Shown here: positions 1 through 64,000 of the stretch, piece after piece | How positions within the stretch are numbered: position 1 is the stretch's first letter | How the letters are laid out: every line of letters starts with the position of its first letter | From: a phage | Sequence record: PZ295659.1 | Direction: 5' to 3' (one strand) | Length of the DNA: 64,000 bases | Notes under the pieces: model-generated | The model's database searches: none | The model's input: the letters and a program-made list of their open reading frames with translations, nothing else | What the model was told of the DNA's origin: nothing | Program-made: the position numbers and the translations under genes

Positions 1-164
1 AGCTTAACCAGAAGCTCAGCAATTTTCTCATCATCGAACACACCTTTTTCTGGCATAACATTAATGAATTCGAATGGCTGTTTCTTAACAGTCAGCAATC
101 GTTTCGCATTATCGCAATAAATGCATTTATGAATAGTAGAGTCATACCCGTACACTTTAAACAT
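1..164 (-). CDS. nrdC: Glutaredoxin/thioredoxin NrdC, 3'-truncated at window edge
   Basis: Manual translation of minus strand from ATG at 162-164: MFKVYGYDSTIHKCIYCDNAKRLLTVKKQPFEFINVMPEKGVFDDEKIAELL..., CxxC redox motif (CIYC); matches remembered T4 NrdC N-terminus; ORF runs off the window. Confidence 0.8.
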   Translation of the reverse strand, partial: MFKVYGYDSTIHKCIYCDNAKRLLTVKKQPFEFINVMPEKGVFDDEKIAELLVK

Positions 165-570
165 TATTTTTCCTTTCATCAATTAAATATGCAACGCCAA
201 ATACAATACATGTAATAAAACCTGTGATACAGATAGAAACCAACAACACTGTACCAAAGAACCAAATCAAGTTATCTTTAGTAGTTTGTTTGATATCCAT
301 CTCACGAATTTCTATAGCTATCGTATCACCTTTATTCAGAAGCGTATAAAACGATGGCGATACACGCCTGTCAAAAACTCGTCCTTGTTCATCTTTATAA
401 ACTGCAATAAATTCCAATTTAGAATATTTTCCTGTAGATTGACCTGAAATTAACTCCACTACCTCCACAGGAATTACTTTAGTTTCCATGTAAGTATTCT
501 GGCTGTTCCAAATGAATGGAATGATGGCAAAAACTAAAGCTGCAATAAAACAACGAAGGCTATATCTCAT
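157..570 (-). CDS. hypothetical membrane protein (N-terminal signal-anchor and C-terminal hydrophobic helix)
   Basis: 137-aa ORF, ATG start; hydrophobic stretches CFIAALVFAIIPFIW and LIWFFGTVLLVSICITGFITCIVFGV. Confidence 0.5.
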   Translation of the reverse strand: MRYSLRCFIAALVFAIIPFIWNSQNTYMETKVIPVEVVELISGQSTGKYSKLEFIAVYKDEQGRVFDRRVSPSFYTLLNKGDTIAIEIREMDIKQTTKDNLIWFFGTVLLVSICITGFITCIVFGVAYLIDERKNNV

Positions 571-875
571 TATAATGTTCTCTCAAATTTGTGGAAGCAT
601 TTACGGCATTTCAATTTCAAGTTATCAGTTGTCCAGTTAACCAGTTGGACTTGGATAGTTCCACATTCCGGGCATGGATGTTTTGCTGCCGATTTGGCAG
701 CATTTTCACGTCGTTCAACCATTTTCATTATTTCGTTCCATGCCGGAGGAACGAACTCTTCTTCACCGTGGATTTTATCTCGCTGAACAAATTCAATCTT
801 TGAACTATCGTCAATAAACTTAACCAAGCTGTGATTAGTGCTCATGTCAATATCCTCTAAAAGACGTAGTTTCAT
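570..875 (-). CDS. hypothetical protein with C-terminal zinc-ribbon-like Cys pairs
   Basis: 101-aa ORF; CPECG...CRKC motif; stop overlaps next start. Confidence 0.5.
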   Translation of the reverse strand: MKLRLLEDIDMSTNHSLVKFIDDSSKIEFVQRDKIHGEEEFVPPAWNEIMKMVERRENAAKSAAKHPCPECGTIQVQLVNWTTDNLKLKCRKCFHKFERTL

Positions 876-1825
876 TATAAAACCTCAATTGCATTTCGTA
901 AACCATCCGCTTTTGCATTCAGAGCTTTTAACGATTTAGTTTGTTCTGCAATCTGGGCTTCGACTTCTTTCAGACGAGATTTGAGATATTCGCGTTCTTC
1001 TCTTAAGTTATCAACTTTTTCTGCTTTAGGCTCTTTAATAGGCTTAGGCTTATACTCGTTAGGGTTCTTCAACTTAATTTGAATGCGAGAACTGTATAAC
1101 ATTGAACCATTATCTTCGGTTTCATCATACATTTCTACCACGTCCATGATTCTTAACATCATGCGAAGTTTATAAGACAGCGAACGAATGGTTTTGTTGC
1201 GCTTATTAATTTCTTCGGCTTTCATGGTACCGAGATTACGTGAGTAGTAATAAGGAACCTGGATATCAATTGACAATGATGCGTTACCATTACCAGTTGG
1301 TTTGAATACTGCAGTAACCCAATCTTTAACATGAACTTTATTTGTACGACCATCACCGCCTGTGAATAATTTACGTGAATGTTTAAAAAGCATATTCACT
1401 TGGTTATTGAATTCACAAGCAAATTTATCAGCGAATTTAGTTTCAGGAATGGTAGATAACCAATCAGCCAAATGAGTCTTTTTAACATCGTTAATAATAG
1501 TAAATTCAACCAAATCAGTTTTAGATGTCACAGATTTAATAAAGCTCGGCTTCATAAAGTTTTTAATGTTATCACGAGCTACAGTAGAAGATAATAAACG
1601 AGAACGTTTAAACCATTGAAGCAGCGTCCCTAATGAATGAGAATACGCATTCTGAGTATCTTTACAGATATGATTTTCTTGGCCTGTGTATGTACCAAAA
1701 TCGCGAAGAATACCACTTACTACAACTCGGTGTGGAACATCAAATCCTAGTGCACCAGTAGCGCGCTGAGCATGAACGTTAGCGATAAGACCTGCAAAAT
1801 AATCAATGTAATGTGAACGTGTCAT
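875..1825 (-). CDS. hypothetical protein, C-terminal coiled coil
   Basis: 316-aa ORF with ATG start, early-promoter-like element upstream (1853-1885); K/E-rich heptad-like C-terminus. Confidence 0.55.
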   Translation of the reverse strand: MTRSHYIDYFAGLIANVHAQRATGALGFDVPHRVVVSGILRDFGTYTGQENHICKDTQNAYSHSLGTLLQWFKRSRLLSSTVARDNIKNFMKPSFIKSVTSKTDLVEFTIINDVKKTHLADWLSTIPETKFADKFACEFNNQVNMLFKHSRKLFTGGDGRTNKVHVKDWVTAVFKPTGNGNASLSIDIQVPYYYSRNLGTMKAEEINKRNKTIRSLSYKLRMMLRIMDVVEMYDETEDNGSMLYSSRIQIKLKNPNEYKPKPIKEPKAEKVDNLREEREYLKSRLKEVEAQIAEQTKSLKALNAKADGLRNAIEVL

Positions 1826-1852
1826 AATATTTTCCTCTCGTTAAGATAGATT

Positions 1853-1885
1853 CATTATACTCCAACCATCCTTGGTTGTAAACTG
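1853..1885 (-). promoter_or_regulatory. T4 early-type promoter-like element (GTTTAC -35, TATAAT -10 on minus strand) with palindromic spacer CAACCAAGGATGGTTG
   Basis: Minus-strand reading GTTTAC-N18-TATAAT about 30 nt upstream of ATG at 1825. Confidence 0.5.
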
Positions 1886-1887
1886 AT

Positions 1888-2820
1888 TTATGATTTTAAT
1901 GCATTCATTGCGTTAAAAAGTTTAGAGTACTGCAACTGGAGCTTGGTAACTACTTGTTGAGCATCATGAAGCTTAGCTTGTGCTTTGTCAAGTTCAACAG
2001 ACAGTTGGTCCACAGTGGCTTTGATTTGATTATAATAGTAATCTTCTGCAGGAAGAAGACCGTTAGAGATTTCCAGTTTAGACGACGGTGTACCGTTAAA
2101 CATAACAGGTTGTGCTGAAGCTGAATTAATCTTACCGATAGTCGGGGCGACAATAATTGACGCTTCAAACGTTGCATTTTCCTTTTTAAGATTTTTATAA
2201 TATTCAGAGTCTTTGTGCCACCATGGCGCAGGAACCTTTTTACCAATAGATACACGAGCCTGGATAGCGATATGGCCCTTATTCTTGATAGGGTCGATAA
2301 TATTAAGCTCACGAGAATAAATTGCTTTAATCTGGTGGATATTATCACCTAACACTTCCAACGCTTGGTGGAATACACGAGCAACGTTATCATTCTTAGG
2401 TTTATACGTAAGAGTGAACTCGTTCTCACTGATAACCATGATTTCTAACTTATCGTAAGTATATTTCAAATGTTTCATGTTAATTGCTTGAGGACGAATA
2501 CGAGAAGCAATGGCCATCAGATTGTTAAGGTTATTCCGGAACTGCTTAGCGAAATATTGTCCTTCACCACCAATACAAAAATTACGAAGTTTCTGTTTGG
2601 CTAATAAACGGCTGAACTCACCATTTTTAATGAACTCTTTAACGGGTGTGTTAGTAACGCATTCAAATTGAGTAAACTTACGAGAAGTAATCCCATAATA
2701 TGAACAGATTTCCTCAATCTCTTCAGGAGTCTTTACAGGCATACGGATAGGATTAGGACCTGGGGTATATGCGTTAGAGGTAAATTCTTTGATAAGTTCT
2801 CTACGTGTAATAGAAGCCAT
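1888..2820 (-). CDS. hypothetical protein, C-terminal coiled coil
   Basis: 310-aa ORF, ATG start; own promoter-like element upstream. Confidence 0.55.
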   Translation of the reverse strand: MASITRRELIKEFTSNAYTPGPNPIRMPVKTPEEIEEICSYYGITSRKFTQFECVTNTPVKEFIKNGEFSRLLAKQKLRNFCIGGEGQYFAKQFRNNLNNLMAIASRIRPQAINMKHLKYTYDKLEIMVISENEFTLTYKPKNDNVARVFHQALEVLGDNIHQIKAIYSRELNIIDPIKNKGHIAIQARVSIGKKVPAPWWHKDSEYYKNLKKENATFEASIIVAPTIGKINSASAQPVMFNGTPSSKLEISNGLLPAEDYYYNQIKATVDQLSVELDKAQAKLHDAQQVVTKLQLQYSKLFNAMNALKS

Positions 2821-2844
2821 TTTATATTCCTCATGTTGAAAAAT

Positions 2845-2876
2845 TTATTATACTCCAACCATCCTTGGTTGTACAT
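2845..2876 (-). promoter_or_regulatory. early/middle promoter-like element (TATAAT -10; same palindromic spacer as 1853-1885)
   Basis: Near-duplicate of the 1853-1885 element (tattatactccaaccatccttggttgta). Confidence 0.4.
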
Positions 2877-3871
2877 CATTCCTTAAGAAGTTTTACTACT
2901 TGAATAAGATTAGCTCGTTCTGTTTTATTTTTACCATTTAAGCCTGCTAATCGTGAGATTTCATCGTCAGTTTGTTGAATAGTTACATTAAGTTCGTTAA
3001 TCAAAGCTTCAAAGTATTTGATTTGCTCAGCATGTTTTGATTCAAATTTCTGAACCGGAATAACGTCTTGGTTTAGTTCATCAATAAGGTCTTTAAGAGC
3101 ATCTTCTTGGTTGATGTCATATTCAACTTCTTTTATTTCTTCAACGAGCTCGTCTTTATATCTAACGTCTTTTAGTCCTGGTGCTGGTCCTGAAATCTCT
3201 TCTTTAAGAGTACAAACATATCCAATACGATATCCAATGCCGTCTCGCTTGATAACAACTTCGTCAATAAATCCACAATGTTTAAGACCAGAGCCGATTA
3301 AGTCAAAATATCCTTGACGTCGTCCTTCAAACGTTACACGAACTACTAAGACAGTTTTACCTGCAACCTTTTGAAGCTCACATTTATAAAAGTCTGTTGA
3401 ACCTGAATAACGTGGATGAGTTTTAAAGTTCATCTGACGATCTAGGCCCATTTGTAAGCGTGCTGATACGGCCATAAAACGTGTTTGGTTCTCGTTAAGA
3501 TGAGCAACAATCCATTTCAAAGGCATTTTACCTTGTTCACGACCGAACAAATCAGTATATCCTAGATTACGCAGGATGTTGTTAGAGTTAATCATCGACA
3601 GAACGTTAAGTTTATTCAGCGCGCTGAAGATTCCATCAGCCATTGATTTTCCGTAACCTTTACACGCTTTAATAAGCGCTCGCGGTAGATTAGTATAGAT
3701 TTCAGACGGCATATGAAAATCAAATTTACTAGTCAGTAATTGATGGACTTGGATAGCAATTTGCTCATAATTAAGTGCTCTGCGATCATTATGGTCTTTA
3801 AACCACACTTTAATCTGTGAAGCACATAAACCGTTAATTTCATGTTTTACCGCATCAGATGTAATGCTCAT
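2876..3871 (-). CDS. hypothetical protein, C-terminal coiled coil
   Basis: 331-aa ORF, ATG start. Confidence 0.55.
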   Translation of the reverse strand: MSITSDAVKHEINGLCASQIKVWFKDHNDRRALNYEQIAIQVHQLLTSKFDFHMPSEIYTNLPRALIKACKGYGKSMADGIFSALNKLNVLSMINSNNILRNLGYTDLFGREQGKMPLKWIVAHLNENQTRFMAVSARLQMGLDRQMNFKTHPRYSGSTDFYKCELQKVAGKTVLVVRVTFEGRRQGYFDLIGSGLKHCGFIDEVVIKRDGIGYRIGYVCTLKEEISGPAPGLKDVRYKDELVEEIKEVEYDINQEDALKDLIDELNQDVIPVQKFESKHAEQIKYFEALINELNVTIQQTDDEISRLAGLNGKNKTERANLIQVVKLLKE

Positions 3872-3933
3872 AACTATTTCCTCAGATTGAATTGGAACTC
3901 AAAACCATTATAACCCGTCCTTGGGTAAAGCGT

Positions 3934-4461
3934 TTATGCGTGAACCGTCTTTAAACGTTCTTCAAATTTCCGAAGAGTACTAATACGTTCTGCTTTCTGT
4001 TTTGTATAGTTTGCAATACGTTCTGAAGTGAGAGCGTATCGTTCGTTTACTGTTTCTTTCATGAAGTCAGGGATTTCACGAGAAGCTTTAATTTCATCAA
4101 ACTTATCGAGTACTGCCTGGTCTTCAGCGATTAAATTTTCATACATCTCGATATCTTTCTTGATAAACTCGATATCTTCCTGGGTTACTTTGGATAAACG
4201 AGATGCTTTATCCTTTTTGTACTGCTCGTTAGTTTCACGAGACCAGAATAATGTACGTTTTTTGTTAGTGTTTTTGTAGACTTCCACAATTCCAACTGAA
4301 TCGATGATAGCAATCCAATTCCAGCGAGATTTGAAAATCTGACCTCCGTCCACGGTAATCTCGTTACCATAAGCAATGTCATTAAAGAACTTGCTTTGTG
4401 CTTCAGATTTAAATTTACCGTCGTTATAATTTACCAGGTTGAAAATATCTTTAGCGTTCAT
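3934..4461 (-). CDS. hypothetical protein
   Basis: 175-aa ORF, ATG start, promoter-like element immediately upstream. Confidence 0.5.
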   Translation of the reverse strand: MNAKDIFNLVNYNDGKFKSEAQSKFFNDIAYGNEITVDGGQIFKSRWNWIAIIDSVGIVEVYKNTNKKRTLFWSRETNEQYKKDKASRLSKVTQEDIEFIKKDIEMYENLIAEDQAVLDKFDEIKASREIPDFMKETVNERYALTSERIANYTKQKAERISTLRKFEERLKTVHA

Positions 4462-4482
4462 GTTTTACCTCCAGTAGTTGAT

Positions 4483-4517
4483 AGGTCTATAATAACATAA
4501 CCATAGACCTTGTAAAC
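4483..4517 (-). promoter_or_regulatory. T4 early-type promoter-like element with flanking inverted repeat AGGTCTAT/ATAGACCT
   Basis: gtaaac (-35 complement) at 4512-4517, tctataataac -10 region; 8-bp inverted-repeat arms at 4483-4508. Confidence 0.45.
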
Positions 4518-4519
4518 AA

Positions 4520-4807
4520 CTAAAAGAAACTTTTTTCGGTATTTTTTCCACTGAACCAAACCGATTTCGGAATTTTCTGTGATTTTTCAGATTTAAGTTT
4601 CTCTTCCTGTTCTTTCTTATATGCATCCTTGTCGTACTGGAACAACTCTAGGGCATTCTTTTGTAGACGGTCTAAGGTAATTAAGGCTTTAGTTTTTCCT
4701 TTCAAGGAAGAGTCCTGGCGAACCTCCTCGCTATATTGCATCGTAGAACTAACCATACGATGAGCATAGAGTTCTACTGCGGCTTTAATTTTTTGCATAA
4801 AATCCAT
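4520..4807 (-). CDS. hypothetical protein
   Basis: 95-aa ORF, ATG start. Confidence 0.4.
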   Translation of the reverse strand: MDFMQKIKAAVELYAHRMVSSTMQYSEEVRQDSSLKGKTKALITLDRLQKNALELFQYDKDAYKKEQEEKLKSEKSQKIPKSVWFSGKNTEKSFF

Positions 4808-4945
4808 AACATATCCTCTTTGATTTGTACATCATTATTTTTAAATATTTCTATGCCCTCAGTAGGTTCCTGGTGTCCTTCTTTGAGGTAAGCCATATGA
4901 TTATTCATCTTTATGGCTTTTGTTACCTCAGAACTTCCTATAAGC

Positions 4946-5947
4946 TTATTTCAGTAAAGTAACTTCAGAGATTTCCTCCCAACCATCTTTATCAGTTGAA
5001 ATAAAATCTGCTACATAAAGAGCCGTACGTAATGATACATTGCGAAGACGAGATACGTTAGCCTTCATCCAGGACAATGCTTTATACGTTTCTGCATCTG
5101 TCAGACCACGTTTCTGCATCATGTCAGTAGATAATATTACATCTTCAACTCGAACCATAATCTCTTCATTAGAGTGTACTCCAAGGTCGAGATACACTGA
5201 ACGAGATACTAAAGCTTGAAGGTGTGGGGCAAGTTTCGAACCGCGTTCTAACTCTTTATCGATATCAACGTTTGTAATGAAAACGATAGTACCTTCAAAC
5301 TCAAATTCTTTATCAATACCCTTATCATCGAGATAAGATGACGCAGTGCTCCAGCAAACTTTGCGTTTATCTCCGGTATCTAATGCTGCTTTAAGAAGGT
5401 TCAAGATGTCCATATCTGAGAATACGTCAACGTCGTCGATTAAGAGAACGCTGTCTGCATCACGGTTGAGCCAAAGTTGTTCGTAAAGACCAATACCAGA
5501 GATTTTACCATTAATGCTTTTGTATTTGATGAAACCGTTATCATTAGCATTATTAAGCGCTTTATCCAGAGAATACGTCTTACCAATACCTGCTGCACCT
5601 GAAATAATGAGTGAACGAATTTTGCCATCGATAATGCCATTCGTCATCATGTTCATTACTTTAAAGCGTTTGTTGATACGAGTTTTCATATCTTCAGTGC
5701 TTTCAACAACTGCAACTGGTGATGTCTCAGCTCCTTCCATTATGATGTCTGATTTGAAGACCCATACTCCACGTTCAGAACCATCGATCATAACGAAAAT
5801 TTTACCGTCACCTAAGTGGGAACATTCAGGATTAAGCTTTGCCGGGAACCATGTCTTTGTGGCAACATAAGAACCAGAGATTTCGTTATTACGATAGATA
5901 CCTTTTTTGATTTGAACGTTGAACATTTTATTCTCCAATTTACTCAT
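4946..5947 (-). CDS. P-loop ATPase (Walker A GAAGIGKT, Walker B LLIDDVD) with ~110-aa N-terminal domain
   Basis: 333-aa ORF; motifs read directly from translation. Confidence 0.6.
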   Translation of the reverse strand: MSKLENKMFNVQIKKGIYRNNEISGSYVATKTWFPAKLNPECSHLGDGKIFVMIDGSERGVWVFKSDIIMEGAETSPVAVVESTEDMKTRINKRFKVMNMMTNGIIDGKIRSLIISGAAGIGKTYSLDKALNNANDNGFIKYKSINGKISGIGLYEQLWLNRDADSVLLIDDVDVFSDMDILNLLKAALDTGDKRKVCWSTASSYLDDKGIDKEFEFEGTIVFITNVDIDKELERGSKLAPHLQALVSRSVYLDLGVHSNEEIMVRVEDVILSTDMMQKRGLTDAETYKALSWMKANVSRLRNVSLRTALYVADFISTDKDGWEEISEVTLLK

Positions 5948-5959
5948 TTCGTTTCGATA

Positions 5960-5993
5960 GGTCTATAATAACATGTTTAAAGCAAAAGTAAAC
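5960..5993 (-). promoter_or_regulatory. early/middle promoter-like element (GTTTAC plus MotA-box-like TGCTTTA, TATTAT -10)
   Basis: Minus-strand GTTTACttttGCTTTAaacatgtTATTATAG upstream of ATG at 5947. Confidence 0.45.
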
Positions 5994-5995
5994 AA

Positions 5996-6214
5996 TTATT
6001 TGCGACGAGATTTTTTGGTAAGAGGTTGAAAGAACACTGCTTTACCTGCAGGAGTCAAAGTAACTCGTAATGCATTACCGATTCCCAAGGATGCTTTAAC
6101 AAGACCTTTAGATTTCAGTTCACCGAATGCTTGACGTTGGTCTGCATCACGAGTGTTAACCATAAGACCTTTATCACCAGCTTCACGAATCATTTCTAAC
6201 ATTTTGGTTTTCAT
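5996..6214 (-). CDS. hypothetical small protein
   Basis: Start moved to ATG at 6214 (MKTKMLEM...), because the longer track ORF overlaps the upstream promoter-like element. Confidence 0.4.
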   Translation of the reverse strand: MKTKMLEMIREAGDKGLMVNTRDADQRQAFGELKSKGLVKASLGIGNALRVTLTPAGKAVFFQPLTKKSRRK

Positions 6215-6235
6215 TTTGTTCTCCTCTTGTTTTGA

Positions 6236-6271
6236 TAGGTCTATAATAACATATCCTAAAAGCATGTACAC
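6236..6271 (-). promoter_or_regulatory. middle-promoter-like element (MotA-box-like TGCTTTTA, TATTAT -10)
   Basis: Minus-strand GTACATGCTTTTAggatatgtTATTATAGACCTATC upstream of ATG 6214. Confidence 0.35.
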
Positions 6272-6298
6272 TACTTTTTAAAAATATTTTGACCCCCT

Positions 6299-6317
6299 AA
6301 AGGGCCCGAAGGCCCTT
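6299..6317 (-). terminator. stem-loop GGGCC-TTCG-GGCCC directly after stop of the nucleotidyltransferase-like gene; weak U-tail
   Basis: Perfect hairpin; same stem sequence as the hairpin after wac at 47343-47356. Confidence 0.4.
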
Positions 6318-6318
6318 A

Positions 6319-7308
6319 TCATTTATAGTATGAATTGTGGTTTTCTAAGTAGACTTGCTCAAGGAAGTCATCCCAGAAACTCATATCTACTTTTTGCTGC
6401 ATACCATTCTTGGCAGCTTGTTCTGATGCTTGTTCAACTTGGTCAACGATATCTTCTAGGAATTCTTGTACAGTTTTAAATGTATGTTTACCAAGCTTAA
6501 CATCGAGAATAAATGGAGCATCCTGAAGTGGGTAAACCAGGTCGCCTGTTTTGTAAATTTCCAATAATTGAAGTCCACCACGACATGCATGACTCAATGC
6601 TTTCCAGTCAATACCTTCGTTAGCTTCTGCCTTACGAGCACGTTCACCATAGTTCTCTTCCAGTTTAACTAGGATGGCATTGAACTCTTTATTGGTTAAC
6701 GTGTCTTGGAATTTACGGTCTAACAGATTATAGAATGTTTGCTTACCTGTTTTCTCGTTTTCAGTTTCAACCCACGAAGCAAATTCACCTACAGGCAGAA
6801 CATTCTTCATATGTGATAAACGAATTACTGCACCATTATCAAAGTATTGTCCCCATTCGTTAGAACGTTTAAGGGCTTGACGAAGAACAGCCAGTCGAGA
6901 ACCCTTGACACCGTATTTAGAAGCTTGCTTACGGACATACCCTAAATAAGATTTCATGTTAGTAGTATAGAAACGAGACCTGTTATCTTGAATATACTTC
7001 CATACATCAGGCAAATCAGATTTAACTACTAAACTTGGTGGAGTGTGAAGCATATCTAATGCGACGGTTTCACCATCCGCAGCTAGTTTAAAGAAATATT
7101 TGAGACTATACAACTCATGGTCAACGTCGTCTTTTGTGTTCTTAGAAGATGTGTTATTCGTGTTCTTGCTCATGTGTTCTTTAACGTTACCGGTCAAGAT
7201 GTCACGAGCATGAGGGACATAAATTTCTTTAAAATCAACGTCAGATTCAGGAGTAGACGTTCCATAAAGGTGGCTACCAAAGTAGCCTTTCATAATTGTT
7301 TTCATCAT
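6319..7308 (-). CDS. nucleotidyltransferase-fold protein (pol-beta-like GS...DxD motif)
   Basis: N-terminus YFGSHLYGTSTPESDVDF fits the hG[GS]-x10-DhD minimal NTase signature; 329 aa. Confidence 0.5.
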   Translation of the reverse strand: MMKTIMKGYFGSHLYGTSTPESDVDFKEIYVPHARDILTGNVKEHMSKNTNNTSSKNTKDDVDHELYSLKYFFKLAADGETVALDMLHTPPSLVVKSDLPDVWKYIQDNRSRFYTTNMKSYLGYVRKQASKYGVKGSRLAVLRQALKRSNEWGQYFDNGAVIRLSHMKNVLPVGEFASWVETENEKTGKQTFYNLLDRKFQDTLTNKEFNAILVKLEENYGERARKAEANEGIDWKALSHACRGGLQLLEIYKTGDLVYPLQDAPFILDVKLGKHTFKTVQEFLEDIVDQVEQASEQAAKNGMQQKVDMSFWDDFLEQVYLENHNSYYK

Positions 7309-7778
7309 TTAGCCTTATATTCAAGAGTAGGACAGACTTTTTCTTTACGAGCTTTAAGGTATTCGCCTATTAATGATTTCTTACGTTCAATAGGCTCAAG
7401 TCCATTTTTAATTCGTTCTTGGTTTTGCGCAATGAGCTCAATTTCTTTATAATATTTTCTGTCGTTATATTTGTCTAACAACCAAGACGGACCAATTATC
7501 AACCCGGCAGAAATAAAAGCCATGACTGATACCATTAAAATGCCTACGCCAATTGAGGCTGGAACTAATGTCCATAGACTGCTAAAAACAAAGAATCTAG
7601 TTAAAATTTCCTGGCCAATGATTACGACTGCTGCTAAAATAGCAAATCCGATAATTGAAACAGACAATACCGGGATTAACGTTTTCCAAAAATAAGCACA
7701 CAACGTTTTAGGGCGATTCCATGTACTATTGAACGCGGCATAAATTTTAAAGTGCCAAGAGTTTTCATTGATAATCAT
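7305..7778 (-). CDS. hypothetical integral membrane protein
   Basis: 157-aa ORF with at least three hydrophobic helices; stop overlaps NTase start (ATGA). Confidence 0.5.
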   Translation of the reverse strand: MIINENSWHFKIYAAFNSTWNRPKTLCAYFWKTLIPVLSVSIIGFAILAAVVIIGQEILTRFFVFSSLWTLVPASIGVGILMVSVMAFISAGLIIGPSWLLDKYNDRKYYKEIELIAQNQERIKNGLEPIERKKSLIGEYLKARKEKVCPTLEYKAK

Positions 7779-7787
7779 AATAATTCC

Positions 7788-8318
7788 TTATTTCAAAGTC
7801 GGGATAATGGAATCAAGATAAGCTTTAAGAGCAACTGCTTCATCTTTGTCTAATGTAACGATATGTTGACGAAGGTCATCAATTTGACGAATAACTACGA
7901 CATCACCATCTTCATAAGAAGGATTAACGCCTAGGACTGTTGTATAGTCAGGGCGGTCCTGATTTGTAATAAAAGCATTACGGCATTTAGCCCATTGAAG
8001 TTTGGCCTTTTTGGCTGTTTCAGATTCCACGAATTCTTTCACCTTAGTGACGAATGTTTTCCAATTATTAATAGAAAAACATTCGTCTTCAGTTTCGATA
8101 TTAACCCCACTATAAAGTCCACGATAAAAACGAACTTGAAGGTCTTCGTCAATGTTAATTACAGATGCATGGCCCGGTGGATTGAGTTTCAAAATCTTGT
8201 CCAGTTCCATAGGAAGAATAGTAACCGCATCATCTTCTTGCGTCAGAACGTAAGCACAACCACGTTTTTCTATACATAAATCACCAAACAACTCAGTCGT
8301 TTCAATTACAGTTTTCAT
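7788..8318 (-). CDS. hypothetical protein
   Basis: Track start at 8330 is TTG; ATG at 8316-8318 (MKTVIETT...) preferred. Confidence 0.5.
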   Translation of the reverse strand: MKTVIETTELFGDLCIEKRGCAYVLTQEDDAVTILPMELDKILKLNPPGHASVINIDEDLQVRFYRGLYSGVNIETEDECFSINNWKTFVTKVKEFVESETAKKAKLQWAKCRNAFITNQDRPDYTTVLGVNPSYEDGDVVVIRQIDDLRQHIVTLDKDEAVALKAYLDSIIPTLK

Positions 8319-8319
8319 A

Positions 8320-8499
8320 TTATTCACCAATTAAAGTTTCAACAAAATTCACCAAAGCATTCTGGCAAGCATCAACCTGATTTTCATAAAAGTCTCCGTT
8401 ATCATTTACCGCATGATAAGCTACATCATTCAAATCTGAATCGGCTTCACGTAAGTCACGGATAAGGTCCATCAATTTATTAGCTTGTTCACGGGTCAT
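8320..8499 (-). CDS. hypothetical small acidic protein (59 aa)
   Basis: Manual translation MTREQANKLMDLIRDLREADSDLNDVAYHAVNDNGDFYENQVDACQNALVNFVETLIGE; below track size cutoff. Confidence 0.3.
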   Translation of the reverse strand: MTREQANKLMDLIRDLREADSDLNDVAYHAVNDNGDFYENQVDACQNALVNFVETLIGE

Positions 8500-8623
8500 T
8501 TTACCATACTCGTTTCAATAAGATTCACTATGCCGTTTACCATGTTATAAGTAAACATCGGATAATTGTATTGTACTACAACATAAGCGATAAGCAAAAG
8601 TTTCATTTTGTTCTCCATTTGTT

Positions 8624-8664
8624 TTGGTAGGATTACTATATCATAGTCCTACCAAGACGTAAAC
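8624..8664 (-). promoter_or_regulatory. early-promoter-like element with near-perfect palindrome TTGGTAGGA...TCCTACCAA
   Basis: gtaaac at 8659-8664; inverted repeat 8624-8655. Confidence 0.35.
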
Positions 8665-8879
8665 TACCGATTGTGTTTTAAAATACTATAAAGAGCTTCT
8701 ACTTGGCTTGCATCCAGGTAAATAACAACATCATCTTGCTCAATGGAAATTCCGCCAGTATTACCTTCAACGAAATTACATTCGCATACTTCAACGGTGC
8801 GATATACATCACCAACTGGATGCTCAGGCTCCAGAACAATCACACCATCTTCAGAACAACCGCTTGGGTCATATAACAT
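8664..8879 (-). CDS. hypothetical small protein, paralog of 8971-9135
   Basis: Track start is TTG; ATG at 8879 with GAGGAA SD gives MLYDPSGCSEDGVIVLEPE..., sharing the MLYDxxGxSEDGV motif with the next ORF. Confidence 0.4.
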   Translation of the reverse strand: MLYDPSGCSEDGVIVLEPEHPVGDVYRTVEVCECNFVEGNTGGISIEQDDVVIYLDASQVEALYSILKHNR

Positions 8880-8970
8880 TACAGTTTCCTCGCTAACCAT
8901 GAAAAGAATAAACCAATTAAAACAGGTCCTACAGCCATTGTTAACCAAGCCCAAGGTTCAAGATAATAAA

Positions 8971-9135
8971 TCATCTCATGCTCCTGTGCCAACAGTTTCT
9001 TGGTTCACGTTTAAAAATTTCATCATGCATTGATTGACAACCAACACAATATATCATCACCATATCATCTTCAGCGCTTTCAGGTAAAAGTTCAAGTACG
9101 CCGTCTTCAGATTTTCCAGTATAATCGTAAAGCAT
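8971..9135 (-). CDS. hypothetical small protein, paralog of 8664-8879
   Basis: ATG at 9135 with GAGGA SD gives MLYDYTGKSEDGVLELLPE... Confidence 0.35.
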   Translation of the reverse strand: MLYDYTGKSEDGVLELLPESAEDDMVMIYCVGCQSMHDEIFKREPRNCWHRSMR

Positions 9136-9142
9136 AATATCC

Positions 9143-9322
9143 TCACATAATCTCGTTAACATACATTTGCAATTCGGTGTGGGCTTCGGCCATCTTTTTC
9201 ATAGCTCTGTTAATGTCGATGTCTCCATCTTCGCAACCATGAGCATTTTCCCAATCAGACACCGCATTAGCATACTCTTCAATCAAAAACATTAACTTAG
9301 AAATTTTTTCTTTACGTGTCAT
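9143..9322 (-). CDS. hypothetical small protein (rI.-1 position)
   Basis: Track start is TTG; ATG at 9322 preceded by GAGGAG SD. Confidence 0.35.
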   Translation of the reverse strand: MTRKEKISKLMFLIEEYANAVSDWENAHGCEDGDIDINRAMKKMAEAHTELQMYVNEIM

Positions 9323-9329
9323 AACGTTC

Positions 9330-9378
9330 TCCTCTAGTAAGTAAAGACTACTATAACACAACCTGAGGAGAAGTAAAC
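9330..9378 (-). promoter_or_regulatory. early-promoter-like element with CTCCTC/GAGGAG inverted repeat that includes the downstream SD
   Basis: gtaaac at 9373-9378; ctcctctag...cctgaggag arms. Confidence 0.4.
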
Positions 9379-9385
9379 TGCTAAA

Positions 9386-9416
9386 TGCAAAAAAGCCCCA
9401 ACCTTTCGGAAGGGGC
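9386..9416 (-). terminator. rho-independent terminator after rI (GCCCCTTCC-GAAA-GGTTGGGGC + U6)
   Basis: Hairpin 9395-9416 followed on the minus strand by TTTTTT; identical hairpin at 25499-25522. Confidence 0.75.
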
Positions 9417-9423
9417 AGGTAAA

Positions 9424-9726
9424 TTAGATAGATTTAGGCTCTAATTTTATTTTCATGAACTCGGCAAATTGTCTGGCAGTTTTTATGCCTTGTTCATGAC
9501 ATTCAAATGCATCATCACAGGGGCTATTTTTGTAATGCTTTGCCATATACTTATAAAATTTTTCAGAATTCTCAACATTTTGAATTTCGAACAAAGTATA
9601 TACGTTTTTAATCCCTGATTCCATAAAGTTGTCAAAGTACGGGTCAACATATGCAGTGCCAACGATAGGAGTTGTTGCTGCAAAAAACCCCAGCATCGCC
9701 ACAATGGCTATCGCTCTTAAGGCCAT
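9424..9726 (-). CDS. rI: lysis inhibition regulator RI (antiholin)
   Basis: 100 aa, N-terminal signal-anchor MALRAIAIVAMLGFFAATTP; VDPYFDNFMESGI and conserved Cys pair resemble remembered T4 RI; located just below tk as in T4. Confidence 0.75.
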   Translation of the reverse strand: MALRAIAIVAMLGFFAATTPIVGTAYVDPYFDNFMESGIKNVYTLFEIQNVENSEKFYKYMAKHYKNSPCDDAFECHEQGIKTARQFAEFMKIKLEPKSI

Positions 9727-9738
9727 ATAGGCCTCCTG

Positions 9739-9951
9739 TTAATTTTGGCCAGTATTTATTTTTCGCCTTTGGACGGCCTTAACATCTGCGAGGTATTTTT
9801 CCAGCTTGCGCTTGCGTGTATAATCTGCTTTAGAACCAGTTTGACGGATATCCTCGTTTAAATGAGAAATAGAATGTCCTAATTCTCTTCGGATTTCATC
9901 CAATTGGGTTACAGTAAGATTACGAAGTTGTTTTTCGTTTAATTGCTGCAT
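9739..9951 (-). CDS. hypothetical protein (rI.1 position)
   Basis: 70-aa basic ORF between rI and tk. Confidence 0.45.
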
Positions 9952-9978
9952 ATATACCTCTTGGTTAGATATTAGTAT

Positions 9979-10560
9979 TTATAACAACCCTGTCAAATCA
10001 TTCCAATGCTTCCGGCATAATGACACATATCTATCGGTGTCACCAATTTCAATTTGACTGCCATCTGTAATTGGAAGTCCGTCTTCCGTGACTCTAGCTA
10101 CCATTGTGGCCTTTTTACCACAATGACAGACACCTTTAAGTTCAACAAGCTTATCGGCAATAGCCATTAATGCTTGAGAACCTTCAAATAGATTACCTTT
10201 AAAATCTGTTCGTAGTCCATATGCCATTACCGGCACATTGTATACGTCAACAATACGACTAAGTTGATACACCTTTTCAGTAGTTAAGAATTGAGCTTCA
10301 TCAACAAATACACAATGAATATCCTTTTGTGCTGCAGCCCATTTATAGAATTCAAAGATATCCATGTCTTTTGTAATTATATTGGCGTCCTGACGAATAC
10401 CAATACGAGAGACTATTTCACCTTTTGAATCGCGAGTATCAATAGCCGGTTTAAGAACTAATACACTCATGCCACGTTCTTTATAGTTATGAGCGGCAGT
10501 AAGTAATGAAGCAGACTTACCAGCGTTCATAGCGGCATATGTAAAAATTAAACTAGCCAT
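9979..10560 (-). CDS. tk: thymidine kinase
   Basis: P-loop AMNAGKS near N-terminus, C-terminal CHCGKKA...C zinc motif; typical TK1-family architecture and T4 position. Confidence 0.9.
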   Translation of the reverse strand: MASLIFTYAAMNAGKSASLLTAAHNYKERGMSVLVLKPAIDTRDSKGEIVSRIGIRQDANIITKDMDIFEFYKWAAAQKDIHCVFVDEAQFLTTEKVYQLSRIVDVYNVPVMAYGLRTDFKGNLFEGSQALMAIADKLVELKGVCHCGKKATMVARVTEDGLPITDGSQIEIGDTDRYVSLCRKHWNDLTGLL

Positions 10561-10750
10561 AAGAGTCCTTAGTTAAATTTTCTAAATATGTTTCTAAATC
10601 ATTTTCAGCTTTATCGATAGATTTTACTAATTCGTAGTATGTTTCAGCATCTCCATAATCCGAAGCCAATTCAAAAGATAAATCTCGTTCTAAACTAATA
10701 ATTTCGCTGATTAAAAATCGTATTTCATTCTTTTGTTCGCGAGTAATCAT
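10553..10750 (-). CDS. hypothetical small acidic protein (tk.1 position)
   Basis: 65-aa ORF; paralogous to next ORF. Confidence 0.45.
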   Translation of the reverse strand: MITREQKNEIRFLISEIISLERDLSFELASDYGDAETYYELVKSIDKAENDLETYLENLTKDSYG

Positions 10751-10932
10751 AAGGAATTTATATAATCAATAAGTTCTTGTTCTTTATCGTCGAAATCTTT
10801 ACACAGTTCTTCGTATTCGTCGGTATTAAAAGGACCGCATTCATCGTAAACTTTTTCCAATTCACTATTTTTATCCATAACTTCGTGAATAAGAGAAAAT
10901 AGTCTGTCTTTTTGTTCTTTACTTAAACTCAT
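10747..10932 (-). CDS. hypothetical small acidic protein (tk.2 position), paralog of 10553-10750
   Basis: Track start is TTG; ATG at 10932 overlaps upstream stop (ATGA). Confidence 0.4.
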   Translation of the reverse strand: MSLSKEQKDRLFSLIHEVMDKNSELEKVYDECGPFNTDEYEELCKDFDDKEQELIDYINSL

Positions 10933-11141
10933 AACCATGTAACCTTTAAGCAATATTCTTCTACATGTTGTTTACGACCTTTCTTATCAATAAAGGTATA
11001 TTCAACGAATGTTCCGATGTAGTCTTTATCTACGTCATGTGGACTATTAATTGGGCATTTAGTACGGCAAATGCGTTCCCATTGACGAATAATTACTGCC
11101 TTATTCTTTGGGTCATATGGATGTGGATAATGTATATTCAT
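10929..11141 (-). CDS. hypothetical protein (tk.3 position)
   Basis: Track start is TTG; ATG at 11141 (MNIHYPHP...). Confidence 0.4.
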   Translation of the reverse strand: MNIHYPHPYDPKNKAVIIRQWERICRTKCPINSPHDVDKDYIGTFVEYTFIDKKGRKQHVEEYCLKVTWL

Positions 11142-11635
11142 AATAATGGTTCCCAATCAACAATCACAATTTCTAGTTTAGTGGAATACGTATCTAAAAT
11201 CTCTTCGATGATATCCCAGTTTCCGCCACCGATACCTGCACCAATTCTTGGCATATAAATTACAGGCTTTGTTATCTTATTCTTTCCGAATTCATTTAAT
11301 TCTATTATACAATTCATTAAAGCAGAGTACTCAAAATTAGGTCCTGGCTCAAACTGTGTATAAAGATTAAAGCAATAAGCTTTATGTGTCTTAAAATATT
11401 TTTCATAAACCGAATAAGTCCCGAGTTTAGACTCGTCTCCGAATTCGGTTTGAAGTTTATCGGCTTCTAGAATTTTTGGATAAGCCTTTGCTAATTGTCC
11501 TGCCACACCAGCGCCCATTGTATGAAAACAATTACACCCATGAGCGATATTATTACCTTTAGAAAACAGGGCGACAATATCGCCCTTGATATAGTTTTTA
11601 ATCACTTGCTGCAAGTCCTCTAGTATAAGAGTCAA
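11138..11635 (-). CDS. macro-domain protein (DarG/TARG1-like ADP-ribose-binding or -hydrolase fold)
   Basis: Motif HGCNCFHTMGAGVAGQLAKAY resembles the N-C-x4-M-G-x-G-(I/V)-A signature of DarG/TARG1-type macro domains; no ATG at the ORF start (TTG at 11635 or GTG at 11605). Confidence 0.55.
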   Translation of the reverse strand: MTLILEDLQQVIKNYIKGDIVALFSKGNNIAHGCNCFHTMGAGVAGQLAKAYPKILEADKLQTEFGDESKLGTYSVYEKYFKTHKAYCFNLYTQFEPGPNFEYSALMNCIIELNEFGKNKITKPVIYMPRIGAGIGGGNWDIIEEILDTYSTKLEIVIVDWEPLL

Positions 11636-11945
11636 CTAGACGGTCCACCATAGAATTGCATGCTGCCTTATCTTTAGGTTCCGCCACCGAGCATTCTAAT
11701 ATTTGCCATTTTTTATGATATCGTTTAATTAAGGTAGACGCCTTGAACCTACTAGACGCCCCATCTTTTTCTCCGTCTTTATACGCATATAACAATTTTT
11801 GTGAAAAATCTACTTTACACTCTTGACTTTTACCACAATAATCAGACGCCGTTCTGTTTGTATACTCCGTTACATCAGTATATGTAGTATTAGCAAGAGC
11901 GTTAAATGAAACCAAGCCAACTATTAAAGCCAACATTTTGGTCAT
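11598..11945 (-). CDS. hypothetical secreted protein (T4 vs position)
   Basis: 115 aa with N-terminal signal peptide MTKMLALIVGLVSFNALA; T4 Vs is 114 aa in this position. Confidence 0.4.
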   Translation of the reverse strand: MTKMLALIVGLVSFNALANTTYTDVTEYTNRTASDYCGKSQECKVDFSQKLLYAYKDGEKDGASSRFKASTLIKRYHKKWQILECSVAEPKDKAACNSMVDRLVDSYTRGLAASD

Positions 11946-12484
11946 TCTTTTATTTCCAGTAGTTTGTTTGATTTAAGGTAATTAGCCTTTTCTAGGACTT
12001 CAGAAGCATATTTACTTCCAGCACTTGTCTTCCATCCCGCATTATATGAGGATATAGCTTTTCTTATATCCCCGTTATGTATATTTAACCAATAAGAAAA
12101 TTCGATATAAGCCCATCTGGCTGAATTAGACCGCTTAGATAGCATTTTCTTAATTTGGGCATCAGACATATTATAACCAAGCTGGTTAATTCTTGCCCTC
12201 ATTGTTGGTAGATAATTTTGGAACATTCCATACGCATGGTGACCTTTCTTATCTTTAAGATTAATACCAGCAGATGATTCCTGCCATAGTATTGCGGCCA
12301 TTATGTATCCAAGTCCTTTCTTATGCATATTTTCATGCGTTTTAAATTTTCCATCCTTAGAAAACTGTTCCCCAAACTGATAAGCATAATTCAAGTTATC
12401 GAGTTGGACATTACTAAAAGTATGCTCGGAGCTATGTGCTGATAAAGAAAGAGCAAATAGACCAGCGAGTAGTGCTTTTCTCAT
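11942..12484 (-). CDS. lytic transglycosylase-like (SLT-domain) protein with signal peptide
   Basis: Signal peptide MRKALLAGLFALSLSAHS; LWQESSAG-type catalytic Glu motif; adjacent to regB like T4 vs.1. Confidence 0.6.
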   Translation of the reverse strand: MRKALLAGLFALSLSAHSSEHTFSNVQLDNLNYAYQFGEQFSKDGKFKTHENMHKKGLGYIMAAILWQESSAGINLKDKKGHHAYGMFQNYLPTMRARINQLGYNMSDAQIKKMLSKRSNSARWAYIEFSYWLNIHNGDIRKAISSYNAGWKTSAGSKYASEVLEKANYLKSNKLLEIKE

Positions 12485-12492
12485 GTTTACCT

Positions 12493-12951
12493 CTAGATTT
12501 TAATCACTGCTTTAGAAGCTTTTCCTGGTAGTCGTTTACTGTTAATAATAGCCATTCTGCATTGAAGAGTCTTCATTTTGAATGCTGGATTTTCGCGACA
12601 AACTGTAAGTCCTAACCAAAGATTTCCATCAGTTATTTCTAAACGGCCTGGGCGATATTCGACGCCTTCGACAAAATCTTCATCAACATCTGGACGTGCC
12701 GGCATTGATAAAAATTCTGCAACTTCTTTAACATGATTTTTTACTTTACGAAATAATTCAAAAACGTAGTTCTCATCTATTTCCCTCTGGATGGCACGAT
12801 CTAAGAGATGTTGAGAATACTTGATATGAAAGCCTGGTAGTCCAAGAGACTTTGCAGCATCTTTTATACCGGCATTTATTTTGCGGAACTCCGTTTCAAA
12901 GATTCGACGGAGTTTATTACGGCGGATAAAAACGTCTGAATTGATAGTCAT
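12493..12951 (-). CDS. regB: RegB site-specific endoribonuclease
   Basis: 152 aa; MTINSDVFIRRNKLRR...RLEITDGNLWLG...GKASKAVIK closely matches remembered T4 RegB. Confidence 0.9.
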   Translation of the reverse strand: MTINSDVFIRRNKLRRIFETEFRKINAGIKDAAKSLGLPGFHIKYSQHLLDRAIQREIDENYVFELFRKVKNHVKEVAEFLSMPARPDVDEDFVEGVEYRPGRLEITDGNLWLGLTVCRENPAFKMKTLQCRMAIINSKRLPGKASKAVIKI

Positions 12952-12958
12952 TTTGATT

Positions 12959-13008
12959 TCTCCTCTAGTTGACAGGTCTATAGTAACACAACTAGAGGAG
13001 AAGTAAAC
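12959..13008 (-). promoter_or_regulatory. early-promoter-like element with perfect 12-bp inverted repeat CTCCTCTAGTTG/CAACTAGAGGAG including the regB SD
   Basis: gtaaac at 13003-13008; -10-like TATAGA between the arms. Confidence 0.45.
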
Positions 13009-13012
13009 TACT

Positions 13013-13228
13013 TTATTGATAAAATGGAGTTAAAGCCCAAGATTCTTTAGATACCATATCGGCGAAATGCCTCATCTCTTCGATTTGGCGACGACGCTGG
13101 TCAGCGTAGTCTTCTTCGCCTTCTTCCTTACAATCTTCAAGGTCTTCTTCAAGATACTTTAAGTATTCACTACAAATTTTGTTGACCTTTTCTTGAAAGT
13201 CTAATAACCCTGTAATAGTAGAAGCCAT
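13013..13228 (-). CDS. hypothetical small acidic protein
   Basis: 71-aa ORF, ATG start. Confidence 0.45.
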   Translation of the reverse strand: MASTITGLLDFQEKVNKICSEYLKYLEEDLEDCKEEGEEDYADQRRRQIEEMRHFADMVSKESWALTPFYQ

Positions 13229-13494
13229 TAGTATTTTTCCTCAGGTCGAAATACTGCACGACACGCCCACATGCTGGCTTCTTTTAGATGTTGCTTAGCA
13301 TACTTAAGAGCCTGCACTGCATCCATATCTTCTTTGGTTTGTTGCTCTGTTTCGTTTTCTTTCAAGATATATGCTTCTTCAATCAGAGCATCAAACATCA
13401 ATCCAAGACGGACTTCTGCATCTTTAATAGCATTCACTTTACTGATTTTATCGTCGGTATGCGGCTTGTAGCCTTTGATGTCTTCAATCGACAT
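13228..13494 (-). CDS. hypothetical small protein; positional candidate for Acb2-like cyclic-nucleotide sponge (T4 vs.4 neighbourhood)
   Basis: ATG at 13494 with GAGGAA SD; 88 aa; the functional call is position and size only. Confidence 0.35.
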   Translation of the reverse strand: MSIEDIKGYKPHTDDKISKVNAIKDAEVRLGLMFDALIEEAYILKENETEQQTKEDMDAVQALKYAKQHLKEASMWACRAVFRPEEKY

Positions 13495-13708
13495 AAGGAA
13501 TTTCCTCATCGGTGGCAAGGTCATATTCGACCAATTGGATAGGCTCATTAATACCATATCCACGTACAGTGATATCGGTTGACGGATATTTTCCAGTAAT
13601 ATCACCCGTTCTAAATGATTCAATGAATGATTGCTCGCCTGAGCAACTAAACCAGGCGGCAAAACATTTTAAAACATCTTCAGACCCTTCTATAATCAAT
13701 TTAGCCAT
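13484..13708 (-). CDS. hypothetical small protein
   Basis: 74-aa ORF, ATG start. Confidence 0.4.
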   Translation of the reverse strand: MAKLIIEGSEDVLKCFAAWFSCSGEQSFIESFRTGDITGKYPSTDITVRGYGINEPIQLVEYDLATDEEIPYVD

Positions 13709-14070
13709 TATAGACTCTCAGTAAAGGTACGAGCGATAACGTCACGCTGCTGTTCCGGAGTCAGAGAGTTAAAGCGAACTGCATAACCGGATACACGGAT
13801 GGTCAGCTGCGGATATTTTTCAGGATGCTTAACTGCATCTTCCAGAGTTTCGCGACGCAGAACGTTAACGTTCAGGTGTTGACCACCTTCAATTTTAACT
13901 TTAGGTTGATGTTCAATTTCAATTTCACGAGCATTAAAACCGTAGAAAATTTCCGGGTCTACAATAGCGTCTTCTTTAAAAGTCTTAGAGACAATAATCC
14001 GGGCTTGAGTATCGTCTTCAAAATAAATAGTGCCTTTATGTGCACCTTCAAGAATTTGATATGCTTTCAT
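13708..14070 (-). CDS. grcA-like: autonomous glycyl radical cofactor (GrcA/YfiD-like)
   Basis: C-terminal [60 protein letters not shown] carries the glycyl-radical RVSGY motif and looks near-identical to enterobacterial GrcA. Confidence 0.85.
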
Positions 14071-14076
14071 ATAACC

Positions 14077-14385
14077 TCAATTAGAAAATAAATTTATCCA
14101 AGATTTTTCTTTAATCAAAAATGGGTCGGAATTATACGCCATTAAACTTTGAGTGATTAATCCCTTAAATGGTCCATCAATAAATTCCATTTTGAAATGT
14201 GGAATACTAGTCATCAACCGTGCATTAGGAGCAGTACAAAGAACCTGCTGCCCTGCGAACGGACCTTTAGTCAAACGATATCGTTTAGGTTTAAAATGGT
14301 AAATCTCGTAATTTTCTACAAGAGCCCTTTTATTGCATACTGGGCTGTTATAACAATACTCAAAAACTTCAATAGTGGTCATCAT
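14077..14385 (-). CDS. hypothetical protein
   Basis: ATG at 14385 overlapping upstream stop (ATGATGA). Confidence 0.4.
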   Translation of the reverse strand: MMTTIEVFEYCYNSPVCNKRALVENYEIYHFKPKRYRLTKGPFAGQQVLCTAPNARLMTSIPHFKMEFIDGPFKGLITQSLMAYNSDPFLIKEKSWINLFSN

Positions 14386-14921
14386 TGCATTCCAATCACA
14401 AAAAATTGAGGACGAGCAATACCGCCGATGCAATATTTGCTTTTGCAGCAGTGCTGTACTGATTTAATATGGACATTGTAAATCTTATCCATATCAGGAG
14501 CTTTAATAGGCTCGTCAATTATATACAGAATACGAGAAAGCATTAATCCACGGAATTTAGAACCTTCATTGCCAATAAAACTACGGACAGAATCAGTAAA
14601 TAAACGGAATCGAATATCATCGCTAGAATAACGAGAAAATTCTTTTTTAATGTTGCCAACAGAAATTTTAGCATAAGCTGAAGTATTAGAAAGAACAATA
14701 ACTGTTCCACCGTCGTACAGCCAATTAACCGCAAAATTAGTTACTGCGGTCGATTTACCTGATTGTCTGCCACCATCTAAACGAAGTGTACAGTACTGCT
14801 TGAGTACGTCTTCAAATGGCGGGGCATAACCGTTCTTACAAATTTCTTCTACTCTAGCATCAGAATGGTGTGTAAAAGCATTCATCAGGGATAGATAAGG
14901 TCCAGTTAAAAATGTTCTCAT
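14382..14921 (-). CDS. small P-loop NTPase (Walker A GGRQSGKST, Walker B-like IIDEP)
   Basis: 179-aa ORF, motifs read from translation. Confidence 0.5.
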   Translation of the reverse strand: MRTFLTGPYLSLMNAFTHHSDARVEEICKNGYAPPFEDVLKQYCTLRLDGGRQSGKSTAVTNFAVNWLYDGGTVIVLSNTSAYAKISVGNIKKEFSRYSSDDIRFRLFTDSVRSFIGNEGSKFRGLMLSRILYIIDEPIKAPDMDKIYNVHIKSVQHCCKSKYCIGGIARPQFFVIGMQ

Positions 14922-15094
14922 TTAGTTTCTCTTAAGGTTGGGGGCCATTCCGTGGCACATGTTAGGTCCTTCGACTCGCTATGTAAACCCATTACCGCAT
15001 TGCGCTCGACCTTATTACAGGTTGGAAAAGGTACATCACTCAGAGGACTCGACGTTCATAAGGAGAGGTTGCGTTTCCCTTTATTAGGCAAGAA

Positions 15095-15424
15095 TTATAC
15101 TCTAGGCTTTTGAGCTTGTTTGGTATTGGATTCCCATGCGGCTTTGGTAATTTTGTTAGCGGCATAACCAAAGGCACTAGATAGAACACCTTTAGAGTTG
15201 AATACATCCAATCCAATAAGTACACCGGCTGTGTTAAATTTAGGAGCAAAGTACGCATTAGTTTTAGAAAGAGCTTTTTTCAATTCAGGGTCTTGAACCA
15301 AGCCATCAAAAACGCCTTTACTATTTACTTTATATGTTACTTTGGGATTTTTAGCTTCTTCGATAGCAGCTTTCTGTTCCGCAGATAATGTAACTTCAGT
15401 GATAAACTCTTGATATGTTTTCAT
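15095..15424 (-). CDS. ipII: internal head protein with capsid-targeting sequence (ipII-like)
   Basis: N-terminus MKTYQEFITE, the T4 CTS cleaved by gp21 after LxE; 109 aa. Confidence 0.6.
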   Translation of the reverse strand: MKTYQEFITEVTLSAEQKAAIEEAKNPKVTYKVNSKGVFDGLVQDPELKKALSKTNAYFAPKFNTAGVLIGLDVFNSKGVLSSAFGYAANKITKAAWESNTKQAQKPRV

Positions 15425-15465
15425 ATGTTTCCTTTAAATGTAAATAGGCCTAAGTATAGGCCTTA

Positions 15466-16044
15466 TTAATTACCACGGGCTGCATTAGCAACGGCATAAG
15501 CGTACTGAACATTAGCGTCTTTAAACGTACCTTTAGAGGTATCTATTTCTGCCTTAAAGCCGCCTTTAGCCATAACATCGGCAAATTCTTTACGGAAAGC
15601 CATTGCATCAAGACCTTTCCATGATGATTTGTGCTTGGCGAATTCAAGACCAGCGTAGTTGACAGCCTTAGCTAATTTATTATCAATAACCCATTTACCG
15701 GCTTTAGGCACAAACTTCGGGCCTTTTTGTTTAGAGAACAGTTTTAAATTCCAGCGACGAAGATCACTGTCGGCTTTAACAAAAGCTGCGTCTAAGTTAC
15801 TAGCAACAACATCTTCAATATGAGCAAATTTAAGTCCGTCAACTTCAATATTTAGATCGTTACGCCAGCGAAGTCCTTCCCAAGCGAAGGCTTTAAAATC
15901 AGAAGCTTTTGTGGCTAGATATCGTTCAATTGGAGCAGTTTTAGGGTCAAAGCCGTTTCCACCACGATAAGTCCACTCGTCCTTATTAATGCCTTGAGCT
16001 TTTCCTGCAAAGGCCTCGGCGATAAATTCTTTATACGTTTTCAT
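15466..16044 (-). CDS. ipIII: internal head protein with capsid-targeting sequence (ipIII-like)
   Basis: N-terminus MKTYKEFIAE; 192 aa, similar in size to T4 IPIII. Confidence 0.6.
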   Translation of the reverse strand: MKTYKEFIAEAFAGKAQGINKDEWTYRGGNGFDPKTAPIERYLATKASDFKAFAWEGLRWRNDLNIEVDGLKFAHIEDVVASNLDAAFVKADSDLRRWNLKLFSKQKGPKFVPKAGKWVIDNKLAKAVNYAGLEFAKHKSSWKGLDAMAFRKEFADVMAKGGFKAEIDTSKGTFKDANVQYAYAVANAARGN

Positions 16045-16065
16045 TTTTGTTTCCTTGTTTGTTTT

Positions 16066-16104
16066 GATAGAGTAATTATACCATATTAATACTTAAGCGT
16101 AAAC
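16066..16104 (-). promoter_or_regulatory. early-promoter-like element upstream of ipIII
   Basis: gtaaac at 16099-16104, AT-rich -10 region. Confidence 0.35.
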
Positions 16105-16169
16105 TGTTTAAGCTTTACCGCCGGAAATAATTCCGAAGTTGTTAAAATCGTATCCAATATCGTCAACAT

Positions 16170-16367
16170 CTACTTTAGGCTTGCTACAACATAAGCAATT
16201 TCACTACGTTTTGCATAGGTGTTGATTTCTTTACCATCGCCACCTAAGAAAAAATACCCATTACGTTTTAATGAGCCAAAGTCTTCCGCATCACCAATGA
16301 AAGCTTTAACTTTAAATTTAGGACCTTTGGCATCTGCTTCAGCGATAAATTCTTGATACATTTTCAT
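16170..16367 (-). CDS. small internal-protein-like ORF with capsid-targeting sequence
   Basis: N-terminus MKMYQEFIAE; 65 aa. Confidence 0.5.
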   Translation of the reverse strand: MKMYQEFIAEADAKGPKFKVKAFIGDAEDFGSLKRNGYFFLGGDGKEINTYAKRSEIAYVVASLK

Positions 16368-16373
16368 TTTTCC

Positions 16374-16787
16374 TTAGTAAATTGATTTACCATAGTATTT
16401 GTACCAAGTAGGACGTTGAGCAATTTTTTCATCTAAGCGTGCTTGACTTATCGCAATGGACGCTTCTGACGGGACATAATTATTACGAAATTCGGCAGGG
16501 ATGTCAGAAATATCCTGAACAGTCGTGTCCTTGATTTTGAAACCACGTTTCAAGCATTCAGCGATTAGCTCGATTTGTCGTAAACGTAAAAATTCGAGTT
16601 TGTCGTAAAAGAATGTTACGTGACCTGTGCCTAAGATAAATGTTGGAGAGATTTTAAAATCCTTTACACGTTTACCGTTTTGAACATGTTTACGGACCGC
16701 ACCAAATACGCGTGGTAATTCACGATACTCAGCCATAAGATGTTGGTCGGTCAGTTCAGAAACAAGTGTTAAATTGATACGAGTCAT
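16374..16787 (-). CDS. denV: endonuclease V (pyrimidine-dimer DNA glycosylase/AP lyase)
   Basis: [34 protein letters not shown]... closely matches remembered T4 DenV; start set at ATG 16787. Confidence 0.9.
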
Positions 16788-16792
16788 AATTT

Positions 16793-16844
16793 CCTCCAAG
16801 TAGTTGATGAATGTATAGTATCAAAGTCCTTGGAGGAAGTAAAC
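16793..16844 (-). promoter_or_regulatory. early-promoter-like element with inverted repeat CCTCCAAG/CTTGGAGG including the denV SD
   Basis: gtaaac at 16839-16844; inverted-repeat arms 16793-16800 and 16829-16836. Confidence 0.45.
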
Positions 16845-16845
16845 A

Positions 16846-17127
16846 CTATTTTTCTGAAGCGCCCGAAATATATTTTTCAAGACGTTGTTTCATCAGCGAA
16901 CCGTTCTTGGCGATTTCTTCCGGTTTATCACACATACGCAACAAGGCTTCAAGCTTAACGATATCACTGGTACGTTCAAATTTGCGAGTATCTATCTTAC
17001 TAGCAAGTTCAGAAATACGTGCTAATAGACTTTCAGCTTCAACCAAAGCTGCACCTAGCTTAGTTGCAAATGTGTCAGTAGCTTCGTTAAGAATAGATTC
17101 TGATAAAAATTCACTATATGTTTTCAT
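16846..17127 (-). CDS. internal-protein-like ORF with capsid-targeting sequence
   Basis: ATG at 17127 gives [10 protein letters not shown]...; 93 aa. Confidence 0.5.
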
Positions 17128-17612
17128 ATATACGCTTTCCAAGTTCCTGTTTTAAATGTTGAGATTACGCGTTTCGCACGATTAGGTGTCTGACGATACC
17201 ATTTAGATTGGGCTAGATTTACTGCCGCTTCGTCCCAACGTTTCTGTTGAAGCATACGAAGAGAATTAGTAAAACCAGCGACGCCTGCTACACCCATTTG
17301 GAAGACCATATTAACCAATGCACATCGACGAACTGCATCTAAAGAATCATATACCGGTTTAAGTTTAGCATTACCCAAGATTCCGCGAACGGCTTTATCA
17401 ACGTCTTCATTAAATAGCTTTTCGGCCTCATCAAGGGTAATTGTACCGTTGCATTTACGTCCGATCATTCTGTCAAGTTCAGCTTTAGCTACGGCTAAAG
17501 ACGGGTTCTTTGTTACTAAATGACCTATGCCAATCGTCCAAAAGCCTTCAGTGTCTTTGTATAAAGTCAGTCTAAGACCTTCGTCATTACGAAGCATTTC
17601 AAATATATTCAT
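17124..17612 (-). CDS. e: T4-type lysozyme (endolysin)
   Basis: [32 protein letters not shown]... strongly matches T4 lysozyme including catalytic Glu11, Asp20 and Thr26; track start at 17624 is GTG. Confidence 0.95.
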
Positions 17613-17646
17613 AATACCTCCCACGTTTATAGGAGGTATTTATTAC
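17613..17646 (-). promoter_or_regulatory. inverted repeat sequestering the lysozyme SD, with a late-promoter-like AATAAATA inside the 5' arm region
   Basis: Minus strand AATACCTCC-TATAAACGTG-GGAGGTATT-ATG: 9-bp stem pairs the GGAGG SD; resembles the translational control described for T4 gene e. Confidence 0.55.
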
Positions 17647-18105
17647 TTATAGGATGGTAGTGAGCACCTTATATAATGATTTGCCCATTACATATTCCCA
17701 TTGAGAAGGTTTAATTAAAGCGAATGCATCAAATTCAGGAATCTGTCGTCCGTCTGGGAATGTATGATAGGAATTACAAACACTGTTTCTGAATTGCTCG
17801 TGCTCTACAGGGATGGTATATAGGAACAGATGAATATTCTTATTGTCTGAGTAATGATGTTCACCTAGGTCTTTCAGGAAGGCAGGGTCATATTGTGTAA
17901 ACCCAGTTTCTTCTTCGCATTCACGAATAGCGGCTTCGATAGGAGATTCACCGGGCTCGACACGACCTTTAGGAATATCCCACCGATGAGCTAAAGAACC
18001 TTTAGGACGAGAACCAGTTACACGCCCCATGAATAATTCTTTATCTTCGGTAAGGAAAATAATACCAGCTGATAGTTCTTTCACTTTATTTTTCTTACTC
18101 ATCAT
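17647..18105 (-). CDS. nudE: Nudix hydrolase
   Basis: Nudix box GRVEPGESPIEAAIRECEEETG; immediately follows e as in T4. Confidence 0.8.
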   Translation of the reverse strand: MMSKKNKVKELSAGIIFLTEDKELFMGRVTGSRPKGSLAHRWDIPKGRVEPGESPIEAAIRECEEETGFTQYDPAFLKDLGEHHYSDNKNIHLFLYTIPVEHEQFRNSVCNSYHTFPDGRQIPEFDAFALIKPSQWEYVMGKSLYKVLTTIL

Positions 18106-18593
18106 CTCAAATTCCTGCATTCGGTAATAAAACGTTCAACTTCATTATTCTTGGCCTTTATCTTGTCTTTATGTTCTTGTAAACTACTTTTAATAAGATT
18201 AATAATGATGGCGGCGGTACCGCCGCCAATGATGCCACCAACAACACTTATGATAATAGATACTAATAAGATAGCAATAATATCAACAAAACCGAAAGAA
18301 CTCACCTTAGTACTGAAAAACCATATAGATGGTACAAATATAATCCATCCTGTTATCCATTGGCACTTATTGAAAAACTTTTCAAGCTCAGCTTGAGTTG
18401 TTCGTATTACTTCATCAATAGGTTGATATCCATTAATGTATCTGTTCACGATAATACCTGCTGGCTGGTCGATTTTAAATTCTTGGCAAATACGTTTCAC
18501 TAAGTAGGATGGACAGGATGTCCAATCTACTGAATAGTATGAAATACCTTCATTGCCGTCGTCTATATTAGACCAATATGTTTTGTTAATCAT
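18102..18593 (-). CDS. hypothetical membrane protein
   Basis: 163 aa; hydrophobic segments WITGWIIFVPSIWFF and IIAILLVSIIISVVGGIIGGG. Confidence 0.45.
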   Translation of the reverse strand: MINKTYWSNIDDGNEGISYYSVDWTSCPSYLVKRICQEFKIDQPAGIIVNRYINGYQPIDEVIRTTQAELEKFFNKCQWITGWIIFVPSIWFFSTKVSSFGFVDIIAILLVSIIISVVGGIIGGGTAAIIINLIKSSLQEHKDKIKAKNNEVERFITECRNLR

Positions 18594-19279
18594 TACCAGC
18601 CTTCCATAGGGAATTCCAGATAAACTTGAGCATTGACACGAATTTCATTGGTAATCTTTTTAACTCGGTCTGTATTACGAGATACACGTCCGAACCAACG
18701 CCATCCATTACTAATTGCACGAGAACCAGTGTGCCATGTTTGCCAATCAAACTGAAGAAGAGTACGATCTGGAGCTTCCCATTTCTCTAGTTCACCTTTT
18801 TCAATTTTTTCGAGGACTTCTTTGTGCCACTGACGATAGATAAGTTCGCCATCAGGAATCTGACTGAACTCTGCAGTTCCTGTTGCAAAATGAGTAGGAC
18901 ACACATCAGCGTTAACAAGACCAAGAATATGTTCAGACAAATAGCGAGGATTGTCATAATCAGGTTGTCCTGCAGTAATAAAGTGCTGACCAACTGGAAT
19001 ATCTGGGCGTGGTACGTCATCATGGTGATATCCAGGAATAGCAGGATACCAACCAGGCATCAGCATGTGGACTCGTGAATCAAATACTACATCCGAGTCT
19101 TTCCAATTATCAGGAAGATTTTGGATAAAGCTACGAGTAATTGGGCCGCCATTATCAAAAGCAAAATTCAAATCACAGTTAAAGAACATAGGCTCGTTTT
19201 TAATCTGGTCGTTTTTAATCGCATGAGCAAAACCACCTACTGCACGAGCTTGGCTATTAAACACTTTAGAACTATTCAT
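18593..19279 (-). CDS. hypothetical protein
   Basis: 228-aa ORF, ATG start. Confidence 0.5.
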   Translation of the reverse strand: MNSSKVFNSQARAVGGFAHAIKNDQIKNEPMFFNCDLNFAFDNGGPITRSFIQNLPDNWKDSDVVFDSRVHMLMPGWYPAIPGYHHDDVPRPDIPVGQHFITAGQPDYDNPRYLSEHILGLVNADVCPTHFATGTAEFSQIPDGELIYRQWHKEVLEKIEKGELEKWEAPDRTLLQFDWQTWHTGSRAISNGWRWFGRVSRNTDRVKKITNEIRVNAQVYLEFPMEGW

Positions 19280-19280
19280 A

Positions 19281-19586
19281 TTATTTTCCTCGACATTCTT
19301 TAATGAAATTTTCTAGATTGGTAGATTCAATAGCTTTTTTACGAGCTTCTGCGTGTTCTTCTTCAGACAATTTACATTTATAATTGACCCAGACATTATG
19401 GTCGAAACTAGTCGTGGCATATAATAACAATGCTCCGACGAATAATAAAAACGGTGATAAGAATACAAAACCGGGAACACCATCCATATCGTAAGCCTTT
19501 TGTAATACTGCAACAGAAAGGGCTGCGTAAAAAGGTGATGCAAATATTGTTAAAAGACCAATTCGGTTGGTTTCGCCTAATTTCAT
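19281..19586 (-). CDS. hypothetical membrane protein (two hydrophobic helices)
   Basis: 101-aa ORF, SD GAGGAG upstream. Confidence 0.45.
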   Translation of the reverse strand: MKLGETNRIGLLTIFASPFYAALSVAVLQKAYDMDGVPGFVFLSPFLLFVGALLLYATTSFDHNVWVNYKCKLSEEEHAEARKKAIESTNLENFIKECRGK

Positions 19587-19604
19587 AATATTCTCCTCAT
19601 GTTT

Positions 19605-19644
19605 TAATAGGACTACTATAACATAATCCTATAATTGTGTAAAC
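19605..19644 (-). promoter_or_regulatory. early-promoter-like element with inverted repeat ATAGGA...TCCTAT flanking the -10
   Basis: gtaaac at 19639-19644; taggactactataacataatcctat. Confidence 0.45.
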
Positions 19645-19656
19645 AGTTTTGTGAAG

Positions 19657-20613
19657 TTATTTGAAAGGTTTCACCATATGAAAATTTTCTTTAAACCGTT
19701 TGATGTAATCATCATGTCCTAAGCTTTGGTACATACTTACTACTTTGCTGTAGTTTTCCCAGGCGTATTCACGGAACCAACCGGAGGTGATGCTTGTACA
19801 GACTTTTTCCAATGCCATCATGAAACTGGCTTCAGGATTAATTTTAAAGTCATTAGGAATCTGAGAACGTTCTAATGCTAGTACACATGATTCTTCATAT
19901 ACACCGGCCAATTTGACCATTTCTGGTAAAGATTCGAACTTCTCGCGTGAGGTCATGACTTCAGAACCGTCTTTCATATAAAATGTATATGCTGGACGGT
20001 CTGTTAGTGCAATGGCTTCATGAATAGTATCATGGTCATATGTATAGATGTCATCTTTAAAGAACGCACTTTTAGAAGTGTCAAGAACTGGGTGAGCATA
20101 GTTCAAGGTTTCTTTCTGGCGTTTCAGCATAATTTCAGTAAGTTCATCGTTCAGTGTAACACCTTTACCACGAAGATACTGAATATGGTTCATAGTCTTT
20201 AAAAAGAATGGATTATTTTTCTTGAAACGATGAGACATCTTAATTGCAAGACATATCTCAGGAGTTGCCCAGTAAAACCCGTTCAAACGGTCTTTAGTCA
20301 AATTTTTCTTGGCGTATTTTAAAAGGTCATAAGAAGACGTGAAATCTTCAGGAGTGAGTTCACCGACTAATTCACGGACATTAGTGATTGCCGGAACAAT
20401 ATATGCTTCAAAATGAGTTTCGCGTCCATTATGGAAGCATTTGAAAACTTGGACATCAGGGTTATCTTGATGAACATATACACCCATCATTTGATTTTTG
20501 AACACATTCCAAGAACATTGGTCCGCAATAAAGTCCCAATCACTATTTTTGATAGCACTAGAATCAATAAGACCGTGATAGTGAAGTGCACGAGAACCAA
20601 TAACTAACATCAT
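19657..20613 (-). CDS. hypothetical protein
   Basis: 318-aa ORF, ATG start. Confidence 0.5.
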   Translation of the reverse strand: MMLVIGSRALHYHGLIDSSAIKNSDWDFIADQCSWNVFKNQMMGVYVHQDNPDVQVFKCFHNGRETHFEAYIVPAITNVRELVGELTPEDFTSSYDLLKYAKKNLTKDRLNGFYWATPEICLAIKMSHRFKKNNPFFLKTMNHIQYLRGKGVTLNDELTEIMLKRQKETLNYAHPVLDTSKSAFFKDDIYTYDHDTIHEAIALTDRPAYTFYMKDGSEVMTSREKFESLPEMVKLAGVYEESCVLALERSQIPNDFKINPEASFMMALEKVCTSITSGWFREYAWENYSKVVSMYQSLGHDDYIKRFKENFHMVKPFK

Positions 20614-20641
20614 AATATTTTCCTCGGATTAATTCATTAAC

Positions 20642-20893
20642 TTAAATTTCACGACATGCGGTATCATATTCATCCCAGAGGTCATCGTGTGAAGCCTCTA
20701 CCAATGGAACGATTGTACCATTTATATCTTCATTATAAGGACAAATTGTACAATGTGCATCTTCGAATCGGATGCCTTTGTGTTCAGATTTTTTATAACG
20801 CATATCGAATATCTTTGCAAACTTTTCACGAGTAATGGTTTTAGCAACCACTTCGGTTCTAATACTTTCGTAATAAATCATTGTGGGCTCCAT
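20642..20893 (-). CDS. hypothetical small protein
   Basis: 83-aa ORF. Confidence 0.45.
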   Translation of the reverse strand: MEPTMIYYESIRTEVVAKTITREKFAKIFDMRYKKSEHKGIRFEDAHCTICPYNEDINGTIVPLVEASHDDLWDEYDTACREI

Positions 20894-20900
20894 TTAATTT

Positions 20901-20940
20901 GATAGGACTACTATAACATAGCCCTATCTTGTTGTAAACT
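20901..20940 (-). promoter_or_regulatory. early-promoter-like element with palindrome GATAGGACTA...TAGCCCTATC around the -10
   Basis: gtaaac at 20934-20939. Confidence 0.45.
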
Positions 20941-20944
20941 GTTT

Positions 20945-21142
20945 TTAGCAAGAATAACTAGATGATACCCAGCCTTGAACAGTAATACTATTATTTGATA
21001 CCGAGATTGCGTTCTGGAGATTCAGACCTGCGTTATCTTCAATCCATAATGTAACTTCTTCGCGTTCTTCTGTTGCAATTTGGAACAGGTTTTCCAGGGC
21101 AGCTACTGCCGTACGTACAGCACAATCTAATTCACGAGACAT
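20945..21142 (-). CDS. hypothetical small protein, member of a tandem paralog trio (C-terminal GWVSSSxxC)
   Basis: Ends QGWVSSSYSC. Confidence 0.4.
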   Translation of the reverse strand: MSRELDCAVRTAVAALENLFQIATEEREEVTLWIEDNAGLNLQNAISVSNNSITVQGWVSSSYSC

Positions 21143-21151
21143 ATGATTTCC

Positions 21152-21424
21152 TTAACAAGTGTGAGAAGATGCAATCCAACCACCGGTTTCGAGGCTTAGG
21201 TTGTAGTCGTATTGGTAAACGTCAGCCCATTCAGCATAGCCGTTTTTTGTACAACGTTCAAGGTCGGCTTTAAGCTGTCCGGGTGAATGATAGGTTCCAC
21301 CCATACCATAAGCTGGATACAAGTCGAATGTTGTGTTTTGTTTATCAGCAATTTCTTTGGCGGCCTCAATAGCTGCATAGATTTTTGCTACAGCTTCAGC
21401 CAGTTCGGTTTGTTCTTTAGACAT
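21152..21424 (-). CDS. hypothetical small protein, tandem paralog (C-terminal GWIASSHTC)
   Basis: Shares YGxGxTYxxPG and the C-terminal motif with 21434-21739. Confidence 0.45.
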   Translation of the reverse strand: MSKEQTELAEAVAKIYAAIEAAKEIADKQNTTFDLYPAYGMGGTYHSPGQLKADLERCTKNGYAEWADVYQYDYNLSLETGGWIASSHTC

Positions 21425-21433
21425 AGTGATTCC

Positions 21434-21739
21434 TTAGCACAACGCAGAAGACGAAACCCAAGCACCTTCAGTAATAACGTAACCATTACCTTCACGCTTA
21501 ACATCGCCACCATTATTTTCAATTTCATTTTTCATCCACTGGGATACGATTTCACCCTTAGGATAATAAGTACGACCGCTACCATAATCACCTACAGAAA
21601 ATGATACGGCATATTGGTCTGCGATCTTTGTTGCTTCTTCTTCGATACGTTCAGCTTGATTCAGAAGTTTATAAATTGCATCTGAAGCGGATTTGGCATC
21701 ATTAAACTCTGGTACTTTAATTTCAATAATCTTACTCAT
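21434..21739 (-). CDS. hypothetical small protein, tandem paralog (C-terminal AWVSSSALC)
   Basis: 101 aa, see neighbours. Confidence 0.45.
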   Translation of the reverse strand: MSKIIEIKVPEFNDAKSASDAIYKLLNQAERIEEEATKIADQYAVSFSVGDYGSGRTYYPKGEIVSQWMKNEIENNGGDVKREGNGYVITEGAWVSSSALC

Positions 21740-22095
21740 TTTCTACATTCCTTAATAAAGTTTTTGATTGTTTCATTTTCACGTCTAGATAAGAGTTCAT
21801 TATAACTAATCATTTGAGAAGCGTAAACCTTTTTATTTTTCTTGTTATGGTTTATAAAATCGTAGTAAAAATAGACTACAGTACAAAATGATGCGATGGA
21901 TGCAAAGGCTTGGGTATACCGTAAGTCCTGCCATTGGTCTGTGAATCCACCAGTGTTCCCTATAAATCCTAACACAACGCCGTCAATAAGAAATCCAACT
22001 AATCCAAAGGCAAATCCCATGCCAATACTCATAATAAAAATTAGAATGTTCTCACCAAGAGAAGGCCATACGGTTAAGAGTTCAGGCTTTTGCAT
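21736..22095 (-). CDS. hypothetical membrane protein
   Basis: 119 aa, multiple hydrophobic helices. Confidence 0.45.
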   Translation of the reverse strand: MQKPELLTVWPSLGENILIFIMSIGMGFAFGLVGFLIDGVVLGFIGNTGGFTDQWQDLRYTQAFASIASFCTVVYFYYDFINHNKKNKKVYASQMISYNELLSRRENETIKNFIKECRK

Positions 22096-22469
22096 CTTAT
22101 CTCCTTAACGAATTCCATGGCTTCTTCATATTCATACTTTTTAACAGCTTCATCATACTGAGCTTGGGCTTTTGCGCACTGAACTTTCCATTCTCTTAAT
22201 CGGGCTCTGTGATGACGGCCTTGGTACCAATATCCCACCCAGTTAATAGGCATTAATAAAAACGGTACAATAAGTGGTGCGACGAACATTAATGAAAATG
22301 CTGCATCAGACGATATAACTTCACTAGAATCTAAAACAGCTCCTATAATCATAAAGATTAAAAATGCTAAAGCTAAAATAGGGCCAAATAGTACTTCGTT
22401 TGGGATTAATTTACGTTTGTATTCATACGCCCAGGGCTTAATTGGCATGTATAGGGTTGGCTTTGACAT
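22074..22469 (-). CDS. hypothetical membrane protein
   Basis: Track start is TTG; ATG at 22469 lies just after the upstream ECR-motif codons. Confidence 0.4.
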   Translation of the reverse strand: MSKPTLYMPIKPWAYEYKRKLIPNEVLFGPILALAFLIFMIIGAVLDSSEVISSDAAFSLMFVAPLIVPFLLMPINWVGYWYQGRHHRARLREWKVQCAKAQAQYDEAVKKYEYEEAMEFVKEIRCKSLNS

Positions 22470-23034
22470 ATTCTCTACATTCCATAATAAATTGCTCAAG
22501 GATTAAATTGTTAGTGAAATTAGGACTAACAACCATGGTTTCATAAAGCGCATCAATAGCACTTAAAGCATCAACTCTTTTAAGCAAAGGCTTGCCTTCA
22601 TACATAGTTTCAGAATCGACGATTAACGTAAAGTAATATTTTTTATTATTGACCAGAACTTCTGTATCAATATAAAACATGTTAGATCTTAAAAGCTTGT
22701 CTCTAAAACCATAATAATCTTCAGAGCGTTCGCTGATATATTCCCATTCAGTGTTTAAACAACAAACAGACCACGTAGGAGCAACGAAATCAGTGAATCT
22801 AATATCATGGTCTGCAACTAGTTTAGCAATAGCTCCGATATCATGAATCATAATACCTGGGGCTAATAAAGATTTTCGGTTATTTGCATATTCAGTTGTC
22901 TCATAAGAAGACGACCAGTACCATTTACGTCCAGTTGCAACATATCGTAATGAATCAACTAAAGACGTAGGTGGATTTACCTTATTTCGGAACTCTTCGA
23001 ACATTGAGTCAATATCATTATTTTGGTTTCGCAT
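22438..23034 (-). CDS. hypothetical protein
   Basis: Track start is TTG inside the upstream terminator; ATG at 23034 preferred. Confidence 0.45.
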   Translation of the reverse strand: MRNQNNDIDSMFEEFRNKVNPPTSLVDSLRYVATGRKWYWSSSYETTEYANNRKSLLAPGIMIHDIGAIAKLVADHDIRFTDFVAPTWSVCCLNTEWEYISERSEDYYGFRDKLLRSNMFYIDTEVLVNNKKYYFTLIVDSETMYEGKPLLKRVDALSAIDALYETMVVSPNFTNNLILEQFIMECREYVKANPIHAN

Positions 23035-23049
23035 GTTAACTCCTTTATT

Positions 23050-23075
23050 ATCCAAAAGGAGGACCGGAGTCCTCC
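23050..23075 (-). terminator. rho-independent terminator (GGAGGAC-UCCG-GUCCUCC + UUUUGG)
   Basis: 7-bp GC-rich stem at 23058-23075 followed on the minus strand by a T-run; downstream of 23084-23677. Confidence 0.6.
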
Positions 23076-23083
23076 GTATTATT

Positions 23084-23677
23084 TTATTTCAAAGAGTTAA
23101 TATATTCTTGTACATCAGCAGAAGTGGTTTCGACACCAGCTGGAGTGCCATTGAACGTTTCAACACGAGTCAGAGTGTCTTCGATATCAACCTTAGTTAG
23201 TGCAGCGATTTCAATTACATCATCAGCCGTAGAGATACCAAGGGCATTGGCTGCTCGAGTTTCACGAATGTATTCGAGTTTGATTGCCAGATTCTGACGA
23301 GCATCGTCAAGTTCAACCACCTTACGAGCAATTTCAATTCGCATAGCGGCATACCCGTCAGCTTTTGTATTAAGTTGTTCGGCAGTTCGACGATACAGAA
23401 GACCAAGCTTAGCATGCATGGTAACATCTTGTCCTTCAGCCAGGAGCTTACGAATTTCACGTTCCTTAGAAGCGGCTTGCTTATTCTTTTCAATAACAAG
23501 TTCGCGAATACGTTTTTCTTCATTAATAGATTTAACAGAAGCCGTTTTTAGTTCTTTGATTTGGGTAATCAACTTATCTGCAGCTGCGTTATACTGTTCT
23601 TCAACAGTCAGATTTTTAGCCATAGCAGTACCCAGTTTAGTGCGGATGAATTCAACAAGTTTCTTCAGTGTGTTCAT
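23084..23677 (-). CDS. hypothetical coiled-coil protein
   Basis: Track start is TTG; ATG at 23677 (MNTLKK...); long heptad-like K/E/R-rich helices. Confidence 0.5.
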
Positions 23678-23747
23678 ATTATTACCTTTCAATTGGTGGT
23701 TTATTATCCAATGAGAGCATTATACTCTGCTCTCAAGAGTTTGTAAA

Positions 23748-23975
23748 TTATTTTTTAATCAAATTGACATAAAACTTGGCGTCTTCCGGATGCATGCCTT
23801 CACAGTATTCTTCAACCATGAACTTCTTAACGGCTTCATAAGGACCACTCAGATTAAGCTCAGTTGTCCAGAACTTGGAATCTTGGACTGAATCGATACG
23901 AACTTCAGGGTGACGGTTGCGAATAACTTCTTCAGTGTATTCATAATCAACGACATCAATACTAACTGTAGCCAT
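23748..23975 (-). CDS. hypothetical small protein
   Basis: 75-aa ORF with promoter-like element upstream. Confidence 0.45.
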   Translation of the reverse strand: MATVSIDVVDYEYTEEVIRNRHPEVRIDSVQDSKFWTTELNLSGPYEAVKKFMVEEYCEGMHPEDAKFYVNLIKK

Positions 23976-23984
23976 TTTGTTTCT

Positions 23985-24034
23985 CCTCTGTAGTTGATAA
24001 GTCTATAGTATCACCATCCTTGGTGCTTGTACAT
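23985..24034 (-). promoter_or_regulatory. early/middle promoter-like element (near-duplicate of the element at 60590-60638)
   Basis: ctcctctgtagttgataagtctatagtatcac shared almost verbatim with 60590-60625. Confidence 0.4.
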
Positions 24035-24042
24035 CATTATTT

Positions 24043-24375
24043 TTAATTTTTCCAACTTAACAACTTGTAGTGCCCTTCATTCGTACGAGGTTTATCCCAA
24101 GAAATACTAATATATGATTCACTGTCAATAGAAGTCGCCGGGTTTTTCTCTACCGTAAGACCTTCACTTTCCAGCCATTCAATAGTATTTGCGCATAAAT
24201 CAGAAGAACACCTCATCGGAAACCTGCAAGATTTTTCACCTTTAGCTGCAGTGTTATACATCTTTTCTAAAATACGCTTTTGCACGTTTTTAAAAATAGT
24301 TTCAGCGGATTCTTCAGATTTTTTATTCAGTTCAGTATAAAGACTCATAACATTCTTCTCATTAATAGGGCTCAT
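24043..24375 (-). CDS. hypothetical protein
   Basis: 110-aa ORF. Confidence 0.45.
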   Translation of the reverse strand: MSPINEKNVMSLYTELNKKSEESAETIFKNVQKRILEKMYNTAAKGEKSCRFPMRCSSDLCANTIEWLESEGLTVEKNPATSIDSESYISISWDKPRTNEGHYKLLSWKN

Positions 24376-24405
24376 AATATCTCAATCATAAGCCCATGTA
24401 AACAA

Positions 24406-24669
24406 TTATTTCATATTATTGAAATAATCTTCCGCATCAAAATCGTTATCATGGTAAACTTTGGTAGACGATTTGGCGTAGCCTTCAGCCGAGAACATAT
24501 TAATCACAACTTTAATTGTATACCACTGTCCGTCTTCATTACCCATTACTGCATAGGTTTCATACACAGGGTGTTCAGGACCGATAACTTTAATATCATT
24601 CACCGTACGTCCGAAATCTTCTGGAACGCATTTCATAAAGAAGTTGAACAGTTCACCGTAATTATCCAT
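24406..24669 (-). CDS. hypothetical protein
   Basis: Start moved to ATG 24669 (MDNYGELF...) with GGAG SD; longer track ORF overlaps promoter element. Confidence 0.45.
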   Translation of the reverse strand: MDNYGELFNFFMKCVPEDFGRTVNDIKVIGPEHPVYETYAVMGNEDGQWYTIKVVINMFSAEGYAKSSTKVYHDNDFDAEDYFNNMK

Positions 24670-24699
24670 TTCATTCTCCAAGTTTTTCTGTATCGGTAG

Positions 24700-24740
24700 T
24701 TGATAGTTGTATAGTACCACAGAAGAACAGGGATGTAAAC
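24700..24740 (-). promoter_or_regulatory. early-promoter-like element
   Basis: gtaaac at 24735-24740 and -10-like tatagtacc. Confidence 0.35.
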
Positions 24741-24807
24741 AGTTTTGTGAAAAAATTTTTAAAAAGTTTTGTGGAATTCTAGGACATGGAGAGGAAAGGC
24801 CTAGATA

Positions 24808-24835
24808 CCAAAAAGCCCTATCTAAATGATAGGGC
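24808..24835 (-). terminator. rho-independent terminator (AGCCCUAUC-loop-GAUAGGGCU + U-run) downstream of the IP-like gene
   Basis: 9-bp perfect stem 24813-24835, T-run on minus strand. Confidence 0.6.
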
Positions 24836-24840
24836 TAAAA

Positions 24841-25404
24841 TTATTTACCTAGTTTAGTTATTATAGCTTCGGCAGCAGCTTTTAGCTTAGATGCAGTGTT
24901 AATACGATTTTTAATTTCAGTATACGCATCGCCAAGAACATCAAGGCTATCAGAATAAACACTTACACTATTGCGTTCGCTATTTGAAATAGAACCTTTA
25001 GTTTTACGATCAAAATCAGTGTACACGTCTTGAAGATCACGGGCTGCCTTCTTTGCATCATCCAATGCATCAAGAGCTTTATTCAAAGCATTGACATATT
25101 TTTTAGTGTCAAACATATTCTTAGAAATTTTAACAGGTGCACGTTCAGGAGTAGCTAAGGCGGATTTAGGAACCTGCGTGCCAGATGCCAGTTTCTTAGA
25201 AATTTTGAAAAACGCTTTATTGAAACTATTTTCTTGACTCATCGTAAAAGAACTAGTATCGATGTTATACATTTCAATAGCTTTAGCTTTCCACTTAAGA
25301 AAATCGCCACGGTCTTTTGGATCCAAGTGGAAGAATACTTTAGTAAGATCTGCTTCAGATGGTAATTTTGCTGCTTCTGTTAAAAATTCGGCATAGGTTT
25401 TCAT
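24841..25404 (-). CDS. internal-protein-like ORF with capsid-targeting sequence
   Basis: N-terminus MKTYAEFLTE; 187 aa. Confidence 0.5.
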   Translation of the reverse strand: MKTYAEFLTEAAKLPSEADLTKVFFHLDPKDRGDFLKWKAKAIEMYNIDTSSFTMSQENSFNKAFFKISKKLASGTQVPKSALATPERAPVKISKNMFDTKKYVNALNKALDALDDAKKAARDLQDVYTDFDRKTKGSISNSERNSVSVYSDSLDVLGDAYTEIKNRINTASKLKAAAEAIITKLGK

Positions 25405-25489
25405 TTAAAATCCTTGAAATAATTTATCGGTTTGTTATTAATTATTTATTACTTTGGTATTATTAGTAACAGCATTCTCTGAGTGATTC

Positions 25490-25522
25490 AAACTAAAAAG
25501 CCCCAACCTTTCGGAAGGGGCT
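25490..25522 (-). terminator. rho-independent terminator, same hairpin as at 9395-9416
   Basis: AGCCCCAACCTTTCGGAAGGGGCT followed on the minus strand by TTTTT. Confidence 0.7.
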
Positions 25523-25640
25523 AAGCCTTGCGGCAACCTTGTCGGGGTTCCACCTGCTAAGGCAAGTGTTTGTACGAAACGCCGGGATTCGAACCCGGTT
25601 ATTAAGCAGTTGACGCTACTCAATATTTTTAAAAGGCCAT
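25523..25640 (-). ncRNA. putative small stable RNA with tRNA-like T-arm, upstream of the terminator
   Basis: Minus strand CCGGGTTCGAATCCCGG T-arm-like hairpin and further helices with no credible ORF; reminiscent of the stable RNAs in the T4 tRNA cluster. Confidence 0.25.
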
Positions 25641-25833
25641 ATCTCGACCATATCCGAACGTTCCGTCAAAAACGCTACTCGGCTTACGGCAAAGATATTT
25701 CCTCGAATCGATAATTCTGTGCGCCGTTTCTGCTGTGATGTAAGGGGATATTAACAAATCATAAAGATTTATTAAGACCAGTCCTTACGCAGGGAACATC
25801 AGTCCGACGACTTACCGGTAGCGACCCGGCTTC

Positions 25834-26178
25834 TTATTTTGGCATATCATCAATTTGCTCTCGACGCCGACGCCATAGATTAATCGCTTCATTAGCACAT
25901 TCGGCGTTTGGTATATGGCGGCAATAATATAATGATTCGCGTTTCTGGAACCGATGTTGCAACGGGATTTCGTTTAAAAGGTCTTTACGGTCAAAGTATT
26001 CAAAACTAGTTAACCCGGAACGATTTTTAAGGAACTTCCAATGGCCGAATTCATTTTGAACATAGATGTAATCTGCATGTTGGTATAACAAATTAATCAA
26101 TCGGTCTGAAATAACTGTATCATATTCGTTAAAATAAAACGTTAAATCATGAACTACCAGATAAATATTGCCTTTCAT
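25834..26178 (-). CDS. hypothetical protein next to the tRNA genes
   Basis: Start moved to ATG 26178 (MKGNIYLV...) to avoid overlap with tRNA-Arg. Confidence 0.4.
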   Translation of the reverse strand: MKGNIYLVVHDLTFYFNEYDTVISDRLINLLYQHADYIYVQNEFGHWKFLKNRSGLTSFEYFDRKDLLNEIPLQHRFQKRESLYYCRHIPNAECANEAINLWRRRREQIDDMPK

Positions 26179-26196
26179 ATTTTCCTCACTTAAAGT

Positions 26197-26273
<77 letters not shown>

Positions 26274-26279
26274 AATATA

Positions 26280-26353
26280 TGACCCAGACCAGATTCGAAC
26301 TGGTAACCTTTCCCTTATGAGGGGACTGCTGCTAACCGTTGAGCTACAGGGCC
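26280..26353 (-). tRNA. tRNA with CAU anticodon (Ile, lysidine-type, or Met), no encoded CCA
   Basis: Manual fold: acceptor GGCCCTG/CTGGGTC with one mismatch, anticodon loop CTCATAA, T arm ACCAG-TTCGAAT-CTGGT. Confidence 0.7.
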
Positions 26354-26432
26354 TAAATAACTTTCTATTATTAAAGGCACTTTAGAGCACCTTTGGTAAT
26401 AGAGGGTATGAATTAATAATAACACATAATTC

Positions 26433-26948
26433 TTAAAGCAAATCAATCATTTTAACGGTTGGCAAAACGATTTCTTCTTCAATATAAGCAAATTCGACAC
26501 GTTCAACTACACGCAAGAAATCATAATCATAATATTCAGAAGCATAGCCAAGAATATCAGTGAGACCTTCTGATACCAAATATCCATTCTCACGGAACAG
26601 GTCAAATACACGTGATTCGTCTTCTTCAGATTTATTACCGAGGTCGACTTCAATATCAAAGACCTTTTTAATGAATTCTGGATAAAGCTGGTCTGAGAAC
26701 AGTCCTTCAACCAAGTATTCATAGATTAAAAGCGAGCAATCACTGAATAGTGTATTACCACAGTAACGTTCAACTTTAGTACTAGAATGACGACTCTTAA
26801 ATTTCTTCAAGAGATATTTAAACTGTTGGAGCTCATGCTCTTCTACACCAAATAATGTTTTGGTTTTATAGTTGTCGCCGTCATTTTCCCAAGTAGTGAC
26901 ATCAATTACATAACCTTTAGGAATTGTACTGCCTAAACAAATATTCAT
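26433..26948 (-). CDS. hypothetical acidic protein
   Basis: 171-aa ORF. Confidence 0.5.
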   Translation of the reverse strand: MNICLGSTIPKGYVIDVTTWENDGDNYKTKTLFGVEEHELQQFKYLLKKFKSRHSSTKVERYCGNTLFSDCSLLIYEYLVEGLFSDQLYPEFIKKVFDIEVDLGNKSEEDESRVFDLFRENGYLVSEGLTDILGYASEYYDYDFLRVVERVEFAYIEEEIVLPTVKMIDLL

Positions 26949-26952
26949 TTAA

Positions 26953-27243
26953 TCACCGTACCATATTAATGTAGTTATATTCAATGCAACGTAATTTCAA
27001 AGGGTTCTTGAAAATATCATATTCAAGAGGGCCTGATTCAGTTTCAATAAAGAAATCAAAGTTAACTGTGTTAAATTTATCATCTTCACAGAGTAATTTA
27101 ACCTGTGAAGACGAACGGTCGATGTAAACCTTTTCAACTTCAAAACATGTTAAAATGCCATAATCATCAATCAAGGCTTTAGCTGCTTCTTGATCATATT
27201 TATATCCATTTTCAATGGATGATACTTTCGCATAAAGAATCAT
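26953..27243 (-). CDS. hypothetical protein
   Basis: 96-aa ORF. Confidence 0.45.
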   Translation of the reverse strand: MILYAKVSSIENGYKYDQEAAKALIDDYGILTCFEVEKVYIDRSSSQVKLLCEDDKFNTVNFDFFIETESGPLEYDIFKNPLKLRCIEYNYINMVR

Positions 27244-27245
27244 TA

Positions 27246-27620
27246 TTAACCTTTATCAACAATAGTATGTGTATGGGCATTTACGATTTGCCACCAGTCA
27301 AAACTATCGCCAAATCGTTTTGATTTATTGTCTTCAATAATTTGGCGTAATTCATCTTCAGTAGCGGCTTTCGCGATTAAATCAGCATATCCACCACGAG
27401 GATAATAATTATCACCTGCAAAAAGTAAAAAGTTTGGTTTAATATTATTAAACTCTTCAAGAGTAATAACTGTTCCACCAGGTTGAACAATATCTACATA
27501 ACTATATCCTAATTTTTGAGCAGCATCTACTGCTTCAAGCAGGGTATCATGAGCCCATCCAATTTGGCAATCTGGCTTTTCAGATGGATTAGCCTGATAA
27601 TCCGCGTACACTTTATACAT
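27246..27620 (-). CDS. hypothetical protein
   Basis: Track start is TTG; ATG at 27620 (MYKVYADYQ...). Confidence 0.45.
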   Translation of the reverse strand: MYKVYADYQANPSEKPDCQIGWAHDTLLEAVDAAQKLGYSYVDIVQPGGTVITLEEFNNIKPNFLLFAGDNYYPRGGYADLIAKAATEDELRQIIEDNKSKRFGDSFDWWQIVNAHTHTIVDKG

Positions 27621-27621
27621 T

Positions 27622-27828
27622 CTATTCACCTTTTGCAATTTTATCCATAACGATAGCGATTAAGCCGATTAGAAATGCTACTACCAATGAGATAGAATTT
27701 TCTGTTGTTGTCAGTAGTCCGCAAATGAATCCTACAAACATCGAAAAACTAAAAGCCATTGAAGCAATTACTACAGCAACATTACGAATCAGTTCAGCGC
27801 GTTTCATTTTATTTCTCCATTTACTCAT
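27622..27828 (-). CDS. hypothetical small membrane protein
   Basis: 68 aa, two hydrophobic helices. Confidence 0.4.
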   Translation of the reverse strand: MSKWRNKMKRAELIRNVAVVIASMAFSFSMFVGFICGLLTTTENSISLVVAFLIGLIAIVMDKIAKGE

Positions 27829-27835
27829 TTGATTT

Positions 27836-27874
27836 GATAGGACTACTATAACATAGTCCTATCAGCATGTAAAC
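27836..27874 (-). promoter_or_regulatory. early-promoter-like element with perfect palindrome GATAGGACTA...TAGTCCTATC
   Basis: gtaaac at 27869-27874. Confidence 0.45.
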
Positions 27875-27877
27875 TAC

Positions 27878-28165
27878 TTACAGAAGAGTTTTTGCAATAA
27901 TTTTAAGCTGAGCTACAGAAATATGCTTAGCTTTAAACAGTGCAGTCTCTTCAGCCGGAGAGATAACAATAGTAGCGCCATCTTTCTTAGCAGACCATCC
28001 ATCCCCTAAGTAAACAGTACCTTTTACTTCTTCGCCGTCAACCAGACTAATCATTGGTTTACCCTCGCGTCCTTTATTTGCTTTAATAACTTCAGAAGTA
28101 AGGGTTGCTTCGGTCAGAGTAGAAACGTTAGCAACAGGTGATATAAATTCTTTAAATGTTTTCAT
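27878..28165 (-). CDS. ipI: internal head protein with capsid-targeting sequence (ipI position, next to 57B)
   Basis: N-terminus MKTFKEFISP...; 95 aa; location as T4 ipI. Confidence 0.55.
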   Translation of the reverse strand: MKTFKEFISPVANVSTLTEATLTSEVIKANKGREGKPMISLVDGEEVKGTVYLGDGWSAKKDGATIVISPAEETALFKAKHISVAQLKIIAKTLL

Positions 28166-28189
28166 TTTATTTCCTTGAGGTCGTTTATT

Positions 28190-28229
28190 TGATAGGATGA
28201 TAGTAACACACCATCATCCTTATGTAAAC
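28190..28229 (-). promoter_or_regulatory. early-promoter-like element with inverted repeat AGGATGAT...ATCATCCT
   Basis: gtaaac at 28224-28229. Confidence 0.4.
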
Positions 28230-28242
28230 TGTTTTGTGAAAA

Positions 28243-28928
<686 letters not shown>

Positions 28929-28932
28929 TTTA

Positions 28933-29667
28933 TTACCTTAAGATTTTTTCAATTTTAGAATAAAGCTCTTCTAAAGAGCCGTCGTTTGTAATAACTAAGT
29001 CGCCTTCTTCAATAGGCAACCCAGCTTCTGTAATATGTTTATCAGTGGATTCAGTACCAGAGCGAACCACATGAATAACTGTAGCACCCATCGCTCTAGC
29101 GGTTTCCATTTCATGGACTTGGCGTGTATCGGTCACAACGTAGTAATCGAAATCACTTCCAATATAATCCATATAGTTTAATGCAAAAAGCTTAACCCAA
29201 TACATACGGTCAAATAAATTAACGACAACATCCGTACCGAGGGCTTGCATAAGACGGCGGATTGACCACGTGTCGTTGATATTATTTATAGCTTCACGCA
29301 GGGCTTCATACGGTTTAATATCTAGATATGAATATCCACCTTCTAGTGATGATAATACGTTAACACCATTAATTGGCAGGTATTGTCGCTGTAAATAAAT
29401 TAGCGTTTCTTCCATTAATTCAATAACATCCAATTTATTGAGATTTAATGGTGTTTCACGGTCGTATCCAATGCCTTCAAAGTATTCATATTTCAACTCG
29501 GTGAATACATCAGGGTTTTCGGCATGTTTACGCTCCCAAGCTATTGCTAGAGCGTCTTTAATTGGATATGCTAATTGATATTTTATGGATTTAAAGTTTG
29601 AATTGATGTAATCAGCAGTAGTGTCTTTACCACTACGTTTGATGCCGCTTAAAAAGATTAGCTCCAT
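28933..29667 (-). CDS. 1: deoxynucleoside monophosphate kinase
   Basis: P-loop GIKRSGKDT at N-terminus; 244 aa; T4 gene 1 position. Confidence 0.9.
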   Translation of the reverse strand: MELIFLSGIKRSGKDTTADYINSNFKSIKYQLAYPIKDALAIAWERKHAENPDVFTELKYEYFEGIGYDRETPLNLNKLDVIELMEETLIYLQRQYLPINGVNVLSSLEGGYSYLDIKPYEALREAINNINDTWSIRRLMQALGTDVVVNLFDRMYWVKLFALNYMDYIGSDFDYYVVTDTRQVHEMETARAMGATVIHVVRSGTESTDKHITEAGLPIEEGDLVITNDGSLEELYSKIEKILR

Positions 29668-29721
29668 AGGTTTTTCCTCATATAATTTATGAACGATTAT
29701 AACATATGGAGCTAGAAGCGA

Positions 29722-30306
29722 TTAACGCAAGGAAGGGTGTCTAGAAATGGATTTAGATTCGACCGCTTGACGTGGCTGTTGAGATACAATGACTTCGCCA
29801 TCCTTTTCTATCGTCATATACGCGTAGTGAATAGTTGCTACGCACGTAACGGCAGGGTCAGAGTCTTCGGTGTAACTAAATTCAATTTCACTCAAATCAG
29901 AAATCCATGGTTTATAGAAATTTGCCGTCAAAACTACTTCGGTCTTATTGTTGTTTAAAATGTGCAAAGTAACAAACTCAGGACCATCTGAGTGGGCCGT
30001 ATTATGTCCGGTTATATAGTTATTAGTGCTGAGCATCCATTTATACATGTTCATCCAGGACGTCATGTCTTCATCAACTATAAATCGTACAACAAAAGGG
30101 TCATATTCAAATGTGGTGCCTGCACGCATTGCACGTCCTAACCCCATTGTGCCTGTCACAGTTTCAACAACAGGAATTCTCACACCTGGTAATGGAGCCG
30201 TTTGGGCATTGAGCACAAAACCTGAAGTTCGTGTACTATCTGGGATATCCACAACAAAGTTTGTTATATTTGTTTGGTTAAAAATCTGTCTCGTTGGACG
30301 AGTCAT
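29722..30306 (-). CDS. 3: tail tube terminator / tail completion protein gp3
   Basis: Gene order 1-3-2-4 as in T4; track start is GTG, ATG at 30306 preferred. Confidence 0.75.
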   Translation of the reverse strand: MTRPTRQIFNQTNITNFVVDIPDSTRTSGFVLNAQTAPLPGVRIPVVETVTGTMGLGRAMRAGTTFEYDPFVVRFIVDEDMTSWMNMYKWMLSTNNYITGHNTAHSDGPEFVTLHILNNNKTEVVLTANFYKPWISDLSEIEFSYTEDSDPAVTCVATIHYAYMTIEKDGEVIVSQQPRQAVESKSISRHPSLR

Positions 30307-30408
30307 AAGCACCTCAAAAACGCTTTAATAAAAATGCAGTATAATGGTTTTAGGTCTCTTCCATTAATCTGGTTCAACAGAATATCAGAAGAACGGAAGA
30401 GAATAGAA

Positions 30409-31230
30409 TTAAGATTTCCAAACAGTATTCGCAGAGAAACGTTTTCCTTTTGACATAAACTGCTGAGTAGGTAACATGATTATGTTAGCCCAGTCTTTGG
30501 GAGCTATTTCTGTTATTGTTCCTCTAATGTGGCCTGGCAGGTATGCTTTAATCATTTTGTCAGCACCTTGAAATCCTTTCACCTTGCTCCAGTCTATCTT
30601 CAACTTTGTGTTATTAGTAATAGTAGTTGTGCTAGCATATTGCTTCAGCAATTCTTCAAGAAACTGTTGACGTGCTTTAGGTGGGATATAGTGCAAGTTT
30701 AGCCCATACATCAAATTATGTTTACCTAATCCTAAATAAATAATCAAAGGATATCGGTCCCAGTATGGCAGAGTATCTTTATGTTTAGCATCATACACGT
30801 AAGTATAAATTTTGCCTGGCGTAGGCTTGACTACTTTATGACCTTTTACACTTTTCTTAATTGTTTCAACGAACCACTTGGATGATTTGTTGTTTACTGC
30901 TGCGCCTTCATTTCTAATCTTTTCTCGTATTGAACTGCGAAACGAGTTTATCATCAGAAGCTGGCGTTCTTGCTTATTGAGTTTATTTTTAGGTTTAGAT
31001 TCAAGCGTTTCAATTTTCTGTGCAGTCTTAATAGATGATGCGTATCTAGACATTGCAGATGTAAACGACGAGTATTTTATTCCTTTTGATTCTGCAAATG
31101 CTTTTGCAGTGATTCCTTTCTCTTTAGCTTTCTTGTATTCTAATCCTATCTCAATCCATTTTCTTTCATTCATAGACTGAGTAATCTTAGGGGCTTGTAC
31201 GCCTTCAGATATAATTTGGAATATGCTCAT
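30409..31230 (-). CDS. 2: DNA end protector protein gp2
   Basis: 273 aa, basic; T4 gp2 position and size. Confidence 0.85.
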
Positions 31231-31232
31231 AA

Positions 31233-31682
31233 TTACCCCTTGTATCCGAGTTTCCTAAGCCCGTCTTCGGTTAGAACTCGAAATTTTATATTTCTCTTTT
31301 CTGCGACAGCAGAAGCAGCTTTCCATTTGTCACAGTTCACAGACCAGGTATATATTTCATTCATATAACGTTTCTTTGCTGCAGTCGTAAGATTTACAGG
31401 CTTAATAGGCGGCTGAGTTTCTTTCTTTGGTTTTATTTCTACAAAGAACTCTTGACCTGATGCATCTTTCATCCATATATCCATAAAGTATCGACGTTTT
31501 TTACCTTCTGCGTTACAGAAATATGGAATTACTGCTGTTTCGCTGCCCCACGCAATAATTTCTGGATTTTTATCTAACCATTCGAAAAAGAATTTTTCCC
31601 AGTTTGAACGATACGTTATTTTGGTATGGTCTCCACGGTATTTTTTTAAATTTTTCGGGACCCATTTACCAGAGTAGGCCAT
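31233..31682 (-). CDS. 4: head completion protein gp4
   Basis: Start at ATG 31682 ([12 protein letters not shown]...) gives 150 aa as in T4 gp4; the longer track ORF runs through the divergent promoter region. Confidence 0.85.
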
Positions 31683-31693
31683 GTTGTCCTCCT

Positions 31694-31701
31694 TATAAAT
31701 A
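31694..31701 (+). promoter_or_regulatory. T4 late promoter TATAAATA for gene 53/5 transcription
   Basis: Exact TATAAATA 43 nt upstream of gene 53 start. Confidence 0.65.
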
Positions 31702-31708
31702 GTATTAT

Positions 31709-31716
31709 TATTTATA
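31709..31716 (-). promoter_or_regulatory. T4 late promoter TATAAATA (minus strand) for gene 4
   Basis: tatttata on plus strand = TATAAATA on minus, 27 nt upstream of gene 4 ATG; divergent from the gene 53 late promoter. Confidence 0.6.
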
Positions 31717-31743
31717 CCAATTTCATATTGGAAGGAGACTATC

Positions 31744-32319
31744 TTGTTATTTACATTCTTCGACCCAATAGGATATAGTGCTAAAACAGTTAATAAGAAC
31801 GCACCTACTATTCCTATGACAGACATATTTCGTAACTATAAAGAGTACTTTAAGCGTGTTGCTGCCAATTATAGATTACGTTCTTATTATATTAAAGGCT
31901 CTCCACGTCCTGAAGAACTAGCAAACATAATTTATGGCAACCCTCAATTATACTGGGTCCTTTTGATGTGTAATGATAACTATGATCCGTATTATGGTTG
32001 GATTACATCTCAGGAAGCAGCGTATCAAGCTTCTATTCAGAAATATGCTAATGCTGGCGGCGACCAAGTTCTTTATCATATTAATGAAAATCGTGAGAAA
32101 TTTTATAACTTAGTTTCATATCCGGACGAGCCATTAGTATGGTATGATAAAGGCGATAAAGCTCGTAAGTATCCACAATATAAAGGACCTTTAGCTGCAG
32201 TAGATACTTATGAAGCGGCTGTACTAGATAACGAAAAACTTCGTAAAATAAAAATTGTTGCAAAAGAAGATATAAACTCGTTTATCACAGATTTGATTCG
32301 TGAGATGGAGATTGCATAA
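31744..32319 (+). CDS. 53: baseplate wedge protein gp53
   Basis: 191 aa, immediately upstream of gene 5 as in T4; apparent TTG start with GGAG SD (next ATG is 24 codons in). Confidence 0.85.
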   Translation: MLFTFFDPIGYSAKTVNKNAPTIPMTDIFRNYKEYFKRVAANYRLRSYYIKGSPRPEELANIIYGNPQLYWVLLMCNDNYDPYYGWITSQEAAYQASIQKYANAGGDQVLYHINENREKFYNLVSYPDEPLVWYDKGDKARKYPQYKGPLAAVDTYEAAVLDNEKLRKIKIVAKEDINSFITDLIREMEIA

Positions 32320-34052
32320 TGGAAATGATTAGCAGTAGCCTTAATTGGTTCGTGGGCGTTGTCGAGGACAGAATGGACCCATTAAAACAAGGGCGAGTTC
32401 GAGTTCGAGTCGTTGGTCTTCATCCGGCGCAGAGAACACAAGGCGATGTACAAGGTATTCCTACAGAAAAACTTCCATGGATGACTGTTATTCAACCTAT
32501 TACGTCTGCATCAATGTCAGGTATTGGTGGTTCTGTTACAGGTCCTGTTGAAGGAACTCGAGTATATGGTCATTTCTTAGACAAATGGAAAACAAACGGG
32601 ATTGTACTTGGTACATATGGCGGAATAGTACGTGAAAAGCCTAATAGACTTGAAGGTTTTTCAGACCCGACAGGCCAGTATCCGCGACGTTTAGGTAATG
32701 ATACGAACGTATTAAACCAAGGTGGTGAAGCTGGTTATTATTCGAACTCTAACGTAATTCAAGATAACAACTTGGATTACGGTATAAACCCAGACGATAC
32801 AGATTTAGCAAATATTCCAGAAGATGATGACCCTAATTTTACAATAACAGAAATGTTACGTCGTGATGAAGGTCTTCGTGATAAAGTGTATTGGGACCAT
32901 CTCGGATATCCTACAGTAGGTATTGGACACCTTATCGTAATGGAAAAGACCCGAGATATGTCTCGAATTAATAAATTGTTATCTGATCAAGTAGGGCGTG
33001 AAGTAACAGGAAATCCCGGGACTATTACATTAGAAGAAGCAACAGCGTTATTTGAGAAGGACCTTGCTAAGATGCAGAAAGACATTCGTTCTAATTCTAA
33101 AGTAGGTCCTGTTTATGCTAAAATGAACAGATCTCGCCAAATGGCATTAGAAAACATGTGCTTCCAGATGGGCGTTGGTGGTGTAGCAAAATTCAATACT
33201 ATGCTTAAAGCAATGGCCACAGGCGATTGGAAAACCGCATACAAATCCGGACGCGATTCGTTATGGTTCCAACAGACTAAAGGGCGTGCTTCACGTGTAA
33301 CAACAATTATTTTAACTGGTAACATGGAATCATATGGCGTTCCTGTTAAAACACCACCTTCACCAGGAGTTGGTGCCAATTTAGTTACTAGAAATACCGA
33401 TCCAGAAGACCCGGCTGGTCCTCCTGTTCCGTTAGATTCACGTATCCTTTTTAAAGAACCTGAATCAAGTTATCGTGGTGAGTATCCATACGTTCATGCT
33501 ATGGAAACAGAAAGCGGTCATATCCAAGAATTTGACGATACTCCAGGTAATGAACGTTATCGCTTAGTTCATCCAACAGGGTCATATGAGGAAGTTTCTC
33601 CGTCTGGGCGTCGTACTCGTAAAACTGTAGAAGACCTTTTTGACATCACTAACGGCGATGGGAACTTCTTGATTTCCGGTGATAAACTTGTTAACGTTGG
33701 TGCTAATGAAATATATTATAACATGGCAGACCGCCTCCATCAAATAGACGGCAATGACACAATCTTTATTCGTGGTAACCAAGCTAAAACTGTTGAAGGC
33801 GATGGAACTCTTTACGTTAAGGGTAATATCAAAATAGTTGTTGACGGAAATGCAGATATTCTTGTTAAAGGTGATGCTAAAACTCAGGTCGAAGGGAATC
33901 ATGATTACACCGTCAACGGAAACGTTAAATGGACTGTTAATGGTAATGTTGATATGACTGTTGCCGGGGATTGGGCAGAGACAATGTCTACAATGAGCTC
34001 AATAGCTTCAGGACAATACACTGTTGACGGATCTCGTATTGATATTGGGTAA
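32319..34052 (+). CDS. 5: baseplate hub subunit and tail lysozyme gp5
   Basis: 577 aa; N-terminal OB domain, central T4-lysozyme-like domain (EGLRDKVYWDHLGYPTVGIGHL) and C-terminal beta-helix repeats. Confidence 0.95.
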   Translation: MEMISSSLNWFVGVVEDRMDPLKQGRVRVRVVGLHPAQRTQGDVQGIPTEKLPWMTVIQPITSASMSGIGGSVTGPVEGTRVYGHFLDKWKTNGIVLGTYGGIVREKPNRLEGFSDPTGQYPRRLGNDTNVLNQGGEAGYYSNSNVIQDNNLDYGINPDDTDLANIPEDDDPNFTITEMLRRDEGLRDKVYWDHLGYPTVGIGHLIVMEKTRDMSRINKLLSDQVGREVTGNPGTITLEEATALFEKDLAKMQKDIRSNSKVGPVYAKMNRSRQMALENMCFQMGVGGVAKFNTMLKAMATGDWKTAYKSGRDSLWFQQTKGRASRVTTIILTGNMESYGVPVKTPPSPGVGANLVTRNTDPEDPAGPPVPLDSRILFKEPESSYRGEYPYVHAMETESGHIQEFDDTPGNERYRLVHPTGSYEEVSPSGRRTRKTVEDLFDITNGDGNFLISGDKLVNVGANEIYYNMADRLHQIDGNDTIFIRGNQAKTVEGDGTLYVKGNIKIVVDGNADILVKGDAKTQVEGNHDYTVNGNVKWTVNGNVDMTVAGDWAETMSTMSSIASGQYTVDGSRIDIG

Positions 34053-34055
34053 TAT

Positions 34056-34571
34056 ATGGCACAAATACTTCCTTTAAATACCGACTTAGGAGAAGACATG
34101 GAAGGGGCGTCTATTGACGTCCTTTTTACTCCACAGTTAGAAACAACCGAAACTTTAGTGTCAATAAATATAACAGATTATGAACCGACACAAGGCATTA
34201 CGGTAGATGGTAATCGTTTATATGGAACATATGAAAGTGTGTTTAGCTTTTCTTCGGATGCATTGAAATACCGATTAAATGATGATTTTGAAACCGCATC
34301 TTCATGGGATGATTTACCGAAAGATGAATCCACACAGTTATATTTGTGGAGAGCTCCTCAGAATCTTCGTAAAGTGTTTAGTTATACGGTTGAAATGATT
34401 TATAACTACCAAGAAGAAAGTTCATCAGGCGGCTCAAGAAGTGACTCTAGTACAGAACCTCCGCCAGCTCCAGTACAAAAAACTCTTACTAAGGTTTATA
34501 CAAAAACTATAGTAGGAAATTGGAGCAAATGGGCTCAACAATTACGAAACTATGTTTATGCGAGGCCATAA
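34056..34571 (+). CDS. 5.1: conserved hypothetical protein (T4 5.1 position)
   Basis: 171-aa ORF between genes 5 and 5.4. Confidence 0.6.
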
Positions 34572-34573
34572 AA

Positions 34574-34867
34574 ATGTCTGGATTAAGTTACGACCAGTGC
34601 GTTACAACAGGTCATGAAGCATGGCCTCCTACAGTAATTAATGCTTCTCAATCTAAAGTATTCACCGGCGGTATTCCTGTTCTTGTAGCAGGAGACCAAA
34701 TAACACCTCATACAGAAATTAAAAAACCGTACGAGACTCATGGCGGTGTTACTGAACCTCGTACATCTAAAGTATATGTCACCGGTAAAAAGGCCGTTCA
34801 AATGGCTGACCCAATTTCATGCGGGGATACTGTTTCTCAGGCCTCGTCAAAAGTCTTTATAAAATAG
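34574..34867 (+). CDS. 5.4: PAAR-repeat spike tip protein gp5.4
   Basis: 97 aa from ATG 34574 ([19 protein letters not shown]...) with PAAR-like motifs; T4 gp5.4 size and position. Confidence 0.85.
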
Positions 34868-34875
34868 GAATTAAA

Positions 34876-36846
34876 ATGGCAAACACTCCTGTAAATTATC
34901 AGTTAGTCAGAACGGCGAATGCTATTCCCGAAATTTTTATCGGGGGCACATTTGCCGAAATCAAACAGAATATTATCGAATGGCTCAACGGACAGAATGA
35001 ATTTCTTGATTATGATTTTGAAGGTTCGCGTTTAAACGTATTGTGTGACCTTTTAGCATATAATACTCTTTATATCCAACAGTTCAGTAATAGTGCAGTG
35101 TATGAAAGTTTTATGCGTACTGCAAACTTGCGTAGTTCTGTTGTACAAGCGGCTCAAGATAACGGATATTTGCCTGCATCTAAATCAGCAGCACAAACAG
35201 AAATTATGCTCACATGTACGGATGCATTAAATAGAAACTATATCACCATTCCACGTGGCACTCGTTTCCTGGCGTATGCTAAAGGTACTTCTGTAAATCC
35301 ATATAACTTTGTCTCTACCGAAGACGTCATTGTAGTTAAAGATAAAAATAATCAATATTTCCCACGTCTTCGATTAGCTCAAGGACGTATTGTTCGCACT
35401 GAATTAACATTTGATAAATTAAAACCTATCATTATTCGCGATAAGAACATCGATCGTAATTTGGTTAAATTGTATGTTGACGGAGCAGAATGGATCAACT
35501 GGACTCGCAAATCGATGGTTCATGCCGGTTCTACTTCAACCATTTATTATATGCGAGAAACTGTTGACGGGAACACTGAATTTTATTTTGGTGAAGGTGA
35601 AATCTCTATTAACACATCAGAAGGTGCTTTAACATCCAACTACATTGGTGGCCTTAAACCTGTCCAGGGTTCTAAAATCGTAATTGAATATATTTCTACT
35701 AATGGCGCTGAAGCAAATGGTGCAGTAGGATTCTCTTATGCTGATACATTAGCTAATATCACAGTTATTGGAATTAATGAAAACCCAAGTAATAACCCTG
35801 ACTTCGTTGGTGCGGATGGCGGTGGCGACCCTGAAGATATTGAACGTATCCGTGAATTAGGTACAATTAAACGCGAAACTCAACAACGATGTGTGACTGC
35901 AACTGATTACGACACATTCGTCTCTGAACGATTTGGTTCTATTATTCAAGCGGTTCAGACATTTACGGATTCATCTAAGCCTGGGTACGCATTTATTGCT
36001 GCTAAACCTAAGTCTGGGTTATATTTGACTTCAGTCCAACGAGACGATATTAAAAATTATCTTAATGAGTATAACTTAGGGACGATAACTCCTGTTGTTA
36101 TTTCTCCTGATTATTTGTTTATTAAAATGAATATTCGCGTTACGTATGCATTGAACAAACTACAGGAATCTGAACAATGGTTAGAAGGCCAAATTATTAA
36201 TAAAATCGACCGTTATTATATTGAAGACGTGGAAATTTTTAACTCGTCATTCGCAAAATCTAAAATGTTAACATATGTCGATGACGCAGATATTTCTATC
36301 ATTGGTTCGTCTGCGACTATTCAAATGGTTCGCGAGGTACAGAACTTCTACAAAACACCTGAAACAGGTATTAAATACAATAACCAGATTAAAGATAGAA
36401 CATTAGAATCTAACGTGTTTTCATTTGATAGTTTACGCGTTGACCCTGAAACGGAAGCTACTATTAAATACGACGTTCGCATTGTAGGTTCAGATAGAAA
36501 TGACCGCGGCATTGGACAAGTTATTATTGGCCCGTTTGCAGATGGCGACGTTATAGAAAACGCTTATATTCAACCATATACTGGTGACGATTTTAATAAA
36601 CTTCATGTTACGGACGGAAGAAGCAAATATTACTCTATAGGTGAAGTAAATTATCCGGCTGATTCAATTTATTGGAATATAGCTAAAATTGATTTAACTT
36701 CTGATAGGTTTGAAGTTCAAACTATTGAACTCTATTCAGACCCAGCTGATGATGTTATCTTTACTAAAGACGGGTCATTAATTGTATTTGAAAATGACTT
36801 ACGTCCACAATATTTAACCATAGATTTGGAGCCTATTTCACAATGA
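34876..36846 (+). CDS. 6: baseplate wedge protein gp6
   Basis: Start at ATG 34876 (MANTPVNYQ...); size and order as T4 gp6. Confidence 0.9.
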   Translation: MANTPVNYQLVRTANAIPEIFIGGTFAEIKQNIIEWLNGQNEFLDYDFEGSRLNVLCDLLAYNTLYIQQFSNSAVYESFMRTANLRSSVVQAAQDNGYLPASKSAAQTEIMLTCTDALNRNYITIPRGTRFLAYAKGTSVNPYNFVSTEDVIVVKDKNNQYFPRLRLAQGRIVRTELTFDKLKPIIIRDKNIDRNLVKLYVDGAEWINWTRKSMVHAGSTSTIYYMRETVDGNTEFYFGEGEISINTSEGALTSNYIGGLKPVQGSKIVIEYISTNGAEANGAVGFSYADTLANITVIGINENPSNNPDFVGADGGGDPEDIERIRELGTIKRETQQRCVTATDYDTFVSERFGSIIQAVQTFTDSSKPGYAFIAAKPKSGLYLTSVQRDDIKNYLNEYNLGTITPVVISPDYLFIKMNIRVTYALNKLQESEQWLEGQIINKIDRYYIEDVEIFNSSFAKSKMLTYVDDADISIIGSSATIQMVREVQNFYKTPETGIKYNNQIKDRTLESNVFSFDSLRVDPETEATIKYDVRIVGSDRNDRGIGQVIIGPFADGDVIENAYIQPYTGDDFNKLHVTDGRSKYYSIGEVNYPADSIYWNIAKIDLTSDRFEVQTIELYSDPADDVIFTKDGSLIVFENDLRPQYLTIDLEPISQ

Positions 36847-39800
36847 CAGTAAAAGCGCCAGCAGTCACGAGTCTCAGATTATCTAAATTGTCCGCAAACC
36901 AAGTTCAAATTCGCTGGGATGAGGTTGGCGCCAATTTCTACTATTTTGTGGAAATAGCTGAGACCAAAACAGCTAATGGGGAAGCAATTCCCCGTAATAG
37001 CTATAGATGGACTAATTTAGGATATACCGCTGATAACAATTTCTTTGAGTCTGGTTTAAATTCATTAACAACATATATGATGCGTGTGGCTACAGCAGCA
37101 GAGGGATTTGAGCAGTCTGATTGGAGATACACCGAAGAGTTTGAAACATTTGAAATAAACGCTTACACATTCCAACATATGATTGAAATGCAATTAGCTA
37201 ACGAGTTTATTTCTGAAAAATTTACAAAAAATAATACCAACTACGTTGATTTTAATAATGACACGATCATGGCAGCACTGATGAGCGAGTCGTTCCAATT
37301 TAGTCCTGCATACACGGATGTGTCATCGATTAGAAATTTTATAATTGGCGAAAATCAGTATCATGAAATCCAGGGGCATATCCAAGATGTATGTAAAGAT
37401 ATAAATCGAGTATATCTAATGGAATCTGAAGGAATTCTTTACCTTTTTGAAAGATTCCAACCTATTGTAAAAGTGTCTAATGATAAAGGCCAAACATGGA
37501 AAGCGGTTAAATTGCTTAATGACCGCGTAGGATATCCACTTTCACGAACCGTATATTACCAATCAGAATATACGACGTATTTGCTCGGCTATGATAAGAT
37601 TTTTTACGGGCGTAAATCATCCGATATTCGTTGGTCTGCTGATGATGTTCGTTTCAGTTCACAAGATGTAACATTTGCTAAAATCGGGGATCGATTAAAT
37701 TTAGGTTTTGATGTAGAGATTTTCGGTACATACGCATCATTACCAGGAAACGTATCACGTATTGCAGAAGCTATTACTTGTAATGATGACTATGTTTATA
37801 TTGCGGCCAGAGATAAAGTTCGCTTCGTTAAAACCAGTAACGCTCCTATTGATTCAGATCCGTTATCTCCGACCTATTCCGAACGATTGTTTGAACCTGA
37901 GACGTTTACAATAACAGGCAACCCTAAAGCAGTTTGTTATAAAATGGATTCTGTTGGTGGAAGAATATTCGCTCTTATTATTGGTGAAGTCGAAAACGTT
38001 AATGACGACCCAAGAACAAAGCCTATTTTGGATTCCGTTGATAAAGGTGTATACGTTTTAGACCATGACGCTGGAACATTTAAAAGAATATTTGGTAATA
38101 CCGAAGAAGAACGCCGTCGTATAGAACCGGCTTTCACCAATATGTCTACTGATGGTGTTGAGCTTTATATCTCTTCTAGTAATTTTAAATTTTTAGAATC
38201 CGATATTGTTGACGACCCAGAAACGCAATCTAAGTATGGACTTTTAGGAGCAGTTAAGTACGAATATCCTAGAGAATGGCTCGCAGATAAACATTACCAT
38301 ATGATGATTTTCGCATCAAACGAAGAAAGTAATTGGGAAACTTTTTCACCAACTCCTATGCAGTATTATGCAGAACCTTTCTTTAGTTATTCTAGAAAAT
38401 CAGGCACACGTTCTTGGATTAATAACTCTGATAGAGCAGTAGTGATTTATTCTGATTTGCTTTACACAAAGGTAGTGGAAAGCCACCCTAGCACTTCACC
38501 TGATCGTAAAGTTCATGAATACTGGAATGATGGTGATTGTAAGATTGTTATGCCGAATATAGAATTCACTGGATTTAAAAAATACGCATCTGGTATGTTG
38601 TTTTATAAATCATCAGGTGAAATAATTTCATATTACGATTTTAGTTATCGTGTTAGAGATAATGTTTCTATAATTTGGAAGCCCACTAACGTATTTTTGA
38701 CCTCCTCATTACAAAACCAAGAAAAAGAAACTTCTTGGGTTCCTGTTGAAGAGACAGGTCTAGCTGACCCGGATTTACGCCCATTACTCACTACAATGAT
38801 GCCAGAGTCTTATCTGTTGGATAATACAAACTTTGAAGCATTTTGTGAAGCGTATATTCAATATCTTTCTGATGGATACGGGACTCATTATAATAACTTA
38901 TTGAATTTGATTAAAAATAAATACCCACGAGAAGAACACGCATGGGAATATCTTTGGTCTGAAATTTATAAACGGAACATTTATTTGAATGCTGAGAAAC
39001 GTGATTTAGTTTCTAGGTTCTTTGAGTCCAGAAGTTACGATTTTTATTCTACTAAAGGAACTGAAGCGTCGTATAAGTTTTTGTTTAAAGTTCTTTATAA
39101 CGAAGACGTTGAAGTGGAAATTGAGTCATCTGCTGGAACAGAGTACGATATCATAATTCAATCTGATTCTATAAGTGAAGATTTGGTTGGACAAACTATA
39201 TACACCGCTACAGGTAGATGTAATGTTACATATTTAGAAAGAAGCTATTCTAAAGGTAAATTACAATGGACTGTGACTATTCATAACCTTTTAGGTAGGC
39301 TTTTAGTCGGTCAAGAAGTAAAAGCCGAAAGACTAGCAGATTTTGAAGGTGAAATAGTTCGCGGTATTAAAGGTAAAGAACTTGCCCAAAACACTATTGA
39401 TTATTTTAATCGTGGTAGAGCTTATTACGTCATGAAAATAAAGTCAAATCTTCCATCCTCTCGTTGGAAATCTGACGTACTACGTTTTGTACATCCGGTA
39501 GGATTTGGATTTATTGCAATAACCTTATTAACAATGTTTATTAATACAGGATTAACGCTTAAACATGTTGAAACTATTATTAATAAATATAAAAATTATA
39601 AGTGGGATTCCGGACTGCCTACGGAATATGCAGACCGCGTCGCTCGTTTAGACCCTCAAGGTAATGTAGAATTCAATCCTGTTACAGGTGAAGTAATTTA
39701 TGATGCCGGTCCTTATGCCGGTATCGAATACCCTTTACCTGCAAATTATAACGAAGAAAATGATAACTCTATTTTCCAAGGACAATTACCGTCTGAACGA

Positions 39801-39941
39801 CGCAAGCCAATGAGCCCATTATTTGATGCATCAGGTACAACGTTCTCTAGATTTAGAGAGCTTGTTAATGAAAGATTGTTAGATAACGTGGGAAATCCTA
39901 GAGACCCGATTAATCCACCACAGGTTAAATTAGATGAATGA
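36843..39941 (+). CDS. 7: baseplate wedge protein gp7
   Basis: 1032 aa, same length as T4 gp7. Confidence 0.9.
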   Translation: MTVKAPAVTSLRLSKLSANQVQIRWDEVGANFYYFVEIAETKTANGEAIPRNSYRWTNLGYTADNNFFESGLNSLTTYMMRVATAAEGFEQSDWRYTEEFETFEINAYTFQHMIEMQLANEFISEKFTKNNTNYVDFNNDTIMAALMSESFQFSPAYTDVSSIRNFIIGENQYHEIQGHIQDVCKDINRVYLMESEGILYLFERFQPIVKVSNDKGQTWKAVKLLNDRVGYPLSRTVYYQSEYTTYLLGYDKIFYGRKSSDIRWSADDVRFSSQDVTFAKIGDRLNLGFDVEIFGTYASLPGNVSRIAEAITCNDDYVYIAARDKVRFVKTSNAPIDSDPLSPTYSERLFEPETFTITGNPKAVCYKMDSVGGRIFALIIGEVENVNDDPRTKPILDSVDKGVYVLDHDAGTFKRIFGNTEEERRRIEPAFTNMSTDGVELYISSSNFKFLESDIVDDPETQSKYGLLGAVKYEYPREWLADKHYHMMIFASNEESNWETFSPTPMQYYAEPFFSYSRKSGTRSWINNSDRAVVIYSDLLYTKVVESHPSTSPDRKVHEYWNDGDCKIVMPNIEFTGFKKYASGMLFYKSSGEIISYYDFSYRVRDNVSIIWKPTNVFLTSSLQNQEKETSWVPVEETGLADPDLRPLLTTMMPESYLLDNTNFEAFCEAYIQYLSDGYGTHYNNLLNLIKNKYPREEHAWEYLWSEIYKRNIYLNAEKRDLVSRFFESRSYDFYSTKGTEASYKFLFKVLYNEDVEVEIESSAGTEYDIIIQSDSISEDLVGQTIYTATGRCNVTYLERSYSKGKLQWTVTIHNLLGRLLVGQEVKAERLADFEGEIVRGIKGKELAQNTIDYFNRGRAYYVMKIKSNLPSSRWKSDVLRFVHPVGFGFIAITLLTMFINTGLTLKHVETIINKYKNYKWDSGLPTEYADRVARLDPQGNVEFNPVTGEVIYDAGPYAGIEYPLPANYNEENDNSIFQGQLPSERRKPMSPLFDASGTTFSRFRELVNERLLDNVGNPRDPINPPQVKLDE

Positions 39942-40938
39942 TTCAAGTGTTGTCTATCGTGCGATAGTTACTTCAAAATTTAGAACTGAAAAAATGTTGA
40001 ATTTCTACAATTCAATAGGTGATGGTGATAATAAAAACACCATCTTTATAACGTTTGGTCGGTCTGAACCATGGGCTGCTAATGAAAATGAGGTGGGCTT
40101 CGCCCCACCGTATCCAACAGACTCGGTTTTAGGTGTAACAGATATGTGGACTAACATGATGGGTTTAGTTAAAGTTATCCCATCTATGTTAGACTCGGTT
40201 ATTCCTAGACGTGACTGGGGAGATATTCGTTATCCGGACCCTTATACATTCAAAATAAATGATATAGTCGTATGTAATACAGCCCCATATAATGCCACTG
40301 AAGTCGGGGCCGGATGGTTAGTATACCGTTGCGTAGATGTTCCTGATGTTGGGATGTGTTCTATTGAGTCTCTCGACAACAAAGAAGAATGTCTTAAATT
40401 AGGTGGTAAATGGACTCCGTCTGTTAGGTCTTTAACACCTCCTGAAGGCCGTGGAGATGCTGAAGGGATTATCGAAGTTGGTGATGGATATATATGGGAG
40501 TATCTTTATGAGATTCCACCTGATGTGTCTATAAACCGATGTACTAATGAATATATAGTCGTTCCATGGCCGGAAGAAGTTAAAGAAGACCCTGCTCGTT
40601 GGGGATATGAAAACAATCTAACCTGGCAACAAGATGATTTTGGCCTTGTGTATAGAGTTAAAGCAAACATAATTCGTTTTAAAGCCTATTTAGACTCAGT
40701 TTATTTCCCTAATGCAGCACTGCCTGGTAATAAAGGATTTAGACAAATTTCTATTATCACAAACCCCTTGGAAGCTAAACTCCGTCCTAATGACCCTAAT
40801 ATAAAGGCTGAAAAGGATTATTATGACCCCAGAGATTTACAGCGTCATTCTGGTGAAATGATTTATATGGAAAACCGTCCACCTATTATTATGGCAATGG
40901 ACCAAACCGAAGAGATCAATATTTTGTTTATGTTCTAA
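39934..40938 (+). CDS. 8: baseplate wedge protein gp8
   Basis: 334 aa, same length as T4 gp8. Confidence 0.9.
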   Translation: MNDSSVVYRAIVTSKFRTEKMLNFYNSIGDGDNKNTIFITFGRSEPWAANENEVGFAPPYPTDSVLGVTDMWTNMMGLVKVIPSMLDSVIPRRDWGDIRYPDPYTFKINDIVVCNTAPYNATEVGAGWLVYRCVDVPDVGMCSIESLDNKEECLKLGGKWTPSVRSLTPPEGRGDAEGIIEVGDGYIWEYLYEIPPDVSINRCTNEYIVVPWPEEVKEDPARWGYENNLTWQQDDFGLVYRVKANIIRFKAYLDSVYFPNAALPGNKGFRQISIITNPLEAKLRPNDPNIKAEKDYYDPRDLQRHSGEMIYMENRPPIIMAMDQTEEINILFMF

Positions 40939-40942
40939 TTTA

Positions 40943-40963
40943 GGGAGACTTCGGTCTCCCTTT
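40943..40963 (+). terminator. stem-loop GGGAGAC-TTCG-GTCTCCC + TTT after gene 8
   Basis: Perfect 7-bp stem with TTCG loop; identical hairpin after gene 23. Confidence 0.6.
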
Positions 40964-40967
40964 CGTG

Positions 40968-40975
40968 TATAAATA
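40968..40975 (+). promoter_or_regulatory. T4 late promoter TATAAATA for gene 9
   Basis: Exact TATAAATA 26 nt upstream of gene 9 ATG. Confidence 0.65.
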
Positions 40976-41000
40976 GTATAAACTATTAAGGATTAGCCAC

Positions 41001-41864
41001 ATGTATATTCAAACTCCAAAACAATTGATTGACGTTGGCGAAATTGGTAACGCTTCTACAGGCGATATCCTTTTTGACGGCGGTGTTAAAATAAACAATG
41101 ATATAAATGCTATTTACAATGCGTTTGGTGACCAACGAAAAATGGCAACTGCTAATGGGACAGGACCAAATGGACAAATAATCCATGCCACTGGATACTA
41201 CCAAAAAGGAGGTCCTACTGATTATTTCACCCCTGTTCCAGTAGGAAGTAGACACGACATAGATGCTTCTACCGGTGGTGTTATTGTTACTGTTGCTAGA
41301 GGTGAACTCGGTGATTCCGTGGAATTTATAAATTCGAACGGGTCAATTTCTGTAAACAACCCATTAAGTATCCAAGCATTAGATTCTATTAAAGGTGTTG
41401 CAGGTAATTTAGTTATAACTACACCTTATACTAAAGTTACTCTTCGTTGTATTTCTTCTGGTGCAGGCGGTTCAATATGGGATTATTCTACAGAAAGTAT
41501 GTTTAGTCATACCGAAATTCCTGTAGACGGGACATGGAATATTATTTCAGACTATGTCAATATTCCTCTATTTTATAAAACTGAATATAACGCTGCTAAA
41601 CTTTTGGTTACATGCCAATCTGCCAACGGCAGAAAAATTAAATCATGCGAAATAAATATTCTAATAGATACAATTAATTCAAGAGTTATTTCAACCGAAT
41701 ACGCAGTTATGCGCGTTGGTAATGATAACGAAGAAGATGAAATTGCGAATATTAGTTTTTCGATAATTAACAATTTTGCCACTATGACAGTTTCTTCACA
41801 TATAAATGGTCTTCGAGTGGCAGCTAAAGTTATTTCAACTCAGAAAATTAGGGTCGCTCAATAA
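41001..41864 (+). CDS. 9: baseplate wedge / long tail fiber socket protein gp9
   Basis: 287 aa; T4 gp9 is 288 aa; order. Confidence 0.9.
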   Translation: MYIQTPKQLIDVGEIGNASTGDILFDGGVKINNDINAIYNAFGDQRKMATANGTGPNGQIIHATGYYQKGGPTDYFTPVPVGSRHDIDASTGGVIVTVARGELGDSVEFINSNGSISVNNPLSIQALDSIKGVAGNLVITTPYTKVTLRCISSGAGGSIWDYSTESMFSHTEIPVDGTWNIISDYVNIPLFYKTEYNAAKLLVTCQSANGRKIKSCEINILIDTINSRVISTEYAVMRVGNDNEEDEIANISFSIINNFATMTVSSHINGLRVAAKVISTQKIRVAQ

Positions 41865-43678
41865 TGAAACAAAATATTAAAATTGGGAACGTCGTTGATG
41901 ACGGACAAGGCGATTACCTTCGTCGTGGTGGTGCAAAAATTAATGAAAACTTTGATGAGTTGTATTATGAATTAGGCGATGGCGAAGTTCCGTATTCCGC
42001 TGGTGCCTGGAAAACATACCATTCTTCAGATGGACTTAATTTAGCTGCTGAATGGGGTAAATCATACGCAATTGATACCTCAACAGGGCGTGTTTCTATA
42101 AATTTACCTAAAGGAACAGTGGAAGATTATAATAAAGTAATTAGAGCCCGTGATGTATTCGCCACATGGAATATTAACCCTGTAACATTAATTGCTGCCA
42201 GCGGTGATACTATTAAAGGTTCTTCTAGCCCAGTAGAAATCAATGTGCAGTTTTCAGACTTAGAATTAGTTTACTGTTCTCCTGGGCGCTGGGAATACGT
42301 TAAAAATAAACAAATAGACAAAATTACTAGTTCTGATATTAGTAGTGTAGCTCGTAAAGAATTTTTAGTCGAAGTTCAAGGTCAAACTGATTTTCTTGAT
42401 GTATTTGGGCCTGTTTCTTATAATGTGAATAATATCCGTGTAAAACATCGTGGTAACGAATTATACTACGGTGATGTGTTCAGTGACAATAGTGACTTTG
42501 GTTCTCCAGGAGCTAATCCTGGAGAAATCGTTGCATTAGACGGTAAAAACATTCGTTTAAGACAACCATGTAATATTGGCGACACCGTACAAATTGAAAC
42601 CTTTTTGGACGGGATTACACAATTACGCAGTTCTTATTCTCGCCGCCAAATACGTATTTTAGATTCGAAATTAACAACCCGTCCTTCCTTAGAAGGAAGT
42701 GTATATGTCGCTGATTTGTCAACTTTGAAATCTATTCCTTTTTCGGCATTTGGAGTTAATCCTTCAGAACCGGTCAATACTAATTCTTTAGAAGTTCGTT
42801 TTAATGGCATTCTTCAAGAATTAGCTGGTACTGTTGGTTTACCTATGTTCAGATGTGAAGGTGCTGATGCAGAAACTTCTACTGAGTGTTCAGCTTTAGG
42901 TGGGACTTGGGTTACATCTAACACAGATTATTCTATTGAATATGATGATAACGATGCAACTATTGCACGTGCTTTAGTCTTTGACCGTAAGTTTGAAGAC
43001 CAAGACATTATTGATATTACATGGTTTAATAACGATTTAGGCACCTTATTAAGTATCGATGACATTTTAGATACAACTGATGAAAAGTATGTCGCACAAG
43101 GTGCAACCGTAAATGTGACCGGCGATGTGGCTTTGACCGATTTCAATAATATCGGATGGCCTAATGTAGAATCTGTTCCGGCATATAGCAGGGAATTCTC
43201 ATCTATTGCAAATATTTTTAACACTATTTACCCTGTCGGTACTATTTACGAAAATGCAGTGAACCCTAATAACCCAGCCACGTATTTAGGATTTGGTTCT
43301 TGGAAATTATGGGGACAAGGAAAAGTATTAGTTGGATGGAACGACGATATTAGCGATCCTAATTTTGCATTAAATAATAACGACCTTGATTCTAGCGGGA
43401 ATCCTACACATACCGCCGGTGGAACAGTCGGAACAACGTCTAACACACTAACTAATTCTGATTTACCTCCTACTCAAACTGACGAGAAAGTTCTTATTTC
43501 CGATGAGAACGGTACAATTATTATTGGTGGATGTCAATACGACCCTGATGCAGAAGGTCCTATATACACCAAATACCGTGAAGGCCACGCCACAACGAAT
43601 AGTACACACGTACCGCCTCAAACCGTAAATAATATTCAACCGTCAATTACCGTATACCGTTGGGTAAGGATTGCATAA
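41864..43678 (+). CDS. 10: baseplate wedge protein gp10
   Basis: 604 aa; order and size as T4 gp10. Confidence 0.9.
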
Positions 43679-44337
43679 TGACCATACTTAATACTAAAGC
43701 GGGAGTAATATCCCGCGAAGCAGATTTTTTAGGATTTAGAAAAAATCCTACTCAAATTGATATTTTAAACAACCAAGGCGTAGGTTCTGTAACTATTTCT
43801 CAATTGGCAAAAGGATTCTACGATGATAACGTAGAATCTGCAATAAACGATGTTCATAATATTGCTAGAGCAGATGTAGGAACAGTTACAATTAACACCT
43901 CAGGTGTATCTCCTGAAGGAACTTCACAGGTAGATTATTGGTCCTTTAGTGGAAGTGTAACTGACCCTAGTTTGCCCGATGGAAGCCCTGTTATTGTAAA
44001 AGTTTACGGACTTCCTGTTAATGCTACTGTAGGTATGACAGCCGACGAATTTGTTGTACAATTACGTACTACTCTCCGGAATGCGATTTCCGACCAATTG
44101 GCCATTGCAGAGTATAAAGATGACCCTACTGTTGGGACTAAATTACAAATAACATATTTAGATAACCAAAGACACGTACTCCCAACGTATTCCGCTTATG
44201 GTATCACGGTTTCTCAAGAAATAGTGTCTCAGGCTAAGTCCGGGTACGGCACTTGGAATTTACTAGGTGCGCAAACCCTTACTCTTGACAACCATAATTC
44301 ACCTACAACCTTTTATTATTTTGTGAGAACCGCATGA
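43678..44337 (+). CDS. 11: baseplate wedge / short tail fiber attachment protein gp11
   Basis: Start at ATG 43678 overlapping gene 10 stop; 219 aa as T4 gp11. Confidence 0.9.
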
Positions 44338-45884
44338 GTAACAATACATATCAACACGTTTCGAACGAATCTGTATATGTTGAATTTGACCCTACCGGGT
44401 CAAATTTTGATAGTTCAATAACCAATGTCCAGGCGGCCTTAGCCTCAATTAGCGCATATGGTGTTAAAGGTGTTCCGGACGCAAGTGAAACAGAAAAAGG
44501 TGTAATTCAATTAGCGTCGGAACAAGAAGTTCTTGACGGTTTTAATAGTACTAAGGCCGTTACACCTGCCACATTAAATGCAAGACTTCAGTATCCGAAT
44601 GCGTCAGAAACACAATACGGCGTAACTAAATATGCAACACAAGAGGAGGCCATTGCTGGCACTTTAGACACTGTTTCTATTACTCCGCTTAAATTAAACC
44701 AAACTATTGATAACACGTTCTCTACTCGTTATTCAACAGAAACAACTAACGGTGTTATTAAAATTGCAACTCAAACCGCTGCACTTGCCGGGTCTGATGA
44801 CACCACAGCAATGACTCCGCTTAAAACGCAGCAATTAGCAATAAAATTAATTTCTCAAATAGCTCCTAATAACGACCCGGCTTCAGAATCTATTACCGGT
44901 GTTGTGCGTTTAGCTACGGTGGCTCAAACACGTCAAGGAACTCTTCGCGAAGGATATGCAATTTCCCCGTATACCTTTATGAATTCTGTTGCAACACAAG
45001 AATATAAAGGTGTTATACGTCTAGGAACACAAGCGGAAATTAATAGCAATTTGGGAGATGTTGCTGTAACAGGTGAAACGCTAAATGGTAGAGGAGCTAC
45101 CGGTTCTATGCGTGGAGTCGTAAAATTAACGACTCAGGCTGGTATTGCCCCTGAAGGCGATAGCTCTGGAGCATTAGCATGGAACGCAGATGTAATTAAT
45201 ACACGCGGTGGACAAACTATTAATGGTTCTTTAAATTTAGATCACCTCACAGCAAATGGAATTTGGTCGCGTGGCGGAATGTGGAAAAACGGTGACCAGC
45301 CAGTTGCAACAGAGAGATATGCATCTGAACGTGTTCCTGTTGGAACAATTCAAATGTTCGCAGGTGATAGCGCTCCTCCAGGCTGGGTTTTATGTCATGG
45401 TGGGACCATTTCTGGAAACCAATTTCCGGACTATCGAAATGTGGTTGGAACAAGATTTGGTGGTGATTGGAATAATCCTGGAATTCCGGATATGCGCGGT
45501 CTTTTTGTTAGAGGAGCTGGCACAGGCAGCCATATTTTAAATCAACGAGGACAAGATGGTTACGGGAAGGATAGACTTGGTGTAGGATGTGACGGAATGC
45601 ATGTTGGCGGTGTCCAAGCACAGCAAATGTCATATCATAAACACGCTGGTGGATGGGGCGAATATCAACGTCATGAGGCGCCGTTCGGAGCATCCGTATA
45701 TCAAGGTTATTTGGGTACTAGAAAATACTCTGATTGGGATAACGCATCATATTTCACAAATGACGGCTTCGAATTAGGTGGTCACCGCGACGCAACAGGC
45801 ACTCTTAACCGTGAAGGACTTATCGGATATGAGACTCGTCCATGGAATATATCTTTAAATTATATTATTAAAGTCCATTACTAA
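44334..45884 (+). CDS. 12: short tail fiber protein gp12
   Basis: 516 aa; repeated GVI(K/R)L(A/T)T motifs and C-terminal receptor-binding domain. Confidence 0.9.
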
Positions 45885-45893
45885 GGGTAAAAA

Positions 45894-47336
45894 ATGATCG
45901 AATTAAAAAGTCTACCATACGTTGATGGCCCTCCTGATGAGGGTCAAAAACGTTTAAACTGGATTAAAAATTCAGAAGAAATAACTGGCGCTGATACGTT
46001 ATACGGTTCTGAAGGAGTAATGAACCGTCCAATAACAGAAGTTCAACGAAATGTAGAAACAATTAACGATAACGTTAAGACTATCGCAGAATCTTTAGAT
46101 ACCGCTAATGCTGATATTGTCACAATTAAAAGTATCTTGGATGTTTCTGGTGACGTAGATGCTTTAGCACAAATTGGACATAACACTGATGATATTGAAG
46201 TATTAAAACACACGGTAAATTCACACGGTGTTGATATTTTAAACACTGAAGAAAAACTAGATGATACTATTGCTAATATCGGAGTAGTTAATCCAGAAAC
46301 AGATTCGGTGTATCGTACGGTGCGTAACGACCTTCTTTGGATTAAAACCGAATTAGGGCAATATACTGGACAAGATATTAATGGTGTCCCAACCGAAGGT
46401 AATGAAAGCACCGGGATGAAACGACGTATTATTACTAACAGTTCAGTGTTGGTTGACCAAGGCGTTCGTTTAACCGAGTTAGAAAATAAATTTGCCGATT
46501 CTGATGTTGGGGCTCTGACAACCGAAGTTGAAAACCTCCGTCAAGAAATAGGTCCTAGACCATCGTTAACAGTACCGGTTTACACTCGTTTATCCGGTAT
46601 TGATTCATCCATTTCTATCCAAACTAGAGATATTGCGGCATTAAAAGATTTTGTTGGATATCCTAATTCAACCGCTATTAAAACTCAAGTCGAGGCCAAT
46701 CGTCTTTCTATATCAACAATAAATTCAGACATTAACTCGCCTGGTGGTATTAAACCACGTTTGACAACGTTAGAAACTACTATAGGCTCTCCAGATTTAC
46801 CGACTACTCTTCAGGGTAAGATCAAATTAAATACCGATTCCATTTCAGGTATTAACACAGTTTTAGGTGTTGATTCTTCTAGTGGTTTACGTTTTAATGT
46901 AGCATGGCTTAATCAGGTGGTTGGCGTTGATTCAAATGGTGGACAACCTGAACCGGCTGGTTCACTTTTATATAGGACCCGTATTCTTGAAACTGATGTT
47001 ACTGACCTAGGCAATAACATTCAAAACGTTCAAACCGAATTGGGAACTAATTCGTCCGGTATTAAAGGACAAGTGACTAGTTTAAATAAACTTATAAGCG
47101 GCACCAACCCAAACGGTCAAACCATAGAAGAACGTGGTATATTGCCAACAGTTAAAAACCATGATACGACAATTAATGGTTTAACTTCTAGAATTGCTAC
47201 TCTTGAAACTGATTTGGCCGCCGCAGAAGCAGAAATTCAGGTCCTTAAAGAGGCTGGATATATTGAAGATGCTCCTTCAGACGGTAAATTCTATGTTCGT
47301 AAAGACGGTGCATGGGTTGAACTTCCTACAGCTTAA
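45894..47336 (+). CDS. wac: fibritin (whisker) Wac
   Basis: 480 aa, segmented coiled coil, C-terminal foldon-like GYIEDAPSDGKFYVRKDGAWVELPTA. Confidence 0.9.
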   Translation: MIELKSLPYVDGPPDEGQKRLNWIKNSEEITGADTLYGSEGVMNRPITEVQRNVETINDNVKTIAESLDTANADIVTIKSILDVSGDVDALAQIGHNTDDIEVLKHTVNSHGVDILNTEEKLDDTIANIGVVNPETDSVYRTVRNDLLWIKTELGQYTGQDINGVPTEGNESTGMKRRIITNSSVLVDQGVRLTELENKFADSDVGALTTEVENLRQEIGPRPSLTVPVYTRLSGIDSSISIQTRDIAALKDFVGYPNSTAIKTQVEANRLSISTINSDINSPGGIKPRLTTLETTIGSPDLPTTLQGKIKLNTDSISGINTVLGVDSSSGLRFNVAWLNQVVGVDSNGGQPEPAGSLLYRTRILETDVTDLGNNIQNVQTELGTNSSGIKGQVTSLNKLISGTNPNGQTIEERGILPTVKNHDTTINGLTSRIATLETDLAAAEAEIQVLKEAGYIEDAPSDGKFYVRKDGAWVELPTA

Positions 47337-47342
47337 TGAAAA

Positions 47343-47356
47343 GGGCCTTCGGGCCC
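47343..47356 (+). terminator. stem-loop GGGCC-TTCG-GGCCC after wac (weak U-tail; may be an RNA stability element)
   Basis: Perfect hairpin; same stem as at 6302-6315. Confidence 0.4.
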
Positions 47357-47368
47357 TAAAGGATTTAT

Positions 47369-48295
47369 ATGTCAGGTTATAATGCACAAAACCCTAAAGA
47401 ATTAAAGGACGTAATATTACGTCGTTTAGGCGCTCCTATTGTAAATGTTGAATTAACTACAGATCAAATTTATGATTGTATTTCACGAGCGTTAGAACTT
47501 TATGGCGAATATCATTTTGATGGATTGAATAAAGGTTTCCATGTATTTTTTGTTGATGACGAAGAAAAATACCGTCACGGCGTATTTGATATGCGTGGTT
47601 CTAACGTATTTGCTGTAACAAGAATTATAAGAACAAACGTTGGCTCTATTACTTCAATGGATGGTAATGCAACTTATCCATGGTTCACTGATTTCCTTTT
47701 AGGAATGGCCGGTGTTTCAGGTGGTATGGGTAGTAATTGTGGTAAATTCTATGGACCGAACGCTTTTGGCGCTGATCTCGGGTATTATTCTCAATTAGTA
47801 TCTTATATGGGTATGCTTCAAGATATGATTGCTCCTCTTCCAGATTTTTGGTTTAACTCTGCGAACGAGCAATTAAAAGTAATGGGTAACTTTAGACAGA
47901 AAGACGTCATTATCGTTGAATCGTATGTTCGCTCTTATATCGAGACCCATAAGATGGTAGGAAATACAGTAGGGTACGGTCAAGTAGGTCCTCGCGATTC
48001 ATGGTCTATTTCTGAACGTTATGATAACCCGGACCATAATTTGGTCGGACGTCGAGTTGGTGAAGATCCTGCAACTAAACAAGGCGCATATAACAACCGC
48101 TGGGTTAAAGATTATGCAACTGCATTAGCTAAAGAGCTTAATGGACAAATTCTTGCTAAACATCAAGGTATGATGTTACCGGGCGGCGTCACTGTCGATG
48201 GCGTTCGATTAATCGAAGAAGCTCGATTAGAGAAAGAAGCTTTACGAGAAGAGTTATATTTACTAGACCCTCCTGCAGGTATTTTGGTAGGTTAA
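47369..48295 (+). CDS. 13: neck protein gp13
   Basis: 308 aa; order and size as T4 gp13. Confidence 0.9.
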
Positions 48296-48296
48296 T

Positions 48297-49061
48297 ATGG
48301 CAACTTATGATAAAAATCTTTTCGCCAAACTAGAAAATCGCGGTGGGTATTCTCAGACAAATGAGACCGAAATCCTCAATCCATTTGTCAATTTTAATAA
48401 CTATGAGAATAGTCAGACATTAGCCGATGTTCTAGTGGCAGAAAGCATACAGATGCGCGGTATTGAATGTTTTTATGTTCCACGTGAATATGTTGCCGTG
48501 GACCTTATCTTTGGTGAGGACCTTAAAAATAAATTTACTAAAGCATGGAAATTTGCTGCATATCTGAACTCATTTGAAGGTTATGAAGGAGCGAAATCGT
48601 TCTTCAGCAACTTCGGAATGCAAGTTCAAGACGAAGTTACATTATCTATTAACCCAGGTCTTTTCAAACACCAGGTCAACAATCAGGAGCCTAAGGAAGG
48701 TGATTTAATATACTTCCCAATGGATAACAGTTTGTTTGAGATTAACTGGGTTGAACCATATGACCCATTCTATCAAGTAGGTAAAAATGCGATTCGTAAA
48801 ATTACTGCAGGCAAGTTTATTTACTCTGGCGAAGAAATCAATCCGGTGCTTCAGAAAAATGAAGGTATCAATATACCTGAATTTAGTGACTTGGAACTTA
48901 ACCCTGTTAGAAATCTTGACGGTATCCATGACATTAATATCGTTGAATATTCTGAAGTTGAGCAAATCAATTCAGAGGCAAGTGAATATGTTGAGCCGTA
49001 TGTAGTAGTTAACAACCGTGGTAGACAAAATTCACCATTTGACGATGGGTTTATGAATTAA
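48297..49061 (+). CDS. 14: neck protein gp14
   Basis: 254 aa; order and size. Confidence 0.9.
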
Positions 49062-49113
49062 TAAATAGATAAGATAAAGCAAACACCGGTCGAAAGGCCG
49101 GTTAGGAGAAATG

Positions 49114-49935
49114 ATGTTTGGTTATTTTTACAACTCGTCGTTCAGGCGATATATCACAATGATGGGCGATTTGTTTTCAAATATCCAAGTTAACCGTCAA
49201 TTGTCTACAGGCAATAAATTAATTAGAGTTCCTATTACGTACGCATCTAAAGAGCACTTTATGATGAAACTTAATAAATGGACCTCTATAAACTCACAAG
49301 AAGATGTGGCTAAAGTCGAAACTATTCTACCACGTATAAATCTCCAAATGGTAGATTTCGTTTATAACCCAACGTTTAAAACGAATATATTGAATAACTC
49401 TCTTTTGAGTAAATCGACTAAGGATATTGTAGACCAATACAACCCATCACCAATTAAAATGATTTTTGAACTGAGCATCTTTACTCGTTATGAAGATGAT
49501 ATGTTCCAAATCGTTGAGCAAATTATTCCATATTTTCAGCCGCATTTTAATACGACTATGATTGAGCAATATGGGCAGGATATTCCATTTGAAAGGGATA
49601 TTAAAGTCGTATGGATGTCAGCAGCAATGGATGAACAAATAGACGGTGATAATTTATCCCGTCGACGTTTAGAGTGGTCATTAACATTTGAAGTAAATGG
49701 ATGGATGTATCCTCCGGTAGGCGCAGCTGAAGGCCTTATTAAAACGACTTATCTTGATTTTCATGCTAATGAACGAGACCTTCAAACAGCCGCCAGCGTT
49801 TTTGAATCAGTTGATACAGAAATTAAACCGAGAGACGTTGAAGCACAAGATTGGAATGGCGAAGTTGAACAAACTTATACTCATGATATTCCAATCCCGA
49901 CTCCACCAACCCCTCCTGGTCCTAGAAAACAATAA
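49114..49935 (+). CDS. 15: tail sheath stabilizer / tail completion protein gp15
   Basis: Start at second ATG (MFGYFYNSSFRRY...); 273 aa; T4 gp15 is 272 aa. Confidence 0.9.
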   Translation: MFGYFYNSSFRRYITMMGDLFSNIQVNRQLSTGNKLIRVPITYASKEHFMMKLNKWTSINSQEDVAKVETILPRINLQMVDFVYNPTFKTNILNNSLLSKSTKDIVDQYNPSPIKMIFELSIFTRYEDDMFQIVEQIIPYFQPHFNTTMIEQYGQDIPFERDIKVVWMSAAMDEQIDGDNLSRRRLEWSLTFEVNGWMYPPVGAAEGLIKTTYLDFHANERDLQTAASVFESVDTEIKPRDVEAQDWNGEVEQTYTHDIPIPTPPTPPGPRKQ

Positions 49936-52261
<2,326 letters not shown>

Positions 52262-52288
52262 AAATAAAGCAAATTAAGAGGAATTAAA

Positions 52289-54271
52289 ATGGCACTTCTC
52301 TCTCCGGGCGTTGAGCTCAAAGAAACTACCGTACAGAGTACTGTAGTTAATAACTCCACTGGTACTGCTGCCCTGGCTGGAAAATTCCAATGGGGACCGG
52401 CATTCCAGATTAAACAAATCACTGATGAAGTTGCATTAGTTGATATGTTTGGTACTCCTAATACGGATACGGCAGATTATTTCATGTCTGCTATGAACTT
52501 CCTTCAATATGGTAATGACCTTCGTGTTGTACGCGCAGTTGATCGTGCTACTGCTAAGAACTCATCTCCTGTAGCAGGCAATATTGAATTCACAATCTCT
52601 GCTGCTGGTAGTAACTATGCAGTTGGTGATAAAATTATCGTTAAGTATTTGACCGAAACTGTTGAAGCAGATGGTTATGTCACTTCAGTTGATGTCGATG
52701 GTAAAATTCTTAACATTTATATCCCAACCGGTAAAATTATTGCTCGTGCAAAAGAAATTAATGAATATCCGGCATTGGGTTCTAACTGGACCGCCGAAGT
52801 TGCCAGTTCTTCTTCTGGGCTTTCCGGCGTTATTACAATTGGTTCTATCGTAACCGATTCGGGTATTCTGTTAACTGAAGTTGAAACTTCTGAAGAAGCT
52901 ATTACTTCTCTAACTTTCCAAGAATCTATTAAAAAATATGGTGTCCCAGGCGTAGTTGCTCTTTATCCTGGTGAACTTGGCGACCAGCTTGAAATTGAAA
53001 TCGTATCTAAAGCGGACTATGACAAAGGTGCTTCAGCCCAGTTAAAAATTTATCCTGATGGTGGTACTCGTGCATCTACTGCTAAAGCAGTGTTTGGATA
53101 TGGCCCACAAACTGATGACCAATATGCAATTATCGTTCGTCGTAACGATGCTGTAGTTCAGAGCGTAATTCTTTCTACTAAACGTGGTGAACGCGATATT
53201 TATGGTAGTAATATCTTTATTGATGATTTCTTTGCTAAAGGCGCAAGCAATTATATTTTCGCTACTGCACAAGGTTGGCCAAAAGGTTTCTCTGGCGTAA
53301 TCAAACTGAATGGTGGCTTATCATCTAATGAAACGGTTGACGCTGGTGATTTAATGGAAGCTTGGGATTTGTTTGCTGACCGTGAATCTGTTAATGCGCA
53401 GTTGTTTATTGCCGGTTCTTGTGCAGGTGAATCTTTAGAAGTTGCTTCTACAGTTCAGAAACATGTTGTAGCAATTGGTGATTCTCGCCAAGATTGTTTG
53501 GTTCTTTGCTCACCGCCACGTGCAACTATAGTCGGTATTCCTGTTAATCGTGCAGTTGATAATCTGGTTGATTGGCGTACAGCGTCAGGAACTTACACTG
53601 ATAATAACTTTAATATAAGTTCTACTTATGCCGCTATTGATGGTAACTATAAATATCAATATGACAAATATAATGACGTGAATCGTTGGGTTCCATTAGC
53701 TGCTGATATCGCCGGTCTTTGTGCTCGCACAGACAATATTTCTCAGCCTTGGATGTCTCCTGCCGGTTATAACCGTGGACAAATTCTTAACGTTATTAAG
53801 CTTGCAATTGAAACTCGCCAACCACAACGTGATCGTTTGTATCAGGAAGCTATTAACCCTGTTACTGGTACCGGTGGTGATGGGTATGTTCTGTACGGTG
53901 ATAAAACTGCCACTTCTGTTCCTTCACCGTTTGACCGTATTAACGTTCGTCGTTTGTTCAATATGGTTAAAACGAACATTGGTTCAGCATCTAAATATCG
54001 CCTGTTTGAATTGAACAACGCATTTACCCGTTCTTCTTTCCGTACAGAGACTTCTCAATATCTACAGGGTATTAAAGCTCTTGGTGGTGTATATAACTTT
54101 AAAGTTGTTTGTGATACTACCAATAACACCCCAGCAGTTATCGACCGTAATGAATTTGTAGCTACTTTCTACTTACAACCTGCCCGCTCGATAAATTATA
54201 TTACGTTGAACTTTGTAGCAACAGCAACTGGTGCCGATTTCGACGAACTAATTGGTACTGTAAGTGGCTAA
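52289..54271 (+). CDS. 18: tail sheath protein gp18
   Basis: 660 aa; T4 gp18 is 659 aa. Confidence 0.95.
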   Translation: MALLSPGVELKETTVQSTVVNNSTGTAALAGKFQWGPAFQIKQITDEVALVDMFGTPNTDTADYFMSAMNFLQYGNDLRVVRAVDRATAKNSSPVAGNIEFTISAAGSNYAVGDKIIVKYLTETVEADGYVTSVDVDGKILNIYIPTGKIIARAKEINEYPALGSNWTAEVASSSSGLSGVITIGSIVTDSGILLTEVETSEEAITSLTFQESIKKYGVPGVVALYPGELGDQLEIEIVSKADYDKGASAQLKIYPDGGTRASTAKAVFGYGPQTDDQYAIIVRRNDAVVQSVILSTKRGERDIYGSNIFIDDFFAKGASNYIFATAQGWPKGFSGVIKLNGGLSSNETVDAGDLMEAWDLFADRESVNAQLFIAGSCAGESLEVASTVQKHVVAIGDSRQDCLVLCSPPRATIVGIPVNRAVDNLVDWRTASGTYTDNNFNISSTYAAIDGNYKYQYDKYNDVNRWVPLAADIAGLCARTDNISQPWMSPAGYNRGQILNVIKLAIETRQPQRDRLYQEAINPVTGTGGDGYVLYGDKTATSVPSPFDRINVRRLFNMVKTNIGSASKYRLFELNNAFTRSSFRTETSQYLQGIKALGGVYNFKVVCDTTNNTPAVIDRNEFVATFYLQPARSINYITLNFVATATGADFDELIGTVSG

Positions 54272-54283
54272 TAAGACGCCTGA

Positions 54284-54303
54284 TGGGCTATTTCGGTAGC
54301 CCA
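54284..54303 (+). terminator. stem-loop GGGCTA-TTTCGG-TAGCCC after gene 18
   Basis: Perfect 6-bp stem immediately before the gene 19 late promoter. Confidence 0.4.
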
Positions 54304-54311
54304 TATAAATA
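54304..54311 (+). promoter_or_regulatory. T4 late promoter TATAAATA for gene 19
   Basis: Exact TATAAATA; sequence ccatataaatataactata repeated at 54922-54940. Confidence 0.6.
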
Positions 54312-54384
54312 TAACTATATCGTTTAAAAATTAATTCTATGGGCATCTGGTTAATCCTAAGCCCATATTACTACAGAGGCTAAT

Positions 54385-54876
54385 ATGTTTGTAGATGACG
54401 TAACTCGTGCCTTCGAATCAGGTGATTTCGCTCGCCCTAACCTGTTTGAAGTAGAAATCTCTTATCTTGGGCAAAACTTTAGCTTCCAGTGTCGTGCTAC
54501 GGCTCTTCCTGCTGCGATCGTTGAAAAGGTTCCTGTTTCTTATATGAACCGTAAAATTAACGTGGCTGGTGATCGTACATTCGATGATTGGACTATTACA
54601 GTAATGAACGATGATGCTCATAGCATTCGTCAGAAATTTGTTGATTGGCAAGGTATTGCAGCAGGACAAGGTAATGAAATTACTGGTGGTAAACCTGCTG
54701 AATATAAAAAGTCTGCTATCGTTCGTCAATTTGCTCGTGATGCTAAAACTGTCACTAAAGAAGTTGAAATTGTTGGCTTATGGCCTACTAACGTTGGTGA
54801 AGTATCTCTTGACTGGGACAGCAATAACGAGATTGAAACGTTCGAAGTAACTCTTGCTCTTGATTGGTGGGAATAA
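54385..54876 (+). CDS. 19: tail tube protein gp19
   Basis: 163 aa, same length as T4 gp19. Confidence 0.95.
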   Translation: MFVDDVTRAFESGDFARPNLFEVEISYLGQNFSFQCRATALPAAIVEKVPVSYMNRKINVAGDRTFDDWTITVMNDDAHSIRQKFVDWQGIAAGQGNEITGGKPAEYKKSAIVRQFARDAKTVTKEVEIVGLWPTNVGEVSLDWDSNNEIETFEVTLALDWWE

Positions 54877-54924
54877 TCTGGTTGGGGAGAAATCCCCAGC
54901 TTCCCGTGATGACGGAGAAGTCCA

Positions 54925-54932
54925 TATAAATA
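54925..54932 (+). promoter_or_regulatory. T4 late promoter TATAAATA for gene 20
   Basis: Exact TATAAATA 29 nt upstream of gene 20 ATG. Confidence 0.65.
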
Positions 54933-54960
54933 TAACTATAATTCCCATTCGGAGAATACA

Positions 54961-56532
54961 ATGAAATTTAATATCTTAAGTTTGTTTGCTCCATGGGCAA
55001 AAATGGACGAACGTGATTACAAAGACCAAGAAAAAGAAAATTTAGAATCTATCACCACACCAAAATTAGACGACGGCGCTAAAGAATACGAAGTATCTGA
55101 AAATGAAGCACAGCAAACATATAATGCTATGTTTCAGAGAATGTTCGGTAGCCAAGAACCAGGGCTCAAATCAACCCGTGAATTAATCGATACGTATCGA
55201 AATTTGATGACGAATTATGAAGTGGATAATGCAGTCTCTGAAATAGTTTCTGATGCTATCGTATATGAAGATGATACAGAAGTCGTTTCTATAAATTTAG
55301 ACAACACAAAATTTAGTCCAAATATCAAATCAATGATGTTGGATGAATTTAACGAAGTGTTAAATCATTTATCTTTCCAACGTAAAGGTTCAGATCATTT
55401 TAGACGTTGGTATGTGGATTCTCGAATTTTCTTCCATAAAATTATTGACCCTAAACGCCCTAAAGAAGGTATTAAAGAGCTTCGTCGTTTAGACCCACGT
55501 CAAGTTCAATATGTCCGTGAAGTTATTACAACCACTGAAGCCGGTGTTAAAATAGTCAAGGGTTATAAAGAATATTTCATTTATGACACATCACACGAAT
55601 CTTATGCTTGTGATGGTCGCATATATGAAGCTGGCACAAAAATAAAAATCCCTAAAGCCGCGATTGTTTATGCCCATTCTGGTTTAGTTGATTGTTGTGG
55701 TAAAAATATCATTGGTTATTTGCATCGGGCTATTAAGCCGGCGAACCAATTAAAACTTCTTGAAGATGCCGTCGTAATTTATCGTATTACTCGTGCTCCT
55801 GATCGTCGTGTATGGTATGTTGATACAGGTAATATGCCTTCAAGAAAAGCAGCAGAACATATGCAACATGTTATGAATACGATGAAAAACCGTATTGCAT
55901 ATGATGCTACTACAGGCAAGATTAAAAACCAGCAGCATATTATGTCGATGACCGAAGATTATTGGTTACAACGACGTGATGGTAAAGCGGTAACAGAAGT
56001 TGACACATTACCAGGTGCAGATAATACTGGAAATATGGAAGATGTACGTTGGTTCCGTAATGCGCTTTATATGGCTTTACGTATTCCTATTACCCGTATT
56101 CCAAGTGACCAAGGTGGTATACAGTTTGATGCTGGTACTTCTATTACACGAGATGAATTGACATTTGGTAAATTTATTCGTGAGCTGCAACATAAATTTG
56201 AAGAGATATTCCTAGACCCGCTTAAAACTAATTTAATTCTTAAAGGAATTATTACAGAAGATGAGTGGAATGATGAAATAAATAATATTAAGATAAAATT
56301 TCATCGGGATAGTTATTTCTCGGAATTAAAGGATGCTGAGATTCTGGAGCGTCGCATTAATATGCTTCAGATGGCCGAACCATTTATTGGTAAATATATT
56401 TCTCACAGAACAGCTATGAAAGATATTCTTCAGATGTCTGACGAGGAAATTGAACAAGAGGCTAAGCAAATTGAAGAAGAGTCGAAAGAGGCTCGTTTCC
56501 AAGACCCCGACCAAGAACAAGAGGATTTTTAA
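54961..56532 (+). CDS. 20: portal vertex protein gp20
   Basis: 523 aa; T4 gp20 is 524 aa. Confidence 0.95.
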
Positions 56533-56759
56533 TGGACGATTTAATTCAAGCTATTAAATCAAACGACCTCGTTGCTACTCGAAAGTTTTTTGAAAGTGCA
56601 ATGGCAGAAAAAACGGTTCGTTTGATTGAAGCACGCAAAGCAGAAATCGCTTCTCAATTTTTGATTGAAGGCGAAGAACCTGAAGAAGAGAAAGATTCGG
56701 AAGACGACGCTGATGAAGGCGATGACGACGAAGACGAAGATGATGAGGACGATGAATAA
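56532..56759 (+). CDS. 67: prohead core protein gp67
   Basis: 75 aa with acidic D/E-rich C-terminus, between 20 and 68. Confidence 0.8.
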
Positions 56760-57184
56760 TGTATCTTATCCCTGAATCTTATGAATTGGTACTCGAAAAT
56801 GTCGAAGCACTTATTCCTGAAGCACAGGGCCGAATCGATGCATTGTCTTCTGCTCTCGATATTGACGATATAAATACTATTATCGAGAACATGCTTGAAA
56901 CTGAAACGGATTTAGCTGTTGCAATGGCTTCCATTATTAATGAAGAACAGTTAAATGAGTTTATCGTTAAACATGTTTCTTCTCGTGGTGAAGTCACTCG
57001 CACTAAAGACCGTAAAACTCGTGAACGTAACGCGTTCCAAACAACTGGTCTTTCTAAAGCAAAACGTAGACAAATCGCTCGTAAGGTCGTTAAAGCTAAA
57101 AAAGCTAACCCTTCAGGCCAAGTTAAAGGCTTGCGTAAGCGTAAAAAAGCTCTTAAACGTCGTAAAGCATTAGGATTAAGCTAA
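56759..57184 (+). CDS. 68: prohead core protein gp68
   Basis: 141 aa, basic C-terminus; T4 gp68 is 141 aa. Confidence 0.8.
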
Positions 57185-57825
57185 TGAATAAACCCGAGTT
57201 ACTTATTGAAACTTGGGGTCAACCCGGTGAGATTATTGATGGCGTTCCAATGTTGGAATCTCATGATGGAAAAGATTCTGGCTTAAAACCAGGGCTTTAT
57301 ATAGAAGGTATTTTTCTTCAGGCAGAGGTTGTTAACCGAAATAAACGTTTATATCCTAAACGCGTTTTGGAAAAAGCAGTAAGTGACTATATTAAAGAAC
57401 AAGTCGAAACCAAACAAGCCCTTGGAGAATTAAACCATCCACCTCGTGCAAATGTTGACCCCATGCAAGCCGCTATCATTATTGAAGATATGTGGTGGAA
57501 AGGAAACGATGTATATGGACGTGCTAGAATTATTGAAGGCGACCATGGTCCCGGTGATAAATTAGCTGCTAATATACGAGCTGGTTGGATTCCAGGTGTT
57601 TCCTCTCGTGGTCTTGGTTCTTTAACCGACACCAATAAAGGGTACCGTATCGTGAACGAAGGATTTAAATTAACCGTCGGCGTAGATGCCGTATGGGGAC
57701 CTTCTGCTCCAGATGCTTGGGTTACTCCTAAACAAATATCAGAATCAGAAAATTCGGTGGAAATCACCAAAAACAGTGCTGACGAAGCATTTAAAGCTCT
57801 CGCAGAGAGTTTAAAAGCATTATAA
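57184..57825 (+). CDS. 21: prohead core protease gp21
   Basis: 213 aa; T4 gp21 is 212 aa. Confidence 0.9.
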   Translation: MNKPELLIETWGQPGEIIDGVPMLESHDGKDSGLKPGLYIEGIFLQAEVVNRNKRLYPKRVLEKAVSDYIKEQVETKQALGELNHPPRANVDPMQAAIIIEDMWWKGNDVYGRARIIEGDHGPGDKLAANIRAGWIPGVSSRGLGSLTDTNKGYRIVNEGFKLTVGVDAVWGPSAPDAWVTPKQISESENSVEITKNSADEAFKALAESLKAL

Positions 57826-57828
57826 ATA
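57821..57828 (+). promoter_or_regulatory. T4 late promoter TATAAATA for gene 22
   Basis: Exact TATAAATA 31 nt upstream of gene 22 ATG. Confidence 0.65.
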
Positions 57829-57858
57829 ATAATGTAATCTAAACCACAGGACACTAAA

Positions 57859-58671
57859 ATGATCAAAGAACAACTTTTGAAAGAAGCTCAGAACATCGAG
57901 ACTTCAGTTGCTCTTAATAGTGTTTTCGAATCAGTAGAACTGTCTCCGGACGTTAAAGCTAATTTCAGCACTGTATTCGAAGCCACCGTTAAGCAGGAAG
58001 CAGTCAAACTGGCTGAATCTCATATCAAAGCCATCGCCGAAAAGGCCGAAGAAGAAGTTGAAAAGGCTAAAGAAGATGCTGAAGAGAAAGCTGATAAAAA
58101 ATTGGCTGAACAAGCTTCTAAATTCCTAGACCATCTTGCAAAAGAATGGCTCGCAGAAAACCAAATCGCAGTTGATAAAGGCATTAAAGCTGATTTGTTC
58201 GAATCCATGCTTGGTGGTCTGAAAGAACTGTTTGTTGAACATAACGTTGTTGTTCCAGAAGAATCTGTAGATGTTGTAGCAGAAATGGAAGAAGAGCTGG
58301 CCGAACATAAAGAAGAAACCGCTCGTTTGTTCGAAGAAGTTACCAAACGTGATGCATATATCAATTACGTTCAGCGTGAAACCGCTATTAATGAAAGCGT
58401 AAAAGACCTGACTGAATCTCAGAAAGAAAAAGTTATTGGCCTGGTTGAAGGTATGGATTATTCTGACGCATTTGGTACTAAGTTAACTGCTATTGTAGAA
58501 ATGGTTAAAGGTTCTACTAAAGAAGAAGCCGCTATTACCGAAAATATAAATACAGTTGACAATGACGCTGCCGGTCTTAATTTTGTTGCCGAAGCAGTTG
58601 ACACTACCACAACTCAGGTAGAACAGAATTCTAATGTAAGTTTATATGCGAAAGTCGCATCTCGTTTCTAA
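57859..58671 (+). CDS. 22: prohead core scaffold protein gp22
   Basis: 270 aa, E/K-rich coiled coil. Confidence 0.9.
   Translation: MIKEQLLKEAQNIETSVALNSVFESVELSPDVKANFSTVFEATVKQEAVKLAESHIKAIAEKAEEEVEKAKEDAEEKADKKLAEQASKFLDHLAKEWLAENQIAVDKGIKADLFESMLGGLKELFVEHNVVVPEESVDVVAEMEEELAEHKEETARLFEEVTKRDAYINYVQRETAINESVKDLTESQKEKVIGLVEGMDYSDAFGTKLTAIVEMVKGSTKEEAAITENINTVDNDAAGLNFVAEAVDTTTTQVEQNSNVSLYAKVASRF
58545..58552 (+). promoter_or_regulatory. candidate late promoter TATAAATA inside the 3' end of gene 22 (possible gene 23 promoter)
   Basis: Exact TATAAATA 137 nt upstream of gene 23 ATG; no closer match. Confidence 0.4.
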
Positions 58672-58688
58672 TTTAAAGGTTAACACAA

Positions 58689-60257
58689 ATGACTACTATC
58701 AAAACTAAAGCTCAGCTCGTAGACAAATGGAAAGAACTGCTGGAAGGTGAAGGCCTGCCGGAAATCGCTAATAGCAAGCAGGCTATTATCGCTAAAATCT
58801 TCGAAAACCAGGAAAAAGATTTCGAAGTATCCCCTGAATATAAAGACGAGAAAATCGCTCAGGCATTTGGTTCTTTCTTGACCGAAGCTGAAATTGGTGG
58901 TGACCACGGTTATAATGCTCAGAACATCGCAGCAGGTCAAACCTCTGGTGCAGTAACCCAGATTGGGCCGGCAGTTATGGGTATGGTTCGTCGTGCTATT
59001 CCTAATCTGATCGCTTTCGATATTTGTGGTGTTCAGCCTATGAACAGCCCTACCGGTCAGGTATTTGCTCTCCGTGCAGTATATGGTAAAGACCCTATCG
59101 CTGCTGACGCTAAAGAAGCTTTCCATCCGATGTATGCTCCAGACGCGATGTTCTCTGGTCAGGGTGCTGCTAAGAAATTCCCAGCTCTGGCTGCTAGCAC
59201 ACAAACCGTTGTAGGTGATATCTATACTCACTTCTTCCAGGAAACTGGTACTGTGTATCTACAAGCTTCCGCTGTAGTAACAATTGATGCTGGCGCTACC
59301 GATGCAACTAAACTGGATGCTGAAATTAAGAAACAAATGGAAGCTGGTGTACTGGTAGAAATCGCTGAAGGTATGGCTACTTCTATCGCTGAACTTCAGG
59401 AAGGTTTCAACGGTTCTACCGATAACCCATGGAATGAAATGGGCTTCCGTATCGATAAACAAGTTATTGAAGCTAAATCTCGTCAGTTGAAAGCAGCTTA
59501 CTCCATCGAATTGGCACAAGACCTCCGTGCAGTACACGGTATGGATGCTGATGCTGAACTGAGCGGTATTCTTGCTACTGAAATTATGCTGGAAATCAAC
59601 CGTGAAGTTGTTGACTGGATTAACTACTCCGCTCAGGTTGGTAAATCTGGTATGACTAATATCGTTGGTTCTAAAGCTGGTGTATTTGACTTCCAGGACC
59701 CGATTGATATCCGTGGTGCTCGTTGGGCCGGTGAAAGCTTTAAAGCTCTGTTGTTCCAGATTGATAAAGAAGCAGTTGAAATTGCTCGTCAAACCGGTCG
59801 TGGTGAAGGTAACTTCATTATCGCTTCCCGTAACGTAGTTAACGTACTGGCTTCAGTTGATACTGGTATTTCTTACGCTGCACAGGGTCTGGCTTCTGGT
59901 TTTAATACCGACACTACTAAGTCTGTATTTGCCGGTGTACTTGGTGGTAAATACCGCGTATACATCGACCAGTATGCTAAACAGGATTACTTCACCGTTG
60001 GTTACAAAGGCGCTAACGAAATGGATGCAGGTATTTACTATGCTCCTTACGTTGCACTCACCCCACTGCGTGGTTCCGATCCTAAGAACTTCCAGCCGGT
60101 AATGGGCTTTAAAACTCGTTACGGTATCGGTGTTAACCCGTTTGCTGAAAGTTCCCTGCAGGCTCCAGGCGCTCGCATCCAGTCCGGTATGCCGTCTATC
60201 CTGAACAGCCTTGGTAAGAACGCTTACTTCCGCCGTGTATATGTAAAAGGCATCTAA
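58689..60257 (+). CDS. 23: major capsid protein gp23
   Basis: 522 aa; MTTIKTKAQLVDKWKELLEGEGLPEIANSKQAIIAKIFENQEKDF... very close to T4 gp23. Confidence 0.97.
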   Translation: MTTIKTKAQLVDKWKELLEGEGLPEIANSKQAIIAKIFENQEKDFEVSPEYKDEKIAQAFGSFLTEAEIGGDHGYNAQNIAAGQTSGAVTQIGPAVMGMVRRAIPNLIAFDICGVQPMNSPTGQVFALRAVYGKDPIAADAKEAFHPMYAPDAMFSGQGAAKKFPALAASTQTVVGDIYTHFFQETGTVYLQASAVVTIDAGATDATKLDAEIKKQMEAGVLVEIAEGMATSIAELQEGFNGSTDNPWNEMGFRIDKQVIEAKSRQLKAAYSIELAQDLRAVHGMDADAELSGILATEIMLEINREVVDWINYSAQVGKSGMTNIVGSKAGVFDFQDPIDIRGARWAGESFKALLFQIDKEAVEIARQTGRGEGNFIIASRNVVNVLASVDTGISYAAQGLASGFNTDTTKSVFAGVLGGKYRVYIDQYAKQDYFTVGYKGANEMDAGIYYAPYVALTPLRGSDPKNFQPVMGFKTRYGIGVNPFAESSLQAPGARIQSGMPSILNSLGKNAYFRRVYVKGI

Positions 60258-60281
60258 TCTTAATTGATTAAATCTTATTTT

Positions 60282-60309
60282 GGGAGACTTCGGTCTCCCA
60301 TTTTGGTTT
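60282..60309 (+). terminator. rho-independent terminator after gene 23 (GGGAGAC-TTCG-GTCTCCC + U-rich tail)
   Basis: Hairpin 60283-60300 followed by attttggtttt; identical hairpin after gene 8. Confidence 0.75.
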
Positions 60310-60578
60310 TATTTCTGTGCAATTTCGATGTAAGTTTTCAAAATATTTTGCCAATTAGGCATACCTTCTTGGACATATGCTAGAGAACCGTCTTTGTTTT
60401 TGAATGATGCAAGTTTATCAGTGGCCCAATAACCTTTAGCTCGAGCTTCAGAATCAACTTTCATCCATACTTTGTTGAAGGCATTACCATTAACTTTTGC
60501 ACCATATTTTTCTACCAACTTAACTGCTTCAGCTTCCAGAACTTTTAAAGTATCTCGTAAGAAACGTGCTTTAGTCAT
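60309..60578 (-). CDS. hypothetical protein, opposite-strand gene between 23 and 24
   Basis: 89-aa ORF with ATG start and its own early-promoter-like element; no GIY-YIG or HNH motif. Confidence 0.5.
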   Translation of the reverse strand: MTKARFLRDTLKVLEAEAVKLVEKYGAKVNGNAFNKVWMKVDSEARAKGYWATDKLASFKNKDGSLAYVQEGMPNWQNILKTYIEIAQK

Positions 60579-60589
60579 TTTGTTTACTC

Positions 60590-60638
60590 CTCTGTAGTTG
60601 ATAAGTCTATAGTATCACATACTAAATACGTTGTAAAC
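60590..60638 (-). promoter_or_regulatory. early-promoter-like element driving the 60309-60578 gene
   Basis: gtaaac at 60633-60638; core nearly identical to the element at 23985-24016. Confidence 0.45.
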
Positions 60639-60644
60639 AATCTT

Positions 60645-60652
60645 TATAAATA
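60645..60652 (+). promoter_or_regulatory. T4 late promoter TATAAATA for gene 24
   Basis: Exact TATAAATA 28 nt upstream of gene 24 ATG. Confidence 0.65.
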
Positions 60653-60679
60653 ATCTATATCACATAAGGAAAAAATGCA

Positions 60680-61963
60680 ATGAGTAAAATCCAAAAATTA
60701 TTGCGTGAATCTACAACGTCTACTAGCAACTCAATTGGTCGCCCAAATCTCGTTGCTTTGACTCGCGCTACGACTAAATTAATATATTCTGACATTGTAG
60801 CAACACAAAGAACTAATCAACCTGTTGCTGCTTTTTATGGTATCAAATATCTTAATCCAGATAACGAATTCACATTTAAAACTGGTGCTACTTATGCAGG
60901 CGAAGTTGGATATGTAGACCGAGAAAAAATTACTGAGCTCACAGAAGAATCAAAAGTCACACTAAATAAAGGCGATTTTTTCAAATATAATAATATCGTC
61001 TATAAAGTGTTAGAAGATACACCATTTGCAGATATTCAAGAAAGTGATCTAGAATTAGCTCTTCAGATTGCGGTCGTTCATTTAAAGGTACGGTTATTTT
61101 CAGATGCAGCGGTAACAAGCAAATTTGAAAGCTCTGGTAGCGAAATTTCTGATGCAAGATTCCAGATTAATAAATGGCAAACTTCGGTCAAATCTCGTAA
61201 ACTTAAAACTGGTCTTACAGTTGAATTAGCGCAAGATTTGGAAGCGAATGGATTTGATGCCCCTAACTTCTTAGAAGATTTGCTTGCTACTGAAATGGCT
61301 GATGAAATTAATAAAGATATTCTTCAGTCTTTAATTACTGTATCGAAACGTTATAAAGTTACTGGAATTACTGACACCGGATTTATTGACTTGAGCTATG
61401 CATCCGCTCCAGAAGCAGGTCGTTCATTATATCGAATGGTGTGTGAAATGGTATCACACATTCAAAAAGAGACAACTTATACTGCAACGTTTTGTGTAGC
61501 CTCAGCTCGTGCAGCTGCTATTCTTGCTGCTTCCGGTTGGTTGAAACATAAGCCAGAAGATGACAAGTATCTTTCACAAAATGCTTATGGATTCTTGGCA
61601 AATGGATTACCTCTTTACTGCGATACCAACAGTCCGTTAGATTATGTTATTGTGGGTGTTGTAGAAAATATCGGCGAAAAAGAAATTGTAGGGTCCATCT
61701 TTTATGCTCCATACACTGAAGGAGTAGATTTAGATGACCCGGAACATGTCGGTGCATTTAAAGTTGTAGTTGATCCAGAAAGCTTGCAACCGTCTATCGG
61801 ATTATTGGTTAGATACGCTTTATCAGCAAATCCTTACACAGTAGCAAAAGATGAAAAAGAAGCGAGAATAATTGATGGCGGGGATATGGATAAAATGGCA
61901 GGACGTTCAGACTTGTCTGTTTTACTCGGTGTTAAATTGCCAAAAATTATCGTTGATGAATAA
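60680..61963 (+). CDS. 24: capsid vertex protein gp24
   Basis: 427 aa, same length as T4 gp24; gp23-like fold. Confidence 0.95.
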   Translation: MSKIQKLLRESTTSTSNSIGRPNLVALTRATTKLIYSDIVATQRTNQPVAAFYGIKYLNPDNEFTFKTGATYAGEVGYVDREKITELTEESKVTLNKGDFFKYNNIVYKVLEDTPFADIQESDLELALQIAVVHLKVRLFSDAAVTSKFESSGSEISDARFQINKWQTSVKSRKLKTGLTVELAQDLEANGFDAPNFLEDLLATEMADEINKDILQSLITVSKRYKVTGITDTGFIDLSYASAPEAGRSLYRMVCEMVSHIQKETTYTATFCVASARAAAILAASGWLKHKPEDDKYLSQNAYGFLANGLPLYCDTNSPLDYVIVGVVENIGEKEIVGSIFYAPYTEGVDLDDPEHVGAFKVVVDPESLQPSIGLLVRYALSANPYTVAKDEKEARIIDGGDMDKMAGRSDLSVLLGVKLPKIIVDE

Positions 61964-61967
61964 AACA

Positions 61968-61991
61968 AAGGGACCGTAAGGTCCCTTTTTT
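61968..61991. terminator. bidirectional rho-independent terminator between gene 24 and rnlB
   Basis: AAGGGACC-GTAA-GGTCCCTT followed by TTTTTT on plus strand and by a U-rich tract on the minus strand. Confidence 0.75.
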
Positions 61992-61993
61992 CG

Positions 61994-62992
61994 TTATGAT
62001 ACTAATTCAATCCATGCAGGGCGCAGAACATCTTGCACCATTCGGACTAATTCTTTCTTAACAAGATTCGGATTATCAGATGATGTTAATACAATACCTT
62101 CACGAGAAGTTTCTTCCAGAATATCTTGAACAGTCAATCCCATCACTTTACCAAAATCTTTTGGCGTTACAGTCCCAATCTTAGAAATCACATTATTAAC
62201 ACGATTTAATGTAACATAACAAGCTAGAACATCAAGCAAGTTTTTGTCAATTTCGGTTAATGGAACCTGAGTTTTAATAGGCTTATCAGACTTTTTCTTT
62301 TCACTGAATTTAGAGTTCTTGCACTTAATAGCTACACGAGTACCGTTTGGCAGCCATTTAGGGAAACAAGGCTTCAGAACATAACCTTCTGCCGTATTAT
62401 CGCCAATAACATTAGCATCAAATACACAATTATTTGCTTCTACAAGGTCTTCTGACGCAGTAGCATTATAAGCGGCTAAGATTGAATCAAGGTCATTTGG
62501 AATCATGATAAGAGAATCAAATGTTCCACGTCCAAGCATTGGTGCCATTTTAAAACCGAATTCATTACAGAAATCTTGCATTTCGTAATCAGTCAAATAC
62601 GTATTATCACCACTTTCTGTATTGATAAGGATATCGAACACATAAAAATCTTTTTCACCGTAGTCAACACCTTTCTGGATTCCACCACCAGCGAATTCAC
62701 CGAATACTTGATATGATACTGCTCGATCTGCGTGCATTAATTCCTGAACGGCTTTAATAGCTTTATCATACTTCTTGAGTACGATTTCATAGCCGTAAAA
62801 ATCTTCTGCTGGAAGAATAGGGCCTGTGCGCTTAGCGCATGTGACGTTGTCACGTTCAATTATTAACGAGAAGTTGGTCCCATGGATTTTCTCACGTGCT
62901 ACCCAAACACCAGTAGTCAAACCATTAGTGTAGAGTTTTTCAATAAACTTAGAGTTGTAGTGGTTTTCAAGACTGCTGTATTTCTTAAACAT
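61994..62992 (-). CDS. rnlB: RNA ligase 2
   Basis: 332 aa; [20 protein letters not shown]...[11 protein letters not shown] contains the ligase KxHG nucleotidyl-lysine motif and matches remembered T4 Rnl2. Confidence 0.9.
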
Positions 62993-63111
62993 AAATCACC
63001 ATTATAAATAATAATATCAAAATAATTAGCAGAGACTCTGTCTCCGACCCAATGTTTAATTTGAATGGATAGAACCTAGATTCATTATACCATCAAAAAA
63101 TGTAAAGCATA

Positions 63112-63363
63112 CTAGAACTTGATTTCTATCCAGTGCCCATCACGCTGGTCGTGATTAATTTTGTACTGAAAGCCGTTATCACGGAACCACTGACCGATTT
63201 GCTCGGTGATAGTTAAATCATTCTTTGACGGATAGTATGTAAATTGTGTCTGGCCTTTGTCAGCGGCTTTCTCTGCCATCACAGAGAAGTTAGTAATAAA
63301 ATCTTTCAACAAATTGGCTTTAGTGGCCAGCGCCCTTTCTCTTAATTCCTGTGCAAAACTCAT
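63112..63363 (-). CDS. hypothetical protein (T4 24.2 position)
   Basis: 83-aa ORF, ATG start. Confidence 0.45.
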   Translation of the reverse strand: MSFAQELRERALATKANLLKDFITNFSVMAEKAADKGQTQFTYYPSKNDLTITEQIGQWFRDNGFQYKINHDQRDGHWIEIKF

Positions 63364-63554
63364 TTCTTCACCTTTTTGTTAATAAAACGTTTACGGTATA
63401 CAACTTTTTCTTTTGCTTTAAACTTTGACCGAGCTGTCTCAGCTTTAGTCCATAATAATCCAACTTCTTTAGGTTGTAAACCGATTTTTTGAGCAATTTC
63501 TACGAATGAAAATCCCGCCTCATGTAATGTATAAACTTCAACTTCAGCTCTCAT
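63360..63554 (-). CDS. hypothetical small basic protein with helix-turn-helix-like segment
   Basis: Track start is TTG; ATG at 63554 (MRAEVEV...); AGFSFVEIAQKIGLQPKEV resembles an HTH. Confidence 0.4.
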   Translation of the reverse strand: MRAEVEVYTLHEAGFSFVEIAQKIGLQPKEVGLLWTKAETARSKFKAKEKVVYRKRFINKKVKK

Positions 63555-63615
63555 AATCAATCCCGTATTATTTGGTTTGTGCCATTATACATCAATCTCA
63601 AGACGTGTTTGTATG

Positions 63616-63648
63616 CTTTAAAAACGAAGAAAGGGGCCGAAGCCCCTT
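63616..63648 (-). terminator. rho-independent terminator downstream of the hoc-like ORF
   Basis: GGGGC-TTCG-GCCCC followed on the minus strand by TTTCTTCGTTTTT. Confidence 0.65.
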
Positions 63649-63652
63649 ACGA

Positions 63653-64000
63653 TTATGGATAGGTATAGATGATACCAGTTTCTAAAGCAGTTTTATGAAT
63701 GATGTATCCATTACGTGATTCTTGAACATCAACTTCTGGATAGTCTTTCATCATCTTCTGAAGGGTGTAACGATGCAAGTAGTACTTACTATCTGGGTCG
63801 TCAGTTTTCCAGTCTTTACCTTCTTCAGCCATTTTTTGGATTTCATCCATAACCCACCAACCGCACCAGATATAAGCTGAAGTACGATGTGGAAGAGGAT
63901 GAACATAAGGTAATTCACCTTCTGGTTCCGGAGCAACTTTATCAGTTACCTGAACTTGACCTGTTGTTTTAACTGTTTTGCTATCATAGTCAGTTGCTGT
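63653..64000 (-). CDS. C-terminal part of a longer protein that enters from beyond the right edge; possibly Hoc outer capsid protein
   Basis: Reading frame stays open from 63850 to the window end (manual translation, no stops); the hoc assignment is by T4 gene order only. Confidence 0.4.
   Translation of the reverse strand, partial: TATDYDSKTVKTTGQVQVTDKVAPEPEGELPYVHPLPHRTSAYIWCGWWVMDEIQKMAEEGKDWKTDDPDSKYYLHRYTLQKMMKDYPEVDVQESRNGYIIHKTALETGIIYTYP

Follow-up and report, generated by a model that had tools for sequence, protein, structure and literature searches.

In tightly packed operons, the early genes of T4 among them, the Shine-Dalgarno (SD) sequence of one gene can be embedded in the 3' end of the gene before it, stop and start codons overlap as ATGA, and translation of the neighbours is coupled. 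Otherwise unrelated internal proteins of T4 have in common the capsid-targeting sequence (CTS) MKTYxEFIxE, an N-terminal signal for packaging that the prohead protease gp21 cleaves. T4-type phages also carry PeSLs (promoter-early stem-loops), mobile regulatory cassettes (Arbiol et al. 2010, PMC2839356; Comeau et al. 2014, PMC4122927) for which PST was among the phages analysed in 2014 (PMC4122927). Here we consider a repeated gene ending that bears some likeness to each of these, found in a 64,000-nucleotide stretch of DNA (PZ295659.1, hereafter the window) from a Mosigvirus, an RB69-like, T4-type phage. The genes at issue belong to the T4 e.2–e.5 early cluster, on the minus strand, and those that carry the ending are:

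18102..18593, minus strand: e.2 homolog, 163 aa, predicted membrane protein, PHROG 2203
19281..19586, minus strand: g101, RB69ORF133-like, 101 aa, PHROG 9798
21736..22095, minus strand: e.3 homolog, 119 aa, membrane protein, PHROG 2330
22074..22469, minus strand: e.4 homolog, 131 aa, membrane protein, PHROG 2604
22438..23034, minus strand: e.5 homolog, 198 aa, soluble, PHROG 2607

The motif copies that they hold are:

18114..18131, minus strand: copy 1, in e.2, TTT ATT ACC GAA TGC AGG, read as FITECR
19290..19307, minus strand: copy 2, in g101, TTC ATT AAA GAA TGT CGA, read as FIKECR
21742..21759, minus strand: copy 3, in e.3, TTT ATT AAG GAA TGT AGA, read as FIKECR
22095..22112, minus strand: copy 4, degenerate, in e.4, TTC GTT AAG GAG ATA AGA, read as FVKEIR
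22474..22491, minus strand: copy 5, in e.5, TTT ATT ATG GAA TGT AGA, read as FIMECR

A preliminary description of this DNA had cited four of these ORFs (all except e.4), and their coordinates, strand and peptides are as it gave them. Its statement that they end alike applies to e.2 (...VERFITECRNLR), g101 (...LENFIKECRGK, in a protein with two hydrophobic segments) and e.3 (...IKNFIKECRK), where three, two and one residues separate the motif from the stop, but not to e.5. There FIMECREY is not the C-terminus: the ORF continues to ...YVKANPIHAN and overlaps e.4 by 32 nt, so that the motif falls 11 residues short of the stop, within the last predicted helix (residues 177-192). The e.4 homolog ends ...MEFVKEIRCKSLNS, and the window's e.2 homolog is homologous to the N-terminus of T4 e.2.

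The recurrent peptide is real and not a product of chance. When all six frames of the whole window are scanned, real ORFs contain F-I-x-E-C-R at four sites only, in e.2, g101, e.3 and e.5, where residue frequencies predict about 0.01 chance matches in 128,000 six-frame residues; besides these and the degenerate copy of e.4, a looser pattern adds only IVLECR at 51706-51723, 22 codons into a stop-to-stop frame and probably non-coding. In the whole T4 genome, F[IV]..CR has three matches in six frames, which are e.5, e.3 and a remnant of e.2. The idea that the composition of an AT-rich genome suffices can point to the relaxed pattern F[IV]..CR, for which about 1.7 six-frame matches are expected in the window and three extra ones do turn up in non-coding frames. 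Against it, four strict copies and one degenerate copy lie in real ORFs, at C-termini and in a single 5-kb operon, and orthologs from six lineages conserve the same positions, which already refutes it and leaves chance with practically no probability. Nor is the motif equally frequent inside genes, since the scans of the window and T4 show it to be specific to gene junctions; the same scans found no copy of the cassette out of frame or in the intergenic ribosome-binding sites (RBSs) of other genes.

We propose that a conserved C-terminal protein motif, dual-coded with the RBS of the next gene, is the probable explanation of the recurrent ending. The comparison behind this proposal comprises 24 copies from six lineages (Tequatro-, Mosig-, Dhaka-, Gapriver-, MY742-type (Karamvirus-like) and Marfavirus) and a handful of genomes, and falls short of a complete dN/dS analysis by codon. 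Conservation covers the residues [F/W]-[I/V]-x-x-C-R, although e.4 and two other copies have lost the Cys. Information at codon positions one, two and three amounts to 7.65, 8.80 and 3.39 bits, and the excess at the first two positions over the third argues for selection on the protein. The Cys codon is TGT in 11 instances and TGC in 8, and the Arg codon may be AGA, AGG, CGA, CGT or CGC, with CGT or CGC in six copies. Orthologs retain lineage-specific versions (FITECR in e.2 of T4 and Mosigvirus, ECREY[VA]K in e.5), which speaks for old conservation and not for recent gene conversion, and the motif columns of e.5 show no variation between clades that are 46% identical overall. Nucleotide-level selection also acts, as the Arg codons of the window copies (AGG, CGA, AGA, AGA and AGA) are purine-rich or CGA where CGT and CGC make up 65% of Arg codons genome-wide. 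Furthermore, 24 nt of e.5, GAATGTAGAGAATATGTCAAAGCC, are identical in T4 and the window, synonymous sites included, because this segment overlaps the start of e.4.

The placement of the motif relative to the next gene shows how closely the two requirements are interleaved. Each of the five window junctions has the next start either overlapping the upstream stop or no more than about 12 nt away, with stop-to-start distances of -4 (e.2 to nudE), +1 (g101), -4 (e.3), -22 (e.4) and -32 nt (e.5), and at four of the five the SD core lies inside the upstream ORF, 5-9 nt before the start, where a distance of 4-12 nt was taken as the range for an SD. The SD of nudE, AGGA (18113-18116), consists of the Arg codon of e.2 and the next base, with a 7-nt spacer to an ATG at 18103-18105, or 18100-18102. 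In g101, GAGGA (19287-19291) spans the Arg and Gly codons, belongs to the repeated RBS cassette CGAGGAAAATAWTATGA (direct-repeat family D6) and has a spacer of 7 nt to the ATG at 19277-19279. The e.3 junction is the sole one at which AAGGA (21749-21753) comes from the K-E codons, as TAAGGA with a 9-nt spacer, and the downstream start (21737-21739) forms an ATGA overlap. Within the motif copy of e.4 lies the SD of e.3, TAAGGAG (22101-22107), 5 nt from an ATG (22093-22095) that overlaps the Arg codon. The ATG of e.4 (22467-22469) stands 4 nt past the Arg codon of e.5 and is served by a weak SD only, either GGAA (22480-22483), 11 nt away, or GAG, 3 nt away. These overlaps, or spacers of at most 1 nt, would be compatible with translational coupling. 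The ATGA overlaps that had been described as frequent occur from e.2 to nudE and from e.3 to the next gene, but not at g101 (TAA T ATG) or e.5.

The preliminary description had drawn from such junctions a model that can be spelled out as follows: a reused cassette of U-rich leader, SD, spacer and ATG serves initiation and coupling, and the peptide is a mere read-out of it. Several observations agree with this: all five window copies, and 22 of the 24 overall, have the downstream start at -1 to +10 nt from the Arg codon, in 18 of the 24 an SD core shares bases with the motif or with the codon behind it, the motif of T4 and Mosigvirus e.5 follows the start of e.4 and not the end of the protein, the Arg codons are purine-rich, and a 22-nt direct-repeat family (D4) is 77-91% identical at 18110-18131, 21738-21759 and 22470-22491. 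The AAGGAA said to lie in every copy, however, is present in e.3 alone (one of the four cited), the corresponding codons being ATT AAA GAA in g101, ATT ACC GAA in e.2 and ATT ATG GAA in e.5. Across the 24 instances the SD occupies three places relative to the peptide, namely codons 3–4 (12 instances), the Arg plus the next codon (six) and beyond the motif (three), the other three being unclear. Where it lies beyond the motif, F-[IV]-x-x-C-R is retained with different codons: the e.5-like gene of MY742 (FVDQCR), the e.5-position gene of Marfavirus (FIKHCR) and Dhakavirus ORF134 (FIAECREYAK, with TTT ATT GCT GAA TGT CGC) have their SD 1-20 nt past the peptide. The third codon positions, with less than half the information of the first and second, are the most variable. 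Embedded SDs are found at 49 of the 95 same-strand junctions of the window, with unrelated C-termini, and none of the others gives a FIxxCR peptide. The generic RBS cassette of the region (D6) differs in sequence from the motif cassette, which itself is never met out of frame, or at an intergenic RBS belonging to another gene, in the window or T4, and no RNA structure is common to the five junctions (folding z-scores 0.33, -2.01, 1.03, -0.18 and -0.08). Taken together, the SD is probably not the cause of the peptide and the read-out model is unlikely; its claim that the cassette constrains the upstream C-terminus plausibly holds for positions 3-4 and the choice of Arg codon only. Since 22 of the 24 motif copies end no more than 10 nt from the following ATG, most of them cannot separate constraint on the peptide from constraint on the RBS, and the argument for selection on the protein rests heavily on the three e.5-position genes.

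In the dual coding proposed here, the consensus [L/I/V]-x-x-[F/W]-[I/V]-x-x-C-R closes, or nearly closes, a set of co-transcribed early proteins encoded by the e.2-e.5 module in T4-type enterobacterial phages, is older than the split of the six lineages and is maintained by purifying selection on its amino acids. With the genes so tightly packed, head-to-tail, these 18-30 nt have to accommodate the next gene's RBS as well. The SD uses one of two slots, the two free positions (AAG GAA, AAA GGA, GAG GAA) or the Arg and next codon (TGC AGG AAx, CGA GGA), and when the next start shifts away the SD exits the motif and the peptide remains. The SD plausibly accounts only for K-E, K-G or E-E at positions 3-4 and for the purine-rich Arg codons.

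A further suggestion was that the cassette may mark recombination junctions, and one event supports it. The e.2 gene is precisely absent from T2, PST, PP01, RB33 and others, in which the tail of e.3 is joined to the end of the e.2 tail (FVIDCRKLK); the crossover lies in TGCAGGAAA, common to both tails, and the junction occurs in 8 of 26 sampled full-coverage Tequatrovirus matches. As a side effect, the tail-plus-RBS repeat, with 9-20 nt of direct-repeat homology, has mediated at least one precise whole-gene deletion. The other three of four indels in the region did not use the cassette: loss of ORF130c used a 7-nt GAGATGA repeat, the 72-aa ORF of ATK47 has PeSLs on both flanks, and the ESh15 e.3 deletion is internal. 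One could go further and regard tail and RBS as homology kept for PeSL-like shuffling and captured at each exchange, with a neutral peptide. Such shuffling is known in T4-type phages (PMC2839356, PMC4122927), PeSL-like elements lie in the same region (19603-19650 and 20898-20945), and the tail sits on bodies with no detectable homology, Dhakavirus ORF134 and e.5 aligning over 13 aa only. A neutral peptide, however, would neither vary chiefly at third positions nor keep F, I/V, C and R in six lineages with diverged codons, and paralogous copies within one genome have only about 9-20 nt in common; with the e.2 loss as its one indel, shuffling homology as the reason for the motif seems quite unlikely.

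Very little probability attaches to a nascent-peptide or termination-context effect, in which the C-terminal residues and rare AGG or AGA codons would slow the ribosome shortly before the stop and tune termination-reinitiation at the overlapping start. Most copies do lie 1-6 residues before the stop, and the Arg codon is often AGG or AGA beside an ATGA overlap, but the distance to the stop ranges over all copies from 1 to 13 residues, the following ATG lies between -1 and 31 nt away, six copies use CGT or CGC, and the motif is not known to resemble any arrest peptide.

The carrier proteins fall into at least eight PHROG families, comprising the small membrane proteins e.2, g101, e.3 and e.4 and a few soluble ones such as e.5. 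BLASTP detects no relationship between their bodies, which fall in separate PHROGs, and similarity is limited to the last 13-32 residues; tails of e.2, g101 and e.4 align across 28-32 aa (E = 0.003-0.009), and e.5 and the 94-99-aa soluble proteins have just 9-13 aa in common. The exception is e.3 and e.4, probably tandem paralogs, which align weakly (22% identity over 83 aa, E = 0.069), T4 e.3 matching the e.4 PHROG at E = 0.007. In Pfam, none of the five carriers scores above a curated cut-off, the sole match of g101 being to PcfK-like at E = 0.005 and 17 bits, below the cut-off of 27. The AlphaFold2 model of e.5 places the motif in the last helix at low confidence (pLDDT 65), and a Foldseek search of the PDB with it gave no structural relative (best E-value 0.02, TM-score < 0.26). 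The hydrophobic residues, spaced as L-x-x-F-I-x-x-C, are suggestive of one face of an amphipathic helix, and by the positive-inside rule the tails of the membrane carriers should face the cytoplasm. The tail may have reached unrelated bodies through recombination at the tail/RBS junction, and its most likely role would be a common protein-protein contact, either in assembly of the carriers or with a shared partner. We tentatively entertain, as a possibility short of probable, that F-[IV]-x-x-C-R is a functional C-terminal tag, portable by tail/RBS recombination, that directs T4-type early proteins to one partner or fate. Such a tag would consist of a short amphipathic-helix motif whose Cys-Arg is reactive or binds a ligand, would mark membrane proteins (e.2, e.3, e.4, g101), soluble e.5 and the 94-99-aa proteins alike, and could act in one membrane complex, on a shared host target or in timed proteolysis.

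The e.2-e.5 genes are conserved early genes of T4, and a Cys-Arg motif shared by at least eight protein families in six lineages is the first hint that they act jointly or on one partner; it offers a precise mutational handle (C to S, R to K, tail swaps). Nature here also provides a clean example of dual coding at one locus, with an SD that moves between two slots within a conserved peptide, and the case of e.2 indicates that a repeated coding tail plus RBS can excise a gene in PeSL-like fashion and leave the neighbours undamaged. General principles are unchanged, SD embedding and translational coupling being ordinary.

Compared with embedded-SD coupled junctions, the locus is alike in that every motif gene overlaps or abuts the next start and that SD needs shape positions 3-4 and Arg codon choice. 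It differs in that the 49 junctions of the window with an embedded SD have diverse C-termini, whereas here a six- to nine-residue peptide is conserved past the SD requirement and stays when the SD moves off. Like a PeSL, the motif recurs as a short unit where genes meet in a hyperplastic region, with SD and start codon at its end, and recombination between two copies cleanly removes the gene between them, as with e.2 in T2/PST/PP01-type phages. PeSLs, however, are intergenic and defined by an early promoter and a stem-loop, whereas this unit is coding: its 18-22 nt hold no hexamers of an early sigma-70-type promoter (GTTTAC ... TATAAT), promoter-like sites lie outside it (19615-19643, 20910-20938, 21799-21827), and no conserved stem-loop of the PeSL attenuator/terminator kind was found at the five junctions. 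Indel boundaries fall at motif repeats in one clear case, the loss of e.2, and at other sequences in the three further indels of the region. Identity with the CTS or a gp21 site was considered and rejected, the motif being C-terminal and its carriers beginning MINKTYW, MKLGETN, MQKPELL, MSKPTLY and MRNQNND; examples of the CTS itself lie in the window at 15466-16044, 16170-16367 and 24841-25404. The two are nevertheless alike as short peptides on unrelated bodies, at a protein terminus, in one phage lineage and a plastic gene region, and the CTS too contains F-I-x-E. The present motif differs in being C-terminal, centred on Cys-Arg and carried by early, mostly membrane proteins. If it is a functional tag, it would be an analogue of the N-terminal CTS of the internal proteins.

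The recurrent C-terminal peptide of the e.2-e.5 region is real and, judged from the sequences compared, conserved as protein. Between nudE (e.1; 17647-18105) and e.6 (23084-23677) the minus strand carries the T4 e.2-e.5 cluster together with Mosigvirus-specific inserts, a gene order read from annotated relatives and T4, and nucleotides 18000-23100 are 96-97.5% identical to Mosigvirus genomes such as those of Escherichia phages S143_2, HX01 and mogra. Five genes carry the motif, and are listed with the origin of the Shine-Dalgarno (SD) sequence of the gene that follows each.

Motif carriers in the window and the SD sequences at their junctions
18102-18593, minus strand: e.2 homolog; SD of nudE, AGGA, from the Arg codon and the next base (TGC AGG Aat)
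19281-19586, minus strand: g101, RB69ORF133-like; SD of g228, GAGGA, from the Arg and Gly codons (CGA GGA)
21736-22095, minus strand: e.3; SD of the next gene, AAGGA, from the K-E codons
22074-22469, minus strand: e.4; SD of e.3, TAAGGAG, from the V-K-E codons
22438-23034, minus strand: e.5; only a weak SD match for e.4

Each of the five carriers falls in a PHROG of its own that has no functional annotation, and no Pfam match of theirs reaches the curated cut-off; a rhodanese-like C-R-x-G active site, as the 'sulfurtransferase' labels of some GenBank records would have it, is supported by neither PHROG nor Pfam. In the literature searched we found no paper on the T4 e.3, e.4 and e.5 genes, nor any account of the motif. 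Conservation within the region is highest in g228 (18593-19279, 228 aa), which is present across T4-like enterobacterial and Aeromonas phages and as far as Mycobacterium, Gordonia and Bacillus phages (~30% identity there); it has neither a Pfam match nor a solved structure related to it.

Six-frame scans of the window and of T4 show that the motif is junction-specific far beyond chance, and exclude a chance origin. In real ORFs of the 64-kb window F-I-x-E-C-R is confined to four gene ends, 1-11 residues before the stop, rather than spread inside genes, and e.4 carries FVKEIR; in the entire 168.9-kb T4 genome F[IV]..CR has three matches, which lie in e.5, in e.3 and in a remnant ORF shortly before nudE. 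The four peptides of the preliminary description lie where it placed them, but the codons ATT-AAG-GAA, which it gave for every copy, occur only in e.3 (ATT AAA GAA in g101, ATT ACC GAA in e.2, ATT ATG GAA in e.5), and, since e.5 and e.4 overlap by 32 nt, ten further residues follow FIMECREY, which it took for the end of e.5. When a profile of the five tails was run against 1.84 billion representative proteins, it matched only Mosigvirus e.2, e.3 and g101 clusters or fragments, bar a TPR protein, probably a false match, and an e.3/e.4-tail chimera, P0015. This 60-aa predicted protein from a public assembly consists of a shortened e.3 (through ...RENETIE) followed by the tail of e.4, AVKKYEYEEAMEFVKEIRCKSLN, and stems from a phage rearrangement or else from misassembly. 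Homolog searches with the e.5 and e.3 proteins reached only close relatives, the IMG/VR search for related loci gave only 5 loci, and the motif is not present in the equivalent regions of a Serratia Muldoonvirus and an Aeromonas Biquartavirus.

The preliminary description held that an embedded SD causes the peptide. The embedded ribosome-binding site is real but secondary, as the peptide is conserved as protein while its codons have diverged and the SD is movable. In 24 copies from six lineages, namely Mosigvirus (the window), Tequatrovirus (T4 and IMG/VR loci), Dhakavirus WG01, Gaprivervirus VR7, Enterobacter phage MY742 and Klebsiella Marfavirus F48, the information summed over the six codons is 7.65 bits at first, 8.80 at second and 3.39 at third positions; Cys is written TGT (11) or TGC (8), Phe TTT or TTC, and Arg with five different codons. 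In 12 of these copies the SD occupies motif codons 3-4, in 6 the Arg and next codon and in 3 a site past the motif; in the other 3 its place is unclear. Within e.2 it migrates between lineages, being TGC AGG AAx in T4 and Mosigvirus, AAG GAA ... CGT in Dhakavirus, GAG GAA ... CGT in Gaprivervirus and AAA GGA in MY742, and throughout the peptide remains F-I-x-x-C-R. The genes at the e.5 position are natural experiments on peptide versus SD. Dhakavirus ORF134 encodes its motif as TTT ATT GCT GAA TGT CGC, free of a purine run, with the SD of the next gene (GAGGT) four to five codons downstream; its tail LDRFIAECREYAK matches that of e.5, LEQFIMECREYVK, at 9 of 13 positions, whereas the remainder of the two proteins is unalignable. 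In MY742, whose e.5 homolog is 21% identical over 163 aa, FVDQCR is retained and stands 31 nt ahead of the next start, and the motif columns of the e.5 alignment do not vary between clades whose overall identity is 46%. Recent gene conversion among the copies was rejected, as each copy is closer to its orthologs than to its paralogs, and orthologs keep lineage-specific variants.

Nucleotide-level selection on the motif is also visible. Positions 3-4 read K-E, K-G or E-E exactly where the SD occupies them, and the Arg codons of the five window copies are AGG, CGA, AGA, AGA and AGA, in a window where CGT and CGC make up 65% of Arg codons. The motif is best described as dual coding, in which [L/I/V]-x-x-[F/W]-[I/V]-x-x-C-R is conserved and a ribosome-binding site is fitted into the free positions. 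SD embedding and coupling geometry are themselves routine for this genome: 49 of the 95 same-strand junctions in the window have a stop-start gap of at most 12 nt, with unrelated C-termini. Nor is the cassette a general ribosome-binding element, since it is not found at other junctions; the generic repeat of the region is CGAGGAAAATAWTATGA, with copies 82-94% identical at 19276-19292, 19583-19599 and 20610-20626 upstream of three different genes, its first bases being translated as Arg-Gly-Lys-stop in g101. A shared RNA structure was likewise rejected, the junctions having no common fold and z-scores near zero.

A second recurrent C-terminus occurs in the same operon, where three tandem paralogs on the minus strand (20945-21142, 21152-21424 and 21434-21739) all end in W-x-x-S-S-x(0-3)-C-stop. 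All 15 copies compared, which come from Mosig-, Dhaka-, Marfa- and Muldoonviruses, have the W, one S and the C at the end, and 14 of them also have the second S; in the latter two window genes the TAA stop runs straight into the SD that follows (TGY TAA GGA A).

Among the five window proteins BLASTP finds similarity only in the last 9-32 residues, except that e.3 and e.4 resemble each other weakly over their full length, and T4 e.3 also weakly matches the e.4 PHROG. These two genes are probably tandem duplicates, since a single gene stands in their place in Dhakavirus (WG01), MY742 and Marfavirus. With the 94-99-aa soluble proteins of MY742 and F48, e.5 has only the tail in common. The hydrophobic spacing i, i+3, i+4, i+7 fits one helix face, and an AlphaFold2 model of e.5 (low confidence, pLDDT 65) has the motif within its final helix (residues 177-192); a Foldseek PDB search with this low-confidence model found no structural relative. 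A capsid-targeting sequence or gp21 site (I-x-E) is excluded, being at the wrong terminus and in the wrong protein class. Our best guess is that the tail may act as a shared interaction or assembly motif.

The suggestion that the cassette marks recombination junctions is supported by the loss of e.2, whose crossover falls inside it; the other three of the four indels seen here do not use it. The e.2 gene is missing from an IMG/VR locus (L008), T2, PST, PP01, RB33 and others, where e.3 ends ...FVIDCRKLK and runs straight into nudE; three-way comparison places the crossover in TGCAGGAAA, common to the e.3 and e.2 tails, and the single-piece e.2-less junction is seen in 8 of 26 sampled full-coverage Tequatrovirus matches. 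In the T4 reference (L003 17484-17960 = T4 67484-67960) e.2 is split into three short ORFs, of which one is annotated as the 102-aa e.2 and two are unannotated, the last piece still ending ...NNFITECRKLK* before nudE; in other Tequatroviruses (loci L005-L007) e.2 is intact (~160 aa). Its transmembrane coding region in the window (18209-18228) holds a GC-rich perfect palindrome, TGGCGGCGGTACCGCCGCCA, which scores as a terminator-like hairpin and is probably the repeat_region annotated within e.2 of phage mogra. As for the remaining indels, RB69ORF130c (78 aa), found between e.2 and nudE in other Mosigviruses, is absent from the window (18100-18120, against 3096-3347 of comparison locus L002), S143_2, RPN187, AV113 and AV112, the junction being a 7-nt direct repeat, GAGATGA, that is present at both start sites; ATK47 has a 72-aa ORF between two PeSL-like elements (L002 4807-5160) that is not in the window; and the e.3 deletion of Shigella phage ESh15 is internal, which excludes its 'tail-only' e.3 match as a tail moved onto another gene. 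That deletion (L009 ~4975-5000) stops exactly at GTTTAC, preserving this site and the tail; in the window the e.3 coding tail contains a near-perfect early-promoter-like GTTTAC-N17-TATAAT (21799-21828, minus strand), ~60 nt upstream of the motif.

PeSL-like cassettes, resembling the promoter-early stem-loop elements of T4-type phages, are also present as a 48-nt repeat of 83% identity (19603-19650 and 20898-20945) that contains GTTTAC...TATAGT, which resembles an early promoter, and an ATAGGAC/GTCCTAT stem. The tail cassette, in contrast, is not a PeSL as defined in PMC2839356, because its junction RNAs share no structure. The peptide adds a new case to phenomena already known, namely terminal motifs under conservation, dual coding and gene loss mediated by short repeats.

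Follow-up and report, generated by a model that had tools for sequence, protein, structure and literature searches.

Small phage proteins with a shared Cys-ending tail are linked in gene order to a nucleotidyltransferase-like gene

RESULTS

Three small genes lie back to back between e.3 and e.2

The window, a 64,000-nucleotide stretch of DNA from a Mosigvirus (RB69-like; PZ295659.1), carries three consecutive open reading frames (ORFs) of 101, 90, and 65 aa, placed back to back on the minus strand in the ORF listing. We found all three, with their Cys-ending tails, as a sequence-only reading of this DNA had described them. The genes and sites of the locus are the following.

21736..22095, minus strand: e.3 homologue, the upstream gene
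21799..21827, minus strand: promoter-like site TTTACG-17-TATAAT, within e.3, upstream of the trio
21434..21739, minus strand: ORF3, 101 aa, C-terminus ...EGAWVSSSALC, equal to RB69ORF139c+138c as one fused gene
21152..21424, minus strand: ORF2, 90 aa, C-terminus ...TGGWIASSHTC, equal to RB69ORF137c
20945..21142, minus strand: ORF1, 65 aa, C-terminus ...VQGWVSSSYSC, equal to RB69ORF136c
20910..20938, minus strand: early-promoter-like site TTTACA-17-TG-TATAGT, between ORF1 and RB69ORF135c
20642..20893, minus strand: RB69ORF135c, 83 aa, phrog_3723, between ORF1 and the partner gene, ending ...L-W-D-E-Y-D-T-A-C-R-E-I
19657..20613, minus strand: partner gene RB69ORF134c, 318 aa, phrog_2141, DUF7277 plus DUF7275, 332 bp downstream of ORF1

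The TGA stop of the e.3 homologue overlaps the ATG of ORF3 as ATGA, implying co-transcription and coupled translation, and the trio genes are separated by 9-nt spacers (TAA-GGAATCACT-ATG and TAA-GGAAATCAT-ATG). The annotation of phage SA79RD has a T4-type middle promoter at the place of the site at 21799..21827 and a terminator at the place of the site at 20910..20938. The evidence for the site within e.3 is weak, as promoter-like sites were not enriched over shuffled sequences. Since the 83-aa gene and a promoter-/terminator-like site separate the trio from the partner gene, a single transcript is not required. Among the compared loci, a gene of the RB69ORF135c type was kept in Mosigvirus and Dhakavirus only, and its membership in the module described below is uncertain. 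Between e.3 and e.2, the module occupies a "plastic" early/middle region that is non-essential and in which T4 has nothing.

ORF2 and ORF3 belong to one family, and ORF1 shares its tail

The motifs that relate the three proteins map as follows.

21560..21586, minus strand: ORF3 core loop, Y-G-S-G-R-T-Y-Y-P
21437..21460, minus strand: ORF3 tail motif W94-C101, W-V-S-S-S-A-L-C
21281..21310, minus strand: ORF2 core loop, Y-G-M-G-G-T-Y-H-S-P
21155..21178, minus strand: ORF2 tail motif W83-C90, W-I-A-S-S-H-T-C
20948..20971, minus strand: ORF1 tail motif W58-C65, W-V-S-S-S-Y-S-C

ORF2 and ORF3 aligned with each other by BLASTP over 73 aa (E 4e-6, 29% identity). Both matched phrog_899, aligning to the C-terminal part of the profile (E 1.9e-18 and 1.8e-22, respectively), and both matched a family HMM built from metagenomic members (E 2.5e-24 and 4.1e-26). 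Each has the N-terminal helix ending in ...A-[DE]-x, the F-x-F strand, and the Y-G-x-G-x-T-Y-Y-P core by which we recognized the family. The core noted in the sequence-only reading is thus real in these two proteins, although its pattern was slightly off: the segments are YGMGGTYHSPG and YGSGRTYYPKG, which reduce to Y-G-x-G-x-T-Y-[HY]. ORF2 and ORF3 are true, ancient paralogs.

ORF1 has a different body. It matched phrog_4882 (E 1.6e-36), not phrog_899, and it lacks the Y-G-x-G-x-T-Y core that marks the family. Its BLASTP similarity was limited to the tail (E 4e-4 and 0.012), and HHalign aligned it with the family over the last 13 columns only (86.5% probability, E 4.6e-6). The proposed trio of paralogs is therefore demonstrable over their length for ORF2 and ORF3, whereas ORF1 shares only the last 13 residues.

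The AF2 model of ORF3 was compact and confident (pLDDT 91.5), with a helix at residues 15-43 and a beta-sheet. It had no fold match in the PDB, and the BFVD fold search returned uncharacterised family members only. In this model W-V-S-S sits in a beta-strand of the confident fold, which makes part of the "tail" structural rather than a free peptide. ORF1 was modelled as a helix plus a hairpin (pLDDT 80, with the tail below 50); the model had no fold match to family members, and its BFVD search returned nothing.

The tail is widespread among phage proteins and behaves as a reusable motif

All three ORFs end exactly in W-x-[S/A]-S-S-x-x-C. As a regular expression, this tail occurred in 3 of the 260 window ORFs of at least 45 aa, namely the trio, and in 0 of 518 T4 ORFs; together with the phrog_899 and family HMM matches, this bears out the earlier suggestion of a related family with a conserved Cys-containing tail. 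The serine codons differ between the tails (TCA/TCT/AGT; TCG/TCT/TCT; Ala GCA with TCT/TCT), which points to conservation at the protein level and not to recent gene conversion.

An exhaustive profile search of 50% identity clusters (E ≤ 1e-3) yielded 248 cluster representatives, nearly all of 70 to 120 aa and aligned through the final residue, compared with just 6 relatives from a word-indexed protein search with ORF3. Members in other Tevenvirinae, for which a search had been proposed, were found, for example in Dhakavirus IME08. The small family hits end in C in 136 of 150 cases and fit W-x-[SPTA]-S-x3-C in 141 of 150, the W, the S-S, and the terminal C of the tail being nearly universal. 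A minority of members carry one extra residue past the Cys, which argues against a strict requirement for a free Cys carboxylate. The core loop was similarly constant (Y 96%, G 99%, G 96%, Y 96%), and the family is acidic (median pI 4.5). Extra internal copies of the motif were far above the expectation from shuffles, with 12 observed versus 0.045 expected for W-x-S-S-x-C and 34 versus 1.5 for W-x-S-S. The same tail was also found on unrelated protein bodies, and in these respects it acts like a short motif that can be reused.

A degenerate DNA pattern for Y-G-M-G-G-T-Y-Y-P occurred in 13 viral contigs and in 0 bacterial genome contigs. A tblastn search with the family consensus gave no matches, probably owing to low-complexity masking. 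None of the 248 representatives carried an annotation, and Pfam, NCBIfam, and PADLOC scans of the trio proteins gave nothing above threshold; we regarded sub-threshold matches to Peptidase_S78_2 (0.0036), E217_Gp32, and PDC-S49 as noise. The candidate T4 homologues Tk.1 (E 0.006, 12.8 bits) and gp49.3 (E 0.5) were rejected as too faint. Full-text literature searches with gene names, PHROG/DUF numbers, and motif strings found no relevant paper. The trio proteins are members of a widespread, uncharacterised phage protein group marked by a short Cys-ending tail.

The trio is old and under purifying selection

The trio had been read as the product of local gene duplication. In Dhakavirus IME08 we found all three genes in unchanged order, and each was closer to its IME08 counterpart (66, 51, and 60% identity) than to its own neighbours (32 to 38%), which dates the triplication as old and speaks against a recent local duplication. 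A diversifying family was likewise not seen on the short scale. Among Mosigvirus genomes, pN/pS was 0.05 to 0.30 for ORF1, 0.07 to 0.12 for ORF2, and 0.04 to 0.10 for the partner gene, and ORF3 was at least 99% identical across 116 records. Selection on the module genes at the Mosigvirus level is purifying, not diversifying, and the trio genes are conserved across phage genera. The ORF3 equivalent of RB69 is frameshifted, suggesting that the genes are dispensable in the laboratory.

The partner gene encodes a putative nucleotidyltransferase-like protein

RB69ORF134c matched DUF7277 and DUF7275 (E 4e-27 and 5e-79, respectively). Its DUF7277 part contains a nucleotidyltransferase-like G-S...D-x-D...E arrangement that follows the Pol-beta-type pattern of h-G-[GS], 9 to 20 residues, [DE]-h-[DE]-h, and a later third carboxylate. 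G6, S7, D25, and D27 were invariant and E69 was kept in at least 90% of 10 to 18 divergent homologues, and the motif was present in 120 of 120 database homologues. A homologue is annotated as "putative nucleotidyltransferase" in two Acinetobacter phage records. No significant match to a characterised nucleotidyltransferase was obtained, as Pfam, NCBIfam, and PADLOC returned DUFs only; PDB searches with full-length and N-terminal profiles gave nothing significant, and scanning ten homologues against Pfam at E ≤ 10 did not confirm the assignment. On the strength of this short motif, we consider the protein to be nucleotidyltransferase-like.

The DUF7275 part carries the motifs K-M-S-H-R, Y-D-H-D-x-I-H-E, E-E..L-A-L-E-R, and K-V-C-T-S-I-T-S-G-W-F-R-E, the last with an invariant stretch K-V-C-T-S-I-T-S-G-W. 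Its invariant residues (H128, H194-D195, H198, and E240/E241/E248) could fit an HD-type motif, although no HD profile matched at E ≤ 10, and no HEPN R-x4-6-H motif was evident in the alignment. C272 was kept in 118 of 120 close homologues. Homologues of the protein, referred to below as the enzyme, form approximately 2,500 clusters (90% identity) in public data.

Tail genes and the long-form enzyme gene travel together

Genes for tail proteins were found close to a gene for this approximately 300-aa enzyme, usually immediately upstream of it. All of the about 26 long-form enzyme loci that we compared, representing about 18 phage lineages, had one to five such small genes each, one locus having only a tail-less relative. 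Starting from the small protein, we found the enzyme gene within 4 kb and on the same strand in 16 of 20 loci, the other four loci being short or incomplete; in phage Hallingskeid, where the enzyme gene is 3.7 kb from the small gene, a second tail gene lies directly upstream of the enzyme gene. Starting from the enzyme, adjacent tail genes were found in Otagovirus, Phapecoctavirus, Lazarusvirus, Menderavirus, Shewanella phage Thanatos-1, and a Variovorax phage, as well as in three of four metagenomic enzyme contigs, the fourth (L034) having an adjacent family-like ORF without the tail.

Short-form enzyme loci, with K-x-T-I-T-S-L-T-K-G-W instead of K-V-C-T-S-I-T-S-G-W, had tail genes in 0 of 6 cases, a contrast confounded by phylogeny, as every short form is from an actinophage or a Vibrio phage. 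The conserved Cys of the enzyme thus co-occurs with tail proteins, and the short forms lack it. The T4 early and middle regions (126 kb) contained neither tail proteins nor the enzyme. Gene order couples the tail proteins tightly to the long-form enzyme in phages of very different kinds. The sequence-only reading had held that function cannot be read from the sequence; no activity is assignable to the tail proteins, but gene order ties them to the nucleotidyltransferase-like gene.

DISCUSSION

We describe a conserved accessory module of large lytic phages that consists of one to five small acidic proteins, whose bodies may differ but which all end in W-x-[S/A/P]-S-S-x-x-C, and one enzyme-like protein of approximately 300 aa. 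Both the shared tail and its link to the enzyme are absent from existing catalogues, which keep the groups separate (phrog_899, phrog_4882, and phrog_2141/DUFs) under "unknown function." The near-constant adjacency suggests that the small proteins probably work with the enzyme, gene order being the sole tie between them.

We put at about even the chance that the tail serves the small proteins as a shared handle for docking to the enzyme or for being modified by it. Differing small proteins would then be held on one enzyme by a common tail, most likely as its substrates or carrier subunits, and with different bodies on the one handle a single enzyme could have several outputs. A nucleotide-derived modification may be placed on the Ser hydroxyls or the terminal Cys by the N-terminal nucleotidyltransferase-like domain, and the His/Asp-rich C-terminal domain would possibly reverse or process it. 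In a less specific version, the small proteins would be regulatory or adaptor subunits. The module probably serves host takeover or the countering of a host response.

Several known systems resemble this proposal in part. GlnD, a nucleotidyltransferase plus HD enzyme, reversibly uridylylates the small signalling protein PII; the phage enzyme similarly combines a Pol-beta-type motif and a His/Asp-rich domain in one polypeptide, next to partners of approximately 100 aa with a hydroxyl-bearing loop or tail, and may share this logic. The CitX/MdcG holo-ACP synthases, which have a nucleotidyltransferase fold, load a small acidic carrier protein at a Ser with a nucleotide-derived prosthetic group. 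The likeness lies in the acidic partner of approximately 100 aa, the conserved Ser-containing site, and the adjacent nucleotidyltransferase-like enzyme gene. However, there is no detectable homology, the phage site is at the extreme C-terminus with Trp and Cys, and citrate lyase/malonate decarboxylase genes are absent here.

In E1-ubiquitin-like pairs and in MccB-MccA, the enzyme carries a catalytic Cys, and the residue that is adenylated is strictly the C-terminal one. The phage proteins also have a conserved C-terminal residue and an enzyme with a nucleotide-transfer-like motif and an invariant Cys. They differ in that the tail ends in Cys and not in Gly-Gly or Asn, a few members have one residue after the Cys, and the motif copies inside the chain offer no carboxylate for adenylation. 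We rejected a ubiquitin-like/E1 identity on the Cys end, the predicted long helix plus sheet without a PDB match, and the lack of any match of the enzyme to a ThiF/E1 profile. Sortase/exosortase sorting tags also place one short C-terminal tag on differing bodies that co-occur with one enzyme gene, but the phage proteins lack signal peptides and membrane anchors, no profile marks the enzyme as a protease or transpeptidase, and the setting is cytoplasmic and phage-encoded.

The small proteins might instead be stand-alone host-directed effectors, such as acidic proteins that serve as decoys or that inhibit a host enzyme or a defence protein, with the tail binding the host target and the enzyme a mere co-travelling neighbour. 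We find this reading doubtful but worth weighing. The proteins are small and acidic (pI 4.1 to 4.7) and encoded in the early/middle region, and their divergent paralog arrays resemble counter-defence loci, of which such arrays are typical in phages. The frameshifted RB69 gene fits it as well, as does the fact that another gene, together with a putative promoter and terminator, lies between the trio and the enzyme gene. Hitchhiking would be expected to decay, yet the linkage survives across lineages whose enzymes are 36 to 45% identical and whose other neighbours are unrelated, and the presence of tail genes tracks the sequence state of the enzyme (Cys motif, long form).

A more far-reaching reading, which we consider unlikely, is a so far unrecognised protein tagging/carrier system of large lytic phages. 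In it, a catalytic-Cys nucleotidyltransferase-like enzyme would load the W-x-S-S-x-x-C tails with a nucleotide-derived group, or the terminal Cys would be the acceptor, and the small, interchangeable proteins would then act on host targets in takeover or counter-defence.

A further alternative, to which we assign a low probability, gives the tail a metal-binding or redox role, in which the terminal Cys and the extra W-x-S-S-x-C copies would bind a metal or cluster, or form disulfides between subunits or with Cys272 of the enzyme, making the small proteins cofactor-bearing or structural subunits rather than substrates. The single invariant terminal Cys, the Cys-containing motif copies in linkers, and the co-occurrence of the enzyme Cys with tail proteins would suit this, and the seven-residue W-to-C spacing of the tail recurs, read backwards, in C-T-S-I-T-S-G-W of the enzyme, which may be coincidence. 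On the other hand, a single Cys in each chain makes a poor ligand set for anything but an oligomer, His/Cys clusters and known metal-site motifs are absent, and cytoplasmic disulfides are unlikely.

It is highly improbable that the small genes encode RiPP-type precursors whose C-terminal W...S-S...C core is excised and cross-linked. The conserved core does lie at the extreme C-terminus after a helical "leader-like" region and contains Trp, Ser, and Cys, which are typical cross-link residues. We rejected this identity because no maturase (radical SAM, YcaO, lanthionine synthetase, protease, or exporter) is a conserved neighbour, ORF3 is predicted to form a compact domain that includes the W-V-S-S strand, and the Y-G-x-G-x-T-Y "leader" part is conserved as strongly as the tail. 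The chance that the motifs match by accident, the refutation set in advance for the sequence-only reading, or that the ORFs are not genes is negligible, as only the small ORF size speaks for it, against the ORF2-ORF3 BLASTP match, HMM E values of 1e-24 to 1e-26, the 248 representatives, cross-genus conservation, pN/pS far under 1, and the absence of the tail pattern from T4 ORFs.

In T4-like and jumbo phages, most of the early genes are of unknown function, and here several of them are grouped into one testable module. If the link is only co-inheritance, the trio would be an ordinary family of small accessory proteins. If the tagging/carrier reading is true, the module would add an enzyme-substrate family of a new kind, and one with a new fold. 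Should the tail serve for docking or modification, it would provide a biochemical handle through tag mutants and mass shifts, a tail-based rule for finding more members, and perhaps a new form of protein modification encoded by phages.

The tail-bearing trio and its age

The trio lies in a region (20600-22200) that shares 97-98% identity with Escherichia phage HX01 and some 130 further genomes of Mosigvirus (RB69-like, Tevenvirinae). The sequence-only reading had described three consecutive ORFs with a common C-terminal tail, and this was borne out by the ORF listing on the minus strand and by a count of a tail pattern, which occurred in 3 of 260 ORFs in the window, those of the trio only, and in 0 of 518 ORFs in T4. 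The three tails fit W-x-[S/A]-S-S-x-x-C; their codons differ, and the conservation is therefore at the protein level.

Genes of the trio, with their RB69 counterparts
21434-21739, minus strand: ORF3, 101 aa, C-terminus ...GAWVSSSALC (RB69ORF139c/138c)
21152-21424, minus strand: ORF2, 90 aa, C-terminus ...GGWIASSHTC (137c)
20945-21142, minus strand: ORF1, 65 aa, C-terminus ...QGWVSSSYSC (136c)

Spacers within the trio are 9 nt with a GGA ribosome-binding site, and e.3 and ORF3 are joined by an ATGA overlap. In RB69, the trio is flanked by e.3 and an RB69-specific ORF block (135c, 134c, 133c and so on), followed by e.2, nudE, and e. Since e.3 directly abuts e.2 in T4, with no gene between, the trio occupies a part of the early/middle region that is plastic and non-essential.

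A 17-nt motif, TTYATHAARGARTGYMG, also recurs in this neighborhood. It encodes F-I-K/M-E-C-R and lies toward the 3′ ends of three neighboring genes for small membrane proteins, namely the RB69ORF133c-like gene, e.3, and e.5; e.4 ends in a similar ...EFVKEIRCKSLNS. The internal AAGGAA of the e.3 copy also serves as the ribosome-binding site of ORF3.

Copies of the 17-nt motif (three, versus 0.08 expected)
19291-19307, minus strand
21743-21759, minus strand
22475-22491, minus strand

The proposed paralogy held for ORF2 and ORF3 (BLASTP E 4e-6; both phrog_899), which also matched an HMM built from metagenomic relatives at E of about 1e-24 to 1e-26, but not for ORF1, which belongs to a separate PHROG (4882) and matches the family over its last 13 residues alone (HHalign 86.5%, E 4.6e-6). 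An AF2 model of ORF1 (pLDDT 80) consists of a helix (residues 3-26) and a hairpin (46-55), with the tail modeled at low confidence, and a fold search with it found no family member.

The three genes recur in unchanged order in Dhakavirus IME08, which has a fourth, unannotated member as well. Orthologous pairs between the window and IME08 were 66, 51, and 60% identical and paralogous pairs 32-38%, indicating that the triplication is older than the split of Mosigvirus and Dhakavirus. A recent local duplication is therefore not supported, and the notion of a diversifying family is likewise not supported by the pN/pS of 0.05-0.30 for ORF1 and ORF2 within Mosigvirus and with ORF3 being at least 99% identical in 116 Mosigvirus records. 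A frameshift in the RB69 reference (NC_004928; 2501-2807 of the RB69 locus, L002) divides ORF3 into ORF139c and ORF138c, reflecting a sequencing error in the record or the decay, in the laboratory, of a gene that is dispensable there; ORF3 is intact in nearly all other Mosigvirus genomes. ORF2 is in two pieces in phages ST0 and mar005P1.

A family of small acidic proteins ending in Cys

Searched exhaustively with a family profile, 1.8 billion representatives yielded 248 proteins at E <= 1e-3, nearly all of 70-120 aa, with their own last residue aligned to the last profile position and a median pI of 4.5. They share, in this order, an N-terminal amphipathic helix ending in ...A-E-x-I-A-D-E, then F-x-F and Y-G-M-G-G-T-Y-Y-P, an acidic Trp/Ser-rich linker, and the G-x-W-[VI]-S-S-S-x-x-C end. 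Extra W-x-S-S-x-C copies, which the linker often holds, were seen 12 times versus 0.045 expected from shuffles. A strict DNA pattern for Y-G-M-G-G-T-Y-Y-P hit 13 IMG/VR contigs, several from phages of 185-390 kb, and gave no match among 185,579 genomes of bacteria and archaea. Pfam, NCBIfam, and PADLOC scans returned no matching family for the small proteins, and our literature search found no paper on them. We conclude that the trio consists of real genes of an ancient family with a reusable C-terminal motif.

In T4 (126 kb, all early and middle regions), there was no convincing member. Tk.1 (62 aa; 10447-10635 of the T4 locus, L021) gave a faint HMM match (E 0.006, 12.8 bits) running through ...SFEISSEYGDAETYY...; it has no tail and was not accepted as a member. 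In IME08, an unannotated 69-aa member (3290-3499 of its locus, L003; HMM E 3e-10) ends in ...GFWFSSSMSC and overlaps the annotated orf120, which itself ends in ...KIWYPSSC and represents another class of tail, W-[HY]-x-S-S-C, with further examples in Karamvirus, CC2, ESCO13, and Thanatos-1.

Linkage to an enzyme-like DUF7277/DUF7275 gene

When the neighbors of family members were clustered in 20 loci, one recurred in 16, encoded on the same strand and in most cases immediately downstream: a homologue of about 300 aa of the product of 19657-20613 (RB69ORF134c; Pfam DUF7277+DUF7275). The remaining four loci were short or incomplete; in phage Hallingskeid, a wider region revealed the enzyme gene at a distance of 3.7 kb, immediately preceded by a second tail gene. 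A reverse survey starting from the enzyme gene in unrelated phages found one to five adjacent same-strand tail ORFs per locus, some with quite different bodies, in Otagovirus phiPsa347, Phapecoctavirus ESCO13, Lazarusvirus KARL-1, Shewanella phage Thanatos-1, Menderavirus BUCT608, Variovorax phage V45v66, and three of four metagenomic contigs. The single exception, contig L034, has an adjacent family-like ORF that has lost the tail.

The enzyme homologues form about 2,500 clusters, all unnamed, on contigs consistent with large phages; T4 lacks a homologue too. Alignments of 10-18 divergent homologues revealed an invariant N-terminal G-S, a D-x-D 15-20 residues on, and, in a later strand, a conserved Glu, which together make up the minimal Pol-beta-type nucleotidyltransferase signature. 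Two Acinetobacter phage records annotate a homologue as a putative nucleotidyltransferase; curated profiles and solved structures gave the motif-based assignment no significant support. The C-terminal domain has invariant K-M-S-H-R, Y-D-H-D-x-I-H-E, E-E..L-A-L-E-R, and K-V-C-T-S-I-T-S-G-W-F-R-E.

Six loci with a short form of the enzyme of 250-262 aa (L028, L029, L030, L036, L037, and L038, from Streptomyces, Gordonia, Arthrobacter, and three Vibrio phages) had no tail genes, a contrast with the long form that is confounded by phylogeny. In them, K-x-T-I-T-S-L-T-K-G-W replaces the invariant K-V-C-T-S-I-T-S-G-W, a motif whose Cys occurs in 118 of 120 close homologues of the long form. The tail proteins are tightly linked to the long-form enzyme and co-occur with its Cys. 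Short forms retain G-S...D-x-D and D-H-D-x-x-H, and in two cases, Gordonia phage Toniann and Arthrobacter phage Atuin, the gene lies within or next to a cluster of tRNA genes; two tRNA genes also follow the long-form gene of Thanatos-1.

Between ORF1 and the enzyme gene lies one further gene.

Intervening gene
20642-20893, minus strand: 83-aa gene (RB69ORF135c, phrog_3723)

Its product ends in ...L-W-D-E-Y-D-T-A-C-R-E-I, with the seven-residue W-to-C spacing of the tail and no Ser-Ser, and also holds a C-x-x-C. Whether as a degenerate relative or an unrelated protein, its status may be either. In jumbo-phage loci (L006/L035, L007, L009, L017, L018, and L031), polynucleotide kinase and/or RNA ligase genes lie within 1-4 kb of the module, which could hint at an RNA-repair-related role of the enzyme or simply reflect the way early accessory genes usually cluster.

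Possible roles of the module

The tail may be a common handle by which the small proteins dock to the enzyme, and they would most likely be substrates or carriers of a nucleotide-derived modification, placed on the tail Ser hydroxyls or the terminal Cys, which the His/Asp-rich domain of the enzyme may undo or process. A direct functional partnership is, in our judgment, an evenly balanced proposition, and covalent modification of the tail specifically seems rather unlikely. Three points count against this reading: the W-V-S-S segment of ORF3 is a strand within the predicted fold, the trio and the enzyme gene may be on separate transcripts in the window, and phylogeny confounds the contrast between long and short forms. 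That the small genes encode RiPP precursors is unlikely, because ORF3 is predicted to be a folded domain and no conserved maturase gene lies nearby.

The module resembles GlnD-PII in its writer-substrate logic, as it does nucleotidyltransferase-fold holo-ACP synthases with small acidic carriers and systems in which a dedicated enzyme handles C-terminal sorting tags. E1-ubiquitin-like pairs likewise combine an acceptor strictly at the C-terminus with a Cys on the enzyme, but ubiquitin-like proteins end in Gly-Gly and the small phage proteins in Cys. No sequence or fold similarity to the module was found for any of these systems, and the module is not assigned to any of them.

Existing catalogues already list these genes as unknown families; the common tail across families and its conserved pairing with the DUF7277/DUF7275 enzyme appear to be new. 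From the early/middle location, dispensability, and acidity, we would guess at a role in host takeover or counter-defense. If the tail proves to be where a phage-encoded protein modification of a new kind takes place, it would be of high interest.

Follow-up and report, generated by a model that had tools for sequence, protein, structure and literature searches.

Why would a T4-like phage carry a separate open reading frame of 187 codons between its tRNA genes and the genes distal to the lysozyme gene e, at a site that is empty in T4, and what could the product of such a gene do? The question is posed by an ORF found in the window, by which we mean the entire 64,000-nucleotide stretch of phage DNA analyzed here (PZ295659.1). 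The original prediction, derived from the sequence alone, portrayed this ORF as an isolated transcription unit with an injected-protein signal, suggestive of a cargo gene acquired horizontally. As discussed below, comparison of the locus across T4-like phages upholds part of this picture but assigns a different history to the gene.

The gene and its neighborhood

The ORF was found where it had been placed, although on the minus strand, with the ATG at 25404 and the stop codon ending at 24841, and its product starts with MKTYAEFLTE. The 2.5 kb around it are 95.5% identical to RB69, and the phage is an RB69-like member of the genus Mosigvirus. Every gene of the region, this one included, is on the minus strand, in the order (following the RB69 annotation) gene 1, 57A, 57B, ipI, tRNA.4/.3/.2, ORF151c, tRNA-Met, tRNA-Arg, ORF150c, the rnaD/rnaC-like stretch, the 187-aa ORF and e.8. 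The predicted location between the e-distal genes and the tRNA region is thus borne out, with e.8 downstream and the two tRNAs and the rnaD/rnaC-like RNA upstream. The features of the neighborhood are as follows.

27878-28165, minus strand: ipI (Pfam IPI_T4, 1.3e-50)
26280-26353, minus strand: tRNA-Met, upstream of the ORF
26197-26273, minus strand: tRNA-Arg, upstream of the ORF
25839-25492, minus strand: rnaD/rnaC-like stable-RNA stretch of 348 nt, 92% identical to T4, upstream of the ORF
24841..25404, minus strand: coding sequence of 187 aa, predicted mature part residues 11-187, match to PHROG 2280
24739-24711, minus strand: early-type promoter of e.8 (TTTACA-17-TACTAT), directly past the downstream terminator of the ORF
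24406-24720, minus strand: e.8 (PHROG match), downstream of the ORF

The tRNA complement here is small, with only two genes (Arg-UCU and Met-CAU; 26197-26353) compared to eight in T4 and twenty in PG7, and the homolog of ORF150c (130 aa, 25834-26226) overlaps the 3' end of tRNA-Arg, as called, by about 30 nt. An Rfam search with the rnaD/rnaC homologs (25492-25839, minus strand) returned no match, so that the T4-type stable RNAs appear to be without an Rfam family.

Could this be a decaying or otherwise non-functional ORF? In the RB69 reference, the gene is broken into ORF149c and ORF148c by a 1-nt deletion at ORF position 371, and in a few records and contigs it is truncated. This explanation is nevertheless contradicted by the bulk of the data: tblastn detects the ORF in 165 phage records, 164 of these at 95% amino acid identity or higher, and it is intact in about 160 records at this level of similarity, with Escherichia, Shigella, Yersinia, Citrobacter and Salmonella among the hosts of the carrier phages. 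Carriers include PhAPEC2 and ST2, in which the protein is 100% identical, as well as RB14 and the BASEL phages ChristianSchoenbein, Paracelsus and KarlGJung. Furthermore, the coding sequence differs from that of RB14 at 19 of 564 bases, which amounts to 15 synonymous versus 3 non-synonymous codons and implies strong purifying selection. The probability of decay is, in our estimate, close to nil; the 187-aa ORF is a real, selectively maintained gene rather than a chance ORF, even if its product is hypothetical or left unannotated in each of the database records examined. In Escherichia phage vB_Eco_F26 (OP870145.1, 70380-71290), the gene matches in two pieces that extend over 911 bp instead of 564 and are annotated as two proteins, which suggests an insertion of about 350 bp within the gene.

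A capsid targeting sequence at the N-terminus

The clue to the function of the gene comes from its first ten codons, which were thought to encode an injected-protein signal. The decapeptide MKTYAEFLTE is to be compared with MKTYQEFIAE, the capsid targeting sequence (CTS) of T4 IPII and IPIII, and with MKTYKEFIAE of the IPIII in the window; the T4 string is also printed in a preprint. According to a review that summarises Mullaney and Black (PMC9026906), packaging, also of foreign proteins, requires no more of IPIII than its ten N-terminal residues; within this CTS, targeting depends mainly on residues 4 and 7, and prohead-protease cleavage on residues 8 and 10. The ORF has Tyr4 and Phe7 at the targeting positions and Leu8 and Glu10 at the processing site, with Thr9 between these and Ala11 after them, so a CTS-type signal with determinants at positions 4, 7, 8 and 10 is indeed present:

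25375..25404, minus strand: CTS, codons 1-10, with a predicted prohead-protease cut after Glu10 (L-T-E / A)

Inspection of the 187-aa sequence revealed no second L/I-x-E site.

The same pattern recurs throughout the family of homologs described below. In all full-length members, position 4 is Y or F and position 7 is F or I, whereas position 8 is L or I in 33 of 33 and position 10 is E in all but one of the 33. Positions 4 (Y/F), 6 (E/D), 7 (F/I), 8 (L/I) and 10 (E) are retained in nearly all members, including homologs that are only 20-30% identical to the window protein, and among eight representatives of subfamilies, the decapeptide is 58% identical in pairwise comparisons, against 37% for the whole protein. 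The PG7 member of the family begins with MLNFKEFITE, unlike the proteins of the two classical ip loci in the same phage (MKTYQEFINE and MKTYNEFLNE), so the motif seems to have been maintained within the family rather than simply copied from ip genes.

These observations bear on the possibility that the product is a late cytoplasmic protein that is never packaged, its CTS-like N-terminus being either a leftover or a side effect of recombination among the starts of ip-type genes. Virion association is a prediction, and the ribosome binding site together with the first codons (CAAGGA...ATGAAAAC), which the gene shares with the ipI and ipIII of the window, could serve as a linker for recombination. 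Such an origin is hard to reconcile with the retention of the decapeptide at the functional positions in homologs whose DNA has diverged completely, or with the PG7 sequence, which points to selection and not to recent copying; in addition, ten CTS residues of T4 are enough to package foreign proteins (PMC9026906). We therefore view the cytoplasmic explanation as improbable and, judging by the pattern of conserved residues, take the N-terminus to be a genuine CTS-type decapeptide.

A six-frame scan of the window detects the CTS motif only at ORF starts, five in number; together with ipI (MKTFKEFISP), these make six CTS-type genes, or six candidate injected proteins in the window versus three in T4. 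Apart from ipI and the 187-aa ORF, they are located near denV and e:

15095-15424, minus strand: CTS-type ORF of 109 aa (MKTYQEFITE)
15466-16044, minus strand: ortholog of IPIII (MKTYKEFIAE)
16170-16367, minus strand: CTS-type ORF of 65 aa (MKMYQEFIAE)
16846-17127, minus strand: CTS-type ORF of 93 aa, wedged between e and denV

Terminators and a putative late promoter

The elements that surround the gene are these:

25495..25521, minus strand: upstream hairpin GCCCCUUCCGAAAGGUUGGGGC followed by U5, the 3' end and terminator of the rnaC-like RNA, homologous to the trailer hairpin of T4 rnaC
25443..25450, minus strand: late-promoter-like octamer AATAAATA, matching the T4 late promoter TATAAATA in 7 of 8 positions
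25411..25415, minus strand: Shine-Dalgarno sequence AAGGA, read off the sequence 6 nt ahead of the ATG
24810..24836, minus strand: downstream intrinsic terminator AGCCCUAUC-AUUUA-GAUAGGGCU followed by U5, a perfect 9-bp stem recognized both by folding and by the terminator scanner

The original prediction of a strong terminator on each side holds. The downstream stem-loop (24836-24814, with the T-run extending to 24810) folds with a free energy of -14.8 kcal/mol, and not a single one of 200 shuffled sequences was as stable. The upstream hairpin (25521-25495) reaches -16.3 kcal/mol (z -2.5) and is weaker than its T4 counterpart (-21.6) because of two internal mismatches; the same 2x2 mismatch caused it to be missed by the simple terminator scanner. 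Between the window and RB14, the loop of the downstream terminator is inverted whereas the stem is unchanged: on the gene strand, the window reads CCCTATC-ATTTA-GATAGGG (24814-24836) and RB14 reads CCCTATC-TAAAT-GATAGGG (approximately 4571-4597 of the RB14 locus).

The upstream element that had been attributed to the gene can now be specified as the octamer at 25450-25443 together with AAGGA at 25415-25411; from the octamer, a late transcription start is predicted near 25437. On composition alone, this 7/8 variant has a chance of about 5% of occurring. In all ten family loci that were compared, an ATAAATA core ends 28-39 nt ahead of the ATG, with a probability of chance occurrence in this interval between 0.2 and 5% per locus, and the gene strand of the 64-kb window contains ATAAATA in only 8 copies. 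The base that precedes the core is T in four of these loci, G in three, C in two and A in one, namely the window. In the six loci that were inspected closely (window, RB14, ESh15, PG7, Marfa and AnYang), the core invariably comes after a terminator hairpin, with some 45 nt between the two in the window and RB14 and directly in the other four. Position -13 of late promoters is poorly conserved, being commonly A or T, in most of five phages that include RB69 (Nolan et al., PMC1524935); the list of predicted RB69 late promoters in the same work has no entry at the position of this gene.

The site homologous to the late promoter of gene e likewise has AATAAATA in the window against TATAAATA in T4, where two copies of TATAAATA are found upstream of e. 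Downstream of AATAAATA in the window (17612-17644, minus strand) comes a hairpin, CCTCC...GGGAGG, and the ribosome binding site of e overlaps with it. In the classical T4 arrangement, the start of e is exposed in late transcripts only, and the layout in the window matches this arrangement.

The ipI and ipIII genes of the window share the CAAGGA context ahead of their start codons with the 187-aa gene but have early-type promoters (GTTTAC...TAnnAT) and no late core. Upstream of the 187-aa gene, the scanner identified neither a sigma-70 early promoter nor a MotA middle promoter; one MotA-like box, AATGCTGTT, was considered and rejected for lack of a properly spaced -10 element. Elsewhere in the window, segments of 45-75 nt (27826-27879 and 20898-20945) each match four or five places of the RB69 locus at 80-88% identity and are probably repeated early-promoter/stem-loop modules of the kind proposed for modular shuffling in T4-type genomes. 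With a single gene enclosed between two terminators, the locus can be read, in agreement with the initial view of it, as an insulated single-gene unit.

Gain, loss and exchange of the gene

T4 was believed to lack a gene at this position, and this is the case: only 284 bp separate e.8 from rnaC, and the site is likewise empty in T2 and T6. No T4 ortholog with a non-injected role was found here, the kind of observation that had been named as counter-evidence. An empty site is present also within the genus of the window phage, in the Mosigvirus phi25-307, the flanks of which are 96-97% identical to the window. What is gained or lost appears to be a compact unit:

24810..25494, minus strand: cassette of promoter, gene and terminator, about 685 bp, present or absent between phages

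In the empty sites of T4 and phi25-307, GGGGCTTTTT is joined directly to GGTATCTA(A/G)GCCTTTC (with a longer left side, ...GGTTGGGGCTTTTT joined to GGTATCTA), whereas in the filled sites of the window and RB14, GGGGCTTTTT is followed by the approximately 685 bp that end with ...GATAGGGCTTTTT, after which comes the shared GGTATCTAGGCCTTTC. The left junction falls on the upstream rnaC-type hairpin, with the repeat GGGCTTTTT, and the right-hand copy of this repeat is the 3' half of the downstream terminator, so that the cassette is enclosed by a 9-nt direct repeat, GGGCTTTTT, made up of the 3' halves of the two terminators. Recombination between terminator sequences, leading to gain or loss of the cassette, would fit such a layout. 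Shortly past the cassette (about 24795), some 63 nt (TGGACCTCTCTAGGC...TTTCCTCTCC) that are present in T4, RB14 and phi25-307 are absent from the window, a second small deletion between short CCTTTC/TTTCC repeats.

The alleles themselves also seem to have moved. Although the window phage belongs to Mosigvirus and RB14 to Tequatrovirus, their genes are 96.6% identical in nucleotide sequence, compared to 69-88% for the flanking genes, which fits lateral exchange of the allele. Most Mosigviruses carry another allele at this site, encoding a protein of 206 aa that shares 24% identity with that of the window. Among its carriers, ESh15 is a verified Mosigvirus, and JS09, moskry and p000v are phages that we take to be Mosigviruses. 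This second allele is matched at 90% or higher in 72 records, and its identity drops to 66% in Dhakavirus JS98 and to about 60% in Kagamiyamavirus EcS1, a gradient that looks vertical.

Does this pattern make the gene a one-off, foreign cargo gene lodged where T-even phages normally have nothing? The clean 685-bp indel with the 9-nt direct repeat at its bounds and the near identity of the allele in two genera against much more divergent flanks are what such an acquisition could leave behind. The same arrangement of terminator, late promoter and gene is, however, found at the same position in many genera, and this synteny contradicts the idea.

A syntenic family across T4-like phages

Homologs of the window protein are hard to reach by routine searches. 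A word-indexed search retrieved only relatives at least 90% identical, and an exhaustive HMMER search of 1.84 billion representatives gave a single distant family member (P0013; 31% identity, MITFNEFLNE), with the rest being short fragments and one weak match to a repeat protein. With P0013 as an intermediate, tblastn extended the set to 351 phage records, and the profile search collected about 30 diverse members. The matches from the profile and phage tblastn searches are family members only, and wherever the source could be identified, it was the genome of a T4-like phage; neither these results nor the near-empty search of the representatives sits well with a foreign source.

The family is represented in Tequatro-, Mosig-, Karam-, Marfa-, Dhaka- and Kagamiyamavirus as well as in unassigned contigs. 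We compared ten loci, namely, the window, RB14, ESh15, PG7, Marfa, AnYang, EcS1 and three metagenomic or unassigned contigs, and in all ten the gene comes after tRNA genes. In each of the six loci with an identifiable downstream gene, this gene is e.8 (annotated in RB69, RB14 and PG7, assigned by a PHROG match in the window and a Pfam match in AnYang, and deduced for ESh15 from how large the gene is and where it lies in comparison with RB69). Divergent homologs, with 20-30% identity, occupy the post-tRNA slot in Karamvirus PG7, Marfavirus Marfa, Dhakavirus AnYang/JS98, Kagamiyamavirus EcS1 and Mosigviruses such as ESh15. This synteny gives both slot and family an ancestral look, with T4, T2 and T6 as the phages that lack the gene; what moved seems to be the allele. 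Comparison of the tRNA-proximal region across T-even phages, one of the checks suggested along with the original prediction, thus exposes both the filled and empty sites and the conserved synteny; of the proposal that the gene is horizontally acquired cargo, the indel polymorphism (the empty site of phi25-307) and the exchange of the RB14-like allele survive, whereas foreign origin does not and must be considered very improbable. Most simply, the sequence comparisons can be read as follows: the locus is old and syntenic, exchange between genera brought an allele of Tequatrovirus type into the RB69 subgroup of Mosigvirus, probably in that direction, and in some lineages, T4, T2 and T6 among them, the site was emptied or never filled.

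The aligned family members consist of the CTS-like decapeptide, a helical N-terminal domain, a variable linker rich in Pro, Ala and Lys, and a helical C-terminal domain; the linker is long in most alleles and nearly absent in that of the window. In one subfamily (P0040-P0045), the CTS and the N-terminal domain are combined with an unrelated C-terminal domain (...GLKVRGKYGSI...), an apparent domain swap inside the family.

The protein product and its relation to known internal proteins

After a cut of the 20.8-kDa precursor behind Glu10, the mature protein would comprise 177 aa, with a mass of 19.6 kDa and a pI of 9.5 (9.6 for the IPIII of the window). An AlphaFold model built on a 25-sequence alignment has a mean pLDDT of 80, with low confidence at residues 1-11 and 81-89; the helices of the N-terminal domain (approximately 17-73) are joined through a linker that is disordered (74-100) to a bundle of three helices at the C-terminus (101-186), most of which is modeled with pLDDT of 90 or above. 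Going by this model, the mature product would be an all-helical, basic protein of two domains. The search for homologs and structural relatives, another of the checks proposed at the outset, produced a wider family and a helical two-domain model but no informative match to a fold or a characterized family. The full-length match to PHROG 2280 (E 1.6e-53, residues 1-181 against positions 1-178 of the 178-position profile) tells nothing of function because this PHROG is without functional annotation; Pfam gave only sub-threshold helical matches (cytochrome b562, 0.0055, and ALIX), and the NCBIfam, PADLOC and PDB sequence searches gave no match.

Among the known internal proteins, the closest in general appearance is IPIII (Ip3). 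The T4 protein and its ortholog in the window (15466-16044) have 193 and 192 aa versus 187 aa here; all are basic (mature pI 9.6 vs 9.5), start with a CTS that has L/I-x-E at positions 8-10 and are non-essential, and there is a weak extra resemblance over residues 11-25. The mature parts are, however, without detectable homology: hhalign aligns only the N-terminal 25 residues with T4 IPIII, at a probability of 30%, and only 41 N-terminal columns with IPII, at 14%. IPIII also differs in locus (denV-e rather than tRNA-e.8), in its early-type promoter, at least in the window, where the 187-aa gene has a late-type motif only, and in its known target, the GmrSD variant of ECOR17 (PMC12373910). T4 IPI (PF11634) and its ortholog in the window (27878-28165) likewise share with the 187-aa protein a CTS-type N-terminus, the paradigm of an injected protein and a polymorphic locus by the tRNA region, but IPI has 95 aa, is encoded on the other side of the tRNA cluster and contains the IPI_T4 domain, for which the 187-aa protein gave no match in the same search that identified ipI of the window at 1.3e-50.

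A further parallel is Bas37_0260, which, set beside the 187-aa protein by description rather than by sequence, is also an unannotated CTS protein that was recognized by the N-terminal motif alone and is non-homologous to IPI, IPII and IPIII. It differs in being encoded at the classical ipI locus and in having a function demonstrated by experiment.

Possible function

Taken together, the conserved CTS with its cleavage motif, the conserved late core, the basic charge and the dispensability and polymorphism of the gene argue for a protein that is loaded into the prohead, trimmed by gp21 and carried in the head. Like the ip genes, this gene is dispensable and polymorphic, as indicated by the empty sites in T4, T2, T6 and phi25-307 and the 1-nt deletion in the RB69 reference. 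We propose, with a probability of roughly 0.6, that the product is an internal (injected) head protein of the T4 type, made late, packaged into the prohead and trimmed by the protease, that probably counteracts host defense and belongs to a third ip locus. Under this scenario, late transcription would start at the gene's own gp55-type promoter, with the terminators insulating it from the early tRNA and e.8 units; the 10-residue CTS would dock the protein on the scaffolding core of the assembling prohead; gp21 would cut after Glu10 (L-x-E), so that what stays inside the head is a basic, helical protein of 177 aa with two domains; and this protein would exit with the DNA at the next infection to neutralize, by analogy with CTS proteins of known target, a first-line host defense that acts on the incoming modified DNA. 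Late transcription, packaging, cleavage and injection are steps that we infer; the anti-defense target is speculative and comes from the analogy. Literature searches for virion proteomics or transcript data on family members (fPS-90, fHe-Yen9-01, JS98, LC53, RB69 and in general) found none, and the literature covered has no mention of the locus tags RB69ORF149c, RB69ORF148c, RB14ncORF136c and Shfl2p135.

Ip1, Ip2 and Ip3 each inhibit a different GmrSD variant (PMC12373910), with IPIII being needed on ECOR17 (PMC9391042), and Bas37_0260 inhibits McrBC (bioRxiv 10.1101/2025.11.20.689424). Each of the four CTS proteins whose target has been identified thus acts against type IV restriction, and for this reason, an anti-defense role is rated the most likely. 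The literature speaks of two Ip loci (PMC12373910); the 187-aa gene is outside both of those described (57B-tRNA.4 and denV-e), but these are the places where known members happen to lie, not a functional requirement.

Several points count against a packaged anti-defense protein. The octamer of this allele is a 7/8 variant, the published RB69 list has no late promoter here, and similarity to IPIII and IPII beyond the CTS is weak. Moreover, the classical ip genes are hypervariable, whereas this family is more widely conserved and keeps its synteny from genus to genus, so that its role could be more general than that of a strain-specific restriction inhibitor. The main rival to the anti-defense role is, accordingly, a conserved protein of the head interior or associated with DNA (condensation, ejection or end protection) that is delivered by the CTS and contacts DNA through the P/A/K-rich linker. 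Synteny in at least six genera, the pI of 9.5 and the long Pro/Ala/Lys-rich linker between two helical domains in most alleles would all be at home in such a protein. Yet the gene is not needed for head function, given that T4, T2, T6 and phi25-307 are viable without it and that the RB69 reference carries a frameshift; moreover, the 20-30% identity between genera and the one replaced C-terminal domain look more like an arms-race protein, and the window allele is almost linkerless. On balance, we consider a head or DNA-associated role unlikely, though less so than a cytoplasmic one.

A variant of the packaged anti-defense hypothesis would take the wide conservation at face value: a conserved late injected protein at a third ip locus of most Tevenvirinae genera, directed at something other than GmrSD or McrBC, be it a different first-line defense or a general step of DNA entry, with the allele swaps and the replacement of the C-terminal domain as the record of an arms race. 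We offer this more specific version only tentatively, as a doubtful though not far-fetched one.

Implications

The protein is best filed as a member of a new, unannotated family of CTS-bearing internal proteins at a third locus. A relative could be contained in the 1994 study of Repoila et al. (Ip4-Ip12), which reportedly dealt with the ipI locus. If the proposed assignment is correct, the two ip loci that are now counted would be joined by a third, occupied by a family without a name. Among sequenced T4-like phages with uses in therapy and biocontrol, several hundred carry a member of this family, but the model phages T4, T2 and T6 do not, which may be why it has been overlooked. Nature has already supplied the material for tracing its role: near-identical phages differ in having a filled site, an empty one or a swapped allele (the window phage and PhAPEC2 vs phi25-307 vs ESh15), and these are ready isogenic-like pairs with which the host factor that the protein would counter could be sought.

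Follow-up and report, generated by a model that had tools for sequence, protein, structure and literature searches.

Why should a gene with an early-type promoter lie, on the opposite strand, between two late capsid genes of a T-even phage, and what might its product do? The question arises from a stretch of 64,000 nucleotides (sequence record PZ295659.1; hereafter the window) from a phage that is a Mosigvirus, a T-even of the RB69/JS09/HX01 kind. Gene 23 (gp23; 58689-60257) and gene 24 (gp24; 60680-61963) both lie on the plus strand and form the left and right flanks, respectively, of a minus-strand open reading frame (ORF; 60309..60578) that runs from an ATG start to a TAA stop and encodes a protein of 89 aa (10.2 kDa, pI 9.6). 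A sequence-only reading had noted this ORF in the slot that in T4 holds segD, likewise on the minus strand, and had taken it for accessory or mobile cargo; the ORF and its T4 counterpart lie where that reading placed them, and the cargo interpretation is borne out by an empty slot in several relatives, by swapping of the cassette between genera, and by homologues in unrelated phage families. To the right of gene 24 follows rnlB (RNA ligase 2) on the minus strand, which is an intact 332-aa ORF in the window (61994-62992) and is annotated as two fragments in JS09 (locus L001 1586-2585).

The inserted unit is compact and sharply bounded. Relative to phages with an empty 23/24 spacer, the whole cassette—promoter, 5′ UTR, and ORF—occupies 60309..60644 on the minus strand, roughly 335 bp between a T-tract and a late promoter. 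Its left edge is the intrinsic terminator of gene 23 on the plus strand (60281..60310; hairpin 60281-60300), which consists of an 8-bp stem, a UUCG loop, and the T-tract. The stop codon of the ORF overlaps this T-tract, and the gene 23 terminator is thus the downstream boundary of the ORF, as had been proposed. Its right edge is the gene 24 late promoter TATAAATA (60645..60652, plus strand), which stands back-to-back with the promoter of the ORF, only 6 nt separating it from the −35 element on the opposite strand. A Shine-Dalgarno sequence, GAGGAG (60587..60592, minus strand), lies 8 nt upstream of the ATG and recurs as GAGGAG or GGAG in orthologous loci. Further upstream, the extended −10 element TG-A-TACTAT (60609..60617, minus strand) is separated by a 17-nt spacer from the −35 element GTTTACA (60632..60638, minus strand), together forming a sigma-70 early promoter of the T4 type with a predicted transcription start near 60602. 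No late promoter TATAAATA was found on the ORF strand.

The early-promoter-like element that the earlier reading had pointed out, GTTTACA-N17-TG-A-TACTAT, conforms to the T4-type early-promoter consensus TTTACW-N17-TAYWAT (Comeau et al. 2014, PMC4122927). This consensus matches the window eight times, all eight on the minus strand, against 0.33 matches expected from shuffled sequence; an excess of this size, restricted to one strand, argues for a real strand-specific promoter class and against chance. The other seven matches, also on the minus strand (1854-1882, 16815-16843, 23719-23747, 24374-24402, 24711-24739, 28200-28228, and 63452-63480), are likely the early promoters of further units in the window. 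With its GTTTAC −35 element, 17-nt spacer, TG-extended TAnnAT −10 element, and position on the early strand, the unit has the sequence features of a T4-type early unit, and its promoter is conserved in front of both the orthologues and T4 segD. We infer early expression of the ORF from this promoter sequence and from T4 segD, which lies behind a homologous promoter and is early at the RNA level and middle at the protein level, its protein having been detected by mass spectrometry (Wolfram-Schauerte et al. 2022 supplements, PMC9697503). In T4, an exact early-promoter match, TTTACA-N17-TATTAT (minus strand; locus L007 1254-1282, about 107254-107282 of the T4 record), ends 21 nt upstream of the annotated segD start. 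Together with the early-RNA class, this match contrasts with a review (Edgell et al. 2010, PMC2988022) according to which segD had no identifiable promoter of its own.

How transcription from this promoter would end is less clear. The terminator hairpin also forms on the minus strand (−13.5 kcal/mol), where it is followed by A-rich sequence and no U-tract, so that it is uncertain whether the early transcript stops there, and RNA polymerase may read on into gene 23 in antisense. Such read-through could be part of what the unit does.

Databases already list the ORF as a hypothetical protein; the novelty lies in the anatomy of its slot and in its distribution across phage families. Its product is 100% identical to proteins from JS09, HX01, and TU01, shares at least 95% amino acid identity with those of about 117 further records, and matches the phrog_6003 profile, a family of hypothetical proteins, over its full length (E 7.2e-45; residues 1-89 against profile positions 1-90 of 90). 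The ORF corresponds to RB69ORF188c/189c and is homologous to JS98 orf173 and VR7 ORF190c; a literature search on ORF188c, ORF190c, and orf173 returned nothing relevant. About 238 GenBank phage records carry a member of the family; the window type accounts for about 119 of them, the Dhaka type for 87, and the Gapriver type for 32, and ABPH49 has one as well. Every source name but one is 'hypothetical protein'. At the DNA level, the window-type ORF was found in 121 Mosigvirus records. The order of gene 23, minus-strand ORF, and gene 24 is kept across Mosigvirus, Dhakavirus (JS98 orthologue, 34% amino acid identity), and Gaprivervirus (VR7 orthologue, 38%), and recurs in two uncultured T4-like contigs with a duplicated gene 24 (family members P0006, 60% identity, and P0016). 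Fixed in its genus and syntenic in three genera, the ORF is evidently not a recent insertion in the window genome.

Two side observations belong to these loci. The 90-aa family member P0006 (JGI/ENA contig; L005 5001-5273) is misnamed 'NADPH-dependent curcumin reductase CurA', an evident annotation error. Gene 24, single in the window, is tandemly duplicated (425-427 aa paralogues) in JS98, VR7, and two uncultured contigs (L002, L003, L005, and L023), that is, in Dhakavirus, Gaprivervirus, and related uncultured phages.

That the ORF codes for a protein follows from its mode of evolution: pairwise dN/dS within the Dhaka-type group is 0.05-0.13 at unsaturated dS of 0.14-0.69, which indicates strong purifying selection. 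It also appears to be dispensable. The reference copy in RB69 (L004 2937-3177; NC_004928 109291-109531) contains a +1 insertion amid clustered mismatches and, later, a −1 deletion, and these frameshifts split the ORF into ORF189c and ORF188c; either the gene has decayed in a laboratory strain or the old sequence contains errors. Truncated versions of 51 aa are likewise on record, and on the strength of these and the RB69 frameshifts the ORF is counted as dispensable. It is not a T4 gene: the earlier reading would have fallen had the ORF been a conserved T4 gene of known function, and it has no T4 homologue. Neither a paralogue nor a remnant of it was seen in the rest of the window, in 10 kb of T4 sequence surrounding the slot, in CM8, or in the slots of Krischvirus and Pseudotevenvirus. 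Sequence comparison establishes, then, a genuine protein-coding, apparently dispensable accessory unit with an early-type promoter, inserted in the 23/24 spacer.

Alignment of the 23/24 region across T-even phages, which the earlier reading had suggested as a check, shows how the insertion is bounded. Genes 23 and 24 are directly adjacent in related genomes, as is expected for a moron-like insertion. In Tequatrovirus CM8, Jiaodavirus KP17, and a Karamvirus, the spacer measures only 81-85 bp, in which the terminator hairpin is followed, after about 16 nt, by TATAAATA; the insertion in the window is hence bounded by the terminator T-tract on one side and the gene 24 late promoter on the other. 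T4 carries segD on the minus strand in the homologous slot. Homology with T4 extends through gene 24 up to window position 60631 and returns at 60304, so that segD replaces precisely the ORF and its 5′ UTR, with the promoter kept; the internal Met4 of T4 segD aligns with the ATG of the small ORF. The slot has been seen in four states: empty, promoter and ORF, promoter with ORF and segD, and promoter and segD, the last in T4 and in contig L099, which have segD and no small ORF. In other genera the slot has other contents. That of Krischvirus Ec_Makalu_002 (L019 2498-3219) is about 720 bp long, with unrelated plus-strand ORFs of 50 and 65 aa, and that of Pseudotevenvirus Olmo (L020 2584-3219) contains a plus-strand homing endonuclease that overlaps the start of gene 24.

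Within the T-evens, the cargo is mobile between backbones. About 33 Mosigviruses carry, instead of the window-type ORF, the Dhakavirus-type allele together with a segD-like GIY-YIG gene. KAW3E185 is one such phage: on a Mosigvirus backbone it has the Dhakavirus-type small ORF and, 3 nt later, a gene for a 219-aa GIY-YIG protein that is 58% identical to T4 SegD. Sliding identity across genes 24 and 23 is 97-100% Mosigvirus-like except in the intergenic control region and at the 3′ end of gene 23, over its final 100 nt or so and the terminator, a pattern that indicates replacement of about 1.2 kb as a block. With 95% identity as the lower limit, 33 records match the SegD-like protein of KAW3E185 and about 154 match the gp23 C-terminus of the window; the latter figure is the exact sum of these 33 and the 121 records with the window-type ORF. 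The reverse combination is seen in the uncultured contig L005, which has a Dhaka/Gapriver-like backbone with a duplicated gene 24 and yet the Mosig-type allele. Allele type evidently does not track the genome backbone, and the two alleles are only 33% identical inside flanks that are otherwise 82% identical. To judge from these alignments, recombination within the conserved regulatory flanks has carried the cassette from one T-even genus to another, in some cases together with a segD-like gene.

A possible agent of this exchange may have left a mark in gene 23 itself. At 60225..60236 (plus strand), the window has the codons TAC TTC CGC CGT (YFRR), the segD-minus version of a site that lies within the last 30 nt of gene 23 and reads TAC TTC CGY CGY in the 17 distinct segD-minus genomes examined, with one exception. 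All four of the segD-plus genomes examined (T4, KAW3E185, an IMG/VR contig, and L099) instead read TAC TTT AGA CGN, which encodes the same amino acids. The IMG/VR contig has the small-ORF protein and the ORF-plus-segD arrangement of KAW3E185, and the L099 SegD is 61% identical to that of T4. Between T4 and CM8, the last 150 nt of gene 23 differ solely at the 3 nt that turn TTC CGY into TTT AGA. The loci compared at the site were the window, L007 (T4), L008 (KAW3E185), L014/L158, L099, and L147, and the recoded site was scanned for with a degenerate 39-mer, a 14-mer having returned mostly unrelated contigs. The exception is the Gaprivervirus contig L147, which has the recoded site and no segD. 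Recoding and segD are associated at a one-sided Fisher p of about 7e-4, calculated by hand and uncorrected for relatedness.

The recoded site looks like a homing-endonuclease target with immunity conferred by synonymous recoding, or else like a tightly co-converted marker. A 2018 study by Sokolov and colleagues is said to have found the SegD site identical in segD-plus and segD-minus phages and to have found no homing. The TTC CGY to TTT AGA recoding, which tracks segD, is a concrete and testable candidate for the SegD target, and the 3′ end of gene 23 supplies candidate substrates, TACTTCCGCCGT and TACTTTAGACG. Should SegD cut TACTTCCGCCGT and not TACTTTAGACG, the target would be identified and the cassette swaps explained.

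The protein family is small and reaches beyond capsid genes. When the window protein and its JS98 orthologue served as queries in word-indexed homology searches, close family members alone came back; a search of IMG/VR for related loci gave only six Dhakavirus loci, and an exhaustive profile search of 1.84e9 cluster representatives brought up no more than a handful that truly belong to the family, adding three small relatives. Its other hits were discarded as false positives: P0018, with Ig-like repeats and many weak stretches; P0020 and P0022, which are repeat proteins; and P0021, from an apparently chimeric contig. The distant homologues outside the capsid context are 28-34% identical, of equal length, and share the invariant residues. 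In ABPH49 (MH533020, 150 kb, classified in Vequintavirinae), the family member lies among small hypothetical genes on the same strand; this phage is labelled 'Acinetobacter phage', and the gene has intergenic flanks of about 350-460 bp per side. In contig L021, which is related to ABPH49, the homologue is part of a long run of small early-type genes. In contig L022, it follows lambda-J-type tail genes, with its own terminator and a TTGACG-17-TATATT sigma-70 promoter both lying upstream of it; the helicase of this contig is 70% identical to those of 42-kb Serratia siphoviruses. No nuclease domain was called near any of these non-T4 homologues.

The protein itself offers few handles on function. 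It is lysine-rich, as had been noted from its translation: 13 of its 89 residues (14.6%) are lysine, compared with 7.2% across the long ORFs of the window. The pI ranges from 8.0 to 9.7 across the family, and no transmembrane or hydrophobic segment was found. K3, F6, G31, N32, N35, and Q70 are invariant in all lineages, and L14, L21, N30, A45, S57, and G64 are nearly so in the family. An AlphaFold2 model built on the family alignment (pLDDT 91.6, pTM 0.80) predicts helices at residues 3-25 and 31-48, a beta-hairpin at 56-60/66-70, and a helix at 76-88. The model of the Dhaka-type protein (pLDDT 83.7) has matching helix boundaries and only isolated bridge residues in the hairpin region; full strands are assigned there in the window-type model alone, and in both models the hairpin is the region of lowest confidence.

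Homology and structure searches, also suggested by the earlier reading, led to no relative of known function by sequence family or by fold. Foldseek against the PDB gave no match for the ORF model, and BFVD yielded a single match, an unnamed 88-aa viral protein of 30% identity that is presumably a family member. A PDB sequence search and PADLOC gave no match, Pfam and NCBIfam none above threshold, Rfam no credible RNA family, and the profiles and folds of characterised anti-phage-defence and anti-defence families none for the ORF protein. Weak matches to DUF4859 (Pfam E 0.003, below the cutoff), to Ca_bind_SSO6904, and to two NCBIfam models were inconsistent among family members and were set aside, as was a match to phrog_8765, 'internal virion protein' (E 0.022), on the same grounds. 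The earlier remark that the protein lacks a GIY-YIG or HNH motif holds: neither is detected by Pfam or NCBIfam, and the family profile misses the SegD proteins of T4 and KAW3E185.

On the best reading, the ORF probably encodes a non-essential early host-directed binding protein, possibly one that acts in counter-defence. During the opening minutes of infection, unmodified host RNA polymerase would transcribe the unit in antisense to the late capsid genes, and the product would be a small, soluble, basic protein of helix/helix/beta-hairpin/helix fold without a catalytic motif. It would bind a host component stoichiometrically, rather than the capsid machinery, and its most likely role would be host takeover or counter-defence. 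A host target is suggested because the family occurs in three unrelated phage backgrounds, its Vequintavirinae-type and Serratia-siphovirus-type homologues lying outside the capsid context, and because T4 and CM8 build the same capsid without the ORF; stoichiometric binding is a likely mode of action since a catalytic motif is absent. Early timing, accessory status, lateral spread, and two alleles that are only 33% identical fit host takeover or counter-defence, while against the reading it must be said that no homology or fold match points to a target. Counter-defence in particular, argued from context—the same timing, status, spread, and deep allelic divergence—can be put forward only tentatively.

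The basic charge fits a nucleic-acid-binding regulator equally well. A protein of this kind might control the phage's own programme, for instance at genes 23/24, or bind DNA non-specifically like T4 MotB. A basic pI of 8.0-9.7 conserved family-wide, the small, helical, and early character of the protein, and a site between divergent early and late promoters that suits local control all speak for such a role, which we regard as unlikely overall. A tie to a segD-type homing endonuclease, with the ORF as its partner, its expression leader, or the landing pad or passenger of a mobile unit, is more doubtful. In its favour, the ORF and the segD-like gene form a single early operon in about 33 Mosigvirus records, with 3 nt from the stop codon of the one to the ATG of the other, T4 segD shares the promoter and start position, and the ORF allele is replaced along with segD. 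Against it, most carriers are segD-minus (121 Mosigvirus records, JS98, VR7, and other Dhaka- and Gapriverviruses), T4 and L099 have segD without the ORF, the non-T4 homologues have no called nuclease domain nearby, and the family profile does not match SegD.

The location within the head module, along with the weak phrog_8765 match (E 0.022), might suggest a capsid-related role, be it as assembly helper, internal head protein, or decoy for capsid-sensing host defences. Such a role is improbable, given that the ORF has an early promoter only and no late TATAAATA on its strand, that no conserved L/I-x-E prohead-protease signal is visible by eye in the family alignment, that T4 and CM8, whose gp23 C-termini are 94% identical, lack the ORF, and that the other homologues occur in early or moron-like contexts. 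It is even harder to regard the ORF as incidental and its early promoter as a source of antisense RNA over gene 23 that delays late gene expression. The hairpin without a U-tract on the minus strand makes read-through into gene 23 plausible, and the promoter is more widely conserved than its cargo, but dN/dS of 0.05-0.13 and intact frames in about 238 records indicate selection on the protein, the Shine-Dalgarno sequence is strong, and the protein family is also found away from any capsid gene. This account seems very improbable indeed.

The host-directed reading can be taken further, as a possibility that at present falls well short of probable. The proteins may constitute a hitherto undescribed family of small, early-expressed phage proteins that share a novel fold and neutralise an anti-phage system, or some other host factor, shared across Enterobacterales, and that are deployed as a plug-in cassette in three unrelated lineages: T-even Straboviridae, Vequintavirinae-like phages, and Serratia-type siphoviruses. 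The two alleles (33% identity) might then be products of an arms race, shuttled between T-even genera by a segD-type homing endonuclease.

Taken alone, the ORF is one more uncharacterised accessory ORF of a T4-like phage; it is the setting that is unusually clean. One and the same 83-bp spacer, set in the genome's most conserved module and present in four states, provides a natural series for the entry and exit of accessory genes and homing endonucleases. The protein is moreover found in about 150 therapeutic-type Mosigvirus isolates, BASEL phages included, and is a tractable candidate for roles in host range or counter-defence.

Among known systems, the internal head proteins of T4 (IPI-III) differ from the ORF protein: they have an N-terminal capsid-targeting sequence ending in L/I-x-E and late expression, whereas the family alignment of the ORF, judged by eye, shows no conserved L/I-x-E motif and its strand no late promoter. 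The small early host-directed proteins of T-even phages (T4 Alc, AsiA, Arn, IPI*, and Acb2; AV110 Emp) are of the same size class, share the early timing predicted for the ORF, have no enzymatic motif, and, like it, correspond to a predicted fold without a relative of known function; they differ in having no sequence or fold similarity to the ORF protein. The Mosigvirus AV110 screen (bioRxiv 10.64898/2026.09.14.751387), whose list runs to 45 genes, took only genes with T4 early homologues, and by that criterion the ORF, having none, would not qualify.

PeSL-flanked ORFan modules are known from T4-type phages (Arbiol et al. 2010, PMC2839356; Comeau et al. 2014, PMC4122927). As in these modules, a small ORF lies behind a TTTACW-N17-TAYWAT promoter, beside a stem-loop, and varies between close relatives, and the recombination junctions of the window cassette fall in conserved regulatory flanks. 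In PeSL modules, however, a composite terminator-promoter motif stands upstream of the ORF in a hyperplastic region, whereas the stem-loop in the window is the gene 23 terminator, lies downstream of the ORF, functions on the other strand, and is set in a conserved head module. With no stem-loop upstream of the promoter, the cassette fits the strict PeSL definition only in part.

The morons of lambdoid phages, known from the work of Juhala and Hendrix in 2000, are autonomous promoter-gene units located between genes that are adjacent in relatives. The window unit is similarly autonomous, dispensable, and laterally spread, and the L022 homologue, with terminator, promoter, and gene after the tail fibre genes, follows this plan. 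The window phage, by contrast, is virulent, and its unit would be expressed early in the lytic cycle and not from a prophage; its GC content, 35.2% against a window mean of 37.9%, differs little. As for a terminator of its own, the window unit has on the ORF strand the −13.5 kcal/mol hairpin with no U-tract following.

A close counterpart is the T4 segD cassette, in which a free-standing GIY-YIG homing endonuclease gene lies between genes 23 and 24 (Edgell et al. 2010, PMC2988022). Slot, strand, promoter architecture, and aligned start codon are the same in both. The cargo of the window is unrelated, only 89 aa long, and without a GIY-YIG or DNA-binding domain; lacking the domain that defines homing endonucleases, the ORF is not one of them. 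A further difference is that some Mosigviruses hold both genes in tandem.
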